In this document: in pieces, positions 1 through 42,110 of the stretch
How positions within the stretch are numbered: the stretch's first letter is position 1
Layout: the number at the start of each line of letters is the position of its first letter
Source: a virus
Lineage: Duplodnaviria > Heunggongvirae > Uroviricota > Caudoviricetes
Strand: one strand, 5' to 3'
Length of the DNA: 42,110 bases
IMG/VR virus record: IMGVR_UViG_2541047875_000007
Span: 1 to 42,110 of that record
Position numbers and translations under genes: made by a program
Notes under the pieces: generated by a model
The model's database searches: none
The model's input: the letters and a program-made list of their open reading frames with translations, nothing else
What the model was told of the DNA's origin: nothing

Positions 1-1158
1 ATGCTCACCGTTAAGCAGATTGAAGCAGCAAAGCCGAAAGAAAAACCATACCGCCTACTCGATGGTAATGGCCTGTACCTTTATGTCCCTGTGTCAGGGA
101 AAAAGGTATGGCAGCTTCGCTACAAGATTGACGGTAAGGAGAAAATCCTGACCGTAGGAAAATATCCGCTTATGACTTTGCAGGAGGCAAGGGATAAAGC
201 ATGGACTGCGAGGAAAGACATCTCGGTTGGCATCGATCCGGTAAAAGCGAAAAAGGCTTCGTCTAACAACAATTCCTTTAGTGCGATTTACAAGGAATGG
301 TACGAGCACAAGAAGCAAGTCTGGTCAGTAGGCTATGCAACTGAACTTGCCAAAATGTTTGATGACGACATTTTACCCATCATCGGCGGTCTTGAGATTC
401 AGGATATTGAGCCGATGCAACTGCTGGAAGTAATCCGCAGATTTGAAGATCGCGGTGCAATGGAGCGAGCCAACAAAGCCCGCAGAAGATGCGGCGAGGT
501 TTTTCGTTACGCTATTGTCACCGGAAGGGCTAAATATAACCCGGCACCTGACCTTGCAGACGCCATGAAAGGATACCGCAAGAAGAACTTCCCGTTTCTT
601 CCAGCAGACCAGATCCCTGCATTCAACAAAGCACTGGCAACATTTTCAGGAAGCATCGTATCGCTCATTGCGACCAAAGTTTTACGCTACACAGCCCTAA
701 GAACGAAAGAGCTTCGTTCCATGCAATGGAAGAACGTCGATTTTGAAAACAGGATTATCACCATCGACGCCAGTGTGATGAAGGGGCGAAAAATTCATGT
801 GGTTCCTATGTCAGACCAGGTGATTGAACTTCTCACTACGCTAAGCTCAATCACTAAACCAGTGTCAGAGTTTGTTTTTGCCGGGCGCAACGATAAGAAG
901 AAGCCAATCTGCGAGAACGCGGTATTGCTTGTGATCAAACAAATTGGCTATGAAGGGCTGGAAAGCGGTCACGGATTCAGGCATGAATTCAGCACGATTA
1001 TGAACGAGCACGAATGGCCTGCTGATGCTATTGAAGTGCAACTGGCACATGCCAACGGCGGATCTGTGCGCGGTATTTACAACCATGCGCAATATCTCGA
1101 TAAGCGCAGGGAGATGATGCAGTGGTGGGCGGACTGGATTGATGAGAAGGTGGAGTGA
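1..1158 (+). CDS. int: Tyrosine integrase of the tRNA-associated P4/CP4-57-like family; ATG at window position 1
   Basis: 385-aa ORF; N-terminus MLTVKQIEAAKPKEKPYRLLDGNGLYLYV typical of the P4-type integrase arm-binding domain; C-terminal catalytic region with R...HxxR...Y pattern. Resembles the argW-associated prophage integrase (intS-like) from memory. Confidence 0.9.
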   Translation: MLTVKQIEAAKPKEKPYRLLDGNGLYLYVPVSGKKVWQLRYKIDGKEKILTVGKYPLMTLQEARDKAWTARKDISVGIDPVKAKKASSNNNSFSAIYKEWYEHKKQVWSVGYATELAKMFDDDILPIIGGLEIQDIEPMQLLEVIRRFEDRGAMERANKARRRCGEVFRYAIVTGRAKYNPAPDLADAMKGYRKKNFPFLPADQIPAFNKALATFSGSIVSLIATKVLRYTALRTKELRSMQWKNVDFENRIITIDASVMKGRKIHVVPMSDQVIELLTTLSSITKPVSEFVFAGRNDKKKPICENAVLLVIKQIGYEGLESGHGFRHEFSTIMNEHEWPADAIEVQLAHANGGSVRGIYNHAQYLDKRREMMQWWADWIDEKVE

Positions 1159-1182
1159 ACCACCTTAACCACTATCGAAGAG

Positions 1183-1216
1183 CACAAAGCCTTGCAATCC
1201 AGTGCAAAGCTTTGTG
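1183..1216. repeat. Nested inverted repeat (13-bp arms, one internal mismatch) 25 nt downstream of the int stop
   Basis: CACAAAGC-c-TTGCA / ATCCAG loop / TGCAA-a-GCTTTGTG read directly from the sequence. Confidence 0.5.
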
Positions 1217-1314
1217 TGTCTCAGTTTTGTTTCATAGGTAATCATGCGTTCACTACGATGCAAGAATCCATACCAAATTTTATTTAAAACTCACAAATAC
1301 ACTAGATAAAAACA

Positions 1315-1337
1315 ATCCCGCAGTTTTCATGCGGGAT
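1315..1337. terminator. Hairpin between the convergent int and tailspike genes; likely intrinsic terminator for the tailspike transcript, possibly bidirectional
   Basis: 8-bp stem ATCCCGCA/TGCGGGAT with 7-nt loop; on the minus strand it is followed by TGTTTTTAT. Confidence 0.5.
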
Positions 1338-1355
1338 ATACTGCATTTATTGCAA

Positions 1356-3839
1356 CTACATTGCCATTAATATAAACATAGCCAATTCGTCATAACGAAT
1401 TCCGTAGCGTCCACCTGCTTTTTTTACAAGAATCATATTTCCTGTTTTATATTGAGAATAAATTTTCTCACCTGTATCAGGATCTGTGCTCTCTTCAGTT
1501 ATCACCTCTTCATCCCATACGTCTGGCCATTCATCGTAACACCAAAAAGCATATTGCTCAGGATTTAAACCACGCTTTCTAAGAATATCTCCTACGGTTT
1601 GAGCGCCAACTCCAAAATGATACCTTGATAACTCCAATCCTTTAAAATTAATCGACTCATTAAACCTGAACTTGCATATAATTCCCTTTATTTCCAGCGC
1701 AGCATCACGCTCTGCCTGAGTAATGTCATATATTGTTTTAAGTGTTTCATCTGATGTGCTTATAGTCCCGGATGCAGAATAAATCTGAGCCCATCTAAAT
1801 GATGGTGCACCAAGAGATTTGCTGTTATCAATAATTGGTGAAAAATTACCTTTAATGGCAATATTTCCAGAGTCGCCGAATATATTAATAACTGTAGAGT
1901 CATCACCATGGTTTTTTACGCTTAAGTTTCTTGATGAAATATTTATATCTTTGTTATATCCACTAACATTAATCCATCTTTTACCATCAATGTGATACCC
2001 GTAAATATTTCCGTTTGATTGTTCGTCAGGTGACTCTCTAAGAACAATAGCATCTACTCCAGACGACCATTGTATTTTTGTATCTGTAGGCCTCCAGTTC
2101 TTTATAATGAACGAACCATCAGTAAACTCCGTTTTTATTTGTCTATTGTCTACAAATGCGTCTCTTGGTTTAAACTCACTTGTGTTAACGCTGCTCTGAA
2201 GATCAGAAGCAAAAAATCTAAGATTTCCTGTATAACCCTGAGTCTCGGTCAGGTTATACGCAATCATAATTCCATTTTCAAACTCAGATGATGTTATTTT
2301 AACATCACGGCAATCACCAAAAATGCAATTTCCTTTATCAAATGTTGTTTGAGCTTTGAATTTATCAAACCTTAAATTACGAACAGGGAAACCATCAACC
2401 TCTAATGCAAAGGATGCAGGAAGGCCAAAGTATTCTGATGGCTTACCTGATGTATGATCAAGAGTAGTGGCTACTGTATTCTCAAAAACAGTCCCGCTAA
2501 AATTATTACCAATTGACGGAAACCTGATTACACTTATTGTACCTTGTATTTCAGGAGAAATACCAGATAGTGTGATGTTAGTTCCATCAAATGATGCATC
2601 TGAATACGTATATACTGATTCACTGCCAGCAATTTTAAACTGTTTAACTGAAGTTATTCTCATCGACTTTTTATGTTTAAATGTCACTGAGCTTTCAGTA
2701 TTACTTACAAGATCAATCTGAGGGCTATTCCTTATCGCGATTCCTGACTGGACATAAACGTTATTAAAGTGCGTTTTTTCAGGATTTCCCTTCATTGAAA
2801 GGCTCCCGTCATTTTCTGTCAGTAGTAGTCCTTTTACCCTCCAATAGCCGACAATCTGTACGTTATCAATAACTGAATCACAGCTATCGTATACATGCAA
2901 CCCTATATCCCAGTTATCACCCAATGAATAAGAATCAGGGTTATTGTATCCTTCAATACCATTTTTACTTACCATTATTCTCAGATTGCGTAACTGTGAT
3001 GCCCTGTTGATACTAACAGCTACGCTCATGGCTTTTGGTGTAGCAGGAGTAACACCTACAGAATCTTCATTCGTAAACTCAGTGAACTTACAAGATATCC
3101 CTTCAACAATTTTAACCGGTCTTTCATTAGAGATGTTAAAAAAATATTTGTTTTTTTCTCCATCACCAGTAAATACAAGATGGGTTCCTTTACTCCAACT
3201 TTTTAATAATCTTTCAGGCGCTGGTCTATATGTATCCCAATAATCAATGCCAGATCCAACCAGTGAACACCCCTCAGGAATGTTAATATTCTTCTTGATG
3301 ATGCATATTCCTTCCGGAATTGTTATAACCGACCTTCCAGAGTTTAAAGCTTTAATAAAAGCATCTGAATCATCTGTTTCCCCATCTATTTTTGCTCCCC
3401 ACCCTCTAACATCTCCACAATCTCTCCATCGTGCCATCTGCAACTCAGGATATTTTTTAGCGCCATCTGGATCTTCTAATTGCTGCCGTAGCTGATCGGG
3501 GTCATACTTCAGCACATTGGGAAAATAAAACTGCTGCGCACCATACGCATCATAAACAGCCATAGAATGGCCTTGCACGGTAACGAATTTGGCAATCTGT
3601 CCGTTATATACCGGATATCCGGCAGCGTTAATGATGATTGGTTGCGAAACAGGAACGTGAGAGCCGTCTTCGTTCTCTACATAAACCTGAATCTGGTTTT
3701 CTGGATTTACCGGGTCAGTGTCAATTTTACCGATATAAATTTTGCCATTGGCATTTGCTTTAAACGAGCGAGCTAAAGTAAATAACTGACTTGGTTGTGA
3801 AACAACTACGTTGTATAATTGTTCTGGCATAATAAACAT
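1356..3839 (-). CDS. Tailspike protein: P22 gp9-type N-terminal head-binding domain, divergent central beta-helix receptor-binding domain, C-terminal intramolecular-chaperone (peptidase S74-like) domain
   Basis: 827-aa ORF. N-terminus [11 protein letters not shown]...[40 protein letters not shown]...[14 protein letters not shown] matches the P22/HK620/Sf6 tailspike head-binding domain. C-terminal region contains TSTSDETLK...[13 protein letters not shown]...[10 protein letters not shown] resembling the S74 chaperone motif. Confidence 0.9.
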
Positions 3840-3852
3840 TCCGGAGAAAATA

Positions 3853-4353
3853 ATGAGTAAGAGACGTCACGAGGTAGTAACTCGGGAGCGCCTTATGGAG
3901 GTTCTCGATTACAATAAAGAAACAGGAATTTTCACTTGGAAAAAGAAATTAAGCGCCAGAGGTGCTGTTGGGAAAGTTGCTGGCACAATTTCTTATGGAT
4001 ATAACGCAATTAATATTGATGGCGTAAGATATTTTGCACATAGACTTGCCTGGCTGTATGTATATGGCGAATGGCCCAAACAAGAGATTGACCACATTGA
4101 TAGAAACAGAAGAAATAACGCAATCTCAAACCTTAGGGATGTCAGCAGAGTCGTAAATGCATTAAATGTCGGACCTCGAAATAGCAATGCTGGAATCAAG
4201 GGGGTAACTTTCTGTCAAGCCAGAAATCAATGGCAAGCTCAGATAAATGTCTCAGGTAAAAACATAACCCTTGGGAGATTCAACACCATTGATGAAGCGG
4301 CTATAGCTTATAAGGCAGCAAACATGGTTGCTGACCATCTGTTGAGTAGGTAA
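3853..4353 (+). CDS. HNH endonuclease with C-terminal AP2-like DNA-binding domain (homing-endonuclease-like)
   Basis: ORF-track ORF 3811-4353 trimmed to ATG 3853 preceded by GGAG. Contains [13 protein letters not shown]...[18 protein letters not shown] (HNH) and GVTF...QWQAQI...[16 protein letters not shown] (AP2-like). Confidence 0.7.
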
Positions 4354-4420
4354 TGTCTGTCATTTAATTTGCTCCAGATACAAGGAATCGCCGCAGCATG
4401 GCTACGGTGAATTTTGGGCA

Positions 4421-4445
4421 TAAAAAAACCCAGCCGAAGCTGGGT
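4421..4445 (-). terminator. Intrinsic terminator downstream of ant (minus strand)
   Basis: Stem ACCCAGC/GCTGGGT with loop CGAA; followed on the minus strand by TTTTTTTAT. Confidence 0.55.
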
Positions 4446-4463
4446 CGTTGCGTTGGTTATCTG

Positions 4464-5366
4464 TCAGTAGTTATGTACTGAAGGAGGTAATTCTTTATTC
4501 TTAAGTCTCATCCATGCGGAAAGATTCGTTGGTCCGTCTGGCTCATTGATATCAACATCTCGTGTGTGATTGATTAAAACGTCTCTCGCCATTCCGATAA
4601 CATACGAGAACTCATGACCGTAGTCGTAGCATCTGCCTGAATAGTTCGATTGAATTTGTTTTAGCGCCGGATACAGTTCGCGGAATAATGCCTGTGAGCG
4701 GTTGGCATAATCCCATAACCATACAAGGCTGTTTGCTTCTTTTGCAGAAAGCTCGTTGGTTTTCTTCTCTTGTTTTCCGATGAACTCGCCTTCAAGCACT
4801 ACCCTGTGGATGTACTCTACTGCTTGCGGTATCTGAGATGAATCAAGCTCTTCAATACTTTCCACGTTGAAACGCTGATGAATCATTGCATAAGCTTCTG
4901 GGTACATTAGATGCTTTTTGCTGACTAGCATATTTACAGCATCACGAAGCGGAGTCCTGTCATCAACAGATGTTTTCTTACGTGCATTTTCTGCCTTTCC
5001 CTTCGTCCAGTAGTCATGCAGCACAGTAAAGCATTCTTCCTGGTACTGAATCAGTTTATCGCGAATGTCAGCACGAACTTTCTCAGGGTTGATGCTGAAC
5101 AGCCATCCATTTAACTTCTTCAAAGGAAGGCAGAGTAGCTTACGAAGCTTACCATCAGCGGCAACCATGTTCATATGAACACAGTTGAATTTGCTAATCT
5201 GCTTCATGAGTTTTGTTTGCTGCGTTGACCAGCTCATTCCAAGGTTTTCAACGATTGGCTTCATCGCAACATATGCAACTCCGGCAGTCATGGCGGTGAT
5301 AATCTGCTGACCATTGAAAGGTACGTAAGAGGTGTTCACTGCTTCTAAAATTGCTATACTATTCAT
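4464..5366 (-). CDS. ant: Antirepressor Ant (P22 immI)
   Basis: ORF-track 322-aa ORF begins at a TTG; the first ATG (5366, [10 protein letters not shown]...) gives 300 aa. Lies immediately downstream of arc as in P22 immI. Confidence 0.85.
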
Positions 5367-5434
5367 GTTGGTTTTTCTCCACGAATTTACTGACAACAGA
5401 AGCCCTGACTGTTCCCGCAGTTGGGGCTTCAACT

Positions 5435-5596
5435 TTACGCGCCAATACGCCCTTCCTTCTTAAAGCTGTCCATTACTCTCTGATAAATCTCAGAGTTAAC
5501 AGACCGACCATTCTCTTCCGCCACCTTGCGTACCAAATCCAATACTTCTTTAGGCCACCGCAAATTGAACTGCGGCATTTTGCTCATTCCTTTCAT
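5435..5596 (-). CDS. arc: Arc repressor
   Basis: 53-aa product [53 protein letters not shown], near-identical to P22 Arc from memory; GAGGTGA before the ATG. Confidence 0.9.
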
Positions 5597-5610
5597 GTTC
5601 ACCTCACAAT

Positions 5611-5660
5611 ATAGGTCCACGGTGGACCTATTGAGAATATAGTAGAGTGCTTCTATCATG
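5611..5660. promoter_or_regulatory. immI operator region: Mnt operator palindrome (5611-5631) and Arc operator (5640-5660) between the divergent arc/ant and mnt promoters
   Basis: ATAGGTCCACGGTGGACCTAT perfect palindrome; TAGTAGAGTGCTTCTATCAT with inverted TAGA half-sites; both match remembered P22 Omnt and Oarc. Confidence 0.7.
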
Positions 5661-5686
5661 TCAATACACTAACTTGGAGTGATGGC

Positions 5687-5941
5687 ATGGCTAGAGATGA
5701 TCCGCACTTTAACTTCCGCATGCCTTTGGAAGTAAGAGAAAAATTAAAATACAGAGCAGAGTCAAATGGTAGATCAATGAACTCAGAATTGTTGCAAATC
5801 GTCCAAGATGCTCTATCGAGACCATCTCCTGTAAAAGGTTATCGCAATGAAGCTGAACGATTAGCCGAGATGCAGGCTGAACAGTTCAAGTCTGTGGTAT
5901 TTGAGACACTTAAAAACATGTATGGCAAGGATGCAAAATGA
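5687..5941 (+). CDS. mnt: Mnt repressor (maintenance of lysogeny)
   Basis: 84-aa product MARDDPHFNFRMPLEVREKLKYRAESNGRSMNSELLQIVQDAL, Arc/MetJ-like ribbon-helix-helix N-terminus as in P22 Mnt; GGAG 7 nt upstream. Confidence 0.9.
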   Translation: MARDDPHFNFRMPLEVREKLKYRAESNGRSMNSELLQIVQDALSRPSPVKGYRNEAERLAEMQAEQFKSVVFETLKNMYGKDAK

Positions 5942-6519
5942 TCGATTACAACCCAGCAAAAAAAGAAATCATCGCAGCTAAAAAGTGCCTAGAGCAGATG
6001 AAATCATCTACAAACCATGATGATTTTGAAATGCACTGGCGAGAATGTCTTGGGCATATAGAAAAGTCTTTCAGTAAGTTGCTCTGTGCAACAAAGCCGG
6101 TTAGTGGAAAATTTAGCAGCCACTTCAACCAAAAGTTCATGCTTAGAAAAACAGACAAAACACTTGCTTACCTTCACCAAGCAAGAAATGCTGATCATCA
6201 TTCCACTATGGAAATCTCAAAACTTGAACCTCCTTATACTACTCTTGGGGCATTTCCTGGAGCAAGAAGCCATTATATTAAAGAGTTAATCATTGATTCA
6301 ACAGGGAAAATAGCAAAATACGAAGGCGACCCTATGATAGTTGAGTTTCATCCAGCAACAACTATGCCTATAACCGTAAGAAACCAAGGCAAAGATTATC
6401 CACCTCCAACAGAACATCTTGGCGAAAAGCTTGTTGATATACATCCATCTGTTCTTGCCCATCTCGGTATACAATTTTATGAAAAATGGATAGATGAGTC
6501 GTGTGCAACGTTTAGATAG
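5938..6519 (+). CDS. Hypothetical protein (193 aa), translationally coupled to mnt
   Basis: ATG overlaps the mnt stop (ATGA); AAGGA 6 nt upstream; no family recognised. Confidence 0.7.
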   Translation: MIDYNPAKKEIIAAKKCLEQMKSSTNHDDFEMHWRECLGHIEKSFSKLLCATKPVSGKFSSHFNQKFMLRKTDKTLAYLHQARNADHHSTMEISKLEPPYTTLGAFPGARSHYIKELIIDSTGKIAKYEGDPMIVEFHPATTMPITVRNQGKDYPPPTEHLGEKLVDIHPSVLAHLGIQFYEKWIDESCATFR

Positions 6520-6748
6520 TTATTTTTGATAATTTCAAGTATTTCCTCTTGACTTTGATTTACCCAAACGTGATCACACTCATGAAACCAGATTATGCTT
6601 CCTGTTTCGCCTTGTGCAATATAGGTGATCATGTTTTCATTAACAATTATTACTGAGTTATCATGTGCGTAATTTAGTTTTATCAATTCGCATATCCTAT
6701 CGTGACAAAGTAACTAGAAAAACTAAAGAGGTTGGTGTGTCTGATTCT

Positions 6749-7231
6749 ATGAGTTACGCTGTGCTAGTTGCCGCAACTCTATTTATGGGGATAGGGTTGC
6801 AGATTGCGTGGTTCTTTTTTTCTAGTTTTATTAAACGCAAAAGAATTGAATCAAGGATATCTGAGATTTCTATTGCCATAGGGAAAAATGCTGAAAATCC
6901 AGAGAATGAGACCTGCGCACTTAATTACCTTAAAGAAAAGTTTTCCCCTGAAAAATTTGAAAATAGAATTACTGATGCTCTTGGATTGGTAATATCAGTA
7001 ATTCATATGCCACTAAGTTTGCTGATAACAGTGTGGTACTTCGCCATGATCGCCGGAAGAATATTTGGTTTCATGAATATAGAGCCTGTAGTTCTTTGGG
7101 TTCCAATGATACTGCAACTGTTGTTAAGCGTTGCTATCTTTATTTTTTCTGTTTTTATAAAAATTGTCTTTGGAAGATACCCCGGAGAAGCTAAGGGATT
7201 TAATAAAGAATTCATAAAAACTATAAAATAA
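6749..7231 (+). CDS. Multi-pass membrane protein at the position of P22 sieA (possible superinfection exclusion); start uncertain
   Basis: Several hydrophobic segments ([58 protein letters not shown]). Alternative GTG start at 6737 has a better-spaced AAGAGG than ATG 6749. Confidence 0.55.
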
Positions 7232-7253
7232 ATGCCGTCCTTGGCTTACAGTG

Positions 7254-9095
7254 CTACTGCCGTGTCGCTTCGTTAGCTAAGAGCGGGCGCACGGCAGTAG
7301 CAGCCTGATTTAGCGCTCTTTCATAAGCTGGCGTTCCAGCTTTAGTGTTTGCCAGACGTAAGAGCGCATTCCTTGCTGCTTTGGACTCATACAAACGCAT
7401 CATTGCACCAAAACCAGCCTCAATCCCCATTGATACTCCAAGAGTCGCAGTTGCGCCAATCGTCCTTATCCTGTTGGCTTGTGATTGCCCCGTCTGAGTT
7501 ACTACATTTGCGGTGTCTGACCTTGCTGTTTGCTGTAGAACTTCATGAAGAGCATCGAGCTCTTTCATGTGCTTTCCAGAAAAAATAGTGTTGTAAATTT
7601 CACCGCCTGACTGAGATTTAAGCTTATTAACTTCAGTGATGAACTTGGCTGGAGAGTCACCGGCCTTTTCCGCTATTTTGCTGACGTAAGCTGCACGCAT
7701 AGCATCTTTCCCTTTATCATCCAATGCGCTCCAGATTCGTTTCACGTCAGATGGTTTTCTGCTTAATACAACGGTATTTATAAGTTCAGGACTGGCTTCA
7801 CTGCTTGCCTTGTTGAGCTTGTTGGCAATGTTTTTATTAAGCACCTTATTATAAACGTTTGCATAATCGGAATTTGCTTTAAGGTATTTTGCTGCGTCTG
7901 ATGCACCGAGGTTTTTAGCAACTGCGTTACGAAGGTCTTTTGACATTGCATTCTCTACCATATTGGTAGCTGCTTTTGCCTGGTTGGGGAAGACCATAGC
8001 ATCTCCCTGAACATTAGATCTAAATGCTGTTCTGTGCTGACGCAAGAGATCAAACGTAACATCCAAATCAGTTGCAGGGTTTGCTAATTCTTCGCGTAGG
8101 TTACGCAAGGATGTAAGCAGGCTTTGATTGGCAGACGTCCCAAGCCGTTCCTGTCTTGCGATCGCTGTATTCAGAGCATTCATAGTGTTTGTGGTATCAA
8201 CTGCGGCATTCCCCATTTTATTGGTGACGTCATTGATAACAGCGCCAGCGGCATCCTTCCGTCCCCTTAACGTGGTGGTCAGAGATTTCACCACATCATC
8301 CGGGTTGTACTCACCAAAACGGTCAAAATAATTACTTACCAACTTACTACGCGTTGCATATTGCTCCGCTCGCTTTGAGCCTGTCCCGAGCAAAGCCCCC
8401 TCGGCATCCTGAGTAAGGCCGCGAGTGAAAGCATTTTTCGGCGGGATAACATCAGATGTCATTGGTGTCACGCCAATCGATTCTGATGTGGCAATTTTCT
8501 TCGCCACTTCTGGCGCAATATCACCTTTTATAGCCGTTATTCCACGCCCTATTCCCTTTGCTGCTGCGGAAAGAACCCCCTGAGCGGCAAGGTTAACTCC
8601 GGCATTTTTAGCTGCATTTTGTGCGAAATCGCCTTTCTGATTTGCGGCCTCTGCCAGTGATCCAATAGCCATGCTTCCTGCCGTTCCAACTCCTGGAACT
8701 AAATACCCACCAATTGTTTCACCGGCTTGTGCGTATGGGTCTGTCGGTCTGTCTACTGGACGATAAACATCATCCAAAACCTTGGGTCCACCAAGCCCAT
8801 GACTGATTGCATTAATCAGACTTGCGCCGCCCTGCAATACGTCAAATGGTATGTTTACCAGACCACGACCAGCCTGCTCTGCAATTTGCCCTGCACTTTG
8901 ACCACCTGTGAGCCAATCGCCAGCTTGTTGCATCAATGATGGTTCTTCACGTGCTGGTTCATTATTGGCCTGATTAACTGTTTGTTGCTGAACAGCCTGA
9001 CCAGCAAAATACTCATCAATGGCGGTGCCAATATCTTCCGTGCTCGTACCATCAGGGAAGGTAAATGTCTTACCGTTTGCAGTTACTTTCATCAT
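7254..9095 (-). CDS. Ejection (DNA-transfer) protein gp16
   Basis: 613-aa ORF in the conserved P22 order gp7-gp20-gp16; start overlaps the gp20 stop. Confidence 0.85.
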
Positions 9096-10567
9096 TCCAC
9101 CGTAAATTGAATGCCTGATTTTGAGGTATATGATCCGGATTGACTCTGCTGCTGTTGGGTATTTGTCGGTTGTTGGCTATTGCTCTGTTGTTGACTATTT
9201 GCAGCACTTGAAACCACCAAAGCATCATAAACGCGACCAGACTGACCACGTAATGAGTTATATTGGCCCTGCATTTTTCGCATTTTTGTTTCAGTAGCAG
9301 CCTTGGAATCACCGGGCTGAGGCAGGTACATTTTGGAATACTCCTGCATCTCTGGCAGAGTAATTGCTGCACCTGTTTCTGGGCGCAAAATTGCATACAA
9401 GGCGTCTCTCGCATTTACCATATATTGCTGCTCCGCTGGTGATAGGCTTAAATTTGCAATAGTCCCATCACCAAGAGAGCGATTTATTAATGCAACTCGC
9501 TTAGGGTCAATGCTTTTACTAAGCTGATTCATTGAGTCCATTGAATCTTTTAATCGCAAAGCAAATCCTGCCGCCTTCTTGGAACCCTCATTAGCCTTAT
9601 CTATGATGCTTTGCGCTTGTGGCAAGCTAATTGGTTTAATGCCATCACCAGATATAGGTTGGTTTAGTTTTCCGGCTTCCTCGCTGCCATCGGTGTAATA
9701 CTTAGTTACCGAGCCATCAGGATTGGTTTCAACCTTAAGTAATTTCTTAGCATTGGGATTAATTCCCGCCGCTGCCGCAAATGCCGCTGCACCATCTGGA
9801 TCCGCCTTTAACATTTGCGCGTACTGATTGTAATTCTGCATTGCGGCTGTTGGTGCATATGCTGACGTTAACGCATTTGCTCGGCTAATATCCTGCCCTC
9901 TCGCCTGAAGTGCTTCGCTGGCCTGATTGCTGCGGATTGTCTCTGCCAGTCTGCCTCGGTCAATCTCACGACCAGCTATCTTGTCCTGAACAGCAAACGC
10001 CTTTTCTGGCCCAAGCGCACCGAGAGACATAGTAGTCAGCATGTGTGATAACTGCTCTGGATTCTGGATACCTGTCTGAATCATCCAGTCAGCATTCGCA
10101 CCAACGCGATTTAACCTGTCCTTGTTGTCAGTAATGAATTTACTGTAGGCTTCCGGTCCCTGAGAAAGAGCGACGTTAGCCCTCATGGCTAAATCGCCCA
10201 TATCGTTACGTTGCTGATCATTAAGACCGGAAAACGCCTGTTGTGCCTGTGCAACAAACGCTGGATTTTCCTGGGCAAACTTAAATAGTCCCGATGGATC
10301 ACCAGAAGCCCATGCATCAGCGTGAACCTTATTGAACGCACTAATCGCTTTCTGTTGCTGTTCCTGATTGTAAATATCAGCAACTCCAGCCAGACCACGT
10401 AACGCGGTCAGACCAACGTTATTTGCACCTGAGCGAGCCAACTCATTGTTTTCGCGGATCAGACCAAGCGTTGCGTTAATGTCGCTTGCTTTTGGCGCAT
10501 TCTCATTTTGCGCACCAATGCCAGCCAGAAAACCACCAGAATTAATACCCTGTTGCCACGTAGCCAT
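9092..10567 (-). CDS. Ejection protein gp20
   Basis: 491-aa ORF, size and position match P22 gp20. Confidence 0.85.
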
Positions 10568-10577
10568 TGATTACCCC

Positions 10578-11270
10578 TTAAAACAGTGAACCAAGAAGAC
10601 CAAGACCGCCGCCAACAGCGGCACCAATACCAGTACCAATACCGGGAACAATGCTGCCAAGCTGTGCTCCAGCAATTGCTCCAGAGGCAGCCCCGCCTAT
10701 TGCAGATTGAAGGCCGGAAGGTCTATTAGCGTTTGCCGCCGCCAGTGCCGCGCTTTGCTGTGAAATCTGGCTCATGTTGTTGGCATATGTTTGCCCGGCG
10801 TTTGCCTGCCCCTGAAGAGCGCCAAGACCAATATTTGCCAGATTCTGGTAGTTGTTCATCTGGCCAGACAGCCACTGCTGACCAAGCGTTGGTGCGATTG
10901 TTGCTAACTGATTACTGGTTGCGGTGGAACCTAATCCACCTGTTGCTTCCGCTGCCGCCAGACTCTGATAGCGCGCCTGACCAGCAAGGTCTTTGTACTG
11001 CTGAGAGTTGTAATACTGGTTAAGCGCCTGACCTTGCCCCTCCAGAGACGATAAGTTCTCGAGGCTGCCGACATACTTCTCAGCCAGAGGAGTAAACGGT
11101 TTCAGGTTGTTCATGATGGTGTTGAACTGCTGATTTTGCAGGTCTGCGGAATACTTCTGGGCTTCTGCTGCATACTTTGCGCTTTTATCGGCTCCACCTT
11201 TCCCGCCTTTTTCAGGGCAATAAGGTTCCTCGCCGCGCAGTTTTCTGCCCAGCTTAAATGCATATAACAT
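10578..11270 (-). CDS. Ejection protein gp7
   Basis: 230-aa ORF with Gly/Ala-rich hydrophobic C-terminus; size and position match P22 gp7. Confidence 0.85.
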   Translation of the reverse strand: MLYAFKLGRKLRGEEPYCPEKGGKGGADKSAKYAAEAQKYSADLQNQQFNTIMNNLKPFTPLAEKYVGSLENLSSLEGQGQALNQYYNSQQYKDLAGQARYQSLAAAEATGGLGSTATSNQLATIAPTLGQQWLSGQMNNYQNLANIGLGALQGQANAGQTYANNMSQISQQSAALAAANANRPSGLQSAIGGAASGAIAGAQLGSIVPGIGTGIGAAVGGGLGLLGSLF

Positions 11271-11272
11271 GG

Positions 11273-11731
11273 CTATCTCCCGTGATTCAGGAAGTCGATT
11301 AGTTCTTCGCGTGTGGCGCTGTAAAACGTCACGTCATCCACGCCTTTAAAGTATTTCTTGATGGTTCCGACACGCTTAAGGCCAATCATTGCGCAGTAAA
11401 TCTGCCCGTGGCGGAATTTGCGTGCGGCGAACGATGTGACGCACTGAACGGTGGTGTTAGTCAGAATGTATCGCCAGAACGCCAGCCCGATTTCCTTGCT
11501 GAATCCACGAATCTCTGGCAGGTACATGGCGTGGCAATCAAAGGTCAGCGGCTGAATCTCCTGATAGTAAACAATTCCGCCGAACTGCCCGTGCACGTTC
11601 ACCTCAAAGTAACGGCATTCAGGCTTGTAGTCGTATCCATCGCCGTTGTTGCTCCCGGCGATAATGTCAGGGTGATTTCCTACTGCTTCGATCAGGTCGA
11701 TGTTTCGCGTTGGTTTGAAATGAATCATCAC
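11273..11731 (-). CDS. Head assembly / DNA stabilisation protein gp14
   Basis: 152-aa ORF between tail needle and gp7, as in P22/Sf6. Confidence 0.75.
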
Positions 11732-12681
11732 TGCTCCGCGATTATCTTGATGGTTGTGGCAGTAAACGCCGCACCATTCGACTGAATGGTTAACGTGCTG
11801 CCATTTGTGGCAAGAAAGCCGTCTTTATCCACACTGAAGAACGTAGCTAACAGGATGTTATCGGTCGTTGTCGCCGAGTTGCGACTGCTTACCAGTGTGT
11901 CAGGAACAGAGCCGGAAAAGGTTAGCTGCATTGACCTGTTTGCGGTTCCGCTGGGCCACGTCCCGACAATCGACAGCTTGAAGAACAGGGTTTTGTTCTC
12001 GTTGAAAACAACCATCTTGTTGTTATCAGTATCGAAGAATGGTGCCAACGTCCCGGATGACGGCGTGAGCGTTTTCAGCAGGCTAACAAGGTTGGTCGGC
12101 GCTGTTGGAATGGTTACCGATACTCCTGAGTAAACAACCTCTGATTTCTTGCGCGTGGTGGCATACTCAAGCGCAGATATTCTTGTTGAGTGATCACCAA
12201 CTGTGCTTTGTAGCGTCGAAATACTTCCCTCTGCCGCTGTGAGCCTGGTATCAAGTGCGTTGATATCGGTTGTATTCTGAGTTATTCGCGCATCATGGTT
12301 TGCTAACTCAGATTCATTGGCAGCAATTCGCGTCTCGTGATCAGCCAGCTCTGTTTCGGCAGCCGTAATCCTTGTTTCATGATCTGCAAGAGTGCTTTCC
12401 GCTGCTGCGATTCTATGTTCATGATTGACGAGAGTTGCTTCAGCAGCAGCAATTCTGGATTCATGGTCTGCAAGGGTGACATCCTGCTCATCATTCTTCA
12501 CCTGTGCATCATAAGCCCCCTTCCCTGCTTCGTTGGCCTTGTTAGCCACGTTACCAACATCAGCACCCTGTGCGATAACGTACAGCAGATATGACTGCGA
12601 GAAGATATTGCGTGGAAGGACTGATGTGTCGAGTCGTGTAGCCTGAATGATTACCGGCTCATTGAGATTCGAATCAGCCAT
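11728..12681 (-). CDS. Tail needle protein (gp26-like) with coiled-coil repeats and an extended C-terminal domain
   Basis: N-terminus [43 protein letters not shown] matches the P22 gp26 N-terminus; repeated ADHE(S/T)RIAAAE heptad-like units; 317 aa versus about 233 in P22. Confidence 0.85.
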
Positions 12682-14099
12682 TACTCGATCCTTATCTGGC
12701 AGCCTGACAGAGTGACAGGTGACTTAGTGATAACACGCAATTTGAAGCCGACATTTTTCCTGATGCGCCCAACTCGCTTCCACAAAACGCGTTTGTCGTA
12801 AACGAACGGTTCATTCTGCTCAATCATCTGCTCACGCCCGTAATTGATACCGTCAGTGGTTGCAGAGAGAAAAAGGCGGTCAGCATACTGCGCAACGCCA
12901 GTTGACGATTCAACCTCAAGGTCGAACACTCTGGCGTTATCCGCTTTGAACAGTGGAGTAAACAGCAGGTGTTCCTGTTGCTTGTCGTACTGGCTGCTGA
13001 TATCGAACTGCAGTTTCCCGGTAACAGATTCCAGCTTATCGCCGCACGTTATCTGATTGCCTTCGTAAATGAAGTCGATAGCGCGGTACACATCGTCATA
13101 CAAGCCAGTTTTCAACACACACCATTGCGTACCATTGGCGCTTGAAGATGCGTCGTACACGAGAACATGGCGCGCAAGATGGATAATCAGCAACTCATGC
13201 GCATCAAATCGCAGAGACTCCATCACGCCATCAGCCAGTTCATCAGCAGTGTAGGAGCGTAGTATTTTCTCAATGCTCGCGCTGGCGATTGGTGATACCT
13301 GACCAGAGCCGATGATATACACAGACGGCGCACCTGTTGCCGGATTGCTGATGAACGCATACGAATCAGCGAACTGCGTTTTGCAGTAGGTTCCAGCGAT
13401 ACCTTTCTGCACCATTAACGATGGCTGGGCGACATACAAAGCAGCACCAACGGTGGTTGCACCCGTCAGGGAGAAATATTCAATCGTCGATGAACCAAAG
13501 CAGACGATAAAGTCTCGCCATGTACCTATGCCGATGATGCCGTCAGGCTGCGATTCTGCACGATATTGTGCGCTGTAGCGGTCAGGGTGCGATTCGTCTT
13601 CAAGGTCAGTGATAAACCATGAATCAGTACCGTCTTTTGACCACGCATAACGCCCACGTAAGCGCGTAATGTCGCGAACTGAACCTAACTCATACTGCGT
13701 AAAACCGCTGTCTGTAGGCCAGTTTGATACGGTTTTAACCGTGCCATCATAGCGATACTCGACCAGTTGACCATTAACGCCTACAGCCTGAGATGTTCGA
13801 CCATGCGCCATTGATACGCGACCACTTCCGGCGACGTCACCGACTTCACTTTCGCCTTTGTACAGCTTGCCACCACACACGCGATAAACGGCACTCTGCG
13901 CCATGTTGTACTCGACGCCGCGCGATACGCCGTTCACATCAGAACGTTTGGCAATTCCCGGGAATGAGCGAAGATATCCGCTGCTGTTCAGGATTTCTTT
14001 GGGTGTAGCCAGCATATTCACTGGCAGATAGTCGATATAGTCGGCATTTCGGAAGTCTTTGCCGACGCCTTTCATGAGCGGAAGTTGCTGAATCGGCAT
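12681..14099 (-). CDS. Tail accessory protein gp10
   Basis: 472-aa ORF, same length and position as P22 gp10. Confidence 0.85.
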
Positions 14100-14108
14100 T
14101 TATTCACC

Positions 14109-14570
14109 TCACGTACTCGGATCATCTTTCTCGATGTAAAACCGATTCCACGTATACGCGCTTTTGTTACCACTACCGCGAGGCATGTCATTTCGCCGCT
14201 CAAGTGGTGGTATTTTGGTTAAAGCGATGCAGATTGTCTGATATGCGCTGTCAGCAGCGGTAAGGAGAGCATCCGACGGCTGAATGACGTTATCCATGCA
14301 CACTTGCACAGCGAGTTTCAAAGCGACGCCATCATTTGCCCATGCAGGGATACCTGAATCATCGTCAGGTAACGGCATGATGCCGTTTTCTGTATCAGCA
14401 AACTGATATCCAAGCTCGATACCTTTCGCCTGCCATGCTGCCATCATGTCTTCGAGGTCATTAATGGCATCTTCAATTGCCTGAGGGTCGGCATCTGTCA
14501 ACGTGGCATTGGAATACAGCCCGGCTTTTCGTAAAGCCTTTAGAACGAGATCACCCTTCGTTTTCGCCAT
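14109..14570 (-). CDS. Tail accessory / head completion protein gp4
   Basis: 153-aa ORF following coat, as in P22. Confidence 0.8.
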   Translation of the reverse strand: MAKTKGDLVLKALRKAGLYSNATLTDADPQAIEDAINDLEDMMAAWQAKGIELGYQFADTENGIMPLPDDDSGIPAWANDGVALKLAVQVCMDNVIQPSDALLTAADSAYQTICIALTKIPPLERRNDMPRGSGNKSAYTWNRFYIEKDDPST

Positions 14571-14739
14571 CTTCTTCCGCCTTAGCCACTTTTTGCTTCG
14601 TTGCGGTTTCTTCAGGAGTTTTTACCCAACCTTTTTTCAGGTGAGATTTAACTTCTTCGTCATCAACAATGATGTAATCGACAGCAAACTGACCACAGGT
14701 GATCATGTTGCCCGGCTTATAGAGCATTGTTCGTGCCAT
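14551..14739 (-). CDS. Small hypothetical protein (62 aa) between coat and gp4
   Basis: ORF-track ORF trimmed to ATG 14739 with GGGAGAAG upstream; overlaps the gp4 start by 20 nt. Confidence 0.45.
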   Translation of the reverse strand: MARTMLYKPGNMITCGQFAVDYIIVDDEEVKSHLKKGWVKTPEETATKQKVAKAEEDGENEG

Positions 14740-14780
14740 TGTCTTCTCCCAATAAAAATGGGGCCGAAGCCCCACCAAAA

Positions 14781-16034
14781 TTACTGCCCGGCAATAACGA
14801 TGCCCGTATATTCAGGAACAAGTACAGAGCAGCCGTACAGAGTGGTGAAACGCGCAGTGGTTACGCCTTTGATGTGGTCGAAGGCGTAAGACATAATCAG
14901 CGTAGCGCCCTGCTCGGTGGTTGCCGTCATTACCTGTGGACCCTGACCAGTCGGGAACGCCAGTTTGCCGTACATCAGTTCAACAGAACCATCAGCCCAG
15001 AACAGGTTAGCCGGTGCGGCATTTTTGTTGAGAATGGTGATTGCTGCGCTACTTGCCGCATTAGCATCAACGTTTGCATATGGACGGCTGGCGACATCCG
15101 CGTTGTCAGGCGGCAGAATTTTCGGGGAGATAGTTACTGTCGTTCCGCTAACTGCCAGAACGCGGAATACCTGCGGCTGCCCGGTGGTATCTTTGGTGAT
15201 CTGGTGTACGGAATTCACCCCTGCGATGGTAAACGCATCGCCAACCTGCAAACCTTCAGCAGATACCGTAATGGTCCCCTGTCGGTTATCCACTGGCATT
15301 TCGTTAGCATCTTTCGCTTCAACCTTGTGCGCAGGTGCTGCTGCCAGCGTAATGGAAGTTGCTGTACCCTTCGGAACACGACCAGAAATATCGGTCTTGT
15401 AGCTATCGAAGGACGCAACCGGAGGGATCTGCGCTTTTTCGTATGCTGTCAGGGTTGCGCCCTGAGCATAGGCACGGTGACCAAGCTCGCCAGCAAGGTC
15501 TTTGTAGTTGAAGGGGTTCCAGAAAGAGCGGCGGTTGATACCCTGTGGTACACCAATCGCCGTCATGGTGGCATCAATACCTGCCGCACAGTTCCACAAA
15601 TCACGGCCCTGTGAACCAGTGGTTGAGTCAGCCATTGTGATCACGTTAGTAGCACGCTGCGTGACCATGGAAATCAGGTCAGAGTCAATCTGTGCAGCAA
15701 GGCGCATACCTGCGGCGCGACCAGCTTCAGTTTTATGTTCCGGGTCACGCATTTCACGCGCATCCAGAGTGTACAGAATGTTTTTCGGCTCCTTGAACAC
15801 AGAAGGAACAAGGCGCTGAACCAGTGCTGTTGGCGTTTTGCCGCTGAGGTCTAGGCCTTCCTCAATGTTCATGTGGTAATGCTGCGGACGATACAGAACA
15901 TCACCTGCTCGCTGCATTGCTGTATCACCGGGACGGAATTTTTTAGCGTTACGGGAAACTACGCAGGCGGCCTCAAAGCCTTCAACGTAGTTTTCGAACA
16001 TGATTTCAAGGTCTTTTGCTAATTGGTTAGCCAT
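14781..16034 (-). CDS. Major capsid (coat) protein
   Basis: 417-aa ORF; C-terminal similarity to P22 coat (FWADGS..., ...GQ terminus); position after scaffold. Confidence 0.9.
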   Translation of the reverse strand: MANQLAKDLEIMFENYVEGFEAACVVSRNAKKFRPGDTAMQRAGDVLYRPQHYHMNIEEGLDLSGKTPTALVQRLVPSVFKEPKNILYTLDAREMRDPEHKTEAGRAAGMRLAAQIDSDLISMVTQRATNVITMADSTTGSQGRDLWNCAAGIDATMTAIGVPQGINRRSFWNPFNYKDLAGELGHRAYAQGATLTAYEKAQIPPVASFDSYKTDISGRVPKGTATSITLAAAPAHKVEAKDANEMPVDNRQGTITVSAEGLQVGDAFTIAGVNSVHQITKDTTGQPQVFRVLAVSGTTVTISPKILPPDNADVASRPYANVDANAASSAAITILNKNAAPANLFWADGSVELMYGKLAFPTGQGPQVMTATTEQGATLIMSYAFDHIKGVTTARFTTLYGCSVLVPEYTGIVIAGQ

Positions 16035-16052
16035 GTTTAATGCTCCGATAGG

Positions 16053-16946
16053 TTATTTTTTTGCCTTTTTAGCGGCGAAATACGGCGTCCAGTCACCAGT
16101 TTCCAGCGCCTTGGCTTTCAATTTGCCGAGGTTGTTGATTACTGCGCCGTTGCTCCCCTTAACTGTCGGGGTTGTGGCTGCCGTGGTTTTTGCTTTTGGC
16201 ATGACTCTGGCCTTCGATTCGATACGTTCCAGCAGACGACCAATTGCTACGGGGTTGGTAGCTTCTGCCAGTTGCTTGCGCAGTTCAGCGTTGCGACCGA
16301 GCGCCAGAACAACGATTTCCGGCTTCTCTGACTCAAACAGGATCGCGTTTTGTGTCTCGATGGGGATTTCCTCGAGTACGGCCTGTTCTGCTTCCTGATA
16401 GCCAGGAACTTTGAGAGCCTTAACACGTTGCTGATATTTGGATAATCGCTCTTGATAGGCAGCCTGAAGCTCCTGCTCCTTCTGCTTGCGAGCCATCTCC
16501 TGTTGCTGGTACTTGCCGTTATCCTCTGCCCACTTAGCCATGCGTTGCTGGTAGATTTCTTCATCGAAACCGATGTCCTCATCATCCAGTTTTGGCATTC
16601 GCGGTGGTTGAGTTATTACCGGCTGCTGCTCGACGGGTTTCTGAGACTGACGCATCAGCTCTTTCAGCTCGCGGTCTTTCTCTTTAATCGTCTTGCGCAG
16701 GTGTTTTACCAGTCCATGCTCTGCGCCATCTTCGCTGGTTGGCGAATCCAGCTTTTCGTCACCAAAGTAGAATTCCTGTTCTGATTCGTCGTCATCAGTT
16801 TCAGTAGCTTCCTCTGCATCATTGCCGGAGGACTCACTGCCATCTTCTGTTTCGACTTCTTCAGCCAGTTCGACATCATCAGGAATCTGCTCTGACGCGT
16901 CGGTTTCGATTTCAACTTCTGGTGTGTTTTCTGCCATCTGGTCCAT
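16053..16946 (-). CDS. Scaffolding protein
   Basis: 297-aa highly charged E/K/Q-rich helical protein between portal and coat. Confidence 0.85.
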   Translation of the reverse strand: MDQMAENTPEVEIETDASEQIPDDVELAEEVETEDGSESSGNDAEEATETDDDESEQEFYFGDEKLDSPTSEDGAEHGLVKHLRKTIKEKDRELKELMRQSQKPVEQQPVITQPPRMPKLDDEDIGFDEEIYQQRMAKWAEDNGKYQQQEMARKQKEQELQAAYQERLSKYQQRVKALKVPGYQEAEQAVLEEIPIETQNAILFESEKPEIVVLALGRNAELRKQLAEATNPVAIGRLLERIESKARVMPKAKTTAATTPTVKGSNGAVINNLGKLKAKALETGDWTPYFAAKKAKK

Positions 16947-17036
16947 TTGTTACCCCTGTTTACTCGATGTTCAGCCCATCGGAAGGCAATAGGGTGCCAG
17001 GCCTCATAAAGACAGCCATTGCACGTTATGGGTTAA

Positions 17037-19235
17037 TTACTGCTGTGGTTGTTGCTGAGTTGATTTTTGCAGGATGCTGCTGATGTCCATGCGCTGCGCA
17101 TGACCCTGTGCCTGACTTTTCAGGACAAGCTCTGCATCAGCACGGGCATTGTCTCCTTGCTGTTGCTGGAACTGTCCGAGCAGTTTCAGAGCCTCGCGGA
17201 TATCAGATTTCTGCTGGCTATCGGCAGATGCGAGGATTTTCACAACATTTGCCGCTGCAACCTGAGCATCAGTCTGTGCCTGGAATGCTTTAACCTGAAT
17301 GGCTGCCTGTTCGTTCTGCGCTTTCTGCAATTCAGCCTGACCAGCAAGAAGCTGACCTTGCGCAGCAACCATAGCCGGATCTGGCTGACTGGCCTGTTGT
17401 TGTTTCGCCTGCTCAACCATCTGCTGTTCTTCTGGCGTTCTCGGCTTGATAACTCCAGACAGAAGCAACTGATTGCGGTTGTATTCTTTCAGGTCGTCCA
17501 TCCCTTCTCCGTCCATATTGTCGAGAATCATCGACGATACAAGGTCGTGCTTCGGCGTCCCTGGCGGGATAAGTGCCAGCATGGAAAGTAACGACTTAAC
17601 CGTTGCATCACGGCGAGTAGCGAACGACTGACCGACATCGACAGTCACTTCGTAGTTACCCTGCGAAAGGTCGTTAAGCGCGATAACCTGCCCTGTCTGA
17701 CGGTCAACCACTTCACCAGTCATCAGCGCCACGTCATCGCTGCCGTCCTCATTAACGATACGCATCGGCGTATCGCTGCCATAGACTTCACGCGCCATAG
17801 AAAGCCACACAACGCCAGCGCGACGCATAGATTTAGCCATGTTGTCCATGTAGATATAGGACTGCGTGTCCATCCGGTTAAAGATGCTATCAACGGTATC
17901 GGTGGCGACGTTGCTCGGCATGTTCTCAAGCTGCGACGCACCTGTAATTTGCTGAATAGCCGTTCCGGTGTACTGCAATAGCCCGGCAAGAGCTGGAGGC
18001 ATTTGTGTCGGAGGCGTATAACTGCTGACCTGAGCCTGCGCAGTAATATCTCCGTTTTTGTTTTTCAAACTGACCATCGGCAGGAACGCCGGGCGCTTTT
18101 TGTTGCGCTCCGCCCAATGAGTGGCAAGAGGACCAGGAATCATGTCAACATCAACTACAGGAATGCCATCACCGCCAGCCTGAGTAGCGTTATCTGCAAT
18201 CATGGAAACCATCAGGTTCTCAAGACGCTGTGCATCCATCGCTTTTGCTGCGTGGCCTTCGATTCGCTCCTGATTATCAACAAATGAACGACGCCCATAT
18301 ACCGGGATGAGAGGAATATGTTCGCCCGGAATACGCTTCGGTTCTTCCAGCCATTCAGCGCCAGACAGAAGACCGCAATAAACTCGGCGTTTCTTCACCG
18401 TTCGCTCGCCAATCAGTTCGAATGCACCATCGGTCAGCTCGTCGACAATATCTTTGATTTGCTCTTCATCATAGATTGCCGTTTCTCCGCTGACAGGGTT
18501 ACGCCATGCTGTGAGCTTCACCTTCTCTATGCGAACTTCGTAGTAGCGACCAACATAGATAGCATCAGGAGTTGACCAGTCATATTGAGTGCCAGTGTCA
18601 TCACGAGAAAGGCTTGCCGCGATGGAATCAGGGTATTCAGCCTCGAACGCTTTAGGCGTCATGGAGAACATTTCCATAGCCCACATAGCATCAGAGCGGT
18701 CATATTGCTTGCTGTCCTGATCGAAGAAGACGCATGTCGCTGGGTCGTAAACAGGAAGAAGGCTGATGCGTCGCTGCTCGTTACTCGGATCCATTTCATC
18801 TTCGTAATCGGCACACATGCGGAAACAACCGAATCCGCCCGTTACAGCATCATCAAATGCGTTATCACACGCTTCGCCACCGGATGTTTCCTGATAGTCA
18901 GCGCGGAATTTGCCGTTCATCTTTTCGGCTAACGCTTCCGATGCCTTGTCATCCTTCGGCCTGAATTTAACGCTGATGCGATTCTGTCGATACTCGCCAA
19001 TGATGCGATCACATTCACGGGCAATCTTATTCAGCTCAAAGCGCGGGTAATGCTCAAACCTGCCTTCATCAAATGAGTAACCAGCGTTTGTGCTGCCTTC
19101 CCACTGTGCGCCGGACACCCGGACGAAACGTTGAGCTTCAATAATCTGCTCACGCATATCCTGCGTTGCTGACCAGGCATTATCAAAGTTGCACAGCACC
19201 TTGCGATGCCAGTCAGTCATCTTTTTTTCTGCCAT
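17037..19235 (-). CDS. Portal protein
   Basis: 732-aa ORF downstream of the large terminase with a Q-rich C-terminal barrel-like tail; P22 portal is about 725 aa. Confidence 0.9.
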   Translation of the reverse strand: MAEKKMTDWHRKVLCNFDNAWSATQDMREQIIEAQRFVRVSGAQWEGSTNAGYSFDEGRFEHYPRFELNKIARECDRIIGEYRQNRISVKFRPKDDKASEALAEKMNGKFRADYQETSGGEACDNAFDDAVTGGFGCFRMCADYEDEMDPSNEQRRISLLPVYDPATCVFFDQDSKQYDRSDAMWAMEMFSMTPKAFEAEYPDSIAASLSRDDTGTQYDWSTPDAIYVGRYYEVRIEKVKLTAWRNPVSGETAIYDEEQIKDIVDELTDGAFELIGERTVKKRRVYCGLLSGAEWLEEPKRIPGEHIPLIPVYGRRSFVDNQERIEGHAAKAMDAQRLENLMVSMIADNATQAGGDGIPVVDVDMIPGPLATHWAERNKKRPAFLPMVSLKNKNGDITAQAQVSSYTPPTQMPPALAGLLQYTGTAIQQITGASQLENMPSNVATDTVDSIFNRMDTQSYIYMDNMAKSMRRAGVVWLSMAREVYGSDTPMRIVNEDGSDDVALMTGEVVDRQTGQVIALNDLSQGNYEVTVDVGQSFATRRDATVKSLLSMLALIPPGTPKHDLVSSMILDNMDGEGMDDLKEYNRNQLLLSGVIKPRTPEEQQMVEQAKQQQASQPDPAMVAAQGQLLAGQAELQKAQNEQAAIQVKAFQAQTDAQVAAANVVKILASADSQQKSDIREALKLLGQFQQQQGDNARADAELVLKSQAQGHAQRMDISSILQKSTQQQPQQ

Positions 19236-19236
19236 A

Positions 19237-20652
19237 TCAACCTACACCACAAGGAATTGAGTAACTGGAATAGTCGGGTTGCGCAGCCGACTCCGGGCAA
19301 TGCATACACATCATCAACGCATCAGCCAGGTTAGGAGATGGAATACCGAGCTTCTGCTTCATTTCGACCTTAGTCATTAGCTCCAGCTTCCCGTTATTAT
19401 TGAATTTGCGCTGAATCTGCGTCAGTTCTGCAAACAGCTTCTCCAGCATCTTCTCGCCTATCGCTTCTTTGTCGAAACTCAGCATGTCGTCTGGGTCTGC
19501 ATACTCACCGTAGACAACCGCCCGATATGTCAGATACAGCCTGTCAGCCAGCGCGTAATAGAATTGCGCTCGCTTATTGCGGAATACATCGCCAATAGTG
19601 CGAACATTGTCGCCCTGTACGACTTCATCAGCCCATGCTCCGGCCTGATATGGCGCATCTTCATCGAATGGCGATTCGCTGCCCTTGAACATCGTGGCGG
19701 TGATTTTCTTGCCGGAGAACGCTTCCGTTGTCTGCCTGCGTAGCCCGGCACCAACACCATCACCATCCCACAGGTAGTGGTCAGCGCCGTCTTCAATCGC
19801 CAGCGAAGTAGCCCAGTCAGCACCCTCGTTGATGTCCATCAGCAGACCTTCGGCAATGCGCTTAACTACCGAACCGTGGCGCGATGCATAACCTTTGGCA
19901 TCCGGCCCTGTATCTGATGGGTCATGCGCAGAGACAACAGCGCCTTTCGCTTTCCATCCGAGTTTCTTGTGCGCATCGGTAGCAGCTTCAAGCCATTCAC
20001 GTTTGATGATTGCCATATCACTTGCGCTTACTGGCTCACCAAGCCAGATGTGACGATACAGTGTCGGATTTCTGCGTTTGCACTCTTCCATCTCCAGACG
20101 GAGAACTTCAGGAAAGTGCGGGTTGTCGGTGTAGTTCACCGTCAGCAGACAAATATCATCAGGAGGGTTTACGACGAATCGCTGATAGGTATCGTCGAGG
20201 ATGTTTTTCGGGTTGAAGCTCACCCATATTTCGGAAAACGGCTTGCGGATGGTTGGTATCAGGATGTCCCATGATTCCTTCGTTACCGCTTCCGCTTCTT
20301 CCACCCAGCAGATATCAATGCCTTCGAGCGATTTAATCTTCGTCGGGTTGTTTTTTATGCCGTAGAACATGAATTCAGCATTCGTTCCGAGATGACGAAT
20401 CATTGAACGCTGAATTTCAAACTCAGCCGAATACCCTTCCCGCTCTATGGTGTCTTCAAGCAACCGGATTACCGAATCGCTGATACTGTTTTGCAGTTCA
20501 CGAGCGCAGAGAATACGCACTGGCTGCCGACGCGCCGCTTCAACAAGCAGCCTCGCAATTGCCCATGATTTACCGCTACCTCGACCGCCTTTGGCGACTT
20601 TGTAGCGATGCGCCTCAATGAACGGTTCAAAGATAGGATTAATCGAGGTCAT
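19237..20652 (-). CDS. Terminase large subunit
   Basis: 471 aa; Walker A GGRGSGKS near the N-terminus; nuclease domain in the C-terminal half. Confidence 0.95.
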   Translation of the reverse strand: MTSINPIFEPFIEAHRYKVAKGGRGSGKSWAIARLLVEAARRQPVRILCARELQNSISDSVIRLLEDTIEREGYSAEFEIQRSMIRHLGTNAEFMFYGIKNNPTKIKSLEGIDICWVEEAEAVTKESWDILIPTIRKPFSEIWVSFNPKNILDDTYQRFVVNPPDDICLLTVNYTDNPHFPEVLRLEMEECKRRNPTLYRHIWLGEPVSASDMAIIKREWLEAATDAHKKLGWKAKGAVVSAHDPSDTGPDAKGYASRHGSVVKRIAEGLLMDINEGADWATSLAIEDGADHYLWDGDGVGAGLRRQTTEAFSGKKITATMFKGSESPFDEDAPYQAGAWADEVVQGDNVRTIGDVFRNKRAQFYYALADRLYLTYRAVVYGEYADPDDMLSFDKEAIGEKMLEKLFAELTQIQRKFNNNGKLELMTKVEMKQKLGIPSPNLADALMMCMHCPESAAQPDYSSYSIPCGVG

Positions 20653-21074
20653 TTTCCGAATAGAGTGCTCATCGGTGATGTTTCAATCTGGATTGCGCCG
20701 CCGTCCTTACCGACAAGCTCGTTAGTTACCTTGTCGCCATACTTACGGGGATTCATTCGGGCCAGCGCCCATTTGCGGGTATCAACGCGAAGTCTTGCCT
20801 TTGCCACCTCAGCAGCATCTGGAATCGCAGTGTCAGCAATTTCGAATATCTCTTCGAAAATAGAATCAGCTCGTGCCTCAGTTGCCTTCGCGTACTTGTC
20901 TCTAAATTCTTCATGCTCTGACAGCCAGCGAAATACAGTAGCCTTTGCTGGCATGCCGGGGCGCTTGCAAACCTTAACCAGACTTTCCCCGGAGGCAAGC
21001 AGCGCACAGATATCATCAGCCACCTCCGGCAGGTAATCCGAAGGGCGACCGACATTCTTTTTCTCAGTCGCCAT
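20649..21074 (-). CDS. Terminase small subunit (Sf6 gp1-like)
   Basis: 141 aa, MATEKKNVGRPSDYLPEVADDICALLASGESLVKVCKRPGMP... closely matches the remembered Sf6 small terminase. Confidence 0.9.
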   Translation of the reverse strand: MATEKKNVGRPSDYLPEVADDICALLASGESLVKVCKRPGMPAKATVFRWLSEHEEFRDKYAKATEARADSIFEEIFEIADTAIPDAAEVAKARLRVDTRKWALARMNPRKYGDKVTNELVGKDGGAIQIETSPMSTLFGK

Positions 21075-21153
21075 ATTGATTATTTCCCTTCTGCTTGCTT
21101 ATCCCATTCATCGCGGAATTTGGATGGGTTGTCGAAACCTTGAGTTGCCATGT

Positions 21154-21396
21154 TTATGCTCCGGTAGTGAACAGGTCTAACGCTTCCTTCGATTTACGCA
21201 CCGCTTCGATAGTGCGGGTCGTGATATCTGAATTAGCGCCACCTGACTGGAAGTGAATTTTGAATAGCTCAAGCTTCAGTTCGTCAGTACCAATGAACTG
21301 AAATGCTTCTTCTGCGGCTGCGTTCTGGTTCATGACCAGCTTGTAAATCTCTAACTGGAATTTCTGTTCTTCAGTCATGGGAATAATCTCTGCCAT
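21154..21396 (-). CDS. Hypothetical protein (80 aa) upstream of the terminase genes
   Basis: ATG with GGAG 7 nt upstream. Confidence 0.55.
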   Translation of the reverse strand: MAEIIPMTEEQKFQLEIYKLVMNQNAAAEEAFQFIGTDELKLELFKIHFQSGGANSDITTRTIEAVRKSKEALDLFTTGA

Positions 21397-21652
21397 TGTT
21401 GGCTCCGTTTATCCGTTAAAAGGGATATCAGTTAAGTTATCCCGTGTAGGGTATAAGCCATTGTCGAGACCACTCATTGAATGGTCTCTGCAATAACCGA
21501 TGTCTTTCCATCAGTCCGCCACCACAAAGAATCTTTTTTGCCATAAGGCAGGAGGTTCATCTTTCAGTGGCTGCCAGTGTTATTTCCCCACTTACTGGCT
21601 TGGGTTGTTTCGTGGTACTGCCGTAATGCAAAAACTGGATTAACCTGCGAAA

Positions 21653-22183
21653 TCACACCATTCCGGGCAAATACATTTGCACTTCATTTGCCGCTCTCTC
21701 ACGTGCAACATGAAGCAATCTTTTTCGCCCACCAACGCCCCACTTAGCCATTTGGCTTGCGCACTGGCTTATCGCTTTGGTTTCAGTATTGATGATGTGA
21801 TCTATTCTATTCAGACGGGACATTGCGCCAACGCCGAGACGGACAACCGTTTTGAAAACTTCATAAACTTCGATTTCAAATTCCGGCTTAATCCATGCTG
21901 CATATCTGATTGCCAGAAGTTCAACACCCCACACACCTGGTTCTGCACCACCTTTGATTATTTTAAGTGGTTGAATTTGTTCCAAAGTGCTTTTTTGCAC
22001 TTTGGCCTCCAGTGCTTTTATGAAGCGTTTTATCTGCGCGCTACGCAAAAACTGGCTTGGGCGCTGTTGCTCTGTAGCCTCTCCATTTGCAACTGCTGCT
22101 GCATGGAGATCGTTTAAGTTGTAGCGTCCATCCTCATCAACACGAACGGACACACCATTGACAATAACTGTTGGGTACTTCAT
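21653..22183 (-). CDS. KilA-N domain protein
   Basis: 176 aa; LNDLH...RPSQFLR...GVWGVELLAIRYAAWIKPEFEIEVYE fits the KilA-N pattern. Confidence 0.65.
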   Translation of the reverse strand: MKYPTVIVNGVSVRVDEDGRYNLNDLHAAAVANGEATEQQRPSQFLRSAQIKRFIKALEAKVQKSTLEQIQPLKIIKGGAEPGVWGVELLAIRYAAWIKPEFEIEVYEVFKTVVRLGVGAMSRLNRIDHIINTETKAISQCASQMAKWGVGGRKRLLHVARERAANEVQMYLPGMV

Positions 22184-22329
22184 CAGTGATCACCTTTTAG
22201 TGATGAACCTTGTCACACAGGATTCCGGCCCACAGAAAGGCACCGATCACCAAACCGGCATCCTCAAGGGTCATCCTGAAAGGTTCTGTGTTCATAAGTC
22301 GCGCGTGTGAAGCGCGTTTACTGCGGACA

Positions 22330-22353
22330 TAAAAAAGCCCCGCATCGCGAGGC
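22330..22353 (-). terminator. Candidate intrinsic terminator downstream of the lysis cassette
   Basis: Minus strand GCCTCGC-GAT-GCGGGGC (one U-G pair) followed by TTTTTTAT. Confidence 0.4.
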
Positions 22354-22385
22354 TCATTAAATGGACTTTGTGATTTGCAAAAAAA

Positions 22386-22823
22386 TTATTTCAGGCACTG
22401 AGTCCTGATGTACTCCTGCAGGTAGTTAACCTGCGCGGTTATCCTGTCGATTCCAATTCGGAGACGGTAATAATTGAGTTCAGCATCTGCTGTAAGTCTT
22501 GGGCTTTCTCCATTGCCCATGCCGCTGGCTCCGGTCGTTGACTTTGCACAGGTGGCGGCGACTTGCAGGCGCTTACGACCAGCAGAAACATCAGCACGGA
22601 GACTTTCGATAGTCGCGTTAGCATCAGCAAGCTCCTTTGTGTATCTGGCGTCAAGTTCTGCTACATCACGTTGACGCTTCTGCATGTCAGCGATTGTGGA
22701 TGTGGCTTTATCGCGCTGCTCTTTGTAGGCGATGGCGTTATCACGGTAATGATTGACCGCCCACGACAGACAGACGACGATGCAGATAATCAGAGCAGAT
22801 ATAATCGCGGTTACTCTGCTCAT
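22386..22823 (-). CDS. Rz: Rz i-spanin
   Basis: 145 aa, N-terminal TM segment then coiled-coil; immediately after R; start overlaps the R stop. Confidence 0.85.
22439..22624 (-). CDS. Rz1: Rz1 o-spanin, embedded in the +1 frame of Rz
   Basis: ATG 22624 with AAGGAG 7 nt upstream; lipoprotein signal ...[10 protein letters not shown] followed by Pro-rich segment, like lambda Rz1. Confidence 0.7.
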
Positions 22824-23296
22824 ACCTCAATCTCTCTGACCGTTCCGCCAGCTTCTTTGAATTTTGCAATCAGGCTGTCAGCCTTATGCTCGAACTGGCC
22901 ATAACCAGCGCCCGGAAGTGAAGCCCAGATATTGCTGCAACGGTCGATTGCCTGACGAATATCGCCGCGGTCAATCATCGGTAAAGCGCCACGCTCTTTA
23001 ATCTGTTGCAATGCCACAGCGTCCTGGCTTTTCGGAGAGAAGTCTTTCAGTCCAAGCTGCTTGCGGTAGGCATCCCACCAACGGGAAAGAAGCTGGTAAC
23101 GTCCGGCTGCTGTTGATTTGAGTTTTGGGTTTAGCGTGACAAGTTTGCGAGGGTGATCGGAGTAATCAGTGAATAGCTCTCCGCCAACAATGACGTCATA
23201 ACCATGATTTCTGGTTTTCTGACGTCCGTTATCAGTTCCCTCCGACCACGCCAGCATATCGAGGAACGCCTTACGTTGATTATTGATTTCCACCAT
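22820..23296 (-). CDS. R: Endolysin R (lambda-type lytic transglycosylase)
   Basis: 158 aa, [39 protein letters not shown]... essentially identical to lambda R from memory. Confidence 0.95.
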
Positions 23297-23603
23297 CTTC
23301 TACTCCGGCTTTTTTAGCAGCGAAGCGTTTGATAAGCGAACCAATCGAGTCAGTACCGATGTAGCCGATGAACACGCTCGTTATATAAGCGAGATTGCTA
23401 CTTAGTCCGGCGAAGTCGAGAAGGTCACGAATGAACCAGGCGATAATGGCGCACATCGTTGCGTCGATTACTGTTTTTGTAAACGCACCGCCATTGTATC
23501 TGCCGCGAAGGTACGCCATTGCAAACGCAAGGATTGCCCCGATTCCTTGTTCCTTTGCCGCGAGAATGGCGGCTAACAGGTCATGTTTTTCTGGCATATT
23601 CAT
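23280..23603 (-). CDS. S: Holin S (lambda class I holin with dual-start motif)
   Basis: 107 aa, [39 protein letters not shown]... matches lambda S; Met1-Asn2-Met3 dual start. Confidence 0.95.
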
Positions 23604-23728
23604 GTCTTACCCCCAATAAGGGGATTTGCTCTATTTAATTAGGAATAAGGTCGATTACTGATAGAACAAATCCAGGCTACTGTGTTTAGTAATCAGATTT
23701 GTTCGTGACCGATATGCACGGGCAAAAC

Positions 23729-23758
23729 GGCAGGAGGTTGTTAGCGCAACCTCCTGCC
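23729..23758 (-). terminator. tR'-like intrinsic terminator of the late leader
   Basis: GGCAGGAGGTTGCGCTAACAACCTCCTGCC hairpin followed by GTTTTGCCC on the minus strand; matches the remembered lambda tR' region. Confidence 0.7.
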
Positions 23759-23904
23759 ACCCGATTTCACGAAGGCAGCCATTGAGCTGGTTTTGTTTTA
23801 TGCAAAGCACACCGCACCGTAGCCACAGCGGATAAGGTGATTATTTTGGTCTGTCTGGTATTTGGTTTGATGTGCTTTCAGAAAGGCCGTGCTTAAAACG
23901 CAAA

Positions 23905-23932
23905 AAGCCCCGAGCTATTAACTCAGGGCTTT
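23905..23932 (-). terminator. Promoter-proximal hairpin plus U-tract downstream of pR'
   Basis: Minus strand AAAGCCCTGAG-TTAATA-GCTCGGGGCTTTTTGCGTTTT. Confidence 0.5.
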
Positions 23933-23957
23933 ATTTAACGAGTGCATTTATCCATCG

Positions 23958-23994
23958 TTAGGTCAAATTTACCCAACTTTATTCAATAAGTCAA
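23958..23994 (-). promoter_or_regulatory. Late promoter pR' with overlapping qut (Q-utilisation) region
   Basis: Minus strand TTGACT - 17 bp - TAAATT, followed by a -10-like AACGAT pause element in the initial transcribed region; placed just downstream of Q as in lambda. Confidence 0.6.
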
Positions 23995-24036
23995 TATCAT
24001 GCCGTTAATATGTTGCCATCCGTGGCAATCATGCTG

Positions 24037-24660
24037 CTAACGTGTGACCGCATTCAATATGTTGTCTGCGATTGACTCTTCTTTGTGGCATTGCACCACC
24101 AGAGAGTCATACAGCGGCTTAACAGTGCGTGACCAGGTGGGTTGAGTAAGGTTTGGGATTAGCATCGTTACAGCGCGATATGCGGCGCTTGCTGGCATTC
24201 TTGAATAGCCGACACCTTTGCATCTTCCGCATTCTTTCTCAACAACTCTCCCCCACTGCTCTGTTTTGGCTATATCAACCGCACGGCCTGTACCGTGGCA
24301 ATCTCTGCATCTTGCGCCCGGCGTCGCGGCACTACGGCAATAATCCGCATAAGCGAATGTTGCGAGCACTTGCAGTACCTTTGCCTTAGTATTTCCTTCG
24401 AGCTTTGCCACACCACGGTATTTCCCCGATACCTTGTGTGCAAATTGCATCAGATAGTTGATAGCCTTTTGTTTGTCGTTCTGGCTGAGTTCATGCTTAC
24501 CGCAGAATGCAGCCATTCCGAATCCGGCTTGTGATTGTGCCATCCCCATAGCAGCCATCACATCAGTACCGGAAAGAGAGTCAGACGCCGTGGCCCGTGG
24601 TGAGTCACTCATCATCGGGCTTTTTGGCGAATGAAATTTAGCTACACTTTCGAGTCTCAT
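24037..24660 (-). CDS. Q: Late antiterminator Q (lambda-type)
   Basis: 207 aa, MRLESVAKFHSPKSPMMSDSPRATASDSLSG...CRDCHGTGRAVD... essentially identical to lambda Q from memory. Confidence 0.95.
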   Translation of the reverse strand: MRLESVAKFHSPKSPMMSDSPRATASDSLSGTDVMAAMGMAQSQAGFGMAAFCGKHELSQNDKQKAINYLMQFAHKVSGKYRGVAKLEGNTKAKVLQVLATFAYADYCRSAATPGARCRDCHGTGRAVDIAKTEQWGRVVEKECGRCKGVGYSRMPASAAYRAVTMLIPNLTQPTWSRTVKPLYDSLVVQCHKEESIADNILNAVTR

Positions 24661-24845
24661 GGTCTACCCCTCTTGCCCTGTTTGACCATCAGGACGCCGT
24701 TAACTATTACGTGACGCTCACCTTTGCTGTCTCGGTTGTACTTGAGCACTGTTCCTCTTGCGCAGGAAAGCATCCTCGCCACTTCGGTCTGATTGCCTCG
24801 TGTCTGGATAAGAAGCTCTGGTATCGTTTGAATTGTGGCGTTCAT
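24657..24845 (-). CDS. ninH: NinH-like protein
   Basis: 62 aa, ...GNQTEVARMLSCARGTVLKY...VIVNGVLMV resembles lambda NinH. Confidence 0.7.
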   Translation of the reverse strand: MNATIQTIPELLIQTRGNQTEVARMLSCARGTVLKYNRDSKGERHVIVNGVLMVKQGKRGRP

Positions 24846-25204
24846 ACGTTCTCCAGTTCGGTGATTTTTATTCCAAGCCTTCCGCCTGGTACTTTCACAC
24901 CACGAATTACGCGAATGTCATCGAATTGCTCGTCGTCTTCCGCAAATCCGGCGTGGATAAGTGAGTCGAGTAAACCTTTCAGGATGTTGTCGAGGTCGCG
25001 GCGGCGGGAGTCTGGAACGTCTGCGATGACTTTGATACGGAGTCGTGATTTGGTAAAAATGTCTAACTTGAGTTGGCGGATGATTTTCTGAACGTCTTTT
25101 CGGTATTTCTGGCCTTTATCGCTTATGTAATATTGGCTTCCCCGTCTTCGCCAGTAGGTATTCAGCGACGGTGGGTATGGAAGTACAAACTGATATTCGT
25201 TCAT
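24842..25204 (-). CDS. rusA: Holliday-junction resolvase RusA
   Basis: 120 aa; LPYPPSLNTYWR...DRRRRDLDNILKGLLDSLIHAGF...GGRLGIKITE matches the RusA family. Confidence 0.9.
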   Translation of the reverse strand: MNEYQFVLPYPPSLNTYWRRRGSQYYISDKGQKYRKDVQKIIRQLKLDIFTKSRLRIKVIADVPDSRRRDLDNILKGLLDSLIHAGFAEDDEQFDDIRVIRGVKVPGGRLGIKITELENV

Positions 25205-25491
25205 GGCTTAATCTTCCCCTCCTTCAGCAGTATCGCCTGCGTCCTGATCACGCCTTCGAGGTGGTAAAGTCTGGCGTCTTTGTTGTCGAGAATCCGGGTG
25301 CGTCGGTCGATCTCCGCGTGGCAGTCACTACAAGCCCATGCGCAGATCAGGTCGTCAGGCTTCATTCCCGTTCCGCAAATTCCAGCCATCCGGTAATGTG
25401 CCAGAACTGTAGTTTCAGGATTACCATTGCATACGCCGTAAATACGTACCTGGCATTCTCTTCCGCGCGCTTCTTTGCGTAGGTTAGCCAT
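25201..25491 (-). CDS. YbcO-like protein (DUF1364; putative nuclease)
   Basis: 96 aa with Cys/His cluster (CQVRIYGVCNG...CAWACSDCH); sits immediately upstream of rusA like ybcO in DLP12. Confidence 0.6.
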   Translation of the reverse strand: MANLRKEARGRECQVRIYGVCNGNPETTVLAHYRMAGICGTGMKPDDLICAWACSDCHAEIDRRTRILDNKDARLYHLEGVIRTQAILLKEGKIKP

Positions 25492-25696
25492 TTACCTTCC
25501 CTCGCAATTGAAGAATTGACTGAAGGTCTTTTTTAATAAATATGCGAGTGCGAATTGAGCAGTAGTTTTCCTTCATTCTGGCGTAGTAATAGTCTTTTCT
25601 TTGCTTAAGCTTGTTGGCATCCGCTGTCATCCAGTCTTTTACAGCAAACTTAATTAACCAGCGGTGGTAGAGATACCATTTCAGGTAATCATTCAT
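25484..25696 (-). CDS. Hypothetical protein (70 aa)
   Basis: ORF in the coupled nin gene string; no family recognised. Confidence 0.5.
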   Translation of the reverse strand: MNDYLKWYLYHRWLIKFAVKDWMTADANKLKQRKDYYYARMKENYCSIRTRIFIKKDLQSILQLRGKVNG

Positions 25697-25865
25697 CGTC
25701 TTCTTCCTCGTACATTGAGCTATTCGGATCGCTCATCAGTTCTGCACAGCAGTGCTCACACACGTGAACTTCCAGCACATGCAGCTTCTGACCGCAGTTA
25801 GCGCACGTTAAAGCCCGCTCGACGCTTTCTTTCTGGTATTGAATGGATTGGGATGGGCTAAGCAT
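25689..25865 (-). CDS. ninF: NinF-like protein
   Basis: 58 aa from ATG 25865 (the track's ORF begins at an upstream TTG); [58 protein letters not shown] matches lambda NinF. Confidence 0.8.
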   Translation of the reverse strand: MLSPSQSIQYQKESVERALTCANCGQKLHVLEVHVCEHCCAELMSDPNSSMYEEEDDE

Positions 25866-26808
25866 TAACAACCTCCATACAAACTTTCACGAATGCCGTT
25901 GCTACTTCTGCATTGATTGCGTTTCCATATCCAATAATTCGCTGATCTTGATTGCGCTTTGCCATTCTTCCCAGTGTGGACTTGCCTCGTCCCAAGCTTT
26001 TGGCAATGCCATTAACCATCGGGAATGAGCCGGGTCTAACTGGACGATATTTTTCATCTCTACAGTAAAGCCAGTCTGCATCTCTCCAGAAGCCGTTAAC
26101 CGGTAATGGGTACATAGCTTCACCGTCCCGGGAAGTTTCAAGCAGATTCTTGGGGTTCCGCTCTTGTCTTTTCCGCTGTAGCAATGCGTTGAACCTGTTG
26201 CATCGTTCGCTAAAGGAGTTTGCCATCCCGCTAGTCTCACGCATCCAGATAGGTTCTGAATTCCCCTGCGCGTCTCTGGCTGAAAGTTGATATTTGTCGT
26301 TGGAGTAGGCCACCCAATACAATCGCTGCCTAATGTGCGGAGAACCGAAGCCCGCAGCGCAAATATCGGTACCTGCAGAGGTGTAGTTCGCACCTTCCAA
26401 GTCAGTTTGTACAAGGTCGAGCCAAGCGAGGCCGTCTGCGCTTGCAACCTGTTCGCCAATAACGATGCCAGGATTGCATTTTTCAATAAGCCAGAAGAAT
26501 GCCGGCCATAAGTGCCGCTCGTCATCAACCCCTTTTCCTTTGCCTGCCGAGCTGAAAGGTTGGCATGGGCAACTTCCTGTCCAGATACTCTTGTTGTCTG
26601 GCCATCCTGCTTTTCTAAGTGCATAGCTCCAAACTCCGATTCCTGCAAAAAAGTGGTGCTGGGTAAATCCTCGCAAATCACCTGGTGTGACATCTTCAAT
26701 ACTCCTTTCATCTACATAACCGGGGGCAATTTCTCCAGCGTCAATTAAGTTACGCAGCCATTGCGCTGCATACGGATCTATTTCGTTGTAATACGCAGTC
26801 ATCGTCAT
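25858..26808 (-). CDS. DNA cytosine-5 methyltransferase (orphan; no adjacent restriction endonuclease)
   Basis: Motif I FFAGIGV and motif IV catalytic [13 protein letters not shown]. Start is either ATG 26808 (overlaps the ninE stop) or ATG 26802 (GAGGAA 8 nt upstream). Confidence 0.85.
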
Positions 26809-26981
26809 TTCCTCGCACGATGTCTTAGCCACCGGATATCCCACAGGTGAGCCGTGTAGTTGAAGGTTTTTACGTCAGATTCTTTTGGGATTGGCTTGCG
26901 TTTATTTCTGGAGCGTTTCGTTGGAAGGTATTTGCAGTTTTCGCAGATGATGTCGGTGAAACTTCGTCGCTGTCGTCTCAT
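26805..26981 (-). CDS. ninE: NinE (58 aa); missed by the ORF track because under 60 aa
   Basis: Translation [58 protein letters not shown] matches lambda NinE; ATG overlaps the ninB stop (ATGA). Confidence 0.8.
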
Positions 26982-27388
26982 TCGTACCTCCTGTCGGTAA
27001 ATCTGACACCCTGACCAATAGCCCAGGCTGTTGTGTACTCAATCAGACTTGCCATACGCTTCACACTCATCTGCGCGCTGCTTTCGCGGATGTTGACGTA
27101 TTCGCCTTCAAGCCCGGGCAAAACATCAGCTTCCTGCTTTGTTGCCACTGCATGACCGCTGATCAACAAAACCTTCCATTGTTCTGGTTTTAACCATTTA
27201 TCGCGCCACTGAACTTGCCTGGCGATATCTGCGACCATCGCGTGAAATTTTGCGTTCTGGTCAAGATTTCGCTTGTAGTCAGTAATGCGGATGGTGACTG
27301 GCTTGTCTTTATCGAGTGGTGTTGCGAGGATGGCGTTGATTGCGGCTTGCTGTTGTTGCTTACTCCTGAGGAAAATTGTCTGTTTCAT
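26978..27388 (-). CDS. ninB: NinB recombination protein (Orf family)
   Basis: 136 aa; ...[25 protein letters not shown]... resembles lambda NinB. Confidence 0.85.
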
Positions 27389-27396
27389 GGAATTCC

Positions 27397-27609
27397 TCAG
27401 TATGCGTAAAGGCTGTATCCATTTTTATTTGTCCTGGTGCCATAGCCATATAGGCTCCAGCCATCCTGTTTTCTCTCACCAAAAATATGCTTGCGGTATT
27501 CTTCCTGCTGGCGTCTCCATATTTCCATCATGTCTGGCTGGTTCTTTTCTCGCATTTTTCGGATCTGCTCAAGGATGAACTCTATTTGCTGCTGATTTGT
27601 CATGCTCAC
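27397..27609 (-). CDS. Hypothetical protein (70 aa)
   Basis: ORF between the helicase and ninB; no family recognised. Confidence 0.5.
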   Translation of the reverse strand: MSMTNQQQIEFILEQIRKMREKNQPDMMEIWRRQQEEYRKHIFGERKQDGWSLYGYGTRTNKNGYSLYAY

Positions 27610-27613
27610 TCCT

Positions 27614-27829
27614 TCACTTTAAATCCAGGTTCCGGATAATTCTGTCACACTGAAAATCAGTATCGATTTTAACCAACCGGCGAAGAACGCGGTCACGCGG
27701 ATAGCTCCGTGGCTTAGGGGCGTTTTTCTGTCTCTCGCCAGTCGGAAGTCTGGAAGCAGACCAGTACCGCTTTGCACGACCAATGTTCTCCTGAAAGTCG
27801 GCGCGGACAAGCTCAGCTATCGTACTCAT
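27614..27829 (-). CDS. Hypothetical protein (71 aa) at the lambda ren position
   Basis: ATG overlaps the stop of the upstream 30-aa ORF; basic protein, no family recognised. Confidence 0.5.
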   Translation of the reverse strand: MSTIAELVRADFQENIGRAKRYWSASRLPTGERQKNAPKPRSYPRDRVLRRLVKIDTDFQCDRIIRNLDLK

Positions 27830-27918
27830 TTCTTAAAGCCTCCAATTACTCTCCCCCAAATAAAAAGGCCTGCGATTACCAGCAGGCCTGTTATTAGCTC
27901 AGTGATGTAGATGGTCAT
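27826..27918 (-). CDS. Putative 30-aa hydrophobic peptide, translationally coupled between the helicase and the next gene
   Basis: [30 protein letters not shown]; ATG overlaps the helicase stop (ATGA) and its stop overlaps the next ATG; not in the ORF track. Confidence 0.4.
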
Positions 27919-29291
27919 ACGTCAGCCCCTTGTGCATATCGTCTGCCACGCGCAGCAGGTGCATTTGATGCTGTGCAAATCTGTCTGGCTTCATCCTGGT
28001 CACATGCAACAAAGTGTCCGTTGCAGAACCGCTGGTAAACCGTACCAAGTGAGCCAAAACGGTTTTTCGTCACAATGATTTCAGCAAATGGCGCGGCGCT
28101 ACTGTTCTCGTCATATACAGCTTCCCGATAGAGCATGATGATTGAGTCTGCGTCCTGTTCAATGCTTCCTGAATCACGCAAATCTGCGTTTGTCGGGCGT
28201 TTGTTTGGTCGCTTCTCAACATCGCGCGAAAGCTGACTCAGGGAGATAACAGGCGTTTTCAGGTCTTTCGCCATCGCCTTCAGGCTTCCGGAGATGTGAG
28301 CAATTGCGAGGTCGTTGCGATCTGCTTTCGGCTTCTCAATCAGGCCAAGATAATCCACCATGATGAGTGACAGGTTTGGATTTTCCTGTTTGTGCCGTTC
28401 TGCGATTGAGCGTATTTCTTCGACCGATAACCGCGAGGCATCGACTACCCATACATCCAAATCTGCAAGCTGACTCATGCCGTTAGCAACGCGCGCCCAG
28501 CCTTCGTCATCCATCGATGCAGGATTTCGCAGCACACTAACCGACATCCTCCCGGCGTTGGCAATACTTCGCTCTGCAATCTGCAATGCGCTCATTTCCA
28601 TTGAGAAAATCAACACTCCGCGCCGGACGTCAGAACCAGGAATAACGCGGCTTGCAACGCCTTCGGCAATCTTCAGCGCCAGTTCGGTTTTACCCATACC
28701 GGGACGAGCGGCGATAATCACCAGGTCTTCTGCGTTCATCCCTCCGGTGATGGCGTCAAGTTCGTCGATTCCGGTCTTCAGGGTATCTGACTCTTCTCCG
28801 TTCCTCAGACGCCTGTCAAGCGTGTCAGTGTAGTCAGTGATGATTTCCCCTAACCGTACCGGTTTAACCTCGTCACGGGGCTTTCTGATGGCTGAAAGAC
28901 GCTTTACAAGTTCATCCATCGCCTGACTCGATGCGTCGATGGTTCCGCTCTGAATTGGTTCACGCATTTCATCCATGATTTCCAGCACCAGACGGCGGTG
29001 ATAGTTATCCGCGACCATTCCGGCATATCCCTTCAGGTTTGCGGCACTCGGGCAGTTTTTGCTGGTCATCAGGATTGACGTGAAATGCTCCTCTCCGCAC
29101 GCCTCGGCAACCATCAGCGCGTCGATTAAATTTCTGTTTCGCGCCTGCTTGCGGATAACCTCGAAGGCTTTCCGGTAGAGCGGAATTGAAAACGCTTCCG
29201 GCTCCAGCGTTGCCAGAACGTCGCTGGCGGTTGGAGTTAATCCACCAATCAGCAGGCCACCGATAACGCTCGCTTCGATATCCTGTCTCAT
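27915..29291 (-). CDS. Replicative DNA helicase (DnaB family; P22 gene 12-like)
   Basis: 458 aa; Walker A GMGKTE, DnaB-type motifs, typical DnaB N-terminal domain. Confidence 0.9.
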
Positions 29292-30235
29292 GCAATCCCC
29301 CTGTCTGCAAACTTCCCTTCCCGTACTCCCGTTAACGAATCTTCCCTCAACAGGTAATCAAAATCAGCCGTCCAGCCCGTGTCGTTGTCTCCGAAGTAAA
29401 ACGGCTTGGCCTGATGCACAAACGCCCTGACATACGCTCTGAAACCGTCCACGTTTGGCGTTTTCAGTTGCGGGATGATTTTCTTCAGGCGGCGTTTGCG
29501 TTTCTCGTTGACTGCAACAGCATGTGGAAGTCTGTCACCGACTTCGGTGTTGTAGGCGTTCAGGAAGGATTCGTAGTCGATTCGTTCTGCCTTGCGACGT
29601 TCAGGTTTAACCTGCCCATCGCCGCCCCCATTGGGGGGTAGGGGGGTATTATTTATATTCTTGTTAATACCTTCTTGTTCATGATGTGCGGTTGTTTGTG
29701 CGGCTTCATGTGCGCTTTCATGTGCGGAATGTGCGCTGAAAGCTGCGCCATTACTGGCTTCGTCATGTGCGGCATCATGTGCGGTTGTTTGTGCGGCATC
29801 ATGTGCGGGTAAATTGTCCATTTTTTGAGCATATTCATGGTAATTTGTGATGGTGATCACACGACCTTTTTGCTTCTCTCCATCAATGGAGATCATCCCT
29901 TCTTTCACAAAAACCTGAAGCATCCGCTCAACCTGATCACGGCTTGCTGGCTTGCCATGTCTGTCGCATAACTGAAGACCTAAATCAGCTGCTGTCACAA
30001 CCAGTTGACCGGGTTGCAGATGCCATTCATGACCTTTGAAATTCGCTTTGTATGGCTTTCTGGCGGCATTCAGGAGAAGGTTTTCCCACAGGGTGCGAAG
30101 ATAAACATCTTTCGCCCATGACTGTTTCAGAATGCTCCGGTACAACGGAATGTAACCAGTTTTCTGGTTCTCCATCCTGTTGCTCCTGCGCTCGTGTGCG
30201 GCGCTGAAATCGTAGATTTTTGCTGTATTGCTCAT
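29288..30235 (-). CDS. Replication initiator (lambda O / P22 gene 18-like) with internal His/Ala-rich low-complexity linker
   Basis: 315 aa; N-terminus [10 protein letters not shown]... resembles the lambda O N-terminus; linker [40 protein letters not shown] is encoded by the iteron repeats. Confidence 0.8.
29646..29810 (-). repeat. Putative origin of replication: about 9 direct repeats of a TGTGCG(G/C) core inside the initiator gene, flanked by an AT-rich segment (29646-29672)
   Basis: Repeats at roughly 10-12-bp spacing (CATCATGTGCGGTTGTTTGTGCGGC occurs twice); adjacent TATTATTTATATTCTTGTTAATACC; arrangement parallels lambda ori within O. Confidence 0.6.
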
Positions 30236-30237
30236 AA

Positions 30238-30510
30238 CTACCTGCCTTGACGAAAGACCTTAAGAACATCGTTAAACTGACTTACGGATATGTCTTCTTT
30301 GAGAAGCTTTTCCAGAAATGCGTTTGGAATGAACGTATATCCCTCCTCTTTTGGTAGAGACGGGAGCAACGCCCTCGCCTCAGCCTTCAGAAGCTCAGTT
30401 CTGGCAACTTTCACAAAAGAGATTTGAGTTCTTTCATCAATGGAACGAAGGAAGCGCAAACGCTTAGCTTCTTTGTGTGTATCAGGTGGATTAAAGCCTT
30501 TGTTTCGCAT
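30238..30510 (-). CDS. Hypothetical protein (90 aa) between cII and the replication initiator
   Basis: ORF-track ORF 30238-30783 trimmed to ATG 30510 (GAGGT 7 nt upstream); the upstream part of the long ORF overlaps cII in another frame. Confidence 0.55.
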   Translation of the reverse strand: MRNKGFNPPDTHKEAKRLRFLRSIDERTQISFVKVARTELLKAEARALLPSLPKEEGYTFIPNAFLEKLLKEDISVSQFNDVLKVFRQGR

Positions 30511-30532
30511 ATAATTACCTCGTTGGATGTTG

Positions 30533-30826
30533 TTAAAATTCCATTTGTATTTGATCAGAACGCTCGGTTGCCGCCGGGCGTTTTTTATTGGTGAGAATCG
30601 AAGCAACTTGTCGTGCCAATCGAGCCATGTCGTCGTCAACGACGCCCCATTCAAGAACAGCAAGCAGCATTGAGAACTTTGGAATCCAGTCCCTCTTCCA
30701 CCTGCTGATCTGCGACTTATCAACTCCCACAGCTTCCGCTGTCTTCTCAGTTCCAAGCATTGCGATTTTGTTAAGCAACGCACTCTCGATTCTTAGAGCC
30801 TCGTTGCGTTTGTTTGCACGAACCAT
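30533..30826 (-). CDS. cII: Transcriptional activator CII (lambda-type)
   Basis: 97 aa from ATG 30826: MVRANKRNEALRIESALLNKIAMLGTEKTAEAVGVDKSQISRWKRDWIPKF... matches lambda CII. Confidence 0.95.
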   Translation of the reverse strand: MVRANKRNEALRIESALLNKIAMLGTEKTAEAVGVDKSQISRWKRDWIPKFSMLLAVLEWGVVDDDMARLARQVASILTNKKRPAATERSDQIQMEF

Positions 30827-30905
30827 ATGTAAGTATTTCCTTAGATAACAATTGATTGAATGTATGCAAATAAATGCATACACCATAGGTGTGGTTTAAT
30901 TTGAT

Positions 30906-30937
30906 GCCCTTTTTCAGGGCTGTGATGTGTAAGAGCG
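30906..30937 (-). promoter_or_regulatory. nutR: boxA (30930-30937) and boxB (30906-30920)
   Basis: Minus strand CGCTCTTA ... GCCCTGAAAAAGGGC, identical to remembered lambda nutR boxA/boxB; immediately downstream of cro. Confidence 0.8.
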
Positions 30938-30945
30938 AGAATGTC

Positions 30946-31161
30946 TTAAGCGGCTTTGTGTTCCGGCGGGAACACGTCATCAAGACTGACTTTTGCGCCT
31001 AACTTGTTTAGGCACTCAACAAGAGCACGGCATGTTTTAAGGTCTGGGAAGCGACGACCAGATTCCCAATGTCCGATAGCTCCCTGTGTGCATCCAACTG
31101 CCTTAGCAAGTGTTGTTTGAGAGATATTCAGTGACTCTCGATATTTTCGTAGGTTGCTCAT
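30946..31161 (-). CDS. cro: Cro-like repressor (HTH, XRE family)
   Basis: 71 aa from ATG 31161 (GGAGG upstream); helix-turn-helix ISQTTLAKAVGCTQGAIGHWESG; divergent from cI. Confidence 0.8.
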   Translation of the reverse strand: MSNLRKYRESLNISQTTLAKAVGCTQGAIGHWESGRRFPDLKTCRALVECLNKLGAKVSLDDVFPPEHKAA

Positions 31162-31273
31162 ATGCCCTCCATAGTAACCATGAAACAATAATACGATATG
31201 TACTTTTAGAATGCAAACAAAAAAATACATCTTGTGCATGGATGGTTTTAGTACAGAGCGTAATAATAATGGT
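31162..31273. promoter_or_regulatory. OR region: PR (minus; -35 TTGCAT at 31211-31216, -10 TATTAT at 31188-31193), putative PRM for leaderless cI, and two copies of a 12-bp operator motif (31192-31203, 31251-31262)
   Basis: Motif GTACA-N3-CGTA occurs at the PR -10/spacer (reverse orientation), near the PRM -10, and again at PL (32072-32083). Confidence 0.6.
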
Positions 31274-31933
31274 ATGAAAATGAAATGGTATGAACTGGCT
31301 AGATCCAGAATGAAAGAGCTCGGCATAACTCAAGAGAGGTTAGCTGAAGAGCTTGGTATGACGCAGGGTGGAATTGGTCACTGGTTGCGCGGATCTCGTC
31401 ATCCATCTCTTGACGAGATTGGTGTGGTGTTTAAATACCTTGGTATTGATAACGTCTCATTCAACCACGACGGTACATTTTCACCTGTTGGCGAATACTC
31501 TCTGCCCCCGTTAAAAAAACAATATGAGTACCCTGTTTTTTCTCATGTTCAGGCCGGGATGTTCTCGCCTGAGCTTAGAACCTTTACCAAAGGTGATGCG
31601 GAGAGATGGGTCAGCACAACCAAAAAAGCCAGTGATTGTGCGTTCTGGCTTGAAGTTGAAGGTAATTCCATGACCGCGCCAACAGGATCCAAGCCAAGCT
31701 TTCCTGACGGGATGTTAATTCTCGTTGACCCTGAGCAGGCTGTTGAGCCAGGTGATTTCTGCATAGCCAGACTTGGTGGTGACGAGTTTACCTTCAAGAA
31801 ACTGATCAGGGATAGCGGTCAGGTGTTCCTACAGCCACTAAACCCGCAATATCCAATGATTCCATGCAATGATAGCTGTTCCGTAGTAGGGAAAGTTATC
31901 GCCAGCCAGTGGCCTGAAGAGACATTTAGTTAA
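31274..31933 (+). CDS. cI: CI-type prophage repressor (HTH plus LexA-like S24 peptidase domain); start uncertain (ATG 31274 or 31280)
   Basis: [28 protein letters not shown]; C-terminal S24 features (AG cleavage-site context, GNSM, and a Lys-containing DEFTFKKL segment). The track's upstream ATG 31211 lies inside the PR -35. Confidence 0.85.
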
Positions 31934-31963
31934 CAGCCTCACAACTCTAAAATACACAACAAT

Positions 31964-31993
31964 AACCCGACCTTAGCGTCGGGTTTTCTTTTT
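31964..31993 (+). terminator. Intrinsic terminator downstream of cI
   Basis: AACCCGAC-CTTAGC-GTCGGGTT hairpin followed by TTTCTTTTT. Confidence 0.6.
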
Positions 31994-32058
31994 CCAAAAT
32001 ATAAACCCATTAAATACAAAGCGTTATAAAAAACTAATTATATTTAGAACATTTTGTA

Positions 32059-32094
32059 TTGACTCAATAAAGTACAAATCGTACTATTTAGCCA
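32059..32094 (+). promoter_or_regulatory. PL promoter with overlapping OL operator (32072-32083)
   Basis: TTGACT - 17 bp - TACTAT, then ATCAGCAGGACGCACT matching the remembered lambda PL transcript start; operator GTACAAATCGTA in the spacer. Confidence 0.7.
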
Positions 32095-32125
32095 TCAGCA
32101 GGACGCACTAACCACCATGAAGGTG

Positions 32126-32156
32126 AGGCTCTTAAAAATTAAGCCCTGAAGAAGGG
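32126..32156 (+). promoter_or_regulatory. nutL: boxA (32126-32133, GGCTCTTA) and boxB (32142-32156, GCCCTGAAGAAGGGC)
   Basis: boxB identical to remembered lambda nutL boxB; boxA differs from CGCTCTTA at one position. Confidence 0.85.
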
Positions 32157-32340
32157 CGGCATTCAAAGCAGAAAGCTTTGGGGTGTGGTGAAGCTCAACG
32201 GCGAGCTAGGGAATAGTTTTGCGGTGAAGATTCTAGACAACTAACCGCAGGATGCGCGTAACCCAATCGGCAGCGCACCGATGGAAGCTGGTTCGACTCC
32301 AGCCACCACACCACCAAAGCTAACTGACAGGAGAATCCAG

Positions 32341-32667
32341 ATGGATGCACAAACACGCCGCCGCGAACGTCGCGCAGAGAAACAGGCTCAATGGAAAGCA
32401 GCAAATCCCCTGTTGGTTGGGGTAAACGCAAAACCAGTTAACCGCCCTATTCTCTCGCTGAATCGCAAACCGAAATCACGAGTAGAAAGCGCACTGAATC
32501 CGATAGACCTTACGGTGCTGGCTGAATACCACGAACAGATTGAAAGCAACCTGCAACGTATTGAGCGCAAGAATCAGCGCACATGGTACAGCAAGCCACG
32601 CAGTGAAATGGGTGTGACTTGTGTTGGTCGCCAGAAAATGAAATTAGGCAGCAAACCACTTATTTGA
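32341..32667 (+). CDS. N: Antiterminator N (lambda-type)
   Basis: From ATG 32341: MDAQTRRRERRAEKQAQWKAANPLLVGVNAKPVNRPILSLNRKPKSRVESALNPIDLTVLAEYHEQIES... matches lambda N including the Arg-rich motif. Confidence 0.95.
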   Translation: MDAQTRRRERRAEKQAQWKAANPLLVGVNAKPVNRPILSLNRKPKSRVESALNPIDLTVLAEYHEQIESNLQRIERKNQRTWYSKPRSEMGVTCVGRQKMKLGSKPLI

Positions 32668-32675
32668 GGTGATAT

Positions 32676-32864
32676 ATGGAACGTAAATTTGAAATTTGGT
32701 TGGATTCCGGCGCAAACATTCATTCTTGCAAAAAGACAGTTGTAACACTCGATGATCTTGGCTTATCCGAGAATGAGTGGAATGAAATGGATCAGGACGA
32801 AAAAGACGAAAACATGCGTGATGTAGCATTTGAAACGCTTGATTGGGGATGGAAGGAAATTTAA
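32676..32864 (+). CDS. Hypothetical acidic protein (62 aa) immediately downstream of N
   Basis: ATG with GAGGTGA upstream; no family recognised. Confidence 0.6.
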   Translation: MERKFEIWLDSGANIHSCKKTVVTLDDLGLSENEWNEMDQDEKDENMRDVAFETLDWGWKEI

Positions 32865-32869
32865 GTGAT

Positions 32870-32895
32870 GGCCGCATAGTCGGCCTTTATTTTTG
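32870..32895 (+). terminator. Candidate intrinsic terminator in the early-left operon
   Basis: GGCCG-CATAGT-CGGCC followed by TTTATTTTT. Confidence 0.5.
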
Positions 32896-32916
32896 GCATA
32901 AACAACAGAGGCTAAC

Positions 32917-33213
32917 ATGGAATTTAAAGGTACTGAAGGTAAGTGGGAAATAATGATGGATGGCGATGAGATTAAAATCATCCAGGCAGACTCACTTGAA
33001 AATGGCGCAGGCTGGCGTTCGTATATTGCAATCTGTGAGGAAGTTCAATGCATTGAAGATGCCAATCTAATAGCGGCAGCACCTGACCTTCTCGAAGCAC
33101 TTCAGTTATTACTTAAGCAAACCAAAAATAGAACAACGACAACATATCCAGAATGGTATGGAGCTGTTAATAAAGGTCTCGCAGCAATAAGAAAAGCTCT
33201 TGGGGATAAGTAA
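32917..33213 (+). CDS. Hypothetical protein (98 aa)
   Basis: ATG with AGAGG upstream; no family recognised. Confidence 0.6.
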   Translation: MEFKGTEGKWEIMMDGDEIKIIQADSLENGAGWRSYIAICEEVQCIEDANLIAAAPDLLEALQLLLKQTKNRTTTTYPEWYGAVNKGLAAIRKALGDK

Positions 33214-33401
33214 TGAAAGTAAAAATAACTGCTTCTAATACCAGTTTTGTTAGTGTTGGTGATATTACAGAAGTAATAACAAACCATGATGGAACACAAG
33301 TTATGTGGTCTGATTTTTGTAAAAGATATGAGCGAGTCACTTGGTGTAAACTCGTATGGGGCGTCGAATACGAAGAATTACCTGAAATGCATGACGAATA
33401 A
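33213..33401 (+). CDS. Hypothetical protein (62 aa)
   Basis: Start overlaps the preceding stop (TAATG). Confidence 0.55.
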   Translation: MKVKITASNTSFVSVGDITEVITNHDGTQVMWSDFCKRYERVTWCKLVWGVEYEELPEMHDE

Positions 33402-33404
33402 GCA

Positions 33405-33432
33405 CTGTGTATTCATTCCAACGAGTGAATAC
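33405..33432 (+). repeat. Perfect 9-bp inverted repeat with 10-nt loop
   Basis: GTGTATTCA-TTCCAACGAG-TGAATACAC read directly from the sequence. Confidence 0.5.
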
Positions 33433-33496
33433 ACGGAGCAATGTCGCTCGTAACTAAACAGGAGCCGACTTGTTCTGATTATTGGAAATCTTCTTT

Positions 33497-33521
33497 GCCC
33501 TCCAGTGTGAGGGCCTTTTTA
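33497..33521 (+). terminator. Candidate intrinsic terminator upstream of the cIII-like gene
   Basis: GCCCTC-CAGTGTG-AGGGC followed by CTTTTTA. Confidence 0.55.
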
Positions 33522-33586
33522 TATGCATACCAATAACGCTTCACTCGAGGCGTTTTCGTTATGCAATCAAACAGAAGGAGCATCCT

Positions 33587-33757
33587 ATGCAACAGTTCGC
33601 TATTGCAGGGGCGGCATCGGTTCGCCCTTTCAACCCGATTTTATCGGTACAGCATTCACGAAAAAATATTTTAACCGGAGCAGACTTTAAACAACCAAGA
33701 ATGAAAAGTTTGCTCGAAAAGATTTGGGATATTTTGAAACAACAAGGCCGTCCATGA
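33587..33757 (+). CDS. Possible CIII-like protein (56 aa)
   Basis: ATG 33587 with AAGGAG 6 nt upstream; MQQFAIAGAAS...SLLEKIWDILKQQG weakly resembles lambda CIII (MQYAIAG...SLLERI...DILNQPG) at the expected map position. Confidence 0.45.
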   Translation: MQQFAIAGAASVRPFNPILSVQHSRKNILTGADFKQPRMKSLLEKIWDILKQQGRP

Positions 33758-33912
33758 GTTTTACAGATAACTGTTCAGACGAAGAATTCATTCGTCAGAT
33801 GAAAGAATTAATCGGTAACGAAGGAGATATTCATGTCACTTGCAACCACAGTGAAGGAGAGCAAGTTACAGAGGCGCATGTACACGCAGAAAGCTCTCTG
33901 GTATCGCCATAA
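33754..33912 (+). CDS. Hypothetical small protein (52 aa), coupled to the preceding gene
   Basis: ATG 33754 overlaps the previous stop (ATGA). Confidence 0.4.
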   Translation: MSFTDNCSDEEFIRQMKELIGNEGDIHVTCNHSEGEQVTEAHVHAESSLVSP

Positions 33913-34011
33913 TGGCGACCGCGAAGGAATGCGGGTATGCCTTAATTTGTCCCGAGTCGAAGTATTAAATCAGCGTTATTTCCTTGGGCCGTGTCCATTC
34001 TGAGGTGAATT

Positions 34012-34719
34012 ATGGATTTGAACAAATTCGATGAGCCATTCAGCCCTGAAGATATCGAATGGCGAATACAGCAAAGCGGTAAAACACGCGATGGAAAGGT
34101 GTGGGCTATGGTGCTGGCTTATGTCACGAACAGGGCAATCATGAAACGCCTGGACGATGTTTGCGGCAAAGCAGGATGGCGCAATGAATACCGCGATATT
34201 CCCAACAACGGCGGCGTTGAATGCGGCATATCAATAAAGATTGATTCCGAATGGGTAACCAAATGGGATGCTGCTGAAAACACGCAGGTAGAAGCCGTCA
34301 AAGGTGGTCGTTCCGGTGCAATGAAGCGCGCTGCCGTTCAGTGGGGAATCGGTAGGTATCTGTATAACCTTGAGGAAGGTTTCGCACAAACATCTCTCGA
34401 TAAAAAGCAGGGGTGGCACAGGGCAAAACTGAAGGATGGAACAGGATTTTACTGGCTCCCTCCATCACTTCCGGGATGGGCAATCCCAGCATCAGATAAC
34501 AAACCATCACCAGAAAATACCAACCAGAAATCTCCATCGGTTGACTGCGAACAAATCCTGAAAGACTTCAGCGATTATGCAGCGACAGAAACTGACAAGA
34601 AAAAACTCATCGAGCGTTATCAGCGTGACTGGCAATTAATGGCTGGCAACGAGGAGGCGCAGGCTAAATGCGTTCAGGTAATGAACATCAGAGTTAACGA
34701 ACTAAAACAGGCGGCATAA
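34012..34719 (+). CDS. Single-strand annealing protein, Rad52/Sak-like
   Basis: 235 aa; ...GGRSGAMKRAAVQWGIGRYLYNL... recalled as the conserved Rad52-like annealing-protein motif; directly upstream of ssb. Confidence 0.6.
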   Translation: MDLNKFDEPFSPEDIEWRIQQSGKTRDGKVWAMVLAYVTNRAIMKRLDDVCGKAGWRNEYRDIPNNGGVECGISIKIDSEWVTKWDAAENTQVEAVKGGRSGAMKRAAVQWGIGRYLYNLEEGFAQTSLDKKQGWHRAKLKDGTGFYWLPPSLPGWAIPASDNKPSPENTNQKSPSVDCEQILKDFSDYAATETDKKKLIERYQRDWQLMAGNEEAQAKCVQVMNIRVNELKQAA

Positions 34720-35235
34720 ATGGCAAGCAGAGGCGTAAATAAGGTGATCATTATTGGTCGCCTTGGGCATGATCCAGAAATCAGATATTCACCATCAGGA
34801 ACGGCATTTGCAAACCTTACCGTTGCTACGTCAGAACAATGGCGTGATAAGAAAACTGGAGAGCAAAAGGAGCAGACGGAGTGGCACCGCGTGGTAATGA
34901 GCGGGAAACTGGCAGAAATTGCCAGCGAATATCTGCGAAAAGGCTCTGAGGTTTATCTTGAAGGCAAATTGCGGACAAGAAAATGGCAGGATCAAAGCGG
35001 ACAGGATCGGTTCACTACCGAAGTCATCGTGGGCGTTGGTGGAACCATGCAAATGCTTGGTGGCAAGCAAGGAGGCAATGAACAGTCTTCACCTCAGCGA
35101 AATAATGGTCAGCAACAAAGACAGCAACCTCAGCAGCAGGGAAATCACAGCGAACCACCTATGGATTTTGACGACGATATCCCCTTTGCACCAGTAACTC
35201 TCCCTTTCCCTCGTCACGCTATTCACGCAATTTAA
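34720..35235 (+). CDS. ssb: Single-stranded DNA-binding protein
   Basis: N-terminal OB fold ([36 protein letters not shown]...), Gly/Gln-rich linker, acidic C-terminal tip DFDDDIPF. Confidence 0.9.
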
Positions 35236-35243
35236 GGACTTAC

Positions 35244-35792
35244 ATGAATCACTTGATGGTTGACCTTGAAACAATAGGCAACGGGCCATACGCGCCAGTT
35301 ATTTCTATTGGGGCGGTATTCTTTGACCCGAATACCGGAGAAACAGGAGAAGAGTTCTCGGTAAATATCTCGCTTGAGTCATCAATGCGATATCGAGCGC
35401 GTCCTGACGCTTCAACGATTTTATGGTGGATGGAACAGAGTGAAGAAGCCAGAAAATCGCTAACCAGCAACACTCAGGAGCTTTCAACGGCTCTTTCATG
35501 GTTATCTGAATTCATCATAAAGAACGCTAACCACAAATTCGTTCAGGTTTGGGGGAATGGAGCATCATTTGACTGCGTTATTCTCCGAAACAGTTATTCG
35601 CTGACAGGGCAGCCAGTTCCGTGGCAGTGGTGGAATGACCGCGACGTAAGAACAATCGTCGAGCTTGGAAAGGTAATAGGATTCGACCCTAAGCGAGATA
35701 TGCCATTCAAAGGAACTCGCCACAACGCTCTTGATGATGCCATTCACCAAGCCAAATACGTTTCAGCGATCTGGAAAAAGTTAGCTAAATAA
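35244..35792 (+). CDS. 3'-5' exonuclease (DEDDh / DnaQ-like)
   Basis: Exo I motif MVDLETIG and Exo III motif HNALDDAIHQAKY. Confidence 0.75.
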   Translation: MNHLMVDLETIGNGPYAPVISIGAVFFDPNTGETGEEFSVNISLESSMRYRARPDASTILWWMEQSEEARKSLTSNTQELSTALSWLSEFIIKNANHKFVQVWGNGASFDCVILRNSYSLTGQPVPWQWWNDRDVRTIVELGKVIGFDPKRDMPFKGTRHNALDDAIHQAKYVSAIWKKLAK

Positions 35793-35808
35793 TCAACAGG
35801 AGAAAACC

Positions 35809-36102
35809 ATGCCAGCGCCTCTGTATGGTGCGGATGACGCGCGCCGCTGTTCCGGCAATTCCGTATCGGAGGTGCTGGATAAATTCAGGAAAAACTACGA
35901 CCGGATAATGTCGCTACCGCAGGAAACGAAAGAGGAAAAGGAATTTCGCCATTGTATATGGCTTGCAGAGAAAGAAGAACGCGAGCGAATTTACCAGACA
36001 TCAATCCGACCATTCCGCAAAGCCACATATACCCACTTCCCTGAAATTGACCCGCGCCTGCGTAATTACCGCTCACGCTATGGCGCTATCAGTAATGACT
36101 GA
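35809..36102 (+). CDS. Hypothetical protein (97 aa)
   Basis: ATG with GGAG upstream. Confidence 0.55.
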
Positions 36103-36112
36103 GGAATTTACC

Positions 36113-36277
36113 ATGAGAGGACTTGCATACAATCCCGGCATTCTTCCGGCAGAAATGATTATTCGCCAACGCGTAAAGCCAATGCCATCGAGAGAGGAAT
36201 TGCTTAAGAGAAATTCTTTTCCATCAGTGAATCAAAACAAATATCTGAATGCGATGTGGCGGAGTGGGAAAAAATGA
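36113..36277 (+). CDS. Hypothetical small protein (54 aa)
   Basis: ATG 36113 with GAGGAA 6 nt upstream; the ORF-track ORF 35963-36277 overlaps the previous gene and was trimmed. Confidence 0.45.
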
Positions 36278-36711
36278 AACAAATGTCACTAATTGAGATG
36301 GATGGTTTTCTGAAAGGTAAATGCATCCCACGAGATTTAAAGGTTAACGAAACAAACGCTGAATATCTGGTGCGTAAATTTGCTGAAGCGGAGGCCAAGT
36401 GCGCGGCGCTGGCTGCTGAAGTTGAGGCTGTGAAATCAGCACATCAAGATGCTGTAAACACCATCATGTATACCGCCAATCGAACGGGTGTTTTATACAC
36501 AGAGAAGGCAATTCAAATGTCCTGCAAAACCCCGGCCACCGATGCTTTCCTGACTGAAGTCCGGGCTAAGGCGTTTGATGACCTTTGCGCGGCGTTCGTT
36601 AAGCACGCGTCGGTGTCCGGGCTGGACGATGGCGACTGCGTTACGGTGAAAGAGGCGACTGACGCCCTGCTGCATTGTGCGGAACAGCTTCACAAGGGAG
36701 TGCATTCATGA
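36274..36711 (+). CDS. Hypothetical protein (145 aa)
   Basis: ATG 36274 overlaps the previous stop (ATGA); GGAG upstream. Confidence 0.55.
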
Positions 36712-36941
36712 GCAACCTACTACCATGTCCATTCTGTGGCGGTGCAGCGCACGTTGCCAGCGAAGCAGATCACCCTGAATATGGCTCTGGCGGTCGATTC
36801 TATTTCGTTCGATGCGGTACGTGTCGCGCTCAATCTGGTAGCAAATATGCAGCGCCTGGAAATGACTGCGCGATTTTTTATTCAGAGGTTAGAGCAGAGT
36901 GGAATCAGCGAGCAAAGGAGGCAACCAGTGAGCAAGATTGA
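36708..36941 (+). CDS. Lar-family restriction-alleviation-like zinc-ribbon protein
   Basis: [12 protein letters not shown]...FVRCGTCRAQSG...AEWNQR fits the remembered Lar-family pattern; ATG overlaps the preceding stop. Confidence 0.6.
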   Translation: MSNLLPCPFCGGAAHVASEADHPEYGSGGRFYFVRCGTCRAQSGSKYAAPGNDCAIFYSEVRAEWNQRAKEATSEQD

Positions 36942-37335
36942 CTATCAGGCACTGCGTGAAGCGGCAGAGAAAGCCGGTGAAGATAAGTGGCAGGCTAAAA
37001 AAATAAATGGTGATTTTTTCGTTATTCGTCACGGTAGTTATACAAGACAGCATGGCTACACATCGTATCAACCCATTGCGGAGATTGATTGTAAGCCAGT
37101 CCGGGATTTTGTTGCCAAGGCTAATCCGGCTACCGTGCTGGAATTACTGGATGAACTGGAAGCAGCAAAAAAGCGCATTGCAGAACTGGAAGCGCGGGAA
37201 ATATCGCTCCCGGAACGTAGCAGCATGCTTCATCGAACAGATTTTCACGATGATTACCAAACGGTAATGGCATACAAAGTTTCTGAAGTCATCGATGCAA
37301 TCCGCGCTACTGGCATTCGCATCAAAGGAGAGTGA
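36928..37335 (+). CDS. Ead/Ea22-like protein (135 aa); GTG start
   Basis: GTG 36928 preceded by AGGAGG; VSKIDYQALREAAEKAGEDKW... and coiled-coil ELLDELEAAKKRIAELEARE resemble Ead/Ea22-family proteins; overlaps the Lar-like gene by 14 nt. Confidence 0.5.
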   Translation: MSKIDYQALREAAEKAGEDKWQAKKINGDFFVIRHGSYTRQHGYTSYQPIAEIDCKPVRDFVAKANPATVLELLDELEAAKKRIAELEAREISLPERSSMLHRTDFHDDYQTVMAYKVSEVIDAIRATGIRIKGE

Positions 37336-37336
37336 T

Positions 37337-37852
37337 ATGGCGTTAACACACAGCGAACTCTGTCAGATTGCGTACAAGTTCCTTAAGCGCAACGGGTTCA
37401 AGGTTTATTTTCATGACCGCTTTATAGCTGTAACCAGTACCGGAGAACAGCCAGATGCTATGGGATTCAGAAATTCAGCATCATGCCTGATAGAGGCGAA
37501 GTGTTCTCGTGCTGACTTGTTGGCAGATAGAAAAAAGCGTTTCCGTAAAAATCCGTCTTTTGGAATGGGCGACTGGCGATTCTTTATTAGTGAGCCGGGA
37601 ATTATTTCAATTGAGGATTTACCTCCCGGCTGGGGATTACTTCACGTTGTTAACGGAAGAGTACGGAAAGTACATGGGTGGCCCAAGGGTAATTGCTGTT
37701 GGGGTAATCCTGACGATAAGCCATTTACTGGAAATAAGCAGGTTGAATGCGATTACATGTTATCTGCATTAAGGCGCATGGAGTTGAGAGGGCACCTTAA
37801 TGAAATATATGACGGTGTAATTGTTAATAAGAAAGAAGGAAACGCGGCATGA
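37337..37852 (+). CDS. Hypothetical protein with a PD-(D/E)xK nuclease-like motif
   Basis: ATG 37337 with AGGAG upstream; GEQPDAMGF...CLIEAKCS fits a PD...ExK signature; Cys-rich segment GNCCWGN. Confidence 0.45.
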   Translation: MALTHSELCQIAYKFLKRNGFKVYFHDRFIAVTSTGEQPDAMGFRNSASCLIEAKCSRADLLADRKKRFRKNPSFGMGDWRFFISEPGIISIEDLPPGWGLLHVVNGRVRKVHGWPKGNCCWGNPDDKPFTGNKQVECDYMLSALRRMELRGHLNEIYDGVIVNKKEGNAA

Positions 37853-38676
37853 TCACGATTACCAAAGAGTTCACCAAAGAGCAGTTGATTGAGCAGGCTA
37901 AGAAGAATATTGAGGTTCTTCGCGTTGCGGTGGAAAGAGTCCCAGGCGCTTATGATGCGGCGGTTATTCACCTCAAGCTGGCTGAAATTACGCTGGCATC
38001 GCTGGAAGCAGAGCCAGTGGCAAAGATTATAGCTCACTACCCATTAGGAATTGACGTAGGCAAACAAAAGTTCGTACAGGCCATTGGAGAGCTTCCTGAT
38101 TTTGGCGGATATCTATTCGCTGTGCCGCCAGCGCCGATAGCGTTGGAGGCTATTGAAAATGCAATTGAATACATTCGCAGTATCGCTTTTCACATAGATG
38201 AAGACGATTACCACGGCAAACATATTGCGTATTTCATGCGACAAGCATTGGCCTGGCTGGAAGGGCGTTCATGCAGCGACGACAGACTGGGTAAAGCCGA
38301 GAATCAACCAGTACGCGGCAATGAGTGGACTGGCAATCCTGATATTGATAACGCCATCATCATGCTCGACCGCATAGATACGCTGGAAAATTGTGATGAT
38401 GACCGTATTGAGGGTGTTAAGGCTGTTTTGCGCAGACTGGCTGTCAACTATCCGGTAACTCCGGATGGTTGGATAAGCTGTAGTGAGCGAATGCCGGATA
38501 GCAAAACAGCTGTTCTTGTTGCCAAGGAGTTTGATAGGAAAGGTGACTGGCGAATGAAATGGGCGACTTACATACCGGGGCATCCTGACGCTAATGATGG
38601 TTGGATAATTCCTGGTGCGTCGTGGAAACCGTCACACTGGATGCCGCTACCAGAACCGCCGCAGGAGGCAAAATGA
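37849..38676 (+). CDS. DUF551-domain protein
   Basis: 275 aa; C-terminal GWISCSERMPDSKTAVLV...WIIPGASWKPSHWMPLPEPP matches the remembered DUF551 pattern. Confidence 0.6.
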   Translation: MITITKEFTKEQLIEQAKKNIEVLRVAVERVPGAYDAAVIHLKLAEITLASLEAEPVAKIIAHYPLGIDVGKQKFVQAIGELPDFGGYLFAVPPAPIALEAIENAIEYIRSIAFHIDEDDYHGKHIAYFMRQALAWLEGRSCSDDRLGKAENQPVRGNEWTGNPDIDNAIIMLDRIDTLENCDDDRIEGVKAVLRRLAVNYPVTPDGWISCSERMPDSKTAVLVAKEFDRKGDWRMKWATYIPGHPDANDGWIIPGASWKPSHWMPLPEPPQEAK

Positions 38677-38933
38677 TGGATGTAAAAGAGAAGGTTTTGC
38701 AGGTGATGCGTTCCCGGGCTGCCCTGCAAGATAAAGCTCTCGGCGGGGAATATCCATTCAGGATGGCAACCTGGAATCTGCGGTTGGCAATGGAGAAGGA
38801 ATTTCCTGATGAAGAATGGCGTTCGGCAGATTTGCGCAAAATTCTTATGGAGCTGGCTAAAGACGGAACAGTATCCAAAGATACCCATGCCAGCCGGATT
38901 GGTCAGGCGGTATGGAGACTGGAGGTGAGGTAA
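38673..38933 (+). CDS. Hypothetical protein (86 aa)
   Basis: ATG 38673 with AGGAGG upstream; overlaps the previous stop. Confidence 0.55.
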   Translation: MMDVKEKVLQVMRSRAALQDKALGGEYPFRMATWNLRLAMEKEFPDEEWRSADLRKILMELAKDGTVSKDTHASRIGQAVWRLEVR

Positions 38934-39217
38934 TGGCTAACCTGCAACTTGCCGTTAAAGGTGAATACTTCGATGCCATGATTCGCGGGGAGAAAACGGA
39001 AGAGTATCGCCTGTGTAATGACTACTGGAATAAGCGCCTCGTTAACCGTAAGTATGACCGCCTGATTATCACAAAGGGATATCCGAAGCGCGACGATTCC
39101 AGCCGCAGAATTGACGTCCCGTATGACGGATATGAAATCAAGACAATCACACATCCCCACTTCGGCGATAAACCGGTAAAGGTGTTCGCGATAAAGGTGA
39201 ATATCGGCAATGAATAA
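38933..39217 (+). CDS. ASCH/DUF3850-like (PUA-fold) protein
   Basis: MANLQLAVKGEYFDAMIRGEKTEEYRLCNDYW...YDRLIITKGY fits the ASCH-like pattern; TAATG overlap with the previous gene. Confidence 0.45.
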   Translation: MANLQLAVKGEYFDAMIRGEKTEEYRLCNDYWNKRLVNRKYDRLIITKGYPKRDDSSRRIDVPYDGYEIKTITHPHFGDKPVKVFAIKVNIGNE

Positions 39218-39288
39218 CAATCCTCGAACTCGCGGGGATTTCTTTTATCTGAACTCGCTACGGCGGGTTTTGTTTTATGGAGATGATT

Positions 39289-39588
39289 ATGGCCTGTTCA
39301 ACATTCAACCATCTAACGTTACAGAAATACCAGCCAGACCCTGAAGATTTATGCTCACTGTGTGGCGGAAATCATGGTAAAGCCGCCATGATCGAATGTA
39401 AGGACAAAATCCACATTTGCCTTAATTGCGTTGATGTCCTCGTTGATATCAAAAATGAGAGAGAAGATAAAAAGCGTAGCGAGGCTATTCGCGCATTAGA
39501 TTCATGGATGCGAGATGGGTATAGTGCTGCGCAAATTTATGACTTCGCAATATCAAAAGGCGAAATACCAGGAGTGCGCATCGAATAA
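39289..39588 (+). CDS. Hypothetical zinc-ribbon protein
   Basis: ATG 39289 with GGAG 5 nt upstream; CSLCGG...CLNC cysteine pairs. Confidence 0.5.
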   Translation: MACSTFNHLTLQKYQPDPEDLCSLCGGNHGKAAMIECKDKIHICLNCVDVLVDIKNEREDKKRSEAIRALDSWMRDGYSAAQIYDFAISKGEIPGVRIE

Positions 39589-39630
39589 GACGTAACCAAT
39601 ATTCGAATTGAAGAACTGAAAGAACACCAA

Positions 39631-39652
39631 GCCGCCTGATGGCGGTTTTTTA
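39631..39652 (+). terminator. Intrinsic terminator
   Basis: GCCGCC-TGAT-GGCGG followed by TTTTTTATT. Confidence 0.55.
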
Positions 39653-39665
39653 TTGGAGACAAGAA

Positions 39666-40010
39666 ATGTCAGATTTGGCTATGAAGATTTTGAAATGGCA
39701 AACGACTGGCGATGTTGGCATCAGTAGCGCAACTCTTGCCTCAATCGCATGTGGACTGAAAAAGAATATCTATGGTCATCACTTCGGCGCTCCACATGAC
39801 GCAGCAGATTTCCGACGATGCGTTGCACTTGTTGAGCAGATTCCAGAAGTCAGAGATTCATTCGACAAGGTTGCAAAGCGTGTTCCGGCATTCAAAGGCA
39901 TTCTCAACGAATGGGATTCCCTCGTTGCTCTGTTGAAGTCTGAAATGAAGATACACGGAAACAAAGCACCAGAGACTTACAGAAGAATTAGCGAGTTACG
40001 CAAGGATTAA
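39666..40010 (+). CDS. Hypothetical protein (114 aa)
   Basis: ATG 39666 with GGAG 7 nt upstream. Confidence 0.55.
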   Translation: MSDLAMKILKWQTTGDVGISSATLASIACGLKKNIYGHHFGAPHDAADFRRCVALVEQIPEVRDSFDKVAKRVPAFKGILNEWDSLVALLKSEMKIHGNKAPETYRRISELRKD

Positions 40011-40068
40011 CCACAGCCTCACACTCGATGAGGCCTGTTCATTTCTCAAGATATCCAGACCTACCATC

Positions 40069-40089
40069 GCCGCATCAATGCGGTTTTTT
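40069..40089 (+). terminator. Intrinsic terminator upstream of xis
   Basis: CCGCAT-CAA-TGCGG followed by TTTTTTATT. Confidence 0.55.
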
Positions 40090-40098
40090 ATTACCTGA

Positions 40099-40115
40099 TT
40101 TGCAGGTTCGATTCC
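40099..40115 (+). other. tRNA-derived fragment (T-arm 5' strand plus T-loop), not a complete tRNA
   Basis: TTTGCAGGTTCGATTCC contains the canonical GGTTCGATTCC T-loop; no complementary T-stem or acceptor stem follows. Confidence 0.4.
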
Positions 40116-40134
40116 CTATTCGGAGATAGCACTC

Positions 40135-40335
40135 ATGCAACACGAACTACAGCCTGATTCACTGGTTGATTTGAAATTCATCATGGCCGATACTGGCTTT
40201 GGTAAAACCTTCATCTACGACCGGATTAAGTCCGGCGACCTGCCAAAAGCCAAAGTTATCCACGGGCGAGCAAGATGGTTATATCGTGACCATTGTGAAT
40301 TCAAAAATAAGCTCTTAAGCCGCGCCAATGGGTAA
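40135..40335 (+). CDS. xis: AlpA-family excisionase / DNA-binding regulator
   Basis: 66 aa; ...LKFIMADTGFGKTFIYDRIKSGDLPKAKVIHGRARWLYRD... HTH of the AlpA/Xis type; GGAG upstream; lies next to the att core. Confidence 0.75.
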   Translation: MQHELQPDSLVDLKFIMADTGFGKTFIYDRIKSGDLPKAKVIHGRARWLYRDHCEFKNKLLSRANG

Positions 40336-40408
40336 AATAGCGGGTAAAATATTTCTCACATCTAAAAAACACCATTCTAATCAATCCCCTGCCGCGTCAA
40401 GTAGATGT

Positions 40409-40423
40409 CTGCAGGGGACACCA
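40409..40423 (+). other. Putative attR core: 15-bp copy of the 3' end of a tRNA-Arg (argW-type) gene including CCA
   Basis: CTGCAGGGGACACCA matches the remembered 3' end of E. coli argW; no upstream tRNA body is present, so it is a partial copy as expected at the tRNA-distal prophage junction. Confidence 0.55.
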
Positions 40424-40862
40424 GATACCCTTCAAACGATATCTACCTTCACCCCGTAAAAGATAAGTTTGGCAGCACATTTGCCCTATCTACTCATTTT
40501 TCCTGCAACAGGTTGAAATCTCAACACGGTCAGAAAACGCTGATGACTAAACAGCCCTGGGCTGGGCGATGTAACCATCACACACAATCCTGATCGCGAA
40601 ATATGGCGTGACTTGATACTTCACTCCACAATGCTTTCCTTGATGAATTCGCAGGCCCGTGATACACGGGACAGGTCGCTGAATTACGACAATGCCCTGG
40701 AAATCAGCGAGCCGTGTATCCGGAGTACATTTGAGCGACTGTACCAGAACATGAATGAGGCGTTTGGATTAGGCGATTATTAGCAGGGCTAAGCATTTTG
40801 GTATTATTATTTTCCGGTTGAGGGATATAGAGCTATCGACAACAACCGGAAAAAGTTTACGT

Positions 40863-42110
40863 TTATATTGCTGAAGGTACTGGCGTTTCCATCACTATTT
40901 GCTCACGTTTTTTACTCAGGAAGAAAATGCCAAATAGCAACATCAGGCAGACAATACCCGAAATTGCGAAAAAAACCGTCTGGTAGCCTGCGTGGTCAAA
41001 GAGTATCCCAGTCGGCGTTGAAAGCAGCACAATCCCCAACGAACTGGCAATTTGAAAACCAATCAGAAAGATCGTCGACGACAGGCGCTTATCAAAATTT
41101 GCCACGCTGTATTTGAAGACGGATATGACACAAAGTGGAACCTCAATGGCATGTAACAGCTTCACTAATGAAATAATCCAGGGGTTAACGAATAGCGCGC
41201 AGGAAAGGATACGCAACGCCATAATCACAACACCGATAAGTAATGCATTTTTTGGCCCTACCCGATTCACAAAGAAAGGAATAATCGCCATGCACAGCGC
41301 TTCGAGTACCACCTGGAATGAGTTGAGATAACCATACAGGCGCGTTCCTACATCGTGGGATTCGAATAAACCTGCATAAAAGACAGGAAAGAGTTGTTGA
41401 TCAAAAATGTTATAGAAAGACCACGTCCCCACAATAAATATGACGAAAACCCAGAAGTTTCGATCCTTGAAAACTGCGATAAAATCCTCTTTTTTTACCC
41501 CTCCCACATCCGCCGCTACGCACTGGTGTTCCTGCTCTTTAAAACGCATGTTGATCATCATAAATACAGCGCCAAATAGAGAGACCAACCAGAAGTTGAT
41601 ATGGGGACTGATACTAAAAAATATGCCAGCAAAGAATGCGCCAATAGCATAGCCAAAAGATCCCCAGGCGCGCGCTGTTCCATATTCGAAATGAAAATTT
41701 CGCGCCATTTTTTCGGTGAAGCTGTCAAGCAAACCGCATCCCGCCAGATACCCCAGACCAAAAAAGAGCGCCCCCAGAATTAAACCTACAGAAAAATTGC
41801 TTTGCAGTAACGGTTCATAAACGTAAATCATAAACGGTCCGGTCAAGACCAAGATGAAACTCATACACCAGATGAGCGGTTTCTTCAGACCGAGTTTATC
41901 CTGAACGATGCCGTAGAACATCATAAATAGAATGCTGGTAAACTGGTTGACCGAATAAAGTGTACCTAATTCCGTCCCTGTCAACCCTAGATGTCCTTTC
42001 AGCCAAATAGCGTATAATGACCACCACAGCGACCAGGAAATAAAAAAGAGAAATGAGTAACTGGATGCAAAACGATAGTACGCATTTCTGAATGGAATAT
42101 TCAGTGCCAT
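40863..42110 (-). CDS. cscB: LacY-family oligosaccharide:H+ symporter, sucrose permease CscB-like (host gene flanking the prophage)
   Basis: 415 aa, 12-TM MFS protein; sequence recalled as CscB; the csc locus is known to lie near argW in sucrose-positive E. coli. Confidence 0.7.
   Translation of the reverse strand: MALNIPFRNAYYRFASSYSFLFFISWSLWWSLYAIWLKGHLGLTGTELGTLYSVNQFTSILFMMFYGIVQDKLGLKKPLIWCMSFILVLTGPFMIYVYEPLLQSNFSVGLILGALFFGLGYLAGCGLLDSFTEKMARNFHFEYGTARAWGSFGYAIGAFFAGIFFSISPHINFWLVSLFGAVFMMINMRFKEQEHQCVAADVGGVKKEDFIAVFKDRNFWVFVIFIVGTWSFYNIFDQQLFPVFYAGLFESHDVGTRLYGYLNSFQVVLEALCMAIIPFFVNRVGPKNALLIGVVIMALRILSCALFVNPWIISLVKLLHAIEVPLCVISVFKYSVANFDKRLSSTIFLIGFQIASSLGIVLLSTPTGILFDHAGYQTVFFAISGIVCLMLLFGIFFLSKKREQIVMETPVPSAI

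Follow-up and report, generated by a model that had tools for sequence, protein, structure and literature searches.

A cluster of short direct repeats and an AT-rich block beside it very probably form the replication origin of a lambdoid, P22-like Escherichia coli prophage, judging from the sequence and its relatives, and this origin would lie inside the gene for its own initiator, an O-like protein. The whole stretch of DNA analysed in this study (the window) is 42,110 nucleotides long, and the features discussed here are collected in Table 1. The general layout is well known; this version of it appears not to have been explicitly described before, and no paper describing this type of repeat was found in a literature search whose coverage was incomplete.

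Table 1. Features of the putative origin and its surroundings, in window coordinates
Feature	Position	Strand	Basis or remark
DnaB-like replicative helicase gene	27915-29291	minus	Pfam DnaB_C, E=1e-78; DnaB N-terminal domain, E=5e-13
O-like replication initiator gene, 315 aa	29288-30235	minus	ORF and Pfam Phage_rep_O
AT-rich block, putative DNA-unwinding element	29646-29685	minus	17-22% GC, A-rich coding strand
Mosaic junction between N-domain/origin module and C-terminal (helicase-partner) module	29652-29664		distal end of AT block
Repeat cluster B, four 12-bp units	29680-29727	minus	plus-strand TGTGCG starts 29685, 29697, 29709, 29721
Extra out-of-register core, 9 bp from next copy	29728-29738	minus	plus-strand TGTGCG at 29730
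Central element between clusters, 22 bp	29741-29762	minus	sense GAAGCCAGTAATGGCGCAGCTT
Repeat cluster A, four 12-bp units	29763-29810	minus	plus-strand TGTGCG starts 29766, 29778, 29790, 29802

The protein that carries the repeats matches Pfam Phage_rep_O (PF04492) over residues 20-132 (E=3e-15, 56.9 bits against a cutoff of 28.7). An N-terminal extension comes first, then a winged-helix DNA-binding domain and a linker with a composition that the repeats dictate, and last a P22/HK97-type C-terminal domain, for which the product of the adjacent DnaB-like helicase gene is, by analogy, the likely partner. Upstream of the O gene, in gene direction, are cII-like and cro-like ORFs as well as a divergent cI-like repressor, and the neighbourhood corresponds to a lambdoid prophage's early-right operon. 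An identical copy (100%) of the O gene is carried on the chromosome of E. coli FDAARGOS_1256, and genes annotated as replication protein O that are 97-98% identical are found in CUS-3, HF4s, JEP4, Kapi1 and about 50 Stx2a-converting phages. CUS-3, a close relative, is filed under Lederbergvirus. Full-length copies of the gene were present in 272 of 5426 complete E. coli genomes.

The start codon of the O gene is ambiguous (30175-30235). PGAP begins the homologue in E. coli DAM at an internal methionine (MENQK), and a start at the corresponding position 30175 has AGGAG before it and is the point from which homologues align. This start was nevertheless judged less likely because all relatives have an in-frame ATG or GTG about 20 codons upstream and because in alignments the extension pairs with the lambda O N-terminus (MTNTAKILNF), which favours the ATG at 30235. 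If the upstream start is preferred, the conserved AGGAGCAACAGGATG may simply encode RSNRM. Two further short ORFs overlap the repeats, one of 61 aa in another minus-strand frame (29653-29838) and one of 45 aa on the plus strand (29675-29812). Their compositions are His/Met/Pro-rich and Cys/Met/Gly-rich, and they are by-products of the repeats, not genes.

The initial annotation, which was made from the letters of the sequence, had described about nine TGTGCG(G/C) copies inside the O-like gene, and all nine were recovered on the plus strand (Table 1). These cores, which read CGCACA on the coding minus strand, span 29685-29808 and occupy codons 143-186, just after the DNA-binding domain; the peptide quoted for them is the correct translation of the O-like gene. 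The array holds 9 of the 21 TGTGCG(G/C) matches found on both strands of the 42-kb window, all nine of them on one strand, and the chance of such a cluster is about 3e-19 (Poisson, from the background rate and corrected for the number of windows). Tandem Repeats Finder reported two arrays of period 12, and the core-to-core spacings are 12, 12, 12, 9, 36, 12, 12 and 12 bp. The repeats had been thought to stand at helical-repeat spacing, which does not hold, since the period is 12 bp (four codons, in codon register) rather than 10.5 bp, and a 12-bp phasing does not set the sites on one face of the helix. Each unit consists of S-CGCACA-W and a 4-nt variable spacer, and the units are direct repeats with no conserved dyad.

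A set of 166 related genes was gathered from phage records, viral contigs, metagenomes and species-representative genomes; their first 600 nt fall into 127 distinct versions and their N-domains into 42, later 47, distinct proteins. These relatives carry either 3+3 or 4+4 cores. CUS-3 and E. coli DAM have CGTACA in place of the core at 29730, which the Klebsiella, Enterobacter and Sodalis relatives lack. This core is not conserved, so the conserved arrangement is 4+4 and this additional copy is probably non-functional. A possible tenth core, GCCGCACA, close to the gene's 5' end (plus strand 30195), is not conserved in relatives either and was taken to be a chance occurrence.

The length of the array varies. 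In E. coli DAM it is short of exactly one 12-bp unit, and three metagenome contigs have a 93-bp (31-residue) deletion between two CAAACAACCGCACAT stretches that leaves three cores and a 265-residue form of the protein, which may be a collapse during assembly or a real deletion. The existence of these variants suggests that the exact copy number is not essential. Most of the database entries for the N-domain (relatives of 29810-30175) are labelled partial, are 150-210 residues long and end in the repeat linker, and in several of them the repeats are translated in a different frame (PRITPRIT..., HMMPH...), which suggests that short-read assemblies often break or frameshift at the array. These proteins came from a search with a 122-residue query whose matches were mostly truncated, and the search was used for alignment depth and for evidence of assembly breaks only.

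Downstream of the repeats, in gene direction, the AT-rich segment of the initial annotation could be placed at 29646-29685, where it is the least stable 40-mer of the gene; its GC content is among the lowest 0.2-0.6% of windows of the same size in the 42 kb. The stretch CATGAACAAGAAGGTAATAACAAGAATATAAAT in it is kept across both of the main classes of core that are described below. Within it are two tandem 14-mers (repeat family D3), ATATTCTTGTTAAT at 29655-29668 and ACCTTCTTGTTCAT at 29669-29682 on the plus strand. The 14-mers loosely recall the repeated 13-mers of bacterial unwinding elements, and a third, weaker copy is found on the other side of the array at 29831-29844. GC skew was uninformative at the scale of the array. 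Directly after the AT block, at 29620-29645, is a dyad of a C-run and a G-run (sense CCCCCCAATGGGGG), which is part of the P22/HK97-type C-domain module; it also occurs in SPN9CC and Emek, whereas relatives with a lambda-type C-domain lack it.

The element between the two clusters is conserved at 90% or more at most of its positions among 51 distinct versions, including those from origins with the other type of core. This conservation may reflect a constraint on the protein or on the DNA. In its general form (sense GAAGCCAGTAATGGCGCGGCTT; GCAG in the window) the element contains a GCCA-GTAA-TGGC dyad.

Comparison with relatives indicates where the boundaries of the modules are. From 29288 to about 29662 the window is 95-96% identical to SPN9CC, mEp213, HK544, BTP1 and others, whose N-domains and repeats differ, and from 29652 to 30188 it is 80% identical to Klebsiella phage 2b, which has the other C-domain. 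Klebsiella phage 2b has a 245-residue "DNA replication protein" after O in place of the helicase; this alternative C-domain starts with the same SSENSGESSD-coding DNA as that of lambda O, and in a Yersinia phage that has it the next gene is annotated as P. The same N-module is thus paired either with a lambda-type C-domain and a P-like or DnaC-like neighbour, or with a P22/HK97-type C-domain and a DnaB-like helicase neighbour. These boundaries show that the N-domain takes the repeats and the AT block with it when modules are exchanged, and that the C-terminal domain does not. Other families of N-domain have repeats of their own at the equivalent place: TTAGCTAAAACAGCTAA or TTAGCCAAGTCGGCTAA in the HK97/SPN9CC type, two copies of TTCACCAAATCGGTAAAA in the P22/Emek type, and four copies of GTCAATCAA with an 11-nt period in Lactobacillus phage phiAT3. 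An A-rich stretch follows the repeats in all three types alike.

The core itself comes in more than one form. In eleven of the related genes every core has CG(A/C)GC instead, reading CCGCGCAT, CCGAGCAT, CCGAGCGT or CCGCGCTT and encoding Ala-His, Glu-His, Glu-Arg or Ala-Leu, so that the motif and the 12-bp register are kept and the peptide is not. The form of the core is associated with residue 80 of the protein (counting here and below from the MENQK methionine; 20 must be added for the 315-residue ORF). Residue 80 is Asp in 37 of 37 N-domain variants with CGCACA cores and His in 9 of 9 variants with CG(A/C)GC cores, an association that comes from few lineages and to which the physical linkage of N-domain and repeats contributes. 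Two more distant relatives, with one variant each, have other combinations, namely Gln with cores of the CCG-NN-GAAC type in a Pantoea relative (45% identity) and Lys with GTCGAA cores in Enterobacter phage ENT1 (47% identity). The His class appears at three separate places among the Asp class in a neighbour-joining tree calculated without the discriminating columns, which, being based on 116 residues and unbootstrapped, is suggestive only.

Other columns also split the two main classes, namely Ala62 (Ser or Thr in the other class), Arg105 (Thr or Ser) and positions 68, 97 and 98. Arg105, which is in the wing, was considered as a determinant of specificity and is unlikely to be one, because Yersinia sequences with Asp80 and Thr105 keep mostly CGCAC cores. 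One of these, Yersinia phage vB_YenM_29.18, has CGCACA three times, CGCACT twice and CGCGCA once in nt 366-500 of its O gene; this mixture may represent a relaxed or intermediate specificity.

In an AlphaFold model (mean pLDDT 78.7) the N-domain is a winged helix in which strands 95-100 and 104-109 form the wing, and the co-varying residues map to the helix at 79-91 and to the wing. Since this helix is in the recognition position, residue 80 would be at the first turn of the predicted recognition helix. A sequence search of solved structures gave no significant relative of the N-domain, and a Foldseek search of the PDB with the model returned generic winged-helix DNA binders only (E at least 0.015). 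It is tentatively proposed, as a possibility rather than a probability, that residue 80 (Asp, His, Gln or Lys) sets the middle of the core. If so, the initiator and all eight of its sites would have switched together several times, which would create replication-specificity groups among recombining prophages, with the coding frame forcing both the 12-bp phasing and an unusual geometry of the complex.

The array could have a different role, in that the repeats might bind another factor (DnaA, IHF, SeqA or a phage regulator) or titrate O for copy control and incompatibility while the origin lies elsewhere. Iteron arrays of plasmids do also serve copy control, and the conserved element between the clusters is not an iteron. 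However, there is no excess of DnaA boxes in the window (36 matches with one mismatch or fewer, where 38 would be expected), and 29640-29810 contains none; the core co-varies with the recognition helix of O itself; and the AT-rich, unwinding-type block not only adjoins the array but is inherited with it. In addition, the 42-kb window has no second comparable repeat cluster adjoining an AT-rich block. Three other tandem repeats (9153-9201, 11143-11184 and 12355-12478), with periods of 18, 21 and 42 nt and 2-3 copies, lie inside large ORFs on the minus strand, further to the left in the window. Such a role in place of an origin is therefore considered improbable.

It is also conceivable that the repeats are kept for the sake of the protein, with selection acting on a His/Ala-rich linker, either metal-binding or a flexible spacer, and with the DNA repeats being only its encoding or a relic of duplication. 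The repeats are in frame, the Ala-His dipeptide recurs, and low-complexity linkers between domains are common. However, this explanation is largely refuted by the behaviour of synonymous sites and is regarded as very unlikely. Relatives with as little as 74% N-domain identity (from Klebsiella, Enterobacter, Superficieibacter, Trabulsiella and Sodalis) have CGCACA at the same linker positions, whereas the 4-6 nt between cores drift freely, as do the residues that they encode (HDAA, HEAA, HTSA, HKAA, HNGA, HKPA, HISA and others). Among 80 units from 11 divergent representatives, the core is preceded by C or G in every case and followed by T or A in 79, while the remaining flanking positions hold less than 0.45 bits of information. 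The linker Ala codons that precede His or Gln are GCA in 80 of 80 cases in these genes, compared with 55 of 232 (24%) for Ala codons elsewhere in them. Four-fold degenerate sites of the N-domain are only 29-68% identical between the 11 representatives, which indicates that synonymous sites have largely turned over and are near saturation.

The same result was obtained when the six relatives with a 4+4 arrangement were aligned. None of the 48 core columns varies, whereas only 8 of 34 spacer columns are invariant (p=1e-14; spacer identity 57%), and at third codon positions 16 of 16 columns are invariant in the cores compared with 30 of 120 in the N-domain (p=4e-9). The cores thus stay fixed even at their two synonymous third positions, although the spacers and the amino acids encoded have drifted. 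The constraint is on the DNA, which bears out the earlier suggestion that a DNA signal has shaped the His/Ala-rich linker. Among related phages it is the DNA repeats that are conserved and the peptide that is not, the opposite of a conserved linker with unconserved repeats. The second class of core, which places Glu-Arg, Ala-Leu or Glu-His at the same positions, also speaks against selection on the peptide, as do the linkers of other O families, which are Lys/Thr/Leu-rich or Asp/Glu/Pro-rich and yet always repetitive in their DNA. Finally, a neutral, slippage-prone tandem repeat that is homogenised by unequal crossing-over and has no sequence-specific function would fit a copy number that is polymorphic in multiples of 12 bp and the many database entries that break or frameshift within the array, but it is scarcely credible, because homogenisation would also equalise the spacers whereas uniformity within and between genomes is confined to the 8-bp core, and because the two clusters, the central element and the AT block are kept across Escherichia, Klebsiella, Enterobacter, Yersinia and Sodalis hosts.

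With the array and AT block read as an origin, a mechanism can be proposed by analogy with lambda. The N-terminal winged helix of O would recognise the 8-bp S-CGCACA-W sites, which are spaced with a 12-bp period in two clusters of four. The resulting nucleoprotein complex of O and the repeats would, as in lambda, destabilise the adjoining AT block, and the C-terminal domain of O would then bring the phage DnaB-like helicase to it. Transcription of the cro-cII-O-helicase operon would pass through the origin, again as in lambda. The binding of O to the cores, the unwinding of the AT block and the loading of the helicase are all steps that we infer from such analogy. The sites are translated along with the rest of the gene: each core falls in frame as xxC-GCA-CA(T/A) and yields Ala-His or Ala-Gln, and the 12-bp period preserves the frame; the His/Ala-rich linker would thus be a by-product of the DNA signal.

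The replication module is widespread, being found in complete E. coli genomes as well as in a sizeable group of Stx2a-converting phages, and its relatives extend to Klebsiella, Enterobacter, Yersinia and Sodalis. Its initiator is treated as poorly understood in current typing schemes for Shiga-toxin phages. A place for the origin and a defining 8-bp motif provide a concrete target for work on replication and on the amplification of toxin genes after induction. The array would also account for the frequent assembly breaks and frameshifts at the O gene. For specialists the most useful by-product may be the apparent code that relates a residue of the protein to the core, since the matched series of initiator and origin variants offers a compact system in which a protein and multiple sites change specificity jointly. 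The locus also shows how a DNA signal can dictate a protein linker.

Iteron plasmids (RepA, RepE and pi) resemble the present system in having direct repeats, a winged-helix initiator, an adjoining AT-rich unwinding element and co-evolution of the repeats with the initiator. Plasmid iterons are typically about 17-22 bp long, are outside the rep gene and are bound by the two winged-helix domains of a monomer, whereas the repeats described here are short and inside the initiator gene. No sequence match or significant fold match of the N-domain to plasmid iteron initiators was found.

Among Shiga-toxin phages, the nearest described system is the Eru2 replication region (Llarena et al. 2021; Fagerlund et al. 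2022), which shares the helicase and the C-domain of O. However, the Eru2A reference protein has 273 aa, which is the length of an SPN9CC-type O, and judging by this length it probably has another N-domain. These papers describe the first protein of the region as of unknown function or weakly O-like, and the word iteron is in neither of them. A set of 48 Japanese Stx2a phages of O121:H19 has been typed as Eru2 (PMC8951638). The present O gene is carried at 97.8% identity by 48 Stx2a-converting phage records (LC616xxx), which appear to be the same 48 phages, the match being one of count and origin only.

Lambdoid origins consist of O-binding iterons and an AT-rich tract in the middle of O (PMC7466680), and it is the N-terminal part of lambda O that binds the origin (PMC2629481). 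Such a layout has been described for lambda, Stx phages, P22 and L (PMC7466680, PMC8022706). In the lambda reference record, four 18-bp iterons are annotated at O codons 117-145, and an AT-rich stretch comes after them. The likeness to lambda ori that the initial annotation had proposed is borne out by comparison, since the order of elements, their position in O, the modularity and the operon context are the same. In both, the origin is in the middle of the initiator gene, right after the Phage_rep_O winged helix, with an AT block of about 40 bp downstream of the repeats; the N-domain and origin form one exchangeable module and the C-domain another; and the gene is part of a rightward early operon, after cro and cII. 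However, there are clear differences. Lambda has four 18-bp units with internal dyad symmetry, 20-24 bp apart, whereas the array described here does not contain lambda-style repeats of 18-20 bp with internal dyad symmetry but has 8 (+1) 8-bp cores without a dyad, in a strict 12-bp period that is split by a 22-bp element. The overall similarity of the two proteins is also very low (32% identity over 69 residues, E=0.004), and the partner here is a DnaB-like helicase and not lambda P.

Close parallels are also seen with P22 (gene 18 / gene 12), HK97 and phage L (gene 18). P22 and phage L belong to the same virus group, and both have an O-like initiator that is followed by a DnaB-type helicase and has repeats inside its gene. 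Over the C-terminal domain and the last part of the AT block, identity to genes of the HK97/SPN9CC type is 95%, and those of the P22/Emek type are related more distantly. However, the N-domain and the repeats differ, with TTCACCAAATCGGTAAAA in P22, TTAGCTAAAACAGCTAA in HK97, TGTCCAACGGA in L and CCGCACA here. Gene 18 of P22 and gene 18 of phage L each carry repeats of their own, and in L these are six imprecise repeats of 11 bp that have been taken as the origin (PMC8022706). The 11-bp repeats of L are a precedent for short iterons (PMC8022706), which suggests that long iterons with dyad symmetry are a feature of lambda itself and not of the class of origins to which it belongs.

Follow-up and report, generated by a model that had tools for sequence, protein, structure and literature searches.

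A conserved gene between cII and the replication initiator of lambdoid phages encodes a predicted truncated winged-helix protein

In this study, an additional gene, here called X, was characterised between cII and the gene for the O-type replication initiator in a 42,110-nt stretch of tailed-phage DNA (IMG/VR record IMGVR_UViG_2541047875_000007, Caudoviricetes; hereafter the window). Comparison with related loci indicates that X is a genuine protein-coding gene. The new elements are that its product is recognised as a truncated winged-helix protein, apparently derived from an initiator and tied in position to the initiator start codon, and that it occupies a recurrent accessory slot that lambda lacks. 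The existence of X is not new; it is already catalogued as phrog_2519 (unknown function) and in RefSeq as "hypothetical protein". We tentatively propose that X may be a dispensable, initiator-derived replication accessory that would be co-translated with O and would tune initiation via protein contacts. The features of the region are collected in Table 1.

Table 1. Features in and around gene X (positions in the window)
Feature	Position	Strand	Basis or remark
X CDS, 90 sense codons + TAG (MRNKGF...VFRQGR, stop)	30238..30510	minus	ORF call, phrog_2519 match
Shine-Dalgarno GAGG(T) of X	30518..30521	minus	7 nt before ATG
X residues 10-51, two predicted N-terminal helices	30358..30483	minus	AlphaFold model
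X residues 53-88, O-like segment (first strand + two helices of winged helix)	30247..30354	minus	profile comparisons
X-stop/O-start junction: GGCAGG (SD of O, inside last X codons), TAG, TT, ATG	30233..30246	minus	sequence
cII, 97 aa, lambda-type	30533..30826	minus	PF05269 E 5e-48
Antisense TATAAT, candidate -10 of p_o-like promoter	30510..30515	plus	overlaps X ATG
Predicted oop-like antisense RNA, ~70 nt	30522..30592	plus	ends at terminator hairpin 30557-30584 + T run
Rep-O family initiator, 315 aa	29288..30235	minus	PF04492 E 3.2e-15; phrog_345 E 1e-99
Origin iterons, TCATGTGCGG-type, 12-nt register, two clusters	29678..29820		inside initiator gene
DnaB-type replicative helicase	27915..29291	minus	PF03796 E 1e-78 + PF00772; overlaps initiator stop

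An initial annotation, made from the sequence of the window, had described an extra 90-aa frame between cII and the initiator, with a GAGGT ribosome-binding site and an end 2 nt before the initiator ATG. Each of these elements is present. The frame lies on the minus strand, which that annotation had left unstated, and runs from an ATG at 30510..30508 to a TAG at 30240..30238, encoding MRNKGFNPPDTHKEAKRLRFLRSIDERTQISFVKVARTELLKAEARALLPSLPKEEGYTFIPNAFLEKLLKEDISVSQFNDVLKVFRQGR. It begins 22 nt after the cII stop, and the dinucleotide TT separates its TAG from the initiator ATG at 30235. With the exception of L005 (TAGGTG), the diverged lineages all have a Shine-Dalgarno sequence, GAGG or GGAG, at an unchanged distance from the ATG. 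In lambda, as the annotation had also stated, O directly follows cII (cII 38360-38653, next CDS from 38686). A longer in-frame form of X, a 181-aa GTG frame (30238..30783), overlaps cII in another frame; in diverged homologs this extension is closed by an in-frame stop 3-41 codons 5' of the ATG, usually with no alternative start. Since the long form is not conserved in these homologs, the 90-aa form is the sole plausible product, in agreement with the earlier view.

The size of the frame is by itself not significant, because 51 ORFs of at least 30 aa occur in the 4.5-kb stretch around X. What raises X above chance is frame-specific purifying selection together with a length, end point and position that are kept in 94 loci. 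When the window was compared with five diverged lineages, the X frame gave pN of 0.10-0.19, pS of 0.52-0.75 and omega of 0.08-0.14, against omega of 0.94-3.3 in the other two frames of the same DNA. As dN/dS is this low while synonymous sites are near saturation, selection evidently acts on the amino acid sequence. Among 12 members with 71-96% identity to the window protein, 42 residues are invariant across the whole length and all end in FRQGR followed by the stop; at 41-62% identity, members still have the core, and their stops differ in position by no more than a few residues. The reading frame is thus conserved in related phages, whereas the initial annotation had named a lack of such conservation as the ground for discarding the gene.

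A part of the protein resembles the initiator. Residues 53-88 of X align with positions 24-59 of lambda-type O (GY..IPN..LE.L...DLS..QF..L..FR). The Phage_rep_O profile PF04492 matched 16 of 19 X family members below threshold and in the same register (best E 5.2e-5), and TIGR01610 and phrog_678 agree on the same segment. An hhalign comparison of the X family with the lambda-O family gave a probability of 69.5% and an E-value of 4.3e-5; its score of 32.6 is about 9.5 sd above a column-shuffled null (mean 10.8, maximum 20.5, 300 shuffles). The match lies under every curated family threshold: the window protein scores 14.6 bits against PF04492 (cut-off 28.7) and 16.2 bits against TIGR01610 (cut-off 45.5), and therefore belongs to neither family. 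It covers profile positions 6-39 of the 95 in PF04492, about a third, and the protein ends two residues later. X is not an initiator; a complete winged-helix origin-binding domain is absent.

The remainder of the protein is basic (residues 1-52, pI 10.9) and bears no resemblance to any O leader. AlphaFold with only 12 close sequences was uninformative (pLDDT 57.8); a deeper alignment raised the mean pLDDT to 83.7, with 89-95 over residues 31-80. In this model the N-terminal part forms helices at residues 10-23 and 26-51, and X is predicted to fold as a compact small helical domain. The short forms P0040 and P0042 lack the first helix. A sequence search of the PDB gave no match, and no structural relative was found. 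Searches of Pfam and NCBIfam with X and its relatives matched no Phage_CII, CIII, other regulator or HTH family.

Two other origins or roles were considered. Duplication of the 5' end of the neighbouring initiator was rejected, as profile comparison with the CUS-3-type N-domain family gave no match in register. A role as a ClpX decoy is not supported. In lambda O, the effect of trigger factor on degradation by ClpXP resides in residues 1-12; this leader must be free for O to be degraded, and O tagged at its N-terminus is not degraded (PMC7804408). The signal at residues 1-12 is absent from X and retained by the neighbouring O, and no ClpX signal mapping to lambda O residues 24-59 was found in the papers examined.

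The junction between X and O is tight. The stop of X lies 2 nt before the O ATG in 92 of 94 loci; in the other two, which are the most diverged, the genes overlap by 4 and 8 nt. The conserved stop/start spacing and the Shine-Dalgarno sequence of O inside X give the arrangement of a translationally coupled pair. The lambda SD-ATG-AATACAGCAAAAAT start of O aligns with the X-3'/O-5' junction, so that X occupies about 275 nt flanked on one side by a lambda-like cII/oop unit and on the other by a lambda-like start of O. The DNA of the last X codons also resembles the lambda cII-O intergenic region; this likeness was treated as chance, being absent from diverged X genes. Fusion of X to O by frameshift or readthrough was rejected, as stops close the O frame 5' of 30235 and the frame of O relative to that of X varies by lineage.

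The neighbouring gene belongs to a family named "replication initiation O-like" (phrog_345), and its N-terminus is similar to that of lambda O, which starts MTNTAKILNF. Because the leader M[ST]NTAK[IV]YDF is conserved and the 2-nt spacing recurs in 92 of 94 loci, the true initiator start is the one directly after X. In public gene calls, residue 21, an internal Met (MENQK...), is often taken as the start of the initiator, which creates a false gap of 62 nt after X; the initiator is called about 62 nt after X in L001, L002, L005, L006, L008 and L009. The iterons of the origin encode the His/Ala-rich linker of the initiator, and a degenerate copy occurs at 30192-30202 in the 5' region of the gene. 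X contains no iterons, and its DNA was rejected as part of the origin.

These features bear on whether X is a relic, that is, a 5' fragment of a lambda-type O left after a replication-module swap, whose open frame would merely deliver ribosomes to O. The position of the block between two lambda-like borders, the Shine-Dalgarno sequence of O inside it, and an O-like segment that is of lambda type rather than a copy of the neighbouring gene and breaks off before the remainder of the winged helix are what such a relic might look like. The reading is contradicted by the dN/dS values, which show selection on amino acids beyond an open frame; the spread of invariant residues over the full length, the confident compact AlphaFold model and the 52 leading residues unlike any O leader also argue against it. 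We regard a relic as very improbable.

On the other side of X, the 3' end of cII resembles lambda as far as the stop codon, oop terminator included, and its DNA is nearly identical to that of lambda cII. A consensus-based scan found no sense-strand promoter-like or terminator-like sites flanking X, which is thus not a moron by this measure. Because no promoter or terminator of its own was found, X is probably expressed from pR as an early operon gene, with cro, cII, O and the helicase. On the opposite strand, the terminator hairpin has a predicted fold of -21 kcal/mol (z -2.64), with compensatory stem changes in L093 and L100, and the ATTATA before the start of X is invariant in 8 lineages; the corresponding lambda sequence, at the O start, is ATTATG. 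The pO promoter of lambda lies over the beginning of its O gene (PMC6022878). The -35 of the p_o-like promoter is weak, and it was therefore not called by the consensus scan. An oop-like transcript may be made from this unit; Rfam gave no family in the surrounding 7-kb region and no match to an oop model.

This arrangement invites the view that X is a lysis-lysogeny accessory, which would have CII as its target or partner or would affect the antisense control of cII by oop/p_o. X always lies directly 3' of a Phage_CII gene, its start codon overlaps the conserved antisense TATAAT, and its Shine-Dalgarno sequence abuts the 5' end of the predicted oop-like RNA. Against this, lambda does without X although its CII is identical and its oop unit the same, and the CII partners of X are highly diverse, with identities of 37-100%. 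For these reasons X is not tied to CII. Nor does the protein resemble CII, CIII or any regulator family; its sole homology signal is to the initiator. The initial annotation had guessed at a replication or a lysis-lysogeny accessory; the second half of this guess is weakened by the lambda comparison and now seems unlikely. The evidence leans to the first half, through the O-like segment and the juxtaposition with the O start in 94 loci.

X is a full-length member of phrog_2519 (residues 1-90 on profile positions 1-90, E 1.9e-57). The family is small: 34 matches were found in an index of 5.8 billion proteins. Among 1.84 billion cluster representatives, searched exhaustively with an HMMER profile, there were 15 matches, of which several are fragments or fusions. 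Only 2 of 185,579 species-representative genomes carry X, and its distribution is restricted to Enterobacteriaceae (Escherichia, Salmonella, Scandinavium and Pseudescherichia). It occurs in 57 of 50,697 phage records, among them a few Lederbergvirus phages (CUS-3, JEP4, HF4s, Kapi1 and Gally), TL-2011a, one Salmonella phage and 48 Stx2a-converting phages of about 65 kb. In complete E. coli genomes it is present in 279 of 5,426 (about 5%), always as "hypothetical protein". The CUS-3 record (CP000711) has a 297-bp annotation gap at the position of X, and the 48 Stx2a phage records (LC6160xx) have no feature annotated there. Literature searches returned nothing on X or on a gene at the cII-O position. 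Broken and recombinant alleles also occur: P0022 is frameshifted after residue 51 and lies on 36 contigs, including one of 4.9 Mb; P0023 is fused into a Dam-like frame and P0030 to another ORF; and P0043 joins a Cro/YdaS-like N-terminus to the C-terminal core of X.

Conservation across P22-like phages had been put forward as a check on the gene. The gene is indeed conserved, but P22-like is the wrong frame for it: X travels with the replication module rather than with the virion type. The window itself is a mosaic in which cII and the arginine-rich motif of an N-like ORF (N-terminal; 32281-32667) are lambda-like. Over the O-X-cII block, as far as mid-cII, its identity to CUS-3, JEP4 and HF4s is 98%, and the block shared with the Stx2a phages ends in the 3' end of cII, at the oop terminator. 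As the shared blocks end inside cII, recombination junctions fall within this gene.

The order cII, X, O was kept in every locus examined, including those of X members at 41-58% identity. Every locus with enough flank has a Phage_CII gene, X and a Rep-O initiator, followed by either a DnaB-type helicase or a lambda-P-type loader. In E. coli, X was found at 291 places in 279 genomes and the initiator N-domain DNA at 293 places in 281 genomes, and the linkage between the two is nearly perfect. The two do not co-diverge across lineages: in L094 the values are 76% for the O N-domain and 44% for X, and in L001 they are 49% and 72%. X neighbours at least four O N-domain subtypes (the CUS-3 type, the L012 type, the lambda type in L100 and L101, and a further type in L099), and is also found with several different O C-domain and loader types. 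Specificity of X for one initiator clade was ruled out by its pairing with lambda-type and other N-domains.

Related phages show other genes at the same place. X is absent from Klebsiella and Yersinia phages whose O N-domains are 74-81% identical, and unrelated genes stand in its place: Klebsiella phage 2b LV-2017 has a ParB/Srx-like gene of 265 aa (L095 1704-2501), and Yersinia vB_YenM_29.18 has a KilAC antirepressor-like gene and a 59-aa ORF (L096 1568-2501). In epsilon34 the position is taken by the 53-aa gp49 (L097 1109-1270), which was rejected as a distant relative of X (hhalign E 0.72); epsilon34 gene 49 has been grouped with the ES18-like replication gene region (PMC2629481). All of these genes end at or overlap the O start. 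The cII-O junction is thus a recurrent accessory-gene slot. As related phages have working initiators of this type but no X, the gene is probably dispensable for the type and seems to be accessory rather than core. The cI-N interval of this immunity region is a variable slot too: in X-carrying relatives it holds different accessory or defence-type genes, namely a BstA_C protein (L002 1552-2457), a HipA_2/DUF3037 pair (L008 727-2378) and a P63C-domain protein (L099 1009-1956).

Such a slot could receive cargo, and X may be an accessory with no part in the phage's own replication, serving inter-phage competition, anti-defence or host takeover and using the cII-O junction as an insertion site. 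The unrelated genes in the slot, the apparent dispensability of X and its lack of co-evolution with any one O type are consistent with this. In addition, the O-like segment resembles lambda-type O more than the usual neighbour, as a decoy or poison of heterologous initiators might. The idea of a poison of foreign lambda-type O is weakened by L100 and L101, in which X is paired with a lambda-type O. PADLOC defence profiles gave no weighty match: one X member reached E 0.021 with JetB, and two others matched no profile. Without a promoter of its own, X would also be silent in lysogens, and its strict link to the start of O, seen in each of the 94 loci, exceeds the needs of a random cargo slot. 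We consider cargo somewhat unlikely.

The reading that we tentatively prefer, a replication accessory, is consistent with the O-like segment, which Pfam, TIGR01610, phrog_678 and hhalign detected independently, and with the tight X-stop/O-start spacing, the invariant gene order and the near-perfect linkage to the O N-domain in E. coli. X combines a basic helical hairpin (residues 10-51) with an O-like strand-helix-helix (residues 53-88) that ends before the DNA-recognition helices and the wing; according to this proposal, it would be unable to bind the origin as the initiator does. It would be translated together with O by termination-reinitiation coupling and would act by protein-protein contacts, through which the retained O-like surface may engage either O or some partner of its N-domain. 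In this way X could tune the assembly, activity or stability of the initiation complex. Several observations stand against the proposal: X shows no co-divergence with the O N-domain and pairs with several N-domain, C-domain and loader types, the Klebsiella and Yersinia phages do without it, and the O-like match is below all curated thresholds, with no structural relative found. Because X pairs with several N-domain types and does not co-vary with them, a conserved, possibly host, partner or a generic feature of O seems more likely than a lineage-specific X-O interface. In a bolder version, which we think rather doubtful, X would be a stand-alone winged-helix fragment turned regulator whose retained strand-helix-helix surface joins or caps O assemblies, or binds a host factor that usually touches this face of O, and so sets the timing or extent of origin firing. 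If that were true, X would represent a previously undescribed class of phage-encoded replication-initiation control, made stoichiometric with O through translational coupling.

Lambdoid replication modules are a textbook system that carries medically relevant cargo, and X itself is found both in Stx2a-converting phages (48 records) and in about 5% of the complete genomes of E. coli. A modulating effect of X on the initiator, should it exist, would give lambdoid replication a control step that lambda lacks, and could influence prophage induction output, including the replication of Shiga-toxin phages. If X is cargo instead, the cII-O junction would still be marked as a recurrent accessory-gene slot. 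In practical terms, X is missing from the annotations of CUS-3 and the Stx2a phages, and the initiator start is often mis-called at the internal Met.

Among the closest known systems, lambda O and the families PF04492 and TIGR01610 have in common with X the segment at its residues 53-88 and a location in the replication module. Unlike lambda O, X lacks the N-terminal leader (residues 1-12), the recognition helices, the wing, the iteron-coding linker and the C-terminal loader/helicase-binding domain. With phrog_2519 there is no difference, X being of the same family; the partial O homology is absent from the family names seen here. The antisense unit is similar to lambda oop/p_o in its terminator hairpin in the 3' end of cII and in an antisense -10 that lies over the first start codon after cII, but this codon is that of X here and that of O in lambda. 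The spacer from the cII stop to this ATG is 11 nt shorter than in lambda, and the oop-like RNA is therefore predicted to be about 70 rather than 77 nt. The 53-aa ORF of the epsilon34/ES18 gp49 type, the Klebsiella ParB-like gene and the Yersinia KilAC gene share the position of X and likewise abut or overlap the O start, whereas they have no sequence relation to X, and the ParB-like and KilAC genes have different domains.

Follow-up and report, generated by a model that had tools for sequence, protein, structure and literature searches.

The region at 30946-32094 of the window (i.e., the whole 42,110-nucleotide stretch of viral DNA that was analyzed) very probably represents immC of an E. coli prophage of the P22-like kind and encodes a bistable CI/Cro switch built as in lambda, with the immunity type of VT2-Sakai (Sp5). 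The cro and cI genes diverge from a 112-bp intergenic region that houses PR (located by promoter scan) and a predicted PRM, and two tripartite operators with three 17-bp sites each, OR and OL, overlap PR, PRM, and PL (Table 1). This immunity type is already known, since the six sites match annotated operators, CI has the same recognition helix as VT2-Sakai CI, and Cro is one residue off; its operator set and promoters have long been part of the public annotation of the Sakai Stx2 phage. The preliminary description of this DNA, in which the region was taken to define a different immunity specificity, was correct insofar as the specificity differs from that of lambda, but the type is not newly defined and stands annotated as VT2-Sakai/Sp5 in AP000422 and AP005153.

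Table 1. Features of the predicted immC region and its flanks, in window coordinates (promoter starts and operator function as predicted).
Feature	Position	Strand	Details
PRE	30804..30817	+	CII-binding repeat TTGC-N6-TTGC; -10 AAGTAT at 30831-30836
cro	30946..31161	-	71 aa; Pfam HTH_3, E 1.4e-12; strong Shine-Dalgarno GGAGGG upstream
PR	31188..31217	-	-35 TTTGCA at 31217-31212, -10 TATTAT at 31193-31188; consensus scan 9/12
OR1	31189..31205		TAATACGATATGTACTT; over PR -10 and spacer; score 20.3, leave-one-out rank 2; exact motif
OR2	31223..31239		AAATACATCTTGTGCAT; weakest site; score 12.7, leave-one-out rank 27; annotated operator in AP000422 and AP005153
OR3	31249..31265		TAGTACAGAGCGTAATA; over PRM spacer and first base of -10; score 17.2; exact motif
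PRM	31239..31273	+	weak -35 TGGATG at 31239-31244, 17-bp spacer, -10 AATAAT at 31262-31267, then AATGGT
cI	31274..31933	+	219 aa from ATG 31274; second in-frame ATG 31280; HTH_3 and Peptidase_S24
Terminator after cI	31964..31985		bidirectional, intrinsic; from terminator scan
OL3	32012..32028		AAATACAAAGCGTTATA; score 16.4, leave-one-out rank 5; syntenic with annotated VT2-Sakai OL3
OL2	32045..32061		TAGAACATTTTGTATTG; over PL -35; score 17.0, leave-one-out rank 6; syntenic with annotated OL2
OL1	32070..32086		AAGTACAAATCGTACTA; best site, score 22.3, rank 1; exact motif; over PL spacer and -10
PL	32059..32094	+	-35 TTGACT at 32059-32064, -10 TACTAT at 32082-32087; promoter scan 9/12
nutL boxB	32143..32157	+	GCCCTGAAGAAGGGC; identical to lambda boxB-L; upstream of N
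N	32341-32667		Pfam N36, E 2.9e-25

A Sakai-type repressor and Cro

In the GenBank entries for VT2-Sakai (AP000422) and for an Stx1-converting phage (AP005153), each of the six sites has its exact counterpart in one annotated "putative operator", with cores that are either identical or differ by one R/R exchange. Moreover, VT2-Sakai shares with the window the gene order (cro, OR1-3, cI, OL3-1), the PR, PRM, and PL hexamers, and the synteny of all six operators (including its annotated OR1), and the same region is found in AP005153, Stx2 phage II, Nil2, 2851, and the PA-series Stx2a phages. The PR of the window, with a predicted start near 31181, corresponds in position to the PR annotated in AP000422, and the -10 of PRM likewise agrees with the PRM annotated there, while the +1 of PL is placed at A32094 by transfer from lambda PL (ATCAGCAGGACGC), lambda homology starting at 32093. 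The window nevertheless differs from VT2-Sakai in that the OR intergenic DNA is just ~84% identical, OR1 and OR2 are 34 bp rather than 32 bp apart, OR1 reads TACG instead of TACA, and the phage is a P22-like, non-Stx prophage. In the window, a terminator and then OL come directly after cI, OL being 0.8 kb from OR, but in the Stx phages there are 1-2 kb of additional ORFs; N, nut, and cII of the window are of the lambda type instead of the HK022 or 933W type.

CI is chimeric, with a non-lambda HTH domain at approximately residues 1-83 (Pfam HTH_3, E 1.5e-10), followed from residue 84 onwards by an S24 autocleavage domain of the lambda type (Peptidase_S24, E 8.9e-29). The latter cleavage/oligomerisation domain is ~98% identical to that of lambda cI, with VQAGMF (containing the QAG cleavage motif), GNSM, and FKKL aligned and identical, and the CI residues aligning with lambda Q44, E34, and D38 are conserved as well. 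The N-terminal domain agrees with that of VT2-Sakai at 76 of 83 positions; the recognition helix is unchanged, and the only difference within the HTH (residues 17-40) is R22K, outside helix 3. Cro in turn matches VT2-Sakai Cro in 70 of 71 residues (sole difference E49A), and the recognition helices of both proteins of the window are near-identical (TQGGIGHW in CI, TQGAIGHW in Cro). The earlier statement that repressor and Cro are not lambda's thus holds for Cro and for CI residues ~1-83, but not for the C-terminal domain of CI. A PDB search revealed no structure of a Sakai-type repressor, the nearest matches being the lambda CI N-terminal domain (E ~1e-3), P22 c2 (E ~6e-3), and the uncharacterised entry 28tn. 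A protein search with the CI N-terminal domain yielded mostly frameshifted fragments, and only P0011 (MDKW...) was informative.

The general plan is that of lambda, i.e., divergent cI and cro genes, two tripartite operators of 17-bp sites sharing positions A2, A5, and C6, and an OR2 that adjoins a weak PRM -35 (at -43 in the window and -42 in lambda). Compared with lambda, however, neither the N-terminal domain of CI nor Cro shows a related specificity (Cro being an HTH_3 protein rather than a member of the lambda Cro fold family), and the operators read TACR-N3-YGTA instead of TATCACCGC....

The immunity type is present in 773 of 5,426 complete E. coli genomes (~14%), with carriers including O157:H7, Nissle 1917, CFT073, and E2348/69. 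Its operators and promoters are already in use in publications (PMC4587872, PMC9803871, PMC10742460); our literature search for this type turned up neither footprints nor gel shifts made with its own repressor, nor any mapped 5′ end, the sole binding data being for lambda CI at micromolar concentrations (PMC10742460). Papers on the BAA2326 and 933W repressors were set aside as dealing with other immunity types, as was a paper on the Nissle 1917 'pr' gene, whose primers appear to point to another early-region gene. With a switch on the lambda plan and a type annotated for years, the discovery value is small; its practical value lies in the Sakai-type repressor controlling Stx2 phage induction in the Sakai lineage and in the type being common.

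The start of cI

The maintenance mRNA of cI is most probably leaderless, as in lambda, with the +1 of PRM predicted at the A of ATG 31274 (ATG1). As the preliminary description had it, the cI ATG closely follows a TAATAAT element (31261-31267) and lacks a Shine-Dalgarno, the interval being the 6 nt AATGGT. In 11/11 loci from 5 genera, a -10 hexamer (AATAAT, TATTAT, or TATAAT) is located exactly at -12 to -7 from ATG1, separated from it by a stretch that is variable in sequence but always 6 nt long. The lambda PRM consists of TAGATT, 6 nt, and then ATG. Since the geometry of -10, 6 nt, and ATG1 is invariant and matches the lambda PRM, a leaderless cI, which the preliminary description had proposed by analogy with lambda, explains the sequence and the 11 related loci best. 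In all of these loci cro has a strong Shine-Dalgarno (GGAGG), whereas cI has no conserved one. Moreover, no other -10 was found upstream of the cI ATG, and a promoter scan of the plus strand from cro to cI yielded no alternative sigma-70 promoter.

The window's cI opens with two in-frame ATGs, unlike lambda's, and most E. coli relatives, including VT2-Sakai, carry an AAGG 8 nt before the second one (ATG2, 31280). Because of this, the absent Shine-Dalgarno is a private feature of the window's copy; of the 773 genomes that share this cI 5′ end, only the source genome has T31270. These relatives raise the alternative, which we consider unlikely though deserving of attention, that cI is not leaderless, with transcription from PRM or another promoter beginning upstream and translation starting at ATG2 via AAGG/TAAGGA as a ribosome-binding site (as annotated for VT2-Sakai), so that loss of this element in the window would be a private mutation merely weakening expression. 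The singularity of T31270 is in line with this, as is the fact that every one of the closest E. coli relatives examined has TAAGGA or TAAGGG 8 nt ahead of ATG2, and Shine-Dalgarno-led initiation on some transcript would fit AAGG; AP000422, AJ413274, and ON470605 furthermore annotate a 217-aa protein from ATG2, the start used by Makino, Nil2, and 720R6. However, AAGG is situated at -6 to -3 from ATG1, straight after the only good -10 and upstream of the predicted +1 of PRM (where the window has AATGGT), so that the PRM transcript would not include it, and the PRM feature of AP000422 itself ends at that -10. AAGG is also absent in MGYG-110, Moellerella, Providencia, and Proteus, although these retain both ATGs and an interval of 6 nt, and the plus-strand scan between cro and cI offers no other sigma-70 promoter. 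Alternatively, AAGG could serve PRE transcripts, which is compatible with a leaderless maintenance mRNA.

Far less credible is a start at ATG 31238, as chosen by PGAP and Sato, which would yield a 231-aa protein (RefSeq/PGAP, AP005153) from a leadered mRNA, its 12 extra residues forming an N-terminal arm. The frame is indeed open from 31211, and lambda CI uses such an arm; but the codon lies within OR2 and the PRM -35, has no Shine-Dalgarno, and, being upstream of the PRM -10, cannot be on the PRM transcript. In addition, the changes within the 12 codons upstream of ATG1 are all non-synonymous (0 synonymous and 3 non-synonymous vs. 36 and 12 within cI; p = 0.022), and the region upstream of 31274 behaves as if it were non-coding. 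The upstream ATG is limited to an Escherichia-like clade, with no conserved upstream ATG in the compared loci and with in-frame stops two codons before ATG1 in Photobacterium, and the distant homologue P0011 begins with MDKW, aligned with MKW. The RefSeq start of the repressor (231 aa) is therefore probably wrong.

Given a leaderless maintenance mRNA, the tandem start Met-Lys-Met (ATGAAAATG), kept in 11/11 loci from Escherichia to Photobacterium, might constitute a dual-mode start, in which ATG1 is used on the leaderless PRM mRNA in lysogens and ATG2 on the long PRE transcript during establishment; this, and/or an altered cooperative pairing resulting from the longer OR1-OR2 spacing, is a proposal that we hold only tentatively and regard as rather doubtful. 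If the dual start were true, the promoter used would select both the start codon and the translation efficiency, and the AAGG between the PRM -10 and ATG1 would aid ATG2 in the E. coli clade. The comparison across genera in any case yields a clear and cheap prediction, i.e., a leaderless cI starting at ATG1 with OR2 at -43.

Operator sites in the window and in relatives

The exact motif GTACANNNCGTA (GTACA-N3-CGTA) has three matches in the 42-kb window, i.e., 31192-31203 (minus strand), 31251-31262 (plus strand), and 32072-32083 (plus strand), against an expectation of 0.12 from dinucleotide shuffles (0/100 shuffles reached three). Within the window these matches are confined to PR, PRM, and PL, and their earlier placement at the PR -10/spacer (in reverse orientation), the PRM -10 region, and the PL spacer was right. 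The 12-mer forms the asymmetric core of an operator that spans 17 bp, is nearly palindromic, and has the consensus wAr-TACR-N3-YGTA-yTw; what had been described as a 12-bp operator motif does mark operators at PR, PRM, and PL, but the actual unit is the 17-bp near-palindrome with its TACR-N3-YGTA core. The "weaker fourth copy" (ATACAAAGCGTT, 32014-32025) does exist and corresponds to OL3, and two more sites, OR2 and OL2, had been overlooked, bringing the total to six instead of four (OR1, OR2, and OR3 centred at 31197, 31231, and 31257; OL3, OL2, and OL1 at 32020, 32053, and 32078).

When a symmetric 17-bp weight matrix derived from the six sites was used to scan 42,094 positions, the six sites occupied ranks 1-6, and in leave-one-out scans they ranked 1, 2, 5, 6, 6, and 27 (OR2 being the poorest). 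The loose core ACRNNNYGT was not enriched across the window (29 found vs. 34 expected), nor was TACRNNNYGTA with one mismatch. Since the loose core shows no genome-wide enrichment, the signal consists of six sites clustered in two ~70-bp segments. The 17-bp matrix gives low scores to additional matches such as 37057-37067 and 25181-25197, which were taken as chance.

Synteny of the six sites extends to 10 related phages and prophages, in which the spacing is constant at 26 bp (OR2-OR3), 25 bp (OL2-OL1), and 33 bp (OL3-OL2) and amounts to 32-34 bp for OR1-OR2. Among 10 distinct OR sequences, 3/24 core columns are variable vs. 34/89 non-core columns (p = 0.013), and of the three core columns that vary, two show only R/R or Y/Y exchanges, which leave the pattern intact. 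Relatives from Photobacterium, Moellerella, Providencia, and Proteus, of which the N-terminal domain is just 43-51% identical, have the TACR-N3-YGT core at these three positions too, and paired OL sites as well. In phiKp_30, a relative without cI, changes affect exactly core bases of OR2, OR3, and OL2; seeing this phage as a natural 'vir' mutant is only partly convincing, since its OR1 and OL1 cores are intact.

That the repeated 12-mer would arise by chance or from the composition of AT-rich promoter DNA, or be the site of a protein other than the repressor, is hardly conceivable: although the loose core is not enriched window-wide, exact cores occur elsewhere (e.g., 37057-37067), and direct binding data for the cognate protein were not found, this reading is opposed by the excess of exact matches and their location at all three early promoters, by the six sites topping 42,094 positions, by the conservation of positions and core bases across genera while flanking DNA has diverged, by CI and Cro sharing a recognition helix and being the only DNA-binding proteins encoded at the locus, and by the choice of bases altered in the cI-less phiKp_30.

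Proposed working of the switch and its backbone

Based on this layout, CI and Cro dimers would bind the six near-palindromic operators, with OR1 and OL1 as the strongest sites, whose occupancy would repress PR and PL through the overlap with their -10/spacer regions. OR2, centred at -43 from the first cI ATG and adjoining the PRM -35 (at -43 in 11/11 loci from 5 genera), is presumed to be the activating site for PRM, where CI bound to this weak site beside a poor -35 would act via acidic helix-2 residues aligned with lambda Glu34 and Asp38. Cro, or CI at high concentration, would shut PRM off at OR3, whose centre is at -16 or -17 in 11/11 loci. Since the C-terminal domain is near-identical to that of lambda, it can be expected to confer RecA-stimulated self-cleavage at Ala-Gly and dimer-dimer cooperativity. 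OR1 and OR2 are 32-34 bp apart (24 bp in lambda), so that pairwise cooperativity at OR as in lambda is an assumption: this spacing is one helical turn longer than that of lambda, OR2-OR3 has a lambda-like 26 bp, and the longer spacing under a lambda-identical C-terminal domain could alter which pair of sites binds cooperatively. Looping between OL and OR over ~0.8 kb is possible, and cII-dependent PRE transcripts of cI would carry a long leader antisense to cro.

The N/nut/cII backbone, earlier called lambda-identical, is lambda-like, but cII, PRE, nutR, nutL, and N are 84-97% identical to lambda, rexA and rexB are absent from the locus, and the remainder of the prophage resembles P22 and includes an immI of its own. 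The PRE sequence itself is identical to that of lambda and lies inside a 97%-identical lambda block (30537-30937), and the terminator after cI is homologous to the one that follows rexB in lambda (BLAST, 31956-31991 to lambda 35834-35799). The likeness to P22 resides in P22-type virion genes, an immI region with ant, arc, mnt, and sar RNA, and an immC built as a cI/cro-type switch, as is P22 c2/cro. In contrast, the repressor, Cro, and operators are not those of P22 (the c2 match being only E ~6e-3), and the early-region backbone is lambda-like. Finally, a tRNA in the N leader was discarded (none by ARAGORN, no Rfam match); the leader holds a T-arm-like sequence (ggttcgactccagcc).

Predicted operators and identity of the immunity region

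The lambdoid early region is present in the window in reverse orientation, and a consensus promoter scan, run independently of any operator motif, recovered two promoters, PR and PL. The motif GTACANNNCGTA has three exact matches in the 42,110 bases (31192–31203 on the minus strand, 31251–31262 and 32072–32083 on the plus strand), which is far beyond chance since shuffles gave an expectation of 0.12 and none of 100 shuffles reached three. While the preliminary description had placed these copies correctly relative to the promoters, it had seen four operator sites and an asymmetric 12-mer, whereas a 17-bp near-palindrome (half-site wAr-TAC-R) is centred on every copy and six sites exist (i.e., OR1–3 and OL1–3). 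With a symmetric weight matrix, these were the top six among 42,094 window positions, and leave-one-out matrices ranked them 1, 2, 5, 6, 6, and 27, with OR2 being the weakest. The short core ACRNNNYGT was not enriched across the window (29 seen vs. 34 expected), and the significant feature is the clustering of full operator sites at the three promoters rather than the short core.

Features in and around the immunity regions of the window
Feature	Position	Strand	Details
ant (antirepressor)	~4464–5366	-	
sar antisense RNA	5367–5434	+	Rfam RF00262, 91 bits
arc	5435–5596	-	
mnt	5687–5941	+	
cII	30533–30826	-	
cro	30946–31161	-	
PR	−35 TTTGCA 31217–31212; −10 TATTAT 31193–31188	-	consensus promoter scan
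OR1 (predicted)	31189–31205		TAATACGATATGTACTT
OR2 (predicted)	31223–31239		AAATACATCTTGTGCAT
OR3 (predicted)	31249–31265		TAGTACAGAGCGTAATA
cI (repressor gene)	3′ end 31933	+	
OL3 (predicted)	32012–32028		AAATACAAAGCGTTATA
OL2 (predicted)	32045–32061		TAGAACATTTTGTATTG
OL1 (predicted)	32070–32086		AAGTACAAATCGTACTA
PL	−35 TTGACT 32059–32064; −10 TACTAT 32082–32087	+	consensus promoter scan
N	32341–32667	+	
Lambda block: cII, PRE, nutR	30537–30937		lambda 38649–38249, 97%
Lambda block: cI C-terminal domain	31523–31927		lambda 37637–37233, 94% (nt)
Lambda block: terminator downstream of rexB	31956–31991		lambda 35834–35799, 89%
Lambda block: PL +1, nutL, N	32093–32642		lambda 35583–35062, 84%

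All six sites are syntenic, as weight-matrix matches, across ten related phages and prophages, with spacings of 32–34 bp (OR1–OR2), 26 bp (OR2–OR3), 33 bp (OL3–OL2), and 25 bp (OL2–OL1). Among ten distinct OR sequences, 3 of 24 columns of the TACR/YGTA core were variable vs. 34 of 89 other columns (Fisher p = 0.013), and two of these three are purine/purine or pyrimidine/pyrimidine exchanges that preserve the pattern. Moreover, a scan of species-representative genomes yielded relatives in Photobacterium, Moellerella, Providencia, and Proteus with an N-terminal domain only 43–51% identical; these keep the operator core (e.g., TACATAACGTA) at the same three positions, with paired OL sites 23–25 bp apart downstream of cI. 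In Klebsiella phage phiKp_30 (LC768498, positions 900–1200), cI is truncated after ~22 codons, with a deletion equivalent to 31341–32047 of the window; it has no OL3 and carries changes in the core of OR2 (TGTG to TTTG), OR3 (GTA to GCA), and OL2, whereas OR1 and OL1 remain intact. This phage looks like a repressor-less lytic derivative, and its core-position changes provide circumstantial support for operator identity.

E. coli FDAARGOS_1256 has a prophage that matches the window at 100% identity, with P22-like late genes (Lederbergvirus relatives). The cro-OR-cI segment of the window gave 92–99% matches to many phages, and the 111-bp OR region is ~84% identical to those of VT2-Sakai, Stx1-converting phage, Stx2 phage II, Nil2, 2851, the PA-series, and others. 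The records of VT2-Sakai (AP000422) and Stx1-converting phage (AP005153) already annotate PR, PRM, and PL together with three 17-bp "putative operators" each at OR and OL, with which the weight-matrix matches coincide exactly. VT2-Sakai-type operators were used by Yin et al. 2015 (PMC4587872), which cites Fattah et al. 2000, and VT2-Sakai operator oligonucleotides were assayed against lambda CI in two papers (PMC9803871, PMC10742460). Since the CI recognition helix is identical to that of VT2-Sakai CI, 76 of 83 N-terminal residues match, and Cro differs by one residue, the region is a copy of the already described Sakai/Sp5 immunity type and not a new specificity; the preliminary interpretation is right in kind but not about novelty. 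This type is common in E. coli, with the cI 5′ end found at ≥90% identity in 773 of 5,426 complete genomes. The additions made here are modest, i.e., cross-genus evidence for a predicted leaderless, OR2-activated PRM, and a probable mis-annotation of the RefSeq start.

Start of cI and geometry of PRM

Three cI starts have been put forward: ATG 31238 (PGAP, Sato; 231 aa), ATG 31280 (Makino, Nil2, 720R6; 217 aa; referred to as ATG2), and ATG 31274 (referred to as ATG1), the choice of the preliminary description. When 11 loci from five genera were aligned by the first ATG within the conserved ATGAAAATG(A/C)AATGG (MKMKW or MKMQW), a −10-like hexamer (AATAAT, TATTAT, or TATAAT) was located exactly at −12 to −7 in all of them, and the six intervening bases varied freely in sequence (AATGGT, AAGGGT, AAGGAC, GGCGAC, TAGAGA, TAGGGA, TGGGTT, GCTGGT, or CTTGGT) at constant length. 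Moreover, the centres of OR3 and OR2 lie at −16 or −17 and exactly at −43, respectively, a poor −35 (TGGATG, TCAACA, and similar) adjoins OR2, and cro, unlike cI, is preceded by GGAGG at normal spacing in every locus. This geometry matches that of lambda PRM, in which TAGATT is followed by 6 nt and ATG, with OR2 at −42 (from BLAST coordinates and the known lambda sequence). Judging from geometry, the simplest interpretation is that PRM transcription likely begins at A31274, yielding a leaderless mRNA. No mapped 5′ end of the cI transcript of the Sakai/Sp5 type was found in the literature.

The main support for a Shine-Dalgarno-led cI starting from ATG2 is an AAGG element (TAAGGA or TAAGGG, at −6 to −3) situated 8 nt before ATG2 in all of the closest E. 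coli relatives examined. However, with the PRM start predicted downstream of this element, PRM transcripts cannot use it, and such initiation seems unlikely. The AAGG could serve the long transcript from the CII-dependent promoter PRE, the CII site of which (TTGC-N6-TTGC, 30804–30817) is identical to lambda's; a dual-start arrangement, with ATG1 used on the PRM mRNA and ATG2 on the PRE transcript, is a doubtful option. The window itself carries a T at 31270 that destroys AAGG; of the 773 complete E. coli genomes with the cI 5′ end, only the source genome has this base. T31270 also creates a second AATAAT hexamer (31265–31270).

Finally, the 231-aa start is very unlikely, since the frame shows no conservation upstream of ATG1 (Photobacterium has stops two codons before it, and most genera lack an upstream ATG) and since, of the differences from VT2-Sakai in the 12 codons between 31238 and 31274, 0 are synonymous and 3 non-synonymous vs. 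36 and 12 in cI (p = 0.022). ATG 31238, which is used by RefSeq/PGAP (WP_021549875.1) and AP005153, lies inside OR2 and the PRM −35; judging from these comparisons, the RefSeq repressor is probably over-extended and its start mis-annotated.

Mosaic relation to lambda and proposed regulation

BLAST comparison with lambda yielded four homologous blocks, which bound a non-lambda module of 30938–31522 (cro, OR, CI DNA-binding domain) and 31992–32092 (OL, PL). The backbone, previously called lambda-identical, is only similar (84–97% in the shared blocks), and of the repressor, described as not lambda's, this is true of the DNA-binding domain, whereas the C-terminal domain is ~98% lambda at the protein level (QAG, GNSM, and FKKL conserved); by its sequence, the repressor is a chimera. 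In contrast to lambda, rexA and rexB are absent and cI is directly followed by a terminator, so that OL is only ~0.8 kb from OR vs. ~2.2–2.4 kb in VT2-Sakai and lambda. This bidirectional terminator (31964–31985, within 31934–32011) is the homologue of the one downstream of lambda rexB.

Between nutL and N, a long stem (32185–32310) has an interior that has been substituted with respect to lambda, and 720R6 and strain VTB96933v show a different interior again; the stem itself (GCUUUGGGGUGUGGUG...CACCACACCACCAAAGC) corresponds to lambda's RNase III hairpin. For this region, the predicted fold is a closed four-hairpin junction (−64.9 kcal/mol, z = −4.9), the last hairpin of which resembles a tRNA T-arm (GCUGGUUCGACUCCAGC), and neither ARAGORN nor Rfam gave a match. 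At the cII 3′ end, a lambda-type oop terminator (gctcggttgccgccgggcgttttttatt, 30560–30592) points to retention of an OOP-like antisense RNA.

Lambda Gln44, Glu34, and Asp38 align with Gln31, Glu21, and Glu25 of CI. Based on this alignment and on lambda analogy, CI dimers on OR1 and OL1 would occlude PR and PL, CI on OR2 (−43) would activate PRM via an acidic helix-2 patch, CI or Cro on OR3 would shut PRM, and the lambda-type C-terminal domain would confer cooperativity and RecA-dependent cleavage, and probably looping between OL and OR. In a common 17-bp register, A2, A5, and C6 are found in both the operator and the lambda half-site, which fits a homologous docking geometry. OR1 and OR2 are 34 bp apart (32–33 bp in relatives) vs. 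24 bp in lambda, because the PR and predicted PRM starts are ~93 bp apart vs. 83 bp in lambda; lambda-like pairwise cooperativity at this spacing is assumed by analogy.

The same prophage contains a second, P22-type immunity region, immI (4464–5941), and since this includes ant, the antirepressor may also control the Sakai-type CI. The closest solved structure to Cro is PDB 28tn chain A, a "lambda repressor-like protein" (full-length match, E 2.4e-16), which could be a template for this Cro family.

Follow-up and report, generated by a model that had tools for sequence, protein, structure and literature searches.

The three small ORFs that follow the antiterminator gene N in the window (the whole stretch of viral DNA that was analysed, 42,110 nucleotides) are, as comparison with their homologues shows, real, selected protein-coding genes, and their distribution among relatives shows that they are independent, exchangeable mosaic cassettes and not one unit. 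We propose, with a confidence that falls somewhat short of even, that they are N-dependent cassettes of the PL operon whose products would bind host proteins early, with counter-defence as their leading role. It is reasonable to regard all three ORFs as candidate anti-defence proteins, and the case is plausibly strongest for ORF1, as an alternative to Ral, because its gene replaces lambda orf28 and ral. The region itself is an ordinary, typical lambdoid accessory hotspot, and the families that it carries have already been catalogued. The features of the locus are collected in Table 1.

Table 1. Features of the N-to-cIII interval, in coordinates of the window.
Feature	Coordinates	Strand	Evidence or remark
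nutL boxB-type hairpin GCCCTGAAGAAGGGC	32143..32157	+	read from sequence
Antiterminator N, lambda type, 108 aa	32341..32667	+	Pfam N36 2.9e-25; phrog_271 9e-27
ORF1, 62 aa, DUF7167	32676..32864	+	Pfam PF23768; phrog_8831; fills the orf28+ral slot
Terminator-like hairpin with T-run, first 3' of N	32870..32893	+	pattern scan
ORF2, 98 aa, Phage_P22_Y8K6 / XkdD-Y8K6	32917..33213	+	PF27050; phrog_1273
ORF3, 62 aa, PHROG 10407	33213..33401	+	phrog_10407; start overlaps the ORF2 stop
Highly stable hairpin immediately 3' of ORF3, in the spacer conserved with lambda	33402..33440	+	-21.9 kcal/mol, z -7.0
Terminator-like GCCCTC..GAGGGC hairpin with T-run	33497..33522	+	pattern scan; z -3.08
cIII-like gene, downstream edge of the accessory interval	33587..33757	+	phrog_550 CIII 2.2e-21

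Over the 901 bases around the three-ORF block, the sequence shows 100% identity to a prophage in the chromosome of E. coli FDAARGOS_1256, in which RefSeq labels the N gene 'antitermination protein N'. Before the block, the + strand reads in the order LexA/cI-type repressor, nutL boxB and N; after it come the cIII-like gene, a 52-aa gene in the kil position, a Rad52-like annealing protein and SSB, with further genes on the same strand for a 3'-5' exonuclease, Abc2 (anti-RecBCD) and a Lar-family protein. It follows from this gene order that the + strand corresponds here to the 'leftward' PL operon of lambda. The nutL hairpin belongs to a segment with 84% identity to lambda 35583-35062, where lambda nutL is annotated, and the cIII-like gene is found at the same position in relatives. 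Another part of the window encodes a sar RNA of P22 type, which shows the phage to be a hybrid of lambda and P22. The N leader also contains an element resembling the T-arm of a tRNA; it corresponds to neither a tRNA nor a tmRNA. The initial annotation had placed three ORFs of 62, 98 and 62 aa directly 3' of N in the PL operon; their coordinates and strand were confirmed, as was the position of the block between N and the cIII-like gene. The junctions that it had described could likewise be read in the sequence, namely a gap of 8 nt (32668-32675) between the N stop and the ORF1 ATG, which is preceded by the Shine-Dalgarno sequence GAGGTGA, a hairpin with a T-run between ORF1 and ORF2, and a TAATG (33211-33215) shared by the ORF2 stop and the ORF3 start.

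The conclusion that the three ORFs are genes is substantiated by strong matches to PHROG profiles (E-values of 2.5e-32 for ORF1, 5.2e-32 for ORF2 and 1.5e-45 for ORF3), by full-length homologues of each in other phages, diverged to about 42-70% identity, and by low dN/dS, mostly 0.1-0.3. Nei-Gojobori estimates against distinct alleles lie mostly at 0.04-0.5 for ORF2 and ORF3 (0.07-0.46 in most pairs for ORF3), and the value for ORF1 is 0.42, from one usable close pair only. All three proteins are acidic, with a pI of 4.23 (ORF1), 4.67 (ORF2) and 4.82 (ORF3); the 52-aa kil-position protein is equally acidic, so that acidity is not specific to the three ORFs. Scans of the ORFs with Pfam, NCBIfam and PADLOC returned DUF7167 for ORF1 as the sole match, and the PADLOC-DB defence models gave none at E <= 0.01. 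Single-sequence searches of the PDB with the ORFs produced no significant match, fold searches of the PDB and BFVD with the modelled ORFs no informative one, and no likeness of ORF1-3 to known anti-defence proteins was found in sequence, profile or fold. Literature searches on DUF7167, PF27050, XkdD/Y8K6 and the matching PHROGs yielded nothing relevant, and none of the ORF motifs is present in the supplements of an accessory-gene screen (PMC12373910). The description of these genes as unknown needs correction: no protein of known function is matched, but they are not orphans, since they belong to the DUF7167, PF27050 and PHROG 10407 families. Since the profile and structure-based searches did not link the ORFs with confidence to any protein whose function is known and unrelated, the initial annotation's suggestion of a new exclusion or anti-defence function was not overturned on that ground.

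ORF1 matches Pfam PF23768 with 34.7 bits (cutoff 24.4), residues 3-62 aligning on profile positions 1-58 of 60, and RefSeq gives the protein identical to it the name 'DUF7167 family protein'. Its sequence contains the motif W-L-D-S-G-A-N close to the N-terminal end and (D/E)-W-G-aromatic close to the C-terminal end, both of which are kept in full-length homologues at 42-60% identity. The net charge is about -10 over the 62 aa, and the AF2 model has a pLDDT of 81. P22-like prophages of Salmonella and Enterobacter contain homologues, invariably in the interval from N to the recombination genes; others are found in Vibrio phages of about 130 kb, one Aeromonas phage and one cyanophage, and in Betaproteobacteria they are sparse. 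The DSGA motif raised the possibility of a retropepsin-like aspartic protease, which was rejected on the grounds of unsuitable fold and size, the retropepsin barrel comprising about 100 aa or more, with D-S/T-G-A in a psi-loop. In one locus (L046), the ORF that comes after the DUF7167 gene looks, by eye, like a methyltransferase.

For the protein identical to ORF2, PF27050 is a precomputed annotation, the local copies of Pfam and NCBIfam giving no match, and near-identical genes are called 'XkdD/Y8K6 family phage-associated protein' in RefSeq. The family profile matches P22 orf78 (2.3e-12), BTP1 gp34 (4e-20) and KB57_029 of a Klebsiella phage (3e-17). The possibility that ORF2 is P22 gene 17 was rejected, since it is unrelated to gp17 and is a homologue of orf78 instead. 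An exhaustive HMM search recovered 8,125 representatives of 50%-identity clusters at E <= 1e-3, of which the top matches are nearly all stand-alone proteins of 85-125 aa aligned over their full length; apparent domain fusions among the long matches were discarded as spurious, arising from repetitive sequence. The motifs of ORF2 are an N-terminal G-T-x-G-x-W, a central helix A-x-L-I-A-A-A-P-D/E-L-L-E-A-L and a C-terminal A-I-x-K-A-L-G. Among 100 diverse members of the family, L51 is invariant, and I52, A54, A55, P56, L58, L59 and L62 are conserved in at least 90%. The AF2 model (pLDDT 72.6) consists of three strands and a helical hairpin, and a PDB sequence search with the 100-member profile gave no significant match. 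The N-terminal beta module occurs in the family in at least three unrelated versions carried on near-identical C-termini, and the version found in ORF2 is also present in virulent Klebsiella Vequintavirinae phages. The neighbours of distant Y8K6 genes (n=125) are mixed early genes with no consistent partner, including ParB, DksA/TraR, RecT/Erf, N, NinB, methyltransferase, Nmad5 and sigma-related proteins. Guilt by association was rejected as a guide to Y8K6 function because of this mixture, with which DNA-metabolism or regulatory roles would fit equally well.

ORF3 aligns over residues 1-62 with positions 1-62 of the 62 in phrog_10407, and also matches the C-terminal part of phrog_16117 (5e-19). 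Homologues at 55-59% identity are found in RB49-like phages, and others in 9NA-like Salmonella phages and Aeromonas phages. A Y8K6 gene precedes ORF3 in 47 of 64 loci, with a 1-nt overlap in 46 of these, while 13 further loci have upstream a 44-aa gene that shares only the C-terminal ALG(G/D)(E/K) junction. Seen from the other gene, roughly one ORF2 locus in four has ORF3 after it. A type II toxin-antitoxin pair was considered for ORF2 and ORF3 and rejected: the overlap is present, but both proteins are acidic, and toxin-antitoxin matches in Pfam and PADLOC are absent.

The exchangeability of the cassettes is apparent from the alignment with lambda. Similarity to lambda extends over PL, nutL and N in window 32093-32642, and over the orf28 ribosome-binding site with the first codons of that gene in window 32651-32693. 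From there, the body of ORF1 (32694-32875) replaces lambda orf28 and ral (34340-34087), with the junctions of the swap at 32693 and 32876-32882, before window 32876-32909 resumes the lambda sequence just 3' of ral. ORF2 and ORF3 (32910-33401) are inserted between lambda 34055 and 34045, and the following window 33402-33524 is 97.6% identical to lambda 34045-33923, the ral-ea10 spacer. At the corresponding lambda positions, neither the sieB region nor ea10 is present in the window. A sister prophage (JNE132847) carries orf28 and ral instead of ORF1, followed by identical ORF2 and ORF3. Among 80 viral contigs carrying ORF2, at least 12 alternative cassettes fill the slot between N and ORF2, including ORF1, orf28 with Ral, DUF7446, Nmad5, an SspD/DndC-like protein of 285 aa, and family-less proteins of 83, 107, 156, 140, 87 and 60 aa; several of these cassettes have their last codons and the right-hand junction in common. 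Diverged pairs of ORF2-like and ORF3-like genes also exist, the DUF7167 gene can come after them, and in some relatives a gp17 homologue lies directly after the ORF2-ORF3 pair. Within 5,426 complete E. coli genomes, ORF1 is found in 31 and the full three-gene block in 4; DNA of ORF2 (with or without ORF3) is present in 195 genomes, with a query coverage of 80% or more in 60 of them. The grouping of the three ORFs as one unit, as in the initial annotation, must consequently be abandoned, since both the order and the co-occurrence of the three families vary among loci. Its placing of the block in this interval is correct; ORF1 occupies the ral slot, and the gene 17 slot proper lies 3' of ORF3 and is empty in the window.

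The arrangement of hairpins suggests how the cassettes would be expressed. The hairpin at 32870-32893, between ORF1 and ORF2, reads GGCCG-CATAGT-CGGCC followed by TTTATTTTT and is modestly stable (-11.9 kcal/mol, with a z of only -1.65); its 3' half, from 32876, is common to lambda and the Ral-type prophages. The hairpin at 33497-33522 closes the ORF2-ORF3 segment and is also present in the ral-ea10 spacer of lambda. A pattern scan of 32676-33401 found no promoter-like site on the + strand. We propose that the lysogen would not express the three ORFs, whose products would appear only upon infection or induction. ORF1 would in this phage be transcribed together with N, ahead of the first terminator-like hairpin, expression of ORF2 and ORF3 would need N antitermination, and translation of ORF3 may be coupled to that of ORF2. 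The early timing predicted for ORF1 is not a feature of the DUF7167 family: in Salmonella relatives, the DUF7167 gene is separated from N by a terminator-like site.

With regard to function, it can be hypothesised that each of these small, acidic and putatively soluble proteins would bind a host protein stoichiometrically. ORF1 would then replace Ral with a function of the anti-restriction type, perhaps through charge or DNA mimicry. In ORF2, targets would be selected by the exchangeable N-terminal beta module, mounted on the conserved helical hairpin as its scaffold, an arrangement that fits a retargetable binder. The leaning towards counter-defence derives from the small size and acidity of the proteins, from their occurrence in both temperate and virulent phages, from a hypervariable slot that is shared with Ral and has gp17 nearby, and from the relation of the other recognisable slot occupants to DNA modification. 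The characterised PL-strand genes of the N-cIII interval are Ral and P22 gp17, and virulent-phage homologues of all three ORFs are found in Vequintavirinae, RB49-like phages and large Vibrio phages. A more specific version of this proposal, in which DUF7167 would be an anti-restriction or anti-defence substitute for orf28-Ral and Y8K6/XkdD a modular, retargetable early defence inhibitor, is tentative and on the doubtful side. The great breadth of the Y8K6 family argues against a narrowly targeted inhibitor.

It could alternatively be surmised that the ORFs encode modulators of development or host physiology, which would tune the lysis-lysogeny choice, division or transcription in the manner of cIII, Kil and the small exo-xis proteins. 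We consider this unlikely, though deserving of appreciable weight: the ORFs lie near cIII and the kil-position gene in the same operon, the distant Y8K6 neighbours include DksA/TraR-like and sigma-related proteins, and small early modulator proteins of lambdoid phages are documented in the literature (PMC9239242, PMC10869804, PMC7093339). However, homologues also belong to strictly virulent phages, for which lysogeny is not an option, and the partners of ORF1 in its slot are Ral, Nmad5 and the SspD-like protein, not regulators. The independent assortment of the cassettes with respect to recombinase type (Rad52-like, Erf or RecT) argues against accessory factors of DNA metabolism, which would act in recombination, replication or modification together with the Rad52-like, SSB, exonuclease and Abc2 module. 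The searches turned up neither a nucleic-acid-binding nor an enzymatic fold, and all three proteins are acidic. Such a role is therefore improbable, even though the block stands directly upstream of the recombination module, RecT, Erf, ParB, NinB, methyltransferase and Nmad5 occur near distant Y8K6 genes, and the DUF7167 gene in L046 precedes the ORF taken by eye for a methyltransferase. The exclusion function that the initial annotation had also entertained, with the ORFs as SieB-like superinfection exclusion or defence genes expressed from the prophage, is very improbable: SieB does occupy the corresponding interval of lambda and P22, and defence genes are frequent in prophage hotspots according to the literature, but SieB lies on the opposite strand with its own promoter, whereas the ORFs are co-oriented with PL, encode tiny, acidic and putatively soluble proteins without a PADLOC match, and combine the lack of an internal promoter-like site with homologues in virulent phages, which favours early PL-driven action. 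A small remaining weight is left to other roles.

The region that follows N is a hotspot of recombination in lambdoid phages; the small number of genes characterised there, Ral and P22 gene 17, act against barriers raised by the host or a prophage. The comparison presented here places DUF7167 as a direct allelic alternative to Ral. The Y8K6/XkdD family comprises about 8,000 sequence clusters, P22 included, and is as yet without an assigned function. The preferred reading of the ORFs as early counter-defence cassettes thus offers three concrete and cheap targets for anti-defence screens, and a positive result with any one of them would bring annotation to many early phage genes now listed as 'hypothetical'.

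Among known systems, the closest in position to ORF1 is lambda orf28 with Ral (PF11058, restriction alleviation), which occupies the same slot with both junctions in common, and both Ral and ORF1 are small PL-operon proteins. They have no sequence similarity: Ral has four cysteines, whereas ORF1 is very acidic and carries WLDSGAN and DWGW. In agreement with the earlier impression that the ORFs resemble none of Ral, SieB and gp17, the profiles of ORF1-3, searched against a 15-sequence set, gave E >= 0.16 for lambda and P22 Ral (with no PF11058 match), E >= 1.7 for SieB and E >= 0.6 for P22 gp17 (with no PF17420 match), and they showed no similarity to Ea10, cIII and Kil. SieB differs in being transcribed on the opposite strand from its own promoter in lambda and P22, while ORF1-3 are co-oriented with PL and encode acidic proteins of 62-98 aa. 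P22 gene 17 (PF17420 GP17), annotated in the P22 record as 'allows growth on phage Fels2 lysogen', belongs to the same PL accessory interval and is dissimilar to all three ORFs; its slot proper is downstream of ORF3, where the conserved spacer hairpin follows directly in this phage. P22 itself has the ORF2 homologue orf78 in its ral-17 interval. P22 orf78, BTP1 gp34 and PBSX XkdD share the three motifs of ORF2, and the first two come after ral, in the same position as ORF2, but the Y8K6 proteins of P22 and BTP1 have an N-terminal beta module unlike that of ORF2. For ORF3, the comparison is with the T-even Krischvirus hypothetical proteins RB49p076 / PHROG 16117, whose C-terminal 55 residues are homologous to it, but which have an additional ~60 aa at the N-terminus and belong to a virulent phage and an unrelated genomic context. 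T7 Ocr, T7 Gp5.9 and PBS2 Ugi are small acidic inhibitors that mimic DNA, considered here as a lead for ORF1. No fold or sequence match between these and ORF1 was found in the PDB and BFVD; ORF1 is predicted to be early and lies in an anti-restriction slot, and its size and negative charge density are comparable to theirs.

The interval between the antiterminator gene N and the ORF2 homologue (Y8K6/XkdD family), which corresponds to 32668-32916 in the window, is hypervariable in the 80 viral contigs carrying this homologue (L059-L138), where it holds at least 12 alternative cassettes. These cassettes include orf28+Ral, Nmad5 (PF18757), DUF7446 and an SspD/DndC-like protein of 285 aa; at least six of the proteins encoded in the slot belong to no family. 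Both the right junction, GGCCTTTATTTTTGGCATAAACAACAGAGGCTAAC, and the last codons (..KAA or ..EAA) are common to several unrelated cassettes, a pattern suggestive of recombination at this conserved boundary. In Salmonella P22-like prophages, the gene for a repeat protein sits between N and the DUF7167 gene, the homologue of ORF1 (Table). Directly upstream of the ORF3 homologue (PHROG 10407), the Y8K6 gene is replaced by a 44-aa ORF (MNAVEFTKWMAEQD...ANALGGE) in L224, L230, L233 and 10 other loci. The part common to the 44-aa ORF and Y8K6 is limited to the C-terminal ALG(G/D)(E/K)-stop-ATG junction, so ORF3 travels with the junction and not with a whole upstream gene.

Table. Coordinates of the features discussed
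Feature	Location	Strand	Remarks
sar RNA (Rfam RF00262)	window 5367-5434	+	91 bits; gathering score 43
tRNA T-arm-like element, GCTGG-TTCGACT-CCAGC then CACCACACCACCA	window 32283-32312	+	N leader
Perfect 14-bp hairpin	window 33402-33440	+	-21.9 kcal/mol, z -7.0; begins one base past ORF3 stop
52-aa very acidic protein	window 33754-33912	+	net charge -9; kil position; phrog_2123 match
Abc2-type anti-RecBCD protein	window 35809-36102	+	annotated counter-defence gene; same operon as ORF1-ORF3
Lar-family restriction alleviation protein	window 36708-36941	+	annotated counter-defence gene; same operon as ORF1-ORF3
xis-like ORF	window 40135-40335		precedes long transporter-like ORF
Long ORF, putative membrane transporter	window 40863-42110	-	by-eye reading; runs off window end
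309-aa protein with long run of CSAATNTG(D/Y) repeats	L019 2003-2932	+	Salmonella P22-like prophages

The sar RNA marks a P22-type immI (ant) region, which makes the prophage a lambda/P22 hybrid. The label 'recombinase', which the acidic protein at the kil position receives through its phrog_2123 match, looks implausible at such a size. As the transporter-like ORF comes after the xis-like ORF, the prophage-host junction is placed at ~40.4-40.9 kb; no integrase ORF was seen between the two.

The T-arm-like element lies after nutL and before the N start, at a place where the lambda sequence differs. ARAGORN detected no tRNA at this element, and the only Rfam match was tmRNA-like and weak (13.8 bits, E 0.11). 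Possible roles of the hairpin following ORF3, as an element of the tL2 region, are RNA processing or termination. The lambda ral-ea10 spacer (lambda 34045-33923) exhibits 97.6% identity to window 33402-33524, the hairpin included.

Follow-up and report, generated by a model that had tools for sequence, protein, structure and literature searches.

Organization of the PL operon around the inverted repeat

The perfect 9 bp inverted repeat studied here lies in the PL operon of a 42,110 nt stretch of viral DNA (IMG/VR record IMGVR_UViG_2541047875_000007), which is referred to as the window and whose relevant features are collected in Table 1. Along the plus strand the operon is ordered as nutL, N, three small ORFs, the repeat, two terminator-like hairpins and cIII. 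The N gene, located 3' of nutL, encodes the lambda arginine-rich motif (Pfam N36) and is found on the same strand as cIII and the locus of the small RNA PreS described below. cIII is followed by an ORF whose PHROG match carries the label "recombinase", and beyond it lie ORFs whose counterparts in related phages are annotated as Erf-like annealing protein. The repeat is positioned 5 nt 3' of the TAA stop codon of the 62-aa ORF, 62 nt 5' of the terminator hairpin and 152 nt 5' of the cIII-like gene. This stop codon is part of a conserved junction that precedes the hairpin in many relatives.

Table 1. Coordinates of the features at the PreS locus and upstream of it in the window
Feature	Position	Strand	Remarks
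cI-like repressor gene	31211-31933		
nutL	32127-32157		boxA GGCTCTTAA (one mismatch); boxB GCCCTGAAGAAGGGC, identical to that of lambda
Upstream 62-aa ORF	33213-33401	+	PHROG 10407, unknown function
TAA stop codon of the 62-aa ORF	33399-33401	+	inside the conserved junction GAATAAGCAC
RNA hairpin	33405-33436	+	14 pairs including two G.U; fold, covariation, strand stability
PreS/LPR1 homologue	33436-33521	+	identity to lambda; primers of the describing preprint; consensus fold
Intrinsic terminator	33497-33520	+	GCCCTC-CAGTGT-GAGGGC-C-TTTTT; terminator scan (call: 33497-33514 + CTTTTTATAT); counterpart of lambda tL2a, 3' end of PreS
Second terminator-like hairpin	33535-33560	+	AACGCTTCACTCGAGGCGTT + TTCGTT; just 5' of the cIII ribosome-binding site
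cIII-like gene, 56 aa	33587-33757	+	PHROG 550 CIII, E 6e-22

Several further elements were observed in the window. A boxA match on the minus strand (CGCTCTTAC, 30929-30937) is likely the boxA of nutR. The antisense RNA sar of P22 was matched at 5367-5434 (Rfam RF00262, 91 bits), which suggests a P22-like mosaic with an immI region of the P22 type. A terminator-like hairpin (GGCCGCATAGTCGGCC + TTTATTTTT, 32870-32894) is located 3' of the first small ORF after N, and the sequence that follows it, GGCCTTTATTTTTGGCATAAA..., is shared with the region just past lambda ral, so that the two ORFs at 32917-33401 look, relative to lambda, like an insertion placed between this sequence and the inverted-repeat hairpin. 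Other very stable plus-strand hairpins at 23729-23758, 24586-24627, 38437-38478 and 40384-40419 are probably terminators; the strongest among them is a 12 bp perfect repeat (GGCAGGAGGTTG/CAACCTCCTGCC, -25.7 kcal/mol).

The repeat folds into a stable hairpin in the sense-strand RNA

The perfect arms of the repeat (GTGTATTCA at 33407-33415 and TGAATACAC at 33426-33434) flank a 10 nt spacer, ttccaacgag, and the plus strand reads ...GACGAATAA GCAC TGTGTATTCA TTCCAACGAG TGAATACAC GGAGCAATG... at this site. An earlier note on this DNA had described the 9 bp inverted repeat correctly but had placed it at 33405-33432, 2 nt to the left of its real position (33407-33434). The repeat finder extended the arms to 17 nt at 82% complementarity. 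Perfect 9 bp inverted repeats with a spacer of 3-20 nt were counted 12 times at about eight distinct places in the window, compared with an expectation of 3.3 ± 2.4 counts (maximum 15) in 200 dinucleotide shuffles. A bare 9 bp inverted repeat in 42 kb is near chance level and weak evidence when taken alone; it is by its context and by comparative data that this repeat is a genuine feature not due to chance.

As RNA the plus strand forms a hairpin which, read from the base upward, consists of a C-G and a U.G pair, the nine perfect pairs, and then a U.G, a U-A and a C-G pair below the loop CAAC (33419-33422). Its folding energy is -18.8 kcal/mol (z = -6.3 against shuffles), and a value of -18 kcal/mol was reached by only about 0.1% of the scanned 36 nt windows of the plus strand. 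Folding together with the flanks yielded no duplex longer than the hairpin itself. On the minus strand the same stem reaches -13.1 kcal/mol. Each of the stem classes introduced below was folded both ways, and in every class the plus strand was the more stable one because of its G.U pairs; this stability of the sense strand points to an RNA made in the direction of PL.

The possibility that the hairpin is an intrinsic terminator was rejected: the stem is AT-rich with three G-C pairs in its 9 bp core, it is followed by GGAGCAATG without a U-tract, and the terminator scan does not call it. The earlier note's reading of the repeat as lacking a U-tract and being less likely a terminator was thus borne out.

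The gap downstream of the 62-aa ORF carries the small RNA PreS

BLAST searches of phage genomes gave similarity to more than 300 phages that begins at 33401/33402, i.e., at the last base of the stop codon or the next one. The segment 33402-33520 is the ral-ea10 intergenic block of lambda and differs from it only in 2-3 nt between the terminator stem and the T-run. From GAGCAATG through the terminator stem (33436-33514) the window is identical to lambda PreS, and the terminator tail reads CTTTTT in the window versus GATTTTTT in lambda. In lambda the repeat, with an identical hairpin, is found on the l-strand at 34013-34040 and the terminator at about 33925-33950. The sRNA LPR1, renamed PreS, was described in lambda as a strongly Hfq-bound RNA encoded between ral and ea10, which ends at the tL2a terminator, is seen in northern blots as bands of about 88 and 68 nt exclusively during the lytic cycle, stimulates translation of dnaN and represses alaS (Silverman et al., bioRxiv 10.1101/2024.10.31.621285). 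The window therefore shares with the lambda locus PreS through the terminator stem, the hairpin, the operon and the position 5' of cIII; it differs in that ea10 is missing, PreS being located 66 nt from cIII, and in that the upstream gene is the 62-aa ORF instead of ral. The gap had been described before as non-coding, with a hairpin terminator between it and a cIII-like gene. It is indeed untranslated, but it is not empty, as it holds the PreS homologue whose 5' end the repeat abuts; the terminator is a real one, namely tL2a of PreS, and the gene is a cIII gene (PHROG 550).

The cloning and T7 primers of the preprint let LPR1 start with GAGCAATGTCGCTCGTAACT or GAGCAATGTCGCTCG and end with ...GAGGGCGATTTTTTA or CCTCCAGTGTGAGGGCGATTTTTTA (primers P810, P1103, P1104 and P970/P971 define LPR1 and its seed deletion; Silverman et al.). 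In the window the start GAGCAATGTCGCTCG corresponds to position 33436 and the end to about 33521. The distance from 33436 to the T-run is 85-87 nt and fits the band of about 88 nt; therefore, mature PreS probably starts at the 3' base of the hairpin and excludes the hairpin, a placement indicated indirectly by the northern size estimate and the authors' primer design. G33436 is at the same time the last paired base of the hairpin and the first base of PreS as cloned in the preprint. Within PreS, internal helices are formed by GAGC/GCUC (33436-33449) and AACAGG/CUUGUU (33457-33474), and the seed region extends over about 33471-33487. The lambda delta-lpr1 deletion starts just after ...TGAATACACG (primer P969) and keeps the hairpin, and PreS expressed from a plasmid without the hairpin remains able to regulate a dnaAN-gfp reporter and to increase the level of DnaN-SPA protein (Silverman et al.), from which it follows that the hairpin is not needed for the action of PreS on its targets.

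In the accessible part of the preprint text the terms hairpin, stem-loop, RNase E and RNase III do not occur and the origin of the 5' end is not mentioned. PreS itself is hence already known, while the hairpin as its conserved and covarying companion is absent from that part of the text. A search of Rfam over 33396-33525 gave no match at the gathering threshold and only noise at E <= 10, leaving PreS unmatched. Other candidates for the content of the gap were discarded. A short ORF of 31 aa starting at ATG 33441 has ATA in place of its start codon in Salmonella-type copies, and its GGAG is only 2 nt away from the ATG. The RalA antitoxin sRNA of the Rac prophage lies on the opposite strand to ydaC and is unrelated, and the sRNAs of EHEC prophages belong to other loci (the anti-sRNAs are 3' of PR' and HnrS lies within late genes).

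The promoter scan returned no plus-strand candidate for a promoter of PreS nearby. As the stem occurs with four different sequences and the sequences upstream of it are unrelated between phages (see below), a conserved promoter or -10 element is not possible there. PreS lacks a detectable promoter and appears solely under derepression of PL, so that its 5' end presumably arises by cleavage of the PL transcript. This bears on an alternative in which PreS has its own promoter and is made as a longer primary transcript with the hairpin as its 5' stem-loop. Many bacterial RNAs are stabilized by 5' stem-loops, which would be in line with such an arrangement, but hairpin and PreS together amount to about 117-120 nt, compared with about 88 nt for the largest reported band, and neither the missing promoter nor the dependence on PL derepression agrees with it, so that we regard it as very improbable.

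The hairpin is conserved as a structure with compensatory pairing

Related loci were gathered with the invariant 5' sequence of PreS (AGCAATNTCGCTCGTAAC) as anchor, both in viral contigs and GTDB genomes and through similarity of cIII. At every real PreS copy, several hundred related loci in all, the hairpin was found in the same position; where the anchor matched unrelated sequence by chance, the longest perfect stem in that interval was just 3-6 bp. Four unrelated stem classes occupy the same register: class A (GTGTATTCA/TGAATACAC), which is that of the window, class B (ATAGCAGA/TCTGCTAT), class C (AATGCGGA/TCCGCATT) and class D (AATGACCA/TGGTCATT). In class B a compensatory point variant occurs as well (ATAGCTGA/TCAGCTAT), and stem variants with G.U pairs are found in nature. 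The helix comprises 14 bp in class A and 13 bp with a 2 nt bulge in classes B and D, and measures 13-14 bp in every class.

Among 48 distinct sequences, 98.7% of the helix cells were paired and 8 of the 11 pairs showed changes on both sides; neither the pairing nor the covariation score was matched by any shuffle, with the reservation that the four classes stand for few replacement events in evolution and not for many independent substitutions. Sliding the 3' partner by 1-3 columns reduced pairing to 23-52%. An independent RNAalifold run predicted the hairpin helix along with the terminator and a pair of small helices within PreS. Hardly any variation is seen in the three apical pairs (A-U, U.G, U-A), the closing pairs A-U-U ... 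A-G-U being present in 45 of the 48 variants, and the lower stem lacks any conserved stretch that RNase III could use as a reactivity box. The hairpin is conserved as a structure, with compensatory pairing. Conservation in relatives, which the earlier note had named as a check, was thus found at several hundred loci.

A few single copies (among them L342, L261 and L076) are mismatched within the stem (A.A, a G-to-T change or C.A) and account for most of the roughly 1% of unpaired cells; they may be decaying prophages or sequencing errors. A natural disruption is present in HK022 (L357, NC_002166.1, 26577-26660), in which IS903 is inserted in the left arm of the hairpin and only ...TCATTCCAACGAGTGAATACACGG is left beside PreS.

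Hairpin, PreS and terminator travel as one cassette

The class A hairpin was found in 323 phage records and exactly once in each. In the records common to both searches (mEpX2, Gally and Stx2_EH2086) its coordinates coincide with the PreS block. All loci that carry the hairpin have one copy, always beside PreS. Conversely, the PreS anchor was present within 1.2 kb upstream in 77 of the 80 contigs with this cIII allele, and the hairpin was visible at 76 of these 77 loci, the contig of the remaining one ending too early. The hairpin is preceded by 149 distinct upstream contexts, the upstream sequences being unrelated between phages, and stem classes A and B were each found both with the lambda-type and with the Salmonella-type PreS body. 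Hairpin, PreS and terminator thus co-travel as one cassette across lambdoid and P22-like phages. In complete E. coli genomes the hairpin-PreS block was detected in 2,237 of 5,426, with up to six copies each, and it occurs in Stx phages as well; among the E. coli records listed, the PreS block is either not annotated or annotated as a hypothetical protein only.

Downstream of PreS the distance to cIII changes stepwise among the relatives (about 150, 320, 480, 550, 590 and 1150 nt), which indicates an insertion slot between the two terminator hairpins (window 33520-33560; lambda L002 750-1230; L170-L249). The slot is empty in the window, where the two hairpins are adjacent; it holds ea10 in lambda, phage 21 and many Stx phages and other inserts in other relatives. 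In lambda, ea10 lies between tL2a and a second hairpin (CGCTTCACTCGAGGCG + T-run) whose sequence is the same as in the window.

Divergent types of the PreS body were observed as well (L004, L005, L007, L038, L054 and L108 were aligned). P22-like Salmonella phages harbor a longer 'S' form with a 13 nt insertion, in which the internal helix AACAGG/CTTGTT is replaced by AACGAG/CTCGTT in a compensatory manner, and a third form is present in L108. The identity of these bodies falls far short of the 92% applied in the describing preprint (10.1101/2024.10.31.621285), and the 5' 20 nt of PreS are more conserved than the seed. The exact lambda-type sequence also occurs in GTDB assemblies of Pseudoxanthomonas, Shewanella, Neobacillus, Oceanobacillus, Kitasatospora, Bradyrhizobium and others (L127, L131, L134, L136, L141, L142, L146, L148-L150, L152, L156-L158 and others), several of these contigs being short or of about 1x coverage; such copies in unrelated organisms are almost certainly contamination of the assemblies with lambda DNA.

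The distribution of the stem classes was also relevant to a reading of the repeat as a DNA palindrome that is bound by a dimeric protein in the manner of an operator; the earlier note had named a protein-binding site as one of two options. The repeat is a perfect 9 bp palindrome in DNA, and discrete sequence classes might in principle reflect different binding specificities. Neither the same palindrome nor its half-site was found elsewhere in the window beyond chance, and the element is present once per genome with half-site centers 18-19 bp apart. Moreover, the same place is occupied by four unrelated stems, and the natural variants retain G.U, which in DNA is a mismatch. The same stem class is shared by lambda, 21, mEpX1 and the P22-like UPF_BP1 despite differing upstream genes and annotations. 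A comparison of class A with class B loci gave no discriminating 15-mer within +/-2.5 kb and hence no hint of a partner gene linked to either class; the few 15-mers specific to classes C and D fall within the neighboring upstream ORF in a small number of lineages and reflect ordinary linkage. A protein-binding site is therefore unsupported and, as an explanation, barely credible. The alternative offered in the same place, an RNA processing signal, is the better-fitting option in view of the compensatory changes, the tolerated G.U pairs and the higher stability of the sense strand. At the DNA level the inverted repeat mirrors a structured stem-loop of the sense-strand RNA; it is not a DNA site.

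A proposed boundary or processing role of the hairpin in the PL transcript

We are highly confident in the structural part of this explanation and in its assignment to the locus, namely that the hairpin is conserved as RNA and tied to PreS. As to function, the best explanation, which we hold to be somewhat more probable than its opposite, is that the hairpin serves as the RNA boundary or processing hairpin of a hairpin-PreS-tL2a cassette. The stem-loop would form in the PL transcript in the interval that separates the upstream cistron from the start of PreS and would mark the site of a cut, with endonucleolytic cleavage occurring at or beside its 3' base and RNase E as the default candidate enzyme. 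After the cut a stable stem-loop would be left at the 3' end of the upstream message, where it would block 3' exonucleases, and PreS would start in a single-stranded leader 3' of the hairpin, so that the hairpin would shape the ends of the RNAs and their stability. For this inferred boundary or processing mechanism taken by itself, the chances appear even. Against it speaks the sequence immediately 3' of the stem (GGAGCAAUGU), which deviates from a typical RNase E site; further points against it are the variable distance to the upstream stop codon and the negative outcome for an insulating role (both below), as well as the small number of replacement events behind the four stem classes. In MicL, stem-loops located 3' of the cut position RNase E and the sequences at the 5' end are dispensable (Updegrove et al., bioRxiv 10.1101/341578); as the guiding stem-loops of MicL are 3' of the cut and the present hairpin is 5', the case for RNase E is weakened further.

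Direct formation of the PreS 5' end by RNase III, which would cut at the base of the hairpin, was considered as well; the earlier note had brought in this enzyme solely through its suggested check, the mapping of RNase III cleavage. The helix is perfect, lacks a U-tract and is next to an RNA end, and RNase III reportedly helps to mature DicF, an sRNA embedded in a prophage operon. A typical E. coli substrate of RNase III spans a duplex of some 20 bp, or about two helical turns, which may be interrupted by internal loops. The helix at the PreS locus has just 13-14 bp in all classes and is not prolonged by the flanks, which makes cleavage by RNase III doubtful, and its lower stem offers nothing that could serve as a reactivity box. 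Taken together, RNase III appears an unlikely source of the 5' end.

The hairpin could also be a 3' stabilizer of the upstream message and nothing else, e.g., the end point of trimming by exonucleases, with its linkage to PreS as a by-product of inheritance in a cassette. In the window, as in most contexts of classes B, C and D, it lies 5-7 nt past the stop codon, and this codon of the upstream ORF is contained in the conserved junction GAATAAGCAC; both observations speak for such an element. In lambda-type contexts, however, the distance to the stop codon is 44-59 nt and no ORF ends near the hairpin, and therefore a tight coupling to translation termination is not general. In addition, the hairpin follows PreS and no particular upstream gene, as is evident from the 149 upstream contexts. 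We thus consider a role confined to the upstream message to be possible but rather unlikely. A role as insulator of the PreS fold was rejected: when 100 nt of upstream sequence plus PreS were folded at equilibrium in 71 natural contexts, with the hairpin intact, deleted or scrambled in its left arm, neither native pairing nor seed accessibility was improved by the hairpin.

The 5' leader of PreS, GAGCAAURUCGCUCGUAAC, is invariant and includes a boxA-like motif. This gave rise to the possibility that hairpin and motif (CGCUCGUAA, 33445-33453) bind Nus factors as in nut sites or rrn leaders and modulate termination at tL2a. The motif (CGCTCGTAA) agrees with lambda boxA at 8 of 9 positions and is unchanged across all PreS types, and the order of a hairpin followed by boxA resembles that of rrn leaders. 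Matches to boxA with one mismatch are, however, at chance level in the window (15 found versus 9.7 ± 3.0 expected), the loop CAAC is unlike boxB, the order is reversed relative to nut and the true nutL lies elsewhere (Table 1), all of which renders a nut-like function extremely improbable. A different reading takes the conserved apex above an exchangeable lower stem as a dedicated recognition element that would be read together with the 5' leader of PreS by a host or phage factor, setting the balance between PreS (cut or terminated at tL2a) and readthrough into cIII and the recombination genes; we regard this as quite improbable.

Comparison with known systems

A sense-strand stem-loop in an untranslated gap with compensatory pairing, as is characteristic of a structured intercistronic RNA hairpin, was found at the PreS locus. 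The hairpins of the malE-malF REP and of pap are intercistronic stem-loops that protect the 3' ends of processed mRNAs in polycistronic transcripts. Like these, the present hairpin is stable, lacks a U-tract, is formed by the sense strand just after a cistron and is kept as a structure and not as a sequence; unlike them, it is linked to an sRNA cassette that lies downstream and not to the gene preceding it. It is further distinct in having four interchangeable stems under a conserved apical part.

DicF, encoded in the dicB operon of the Qin prophage, is an Hfq-dependent sRNA within an early-left-type operon of a lambdoid element and is released by processing and termination. It has no sequence relation to PreS, and no covarying hairpin has been described at its flank. 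The boxB elements of lambda nutL and nutR are likewise small hairpins of the same operon whose sequence varies between phages. A boxB consists of a 5 bp stem with a purine-rich pentaloop, is located 3' of boxA and is bound by N, whereas the present hairpin has 13-14 bp and another loop, and one of its stem classes is common to lambda, phage 21 and mEpX1, the last of which carries an HK022-Nun-like gene. MicL (Updegrove et al., bioRxiv 10.1101/341578) is similarly an sRNA excised from a longer transcript with structured elements beside the cut; its determining stem-loops are found 3' of the cleavage site, in contrast to the hairpin described here, which is 5' of the presumed cut.

Implications for the early-left operon

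The window can be re-annotated in that its "non-coding gap" carries the PreS gene. PreS raises host DnaN and supports lytic growth, and its excision from the PL transcript is not addressed in the accessible part of the describing preprint. The co-inherited, covarying hairpin at the 5' edge of PreS is a concrete and easily mutated candidate for a maturation or boundary signal. If the reading as a recognition element were true, the hairpin would represent a previously unrecognized control point in the early-left operon of lambda.

Follow-up and report, generated by a model that had tools for sequence, protein, structure and literature searches.

Does the run of seven closely spaced genes between abc2 and xis in this prophage behave as a single coupled unit of counter-defence genes, as a preliminary description of the DNA implied, or is it put together in another way? 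The window, that is the whole stretch of 42,110 nucleotides analysed here, showed a 100% match to NZ_CP069451.1. It is a P22-like prophage of E. coli FDAARGOS_1256, inserted at argW. Annotation of the prophage gave the order intS, tailspike, ant/arc, P22-type coat/portal, nin region, repressor, N, Rad52/ssb/exo, abc2, the seven-gene block and a torI-type xis, and a sar RNA was also found. The int and xis genes are located at opposite ends of the prophage, as in KplE1/Sf6-type elements and unlike in P22. The recombination module consists of Rad52-like, SSB, exonuclease and Abc2 proteins, whereas lambda and Stx phages carry Exo/Bet/Gam. The gene map, compared with P22 and lambda, placed the block (36274-39217) between abc2 and xis in the early-left (pL/N) operon, in agreement with its first description as early-left genes. 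The following features were identified in and around the block.

35809-36102, + strand: abc2 (anti-RecBCD), upstream border of the accessory stretch; PF11043, 209 bits; 93% identical to P22 Abc2
36113-36277, + strand: DUF2737 gene, equivalent of P22 orf56; PF10930, 108 bits; 75% identical to P22 orf56
36274-36711, + strand: g1; ATG overlaps the TGA of the upstream DUF2737 gene (ATGA), gap -4
36708-36941, + strand: g2; ATGA overlap with g1, gap -4
36928-37335, + strand: g3; GTG start, 14-nt overlap with g2, AGGAGG ending 6 nt upstream
37318-37339, + strand: SD-stop-start linker (..AAAGGAGAGTGATATG), conserved and also a recombination joint; homology starts at 37318 in three loci
37337-37852, + strand: g4; gap of +1 nt after g3
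37849-38676, + strand: g5; ATGA overlap with g4, gap -4
38673-38933, + strand: g6; ATGA overlap with g5, gap -4
38933-39217, + strand: g7; TAATG overlap with g6, gap -1
39219-39270, + strand: two terminator-like hairpins from a consensus scan; RNA fold -22.5 kcal/mol, z -3.1

The junctions were read straight from the sequence and then recomputed by script. All seven consecutive starts were located on or near the preceding stop, as first described, with gaps of -4, -4, -14, +1, -4, -4 and -1 nt. The chain had been said to start at 36274; the overlaps are real, but the true first gene is the DUF2737 gene (36113), which shares an ATGA with g1. All intergenic gaps from the Rad52-like gene (34012) through g7 were 16 nt or shorter, and picking exactly seven genes is arbitrary. 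Overlaps were found at 23 of the 56 same-strand junctions across the prophage (41%), with a run of six in the nin region. The longest run in the window was that from the DUF2737 gene to g7, with seven junctions of gap 1 nt or less. The chance of such a run, calculated roughly from the outside rate of 19/49, was 0.39^7 or about 0.001 per position and about 0.07 over the prophage. A consensus scan found no promoter-like site on the + strand inside 36274-39217, and the two hairpins downstream of g7 would close the tightly packed run.

All seven ORFs are genuine genes on the + strand. None of them contained an internal stop, and the RefSeq/PGAP coordinates were identical for six of the seven, the GTG start of g3 included. 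Substitutions relative to related loci, counted by codon position (1:2:3) in the + frame, were 3:3:20 for g4, 24:32:57 for g5 and 11:7:36 for g7, and this third-position bias indicates that the + strand is the coding strand. A purine-rich SD-like element was present within 20 nt upstream of every one of the seven genes. Since each gene has its own SD, strict translational coupling is not required, and dependence on the upstream gene may be partial.

The gene with the GTG start, g3 (135 aa), matched PF13935 (Ead_Ea22) with 68.4 bits against a cut-off of 27, and its residues 1-135 aligned to positions 1-133 of 133 of phrog_1667. The N-terminal 21 aa were 62% identical to lambda Ea22, the N-terminus VSKIDYQALREAAEKA was common to lambda Ea22 and other loci, and the IRIKGE tail was shared by both proteins. 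The AAAGGAGGCAACCA-GTG context of g3 recurred at other loci behind unrelated upstream DNA, the GTG at 36928 with its AGGAGG was conserved before Ea22-type genes elsewhere, and the start of lambda ea22 is also GTG. The proposed GTG start of g3 is well supported by this comparison, and RefSeq uses the same start; its proposed Ead/Ea22-like nature was confirmed by the PF13935 match (68 bits).

The block is not inherited as a unit; it is a mosaic of small genes that can be exchanged one by one. At least 80% of the block was present in only 2 of 5426 E. coli genomes, while 3262 had pieces of it, including 582 places on plasmids. Homology breakpoints were located at 36912/36929, at 37318 (three times), at 39204 (three times) and inside g5, where they fell at 37869, 38021, 38140, about 38440, 38495 and about 38636. 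They sit at short SD-stop-start linkers and at domain borders within g5. The linker at 37318-37339 was seen after two different upstream genes and before two different downstream genes, and at locus L004 two copies of it flank a three-gene insertion of about 860 bp. The combination of genes is nearly unique to this prophage lineage, while Stx phages, P1/P7-type phage-plasmids and other prophages commonly carry the individual cassettes. The earlier description of one tightly coupled unit may hold for expression, where it is inferred from sequence, but not for evolution, given the mosaic structure, the two genomes and the breakpoints at gene borders.

The products of the other genes were compared with known families. 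The 145-aa product of g1 matched phrog_614 (E 4e-49) and showed 34% identity over 89 aa to P22 EaE, whose gene occupies the same place after orf56. No Pfam match was obtained for g1; some of its 6917 relatives (130-240 aa) carry PF13935. It is an EaE-like protein from a hypervariable Ead/Ea22-related pool. The product of g5 (275 aa) matched PF04448 (DUF551) with 77 bits against a cut-off of 22, residues 207-272 covering 1-68 of the 68 model positions, which bears out its earlier naming as a DUF551 protein; 37% identity was found to the C-terminus of P22 EaA. These matches and the internal breakpoints mark it as a mosaic EaA-like protein with a C-terminal DUF551 domain. The product of g6 (86 aa) gave a full-length match to phrog_2814 (E 9e-53), no match in Pfam, NCBIfam or PADLOC and no credible match in PDB; PGAP names it 'eaa protein' in a sister genome.

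The product of g2 (77 aa) matched PF14354 (Lar) with 38.5 bits against a cut-off of 28.6. Its cysteines, C7-P-F-C10 and C37-G-T-C40 in the translation, form a CxxC...CxxC zinc ribbon that aligns with CPFCG...C..C of RalR. The Pfam match above its cut-off and the four-cysteine ribbon support the earlier reading as a Lar-like zinc ribbon; the NCBIfam Lar model TIGR03655 stayed below its own cut-off. In the Rac prophage, which is lambdoid, the gene for Lar/RalR likewise lies between recombination genes and xis, and its product is also a small zinc ribbon with CxxC motifs; it confers restriction alleviation and carries the annotation of a DNase toxin in a type I toxin-antitoxin pair. A search with Rfam detected no RalA-like antisense RNA here.

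The product of g4 (171 aa) is equivalent to P7 Upf89.0, and the ORF is intact. It gave no Pfam match even at E ≤ 10, so PF06319 is not reached by g4 itself; weak matches to PF06319 were found in 7 of 31 distant relatives (best E 3e-4), and a family profile reached 3dnx (SPO1766) at E 1e-5. Residues D40, E53 and K55 were conserved without exception in the 47 close and 31 distant homologues. The restriction-endonuclease-like alpha-beta-beta-beta-alpha-beta core fold was present, with the catalytic D..ExK at the canonical strands (41-45 and 48-54 of the model). The g4 product is an MmcB/DUF1052-like (MmcB/Hjc-like) PD-(D/E)xK nuclease-fold protein with putative nuclease activity. The PD-(D/E)xK-like assignment made earlier is upheld by the fold and the invariant D..ExK, but not by the HMM search that had been proposed for it. 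PF06319 is described as mostly alphaproteobacterial and chromosomal, whereas the branch of g4 is phage-borne and occurs in Enterobacterales, Vibrio and others. The family comprised 3241 clusters at 50% identity and 642 phage records, and relatives stand alone in virulent Vibrio and Ackermannviridae phages. In P7 an Ead-g4 pair is located in the C1-controlled hea operon, with a different 432-aa gene after g4, and in another prophage the pair lies between replication gene P and the terminase gene. Natural fusions of an Ead N-terminus with g4 and of g4 with DUF551 were also found.

The last gene, g7, encodes a single-domain protein of 94 aa. It scored 14.8 bits against Pfam ASCH (PF04266), with a cut-off of 21.2 and an E of 0.047 over the N-terminal 41 residues only. 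An ASCH beta-barrel (PUA-like) fold was present, and the motif GxKxxExR, an octapeptide defined in PMC6803910, was found as G19-E-K21-T-E-E24-Y-R26, with all four positions invariant in 33 homologues. The g7 product is an ASCH protein of the 'GKER' type. The fold and the invariant motif thus agree with the ASCH-like/PUA-like fold proposed before, but the HMM search stayed below the Pfam threshold.

The 'ea' region of P22 has the order abc2-orf56-eaE-orf45-eaF-eaD-eaI-eaA-eaG-eaC-xis. It resembles the present region in its position in the pL operon, in Abc2 (93%) and orf56 (75%), in the EaE-like third gene and in the EaA-like DUF551 C-terminus, and the P22 ea genes are also packed stop-on-start, with overlaps of 4-26 nt. 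BLASTP (E ≤ 0.01) found no P22 counterpart of the Lar-like, MmcB-like nuclease, 86-aa and ASCH genes, and four of the seven genes had no counterpart in P22 or lambda. [quoted passage not shown] An Ea22-type gene with a GTG start, conserved N-terminus and IRIKGE tail is common to lambda and the block. Ea22 itself is built as a mosaic, in which DUF551 serves as a portable domain at the C-terminus (PMC10834534).

Taken with the mosaic structure, these comparisons make it quite probable that the block is the accessory 'ea'/exo-xis segment of the pL operon, an exchangeable array of cassettes and not one multi-protein system. An accessory stretch of this kind is what one expects in a P22-like prophage, and tight packing is normal for such regions. 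By analogy with lambda and P22, the genes would be transcribed from pL by N-modified RNA polymerase after induction or infection, and ribosomes ending one gene would re-initiate on the next. With re-initiation at the linkers, a cassette swapped in there would need no promoter. Cassettes are exchanged at these same short linkers, which would also couple translation, so that promoter-less genes could shuffle among lambdoid phages, Stx phages and P1/P7 phage-plasmids and yet stay expressed. The products would act on the host separately, early in infection. Judged by family resemblance, the probable activities are moderation of type I restriction for g2, cutting of a DNA structure for g4 and binding or deacylation of a modified cytosine in RNA for g7. 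Proteins of the Ea22/EaE/EaA type probably tilt the choice between lysis and lysogeny, an effect reported for Ea22 of lambda and Stx phages.

A stronger reading, that the block is a counter-defence island in which most or all seven proteins inhibit restriction, RecBCD-linked or abortive-infection immunity early, appears rather unlikely. The block lies directly downstream of the anti-RecBCD gene abc2, g2 belongs to the Lar family, and accessory regions beside abc2 and ral have been shown in the literature to hold fast-evolving genes associated with counter-defence. High turnover and mosaicism are expected of an arms race, and PUA-like/ASCH folds are similar to the domains with which modification-dependent restriction enzymes read modified bases. 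However, g2 remained below the NCBIfam Lar cut-off (TIGR03655, 29.4 bits against 39.6) and was only 26% identical to K-12 Rac RalR/Lar over 42 aa, studied relatives (lambda/Stx Ea22, orf60a, orf61, orf63) affect lysis-lysogeny and host physiology and not immunity, and P22 and lambda keep their restriction-alleviation gene ral elsewhere in pL. A counter-defence role for the Lar-like g2 itself is plausible and would fit both its family and the neighbouring abc2.

Another reading, in which the genes are developmental modulators in the style of the lambda/Stx exo-xis region and tune lysis-lysogeny and induction through host replication, transcription or stress pathways, is doubtful as an account of the whole block. 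The genomic position is identical, g3 has the N-terminus, GTG start and C-terminal tail of lambda Ea22, and g1 and g5 come from the same mosaic pool. The exo-xis genes are described as early and dispensable, with effects on lysogenisation and induction, and Ea22 has been reported as prolysogenic, which points to lysis-lysogeny modulation rather than counter-defence for the lambda/Stx region. On the other hand, no homologue of the conserved lambda core (orf60a, orf63, orf61, orf73) was detectable among the seven genes, neither the nuclease nor the ASCH protein nor the Lar ribbon fits in any obvious way, and the phenotypes in the literature are modest and were obtained with multicopy expression.

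It is highly improbable that g4 to g7 form one module for prophage-encoded defence or DNA processing, for example a nucleic-acid-modification sensor with a nuclease. Fragments of 37318-39204 are found on many P1/P7-like plasmids and Stx phages, g4 to g7 recur together in several of these, where some of them may be linked in function, and a nuclease fold would there join a PUA-like reader fold. Against this, the homology broke up into three or four segments and most of g5 was replaced, g6 was absent at locus L006, the P7 gene and the solitary relatives in virulent phages keep other company or none, PADLOC defence-system HMMs gave 0 matches among 10 proteins (E ≤ 0.01), and the genes belong to an early operon that is repressed and in which the scan detected no internal promoter.

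For screens of counter-defence or host takeover, the block supplies seven candidates in a small space, namely the Lar-like ribbon, the nuclease, the GKER-type ASCH protein and four others. The g7 product resembles YqfB, TthASCH, EOLA1 and ZmASCH in its ASCH beta-barrel, 'GKER' octapeptide and small single-domain build, and differs from them in being phage-encoded in an early operon and shorter (94 aa). The elongator tRNA-Met of E. coli has ac4C at the wobble base. A 2026 preprint linked the 'GKER' ASCH octapeptide to tRNA ac4C deacetylation; ac4C amidohydrolase and ribonuclease activities have been shown for ASCH relatives only, not for g7. That g7 is a phage-encoded N4-acetylcytidine eraser, and, as a related idea, that g4 is a new class of phage early nuclease, we consider improbable as matters stand. 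If true, g7, made early from pL, could strip ac4C off host RNA, and the loss of ac4C would bias translation or blunt a host response that depends on RNA modification. As a new class of early nuclease, g4 may have a role in counter-defence or recombination. In every E. coli genome inspected, RefSeq wrongly labels the g4 gene a frameshifted pseudogene, which makes it invisible to protein-based surveys.

The 2,944-bp block of seven overlapping genes (g1 to g7) matched the chromosome of E. coli FDAARGOS_1256 (NZ_CP069451.1) at 100%. In the RefSeq annotation, the window is a complete P22-like prophage adjoining tRNA-Arg (argW).

Gene map of the prophage
1-1158, + strand: intS integrase at the left prophage end, with tRNA-Arg just upstream of the window start
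Left part, after intS: tailspike, then an immI region of the ant/arc/mnt type (RefSeq)
5367-5434, + strand: sar antisense RNA (Rfam RF00262, 91 bits), in the P22-type immI region with ant, arc and mnt-like genes
After immI: P22-type injection, head, portal and terminase genes, lysis genes, Q and the nin region (RefSeq)
After the nin region: replication genes, cII, cro and a LexA-family repressor (RefSeq)
Right part, + strand: N, small ORFs, Rad52-like recombinase, SSB, 3'-5' exonuclease, abc2, the block, two small ORFs and a TorI-type excisionase (RefSeq)
40135..40335, + strand: the TorI-type excisionase, at the prophage end opposite intS
Flanking the right end, after the excisionase: host csc sucrose genes

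The integrase and excisionase at opposite ends, with tRNA-Arg and csc as flanks, form what we take to be the layout of KplE1/Sf6-type elements. The gene map of the right part identifies the + strand there as the early-left (pL) operon, and the assignment of the block to early-left genes in the preliminary description was thus borne out. No tRNA genes were found within the window, and Rfam detected no RNA family in the block, the distant sar RNA in immI being the sole match in the window. The prophage also carries an HNH endonuclease gene between tailspike and ant (3895-4353, +) and a DNA cytosine methyltransferase gene in the nin region (25858-26802, -).

All seven start coordinates proposed for the block were confirmed by reading of the sequence and by script recomputation, and a purine-rich SD-like element was present before every start (script).

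Starts and junctions of the seven genes (+ strand)
36274: g1, EaE-like, ATGA overlap with the preceding gene
36708: g2, Lar-family zinc ribbon, ATGA overlap with g1
36928: g3, Ead/Ea22-type, GTG start, 14-nt overlap with g2, AGGAGG ending 6 nt upstream
37337: g4, PD-(D/E)xK protein, 1-nt gap after g3
37849: g5, C-terminal DUF551, ATGA overlap with g4
38673: g6, 86 aa, ATGA overlap with g5
38933: g7, ASCH protein, TAATG overlap with g6

The chain is longer than first described: the DUF2737 gene (36113..36277) shares an ATGA overlap with g1, and from the Rad52-like gene (34012) to g7 all neighbouring genes lie no more than 16 nt apart. Seven consecutive junctions with a gap of at most 1 nt make the block the longest such run in the prophage; the nin region has one of six, and 23 of the 56 same-strand junctions across the prophage overlap. 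The tight packing is real and somewhat extreme, yet lambdoid accessory regions are normally built this way. The ea genes of P22 overlap by 4-26 nt and the exo-xis genes of lambda by 4-28 nt. After g7 (end at 39217), two terminator-like hairpins at 39219-39270 (+) end the run (scan; fold z = -3.1), and others follow between the last small pL-operon genes, at 39629-39648 and 40016-40084 (+). They probably serve as tL-type terminators that N-modified polymerase passes. A 99-aa ORF just past the block (39289-39588, +) has four cysteines and a full-length match to phrog_3680, and it weakly resembles the C4 zinc finger of ClpX (E 0.015 in Pfam; E 0.002 for NCBIfam ClpX).

The GTG start of g3 was supported by several findings. 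The context AAAGGAGGCAACCA-GTG-AGC... is conserved before Ea22-type genes in other loci despite unrelated upstream DNA, with ATG at the start-codon position in one locus. Over its first 21 residues, g3 has 62% identity to lambda Ea22, whose annotated start is likewise GTG, and the C-terminal ...GIRIKGE tail is also common to both. Longer versions of g3 from 36736 or 36781 were rejected because homology to other loci begins only at 36912/36929, behind unrelated DNA, phrog_1667 aligns from residue 1 and the PGAP start is identical. The upstream extension in the g3 frame (36736-36927, +), which runs across the Lar-like gene, matched phrog_4132 (E 1.5e-22, positions 32-93 of 179); this may reflect another family of shadow ORFs or, in other phages, a true case of overlapping genes.

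Substitutions relative to related loci, counted by + frame codon position, were 3:3:20, 24:32:57 and 11:7:36 for g4, g5 and g7, respectively. This concentration on third positions identifies the + strand ORFs as the genes. Among the antisense ORFs of 94-106 aa, three of about 100 aa matched small PHROG families.

Antisense ORFs in the block
38903-39220, - strand
38269-38583, - strand
38568-38888, - strand

The families matched were phrog_20945 (E 6e-57), phrog_23547 and phrog_19126. Despite these matches, the antisense ORFs were rejected as shadow ORFs on the substitution pattern, and the three families appear to be made up of shadow ORFs called in error.

By its layout, the block would be expressed as one unit, but its evolutionary history is that of cassettes exchanged one by one. 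Among 5426 complete E. coli genomes, just 2 contain at least 80% of it and 3262 have pieces, with 582 places on plasmids, and no phage record covered 80% of the 4.5-kb region. Breakpoints were mapped by local BLASTN against five related loci.

Breakpoints of similarity
36912/36929: where g3 begins
37318: three occurrences, within the IRIKGE-stop-SD linker and 19 nt ahead of g4
37869: two occurrences
Within g5: several positions
39204: three occurrences

The linker ..AAAGGAGAGTGA(T/G)ATG was found after two different upstream genes and before two different downstream genes, and in strain 2014C-4423 two linker copies flank an insertion of about 860 bp with three genes. The coupling linkers double as recombination joints in these alignments, the demonstration of which is a modest addition of this work. 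The same cassettes were found in Stx phages, in P7 and related phage-plasmids of 95-100 kb, and in another prophage, where replication gene P and the terminase gene flank them. The 'hea' operon of P7 (86516-92028), controlled by C1 through an operator in front of it, contains the Ead-like gene, the g4 homologue Upf89.0 and the genes after it, with junctions (1-nt gap and 4-nt overlap) identical to those of the block. Natural fusions in proteins from other genomes (P0087, P0009, P0020, P0034 and P0097) joined an Ead/Ea22 N-terminus to the nuclease (P0087, P0009), the nuclease to DUF551 (P0020), or g4 to other extensions. These proteins show that domain shuffling is ongoing in this region. The 'one tightly coupled unit' of the preliminary description thus fits expression, as far as gene layout predicts it, and fails for evolution, given the two genomes in 5426, the breakpoints, the linkers and the fusions. 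The sister prophage of strain Combat2C1 has over 99.6% identity throughout the region apart from one stretch of about 140 nt, replaced within the DUF551-coding part of g5 (positions 5222-5343 of the compared locus, window 38495-38637), which marks a recombination patch of very small extent.

The block belongs to a familiar type of region, known as ea in P22 and as exo-xis in lambda. P22 EaE resembles g1, and P22 EaA resembles the C-terminus of g5. Among 6917 relatives of g1 (130-240 aa), some carried PF13935. BLASTP detected no significant similarity among g1, g3 and g5, whose kinship is visible only through common PHROG/Pfam families (overlapping phrog_368, 14548 and 60). Ea22 is a mosaic protein and DUF551 a portable C-terminal domain (PMC10834534), with which the Ea22-type pool of the block agrees.

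All five domains guessed from the sequence were right, three of them by Pfam and two, PD-(D/E)xK and ASCH, by structure and motif in place of the HMM searches that the preliminary description had suggested. Pfam matched Lar in g2 (38.5 bits vs 28.6), Ead_Ea22 in g3 (68 bits) and DUF551 in g5 residues 207-272 (77 bits), as well as Abc2 and DUF2737 in the genes upstream of the block. Pfam did not match g1, g4, g6 or g7, with ASCH in g7 at only 14.8 bits vs 21.2, and the NCBIfam search returned nothing in the block except a sub-threshold Lar match for g2. PDB sequence searches with g1, g4, g5, g6 and g7 and profiles of their close homologues gave nothing significant; a match of g6 to a TPR-like designed protein (E 7e-5, no stretch passing alone) was dismissed as low-complexity or helical noise.

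The 323 Enterobacterales homologues of g4, each about 160-175 aa long, aligned end to end, with D40, E53 and K55 invariant, and an exhaustive profile search retrieved 3241 representative clusters. A profile from distant relatives matched the sequence of 3dnx at E 1e-5. This entry is the structure for DUF1052/PF06319, a family since renamed MmcB-like, and is placed in PD-(D/E)XK family 92 (PMC3424549). Among 31 distant members, 7 weakly matched PF06319 and 6 matched Hjc. Therefore, g4 is a PD-(D/E)xK protein of the MmcB/Hjc-like kind. PGAP labelled the first 179 nt (37337..37515) of its 171-aa ORF (37337-37852, +) as a 'frameshifted' pseudogene and left 37516..37848 empty. The same label was found in five E. 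coli genomes (FDAARGOS_1256 and four others), with the rest of the gene unannotated or called a separate 110-aa protein. The ORF is uninterrupted (script) and aligns over its full length with homologues from many genera, and the RefSeq label is an annotation artefact. Splitting of the P7 homologue into two genes was ruled out, as P7 annotates it whole as Upf89.0 (98% identity). The structural assignment of this widespread, mis-annotated MmcB-like nuclease is a modest addition.

Gene order, overlaps, SDs, family and fold assignments and mosaicism are results of this analysis, and the working proposed here is drawn from lambda and P22 biology. Transcription from pL would start after loss of the repressor and be carried through the block by N antitermination; a scan detected no promoter-like sites inside the block. 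Ribosomes would re-initiate at the overlapping starts. Recombination at the linkers could exchange genes without disturbing expression, because every cassette ends in the common SD-stop-start linker.

Our preferred description of the whole block is a cassette array, which is compatible with two tentative views of its function. Counter-defence may explain the block in part: the block adjoins abc2, and genes associated with counter-defence have been shown in accessory regions next to abc2 and ral (bioRxiv 10.1101/2023.04.06.535777). None of the seven families is named there or in the follow-up. [quoted passage not shown] The possibility of a prophage defence system was dropped, as PADLOC returned zero matches. 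The preliminary description was therefore largely right on domains and overstated the unit, and the function it proposed is still a candidate.

Within the cassette array, family resemblance hints at roles for single products, and g2 may moderate type I restriction in a Lar-like manner. It shares only 26% identity with Rac Lar/RalR across 42 residues; K-12 RalR is annotated as a DNase toxin paired with RalA RNA, and Rfam detected no RalA-like antitoxin RNA in the block. The g4 product may act as a structure-specific or other DNA nuclease. The GKER motif of g7, a phage ASCH protein, is another modest addition of this analysis. A 2026 preprint described tRNA ac4C deacetylation by 'GKER' ASCH proteins, and g7 may bind or deacylate N4-acylated cytosine.

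Follow-up and report, generated by a model that had tools for sequence, protein, structure and literature searches.

A conserved copy of the argW T arm precedes torI in a P22-like prophage and may be a regulatory site

Two short sequences that match the 3′ part of the tRNA-Arg gene argW lie on either side of torI, the excisionase (xis) gene of a P22-like prophage. The explanation that we favor overall, by a modest degree, is that the right-hand sequence is the attR core and that the left-hand one is a separate copy of the T arm that has been kept by selection, putatively as a regulatory site. The 11-nt T-arm sequence is kept before xis across enterobacteria and has so far been annotated only as a guessed cII promoter.

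Prophage and recombination module

The window, that is, the whole stretch of 42,110 nt that was analyzed (positions 1 to 42,110 of IMG/VR record IMGVR_UViG_2541047875_000007), holds a prophage of the P22-like type whose nearest relatives include phiv205-1, Kapi1, and CUS-3 and which occupies argW by means of an IntS/TorI module. Its virion genes are 95 to 96% identical to those of these three P22-like argW phages. At the left prophage end, the plus-strand gene intS (positions 1 to 1158) encodes a tyrosine integrase with the Pfam domains Arm-DNA-bind_3, Phage_int_M, and Phage_integrase, and its identification is supported by the intS annotation in identical genomes and by attL in the Combat2C1 genome. 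The integrase is P4-like, has an arm-binding N-terminal domain, and adjoins argW in genomes that are 100% identical. The window begins at the intS ATG (position 1), and attL and argW lie just outside it.

At the prophage end opposite intS, the plus-strand ORF torI (40135 to 40335) encodes a TorI-type recombination directionality factor (RDF) of 66 amino acids. The torI DNA is about 97% identical to hkaC of HK620 and gene 18 of Sf6, and the RDF proteins of these two phages are 100% identical to TorI (PMC3509656). An earlier first-pass annotation of this DNA had called xis AlpA-type, and RefSeq genomes, in which the gene is annotated as TorI or AlpA family, agree; in Pfam, the product gives only a subthreshold match to HTH_17. 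A further ORF of 43 amino acids (40328 to 40459), the counterpart of hkaB of HK620 and gene 17 of Sf6, overlaps the torI stop codon, crosses the attR core, and ends in host DNA, so that its C terminus depends on the integration state of the phage. This small ORF has no match in Pfam.

Just left of the recombination module, two terminators with 83% identity (39631 to 39654 and 40069 to 40092) lie 438 nt apart and bracket an extra ORF of 114 amino acids (39666 to 40010), which has no match in Pfam and is absent from HK620 and Sf6. This 438-bp gene-plus-terminator insert looks like a moron-type insertion. The second terminator, an intrinsic plus-strand terminator with a T-run that was found by a terminator scan, lies directly left of the T-arm copy.

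Host DNA, identical to the sequence that follows argW at an empty site, occupies positions 40424 to 42110. It carries a minus-strand gene for a LacY-family permease (40863 to 42110; Pfam LacY_symp), presumably CscB-like, which lies 440 bp right of the prophage. Because of this permease, the argW-dsdC island of the host strain is therefore read as carrying sugar-utilization genes instead of the K-12 arrangement.

Two exact matches to argW

The argW reference comes from an E. coli genome whose attachment site is empty (L004, positions 1441 to 1515), in which the 3′ end of the gene reads GGGCTAATTGCAGGTTCGATTCCTGCAGGGGACACCA and is followed by GATACCCTTCAAACG. Exact-match mapping places argW positions 46 to 61 at 40100 to 40115 of the window (the left fragment, or T-arm copy; TTGCAGGTTCGATTCC, 16 nt) and argW positions 61 to 75 at 40409 to 40423 (the right fragment; CTGCAGGGGACACCA, the last 15 nt of the gene), both on the plus strand, and gives no further long argW match in this region. 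Together the two pieces tile argW, sharing a single base, and the 293 bp between them contain torI. The first-pass annotation, which had described two fragments of the 3′ part of argW about 290 bp apart with xis between them, was thus correct in both respects; it had given the left fragment as a 17-mer starting at 40099, of which the 16 nt from 40100 to 40115 match, whereas position 40099 is T where argW has A.

The number of argW 16-mers expected by chance is 0.0012 in the whole window and 1e-5 within 400 nt of the core, and the low figure for the window means that the left match is not due to chance. Each of the two motifs is single in the window, even when three mismatches are allowed. ARAGORN finds no tRNA gene in the window, and Rfam gives nothing except noise at an E value of ≤10; on these searches, a tRNA gene, a pseudogene, or a tRNA-like RNA at the locus was rejected.

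The right fragment as the attR core

The right fragment is almost certainly the attR core. Genomes with an empty site align to the window from exactly 40409 onward, and the sequence right of 40423 is identical to that after argW in the empty site. The genome Combat2C1, which is 100% identical over positions 1 to 3000 of the window, has a complete argW 161 nt before the intS start codon, and the 3′ end of this gene is that same 15-mer (+T); between the two ends, its prophage is about 2.4 kb longer than that of the window. The core CTGCAGGGGACACCA(T), which is the argW 3′ end, is present at both junctions, at attR in the window and at attL as read only in the genome identical over positions 1 to 3000, and this bears out the earlier proposal that the 15-mer is an att core repeated at the int-proximal junction.

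In KplE1, the core is the 16-nt CTGCAGGGGACACCAT, and the module order is attL-intS...torI-attR (PMC2951348). The GenBank records of HK620 and Sf6 annotate the 16-mer CTGCAGGGGACACCAT as the "attP core" between hkaC or gene 18 and int. An attP between int and xis has been described for Kapi1, Sf6, HK620, and KplE1 (PMC8787464), and the placement of attP between xis and int in the circular phage by the first-pass annotation agrees with that study and with the HK620 and Sf6 records. The attR, attL, attB, and attP sequences were all read directly and agree with PMC2951348 and PMC8787464. Taken from the present sequences or from published work, IntS recombines the 15/16-nt cores, TorI directs excision, and the phage copy of the core restores argW (PMC2951348, PMC3509656, PMC8787464). 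The right fragment is the original argW 3′ end, left after IntS strand exchange within TGCAGGG, and the phage brings an identical 3′ end at attL, so that the tRNA gene stays intact. For this phage group, there is nothing new in the att core, the TorI excisionase, or the int...xis layout, all of which are textbook features.

A phage-side core-type half-site, C (GATGTC, plus strand, 40404 to 40409), forms with GACACC an imperfect inverted repeat around the 7-nt TGCAGGG, as read from the sequence. From this symmetry and from the start of the identity between attP and attB, we infer a 7-nt overlap, TGCAGGG, at 40410 to 40416. Two direct, plus-strand GGGTAAAATA repeats in the P arm (40330 to 40351, with starts at 40330 and 40342), found by a repeat search, are probably IntS arm-type sites; they are annotated as "attP" repeat regions in HK620 and are invariant across lineages. 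In PMC2951348, the GTTCG repeats on the P′ arm are identified as TorI boxes. The P arm also contains CCCCTGC (40386 to 40392), an inverted repeat of GCAGGGG in the core (40411 to 40417) about 18 nt away, and the pair is kept in most relatives (AATCCCCTGC...TGCAGGGG). This P-arm element could be an extra integrase site or an IHF-related site.

A 135-bp attR with the left primer CTCTTAAGCCGCGCCAATGG suffices for excision in vitro (PMC3509656). The primer corresponds to positions 40312 to 40331 of the window and starts 197 nt right of the T-arm motif, and the motif therefore lies outside the minimal att site. The motif was also considered as an IntS arm-type site and was rejected in that role, the arm repeats being GGGTAAAA.

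Conservation of the T-arm motif upstream of xis

The conserved core of the T-arm copy is GGTTCGATTCC at 40105 to 40115, with the pentamer GTTCG at 40106 to 40110. Genomes and viral contigs yielded 53 distinct xis loci that could be evaluated; GGTTCGATTCC with up to two mismatches was present in 36 of them, at −27 to −43 from the xis ATG and mostly at −29 or −30. The carriers belong to E. coli, Citrobacter-like, Serratia, Pantoea, Edwardsiella, and Erwinia lineages, and the invariant part of the motif is GTTCGATT(C/T)CC. When nine lineages with <92% identity between their Xis proteins are compared pairwise, the motif GTTCGATTYCC has an identity of 0.93, and its flanks have 0.49 (10 nt) and 0.38 (6 nt); within xis, the values are 0.57 for the third codon position and 0.85 for the first two. 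These figures carry an ascertainment bias through the choice of loci having the motif. In the lineages without the motif, the upstream regions are unalignable and are not decayed motifs. We infer that the motif core is under purifying selection in most lineages.

Tandem duplicates of the motif arose independently in two lineages, with a distance from GTTCG to GTTCG of 16 nt in Midgardsormr38-like Erwinia phages and of 13 nt in viral contig L126. A motif duplicated upstream of xis can be seen at positions 1984 to 2016 of locus L005 and in L129, L130, and L133. In Dryocola sp. BD626 (L015, positions 2440 to 2500), a deletion of 23 nt between CTGG repeats takes out precisely the motif and leaves the upstream terminator, the Shine-Dalgarno sequence, and a full-length xis. 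The spacing from the motif to the GGAG of the Shine-Dalgarno sequence varies (4, 6, 7, or 13 nt), and thus no full core-like site is conserved. Within E. coli, single-nucleotide polymorphisms (SNPs) are about as frequent in the motif as in its flanks.

By alignment, the motif is the first conserved element, or the left edge, of the xis-attP-int module. HK022, HK97, and 434, which have other int modules, match the window only up to 40088 to 40092, the terminator, and an Erwinia phage with 76% identity begins to match it at 40103. Pantoea relatives without the motif (L022, L023, and L025) have the short palindromes GTGACAGCGTCATGTCAC and TGTTGTCATATACCAACA 20 to 45 nt upstream of xis, and palindromes in the usual place of the motif hint that this region may be a regulatory slot.

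These patterns have to be weighed against a serious rival, namely, that the motif is a functionless fossil, a scar of abnormal recombination or of a transduction-like capture of argW at the module boundary, which persists by linkage. The location of the motif exactly at a mosaic boundary and outside the attR that works in vitro is what a scar would predict, and the lack of excess constraint within E. coli, the several lineages that do without the motif, and its clean deletion in Dryocola speak for the same account. However, a fossil fits poorly with an 11-nt core that remains at 0.93 identity where the adjacent bases and the xis third positions have fallen to 0.4 to 0.57, with independent duplication in two lineages, and with a fixed position relative to the ATG. 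We consider the fossil account unlikely, and it is a stronger competitor than the promoter and RNA-level explanations discussed below.

The left fragment as a probable separate T-arm copy

The first-pass annotation had read the two fragments as parts of one split tRNA. On this reading, an ancestral attP ran contiguously from the T arm to CCA, and xis and the P-arm sites were inserted between GATTCC and TGCAGG. The fragments do tile argW with just 1 base of overlap, and the argW identity of the left fragment stops only 0 to 2 nt from the inferred strand-exchange boundary. The sequence that abuts the core, however, resembles a T-loop in its own right. Across 20 lineages, an average of 5.85 of the 11 nt directly before TGCAGGG agree with the argW T-loop GGTTCGATTCC, where random sequence would give 2.75; the agreement clusters on TTCGAT, and the consensus is TTCGATGTA|TGCAGGG. 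Because of this agreement, the att core already has a contiguous, diverged T-loop. In the E. coli group, the C-site sequence has drifted to GTAGATGTC.

A search of IMG/VR viral contigs for an unsplit attP with the contiguous 25-mer GGTTCGATTCCTGCAGGGGACACCA gave 120 matches, and all 112 that were evaluable are whole tRNA-Arg genes (attL or attB); no unsplit attP exists among these 112 contiguous occurrences or in a set of more than 50 xis loci. Relatives that share the xis-core-int layout do without any upstream fragment, as in Klebsiella phage RCIP0114, Erwinia phage Eho49, Tatumella, Rouxiella, and several Pantoea prophages. A single insertion event would also need to have brought in a working C site together with the arm sites. 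Only the E. coli group keeps the argW-specific TTGC; elsewhere CCAGG, ACAGG, TCAGG, or GCCGG is found instead, and in Serratia and Pantoea the upstream copy extends into the 3′ half of the T stem (GATTCCTG) and thereby overlaps the core copy instead of complementing it. Seen across these lineages, the perfect tiling in E. coli is partly a lineage accident.

A split of an ancestral attP is accordingly improbable, and the left fragment is probably a separate, conserved T-arm copy and not a split half. Of the two accounts in the first-pass annotation, the insertion of a xis segment into a longer tRNA-homologous att region is not supported, since the core has its own adjacent T-loop-like segment and no unsplit relative was found. 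The other, in which attP carries an ancestral tRNA fragment upstream of xis, holds only weakly: although the fragment is old and derives from a tRNA, about 200 bp separate it from the attR that is sufficient in vitro. More generally, short tRNA matches near att sites should not be taken as "split tRNAs."

E. coli F404 (NZ_OY754364.1; L003, positions 3020 to 3060) has a junction in which the T-arm copy plus CTATTCG is fused to GACACCAT and a K-12-type flank. The T-arm copy and 7 nt are kept, torI and the core TGCAGGG are deleted, and the junction is in register with the 7-nt overlap model (GATTCC-N7-GACACC). It fits either IntS recombination at the motif as a pseudo-att site or a deletion at a GGA microhomology, and no intS or argW lies within 50 kb in this prophage. 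As an unsplit or ancestral form, the F404 junction was rejected and is regarded as a secondary deletion, being found in 1 of 5,426 genomes and in a rearranged prophage without intS nearby. Traces of a tandem duplication flanking both T-loop copies were also sought; only CCTG-N9-TTCGAT is shared, in some enteric lineages, and it was judged to be due to chance.

Possible functions of the T-arm motif

The T-arm motif (GTTCGATTCC, within 40085 to 40140) is proposed, tentatively, as a candidate protein-binding site that regulates torI. It could be a putative IntS/TorI site because it is identical to half-site B, contains the GTTCG pentamer, and sits between the terminator and the torI Shine-Dalgarno sequence, a GGAG on the plus strand at 40122 to 40125, 6 nt past the T-arm copy, that was read from the sequence and is kept in relatives. 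The core-binding domain of IntS, TorI, or both would bind the motif and modulate torI expression and hence the directionality of recombination. A more specific form of this proposal, in which the exact tRNA-side half of attB has been kept before xis as a regulatory site and integrase and/or TorI sets the Xis level, is possible, if rather doubtful. If true, it would couple target-site recognition to the control of recombination direction.

The sequence TTCGATTCC within the motif equals the tRNA-side half-site B of attB, agrees with the C consensus TTCGATGTA at 6 of 9 positions, and has no conserved partner half-site. A lone core-type half-site is usually a weak target for an integrase such as lambda Int, and this counts against a regulatory site, as do the several lineages without the motif and the Dryocola loss with xis intact. 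The pentamer GTTCG is invariant in the motif, and the base that follows is always A, unlike the mapped TorI boxes; this A, against C or T in the P′-arm boxes, and SNPs in E. coli that are as frequent in the motif as in the flanks also weigh against regulation by IntS or TorI.

The torI promoter, PtorI, and the control of torI have been described as uncharacterized (PMC2951348). A T-arm similarity upstream of torI is not mentioned in PMC2951348, PMC3509656, or PMC8787464. The novelty is modest: the conserved T-arm motif before torI is one small unreported detail of a known system. A conserved site at −30 of the torI start that matches sequences recognized by IntS and TorI nevertheless offers a concrete hypothesis for torI control.

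A different function has been annotated at this place. The HK620 record marks a "phage integration" promoter (L002, positions 1522 to 1560) with a cII site at 1523 to 1535, and the annotation has been copied in Sf6. In such a cII-activated integration promoter, pI, TTGC-N5-TTGC would be the CII box and the T-arm-like bases would be promoter spacer, and a transcript starting past the torI Shine-Dalgarno sequence would presumably give Int without Xis, which is biologically sensible. The canonical cII box is TTGC-N6-TTGC. The spacing here is N5, not N6, and the first box is TTAC, not TTGC, in the window and in about two-fifths of the E. coli copies, so the window reads TTAC-N5-TTGC; in other lineages the TTGC repeats are not conserved, whereas the supposed spacer is. 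A cII box was therefore rejected on these grounds, and pI is an improbable explanation of the motif. A scan for a sigma-70 promoter over the motif found none, and that candidate was rejected.

The least probable explanation is that the torI leader contains an RNA element, which would be a hairpin like a T arm or a pairing of UUCC with the GGAG Shine-Dalgarno sequence that throttles Xis translation: a perfect hairpin of 6 bp (GACAGG/CCTGTC) can be drawn for the copies in Edwardsiella and P. stewartii, AUUUCC pairs with GGAGAU in the GATTTCC variants, and motif-free Pantoea lineages have palindromes in the same place, but fold energies are no different from those of shuffled sequences in 11 of 13 lineages (z scores of −1.2 to +0.1), the stem is not kept in E. 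coli, Erwinia, or Serratia, and Rfam gives no match. With z scores near zero in most lineages, a conserved hairpin or Shine-Dalgarno sequestration was rejected.

Origin of the T-arm copy

The match between the motif and the argW T arm covers 13 nt (CAGGTTCGATTCC) in most lineages and 16 nt in E. coli, and every copy has the GATT loop of the argW type. Since it matches the T arm of the very tRNA that the phage targets, and always with this loop, the motif very likely derives from argW or an att site. Its origin would probably be an old rearrangement or duplication of the att site or the acquisition of tRNA DNA from the host at the edge of the module, for which abnormal excision after recombination at a secondary site is a candidate route. 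In Proteus relatives (L024, positions 2501 to 4067, and L213), xis lies beside int in convergent orientation, next to a tRNA-Arg(CCT) gene and without the motif. Members of the wider family therefore do not all share the xis-attP-int layout.

Comparison with known systems

The argW module of KplE1 (CPS-53), HK620, Sf6, CUS-3, and Kapi1 has the same 15/16-nt core as the present prophage, and DNA identity to HK620 and Sf6 is about 97% from 40069/40080 to 40423. As in the KplE1/HK620/Sf6 group, intS and torI lie at opposite prophage ends with attP between xis and int, and the GGGTAAAA repeats and the attL GTTCG boxes are the same. The att machinery is thus no different from that of this group, whereas the rest of the prophage is another mosaic, with the 438-bp insert left of the module.

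The pI promoter of lambda holds a comparable position upstream of int across attP, and HK620 was annotated by analogy. However, pI of lambda lies inside xis, whereas the site described here lies before xis and its cII box is imperfect and not conserved.

The TorI boxes I1 to I5 on attL are 8-mers around GTTCG, GATCG, and GTCCG (PMC2951348), and the consensus of the P′-arm boxes in nine attP and attL sequences is (C/T)AGTTCG(C/T). The T-arm motif has the perfect GTTCG in common with these boxes, and some relatives read CAGTTCGA. In the TorI boxes the pentamer is followed by C or T, whereas in the T-arm motif it is always followed by A and the conservation extends 5 to 6 nt further (ATTYCC). The TorI boxes are on attL, and the T-arm motif is on the other arm, far from the core.

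In tRNA-integrating elements, the phage copy of the tRNA 3′ end restores the gene, and integrase half-sites overlap symmetric tRNA arms. Reiter in 1989 and Williams in 2002 are said to have described tRNA-derived identity blocks in the attP of such elements. The present prophage likewise has an identity block, and it has in addition an extra T-arm copy 293 bp off, beyond xis, which, unlike the identity blocks of attP, plays no part in restoring the tRNA.
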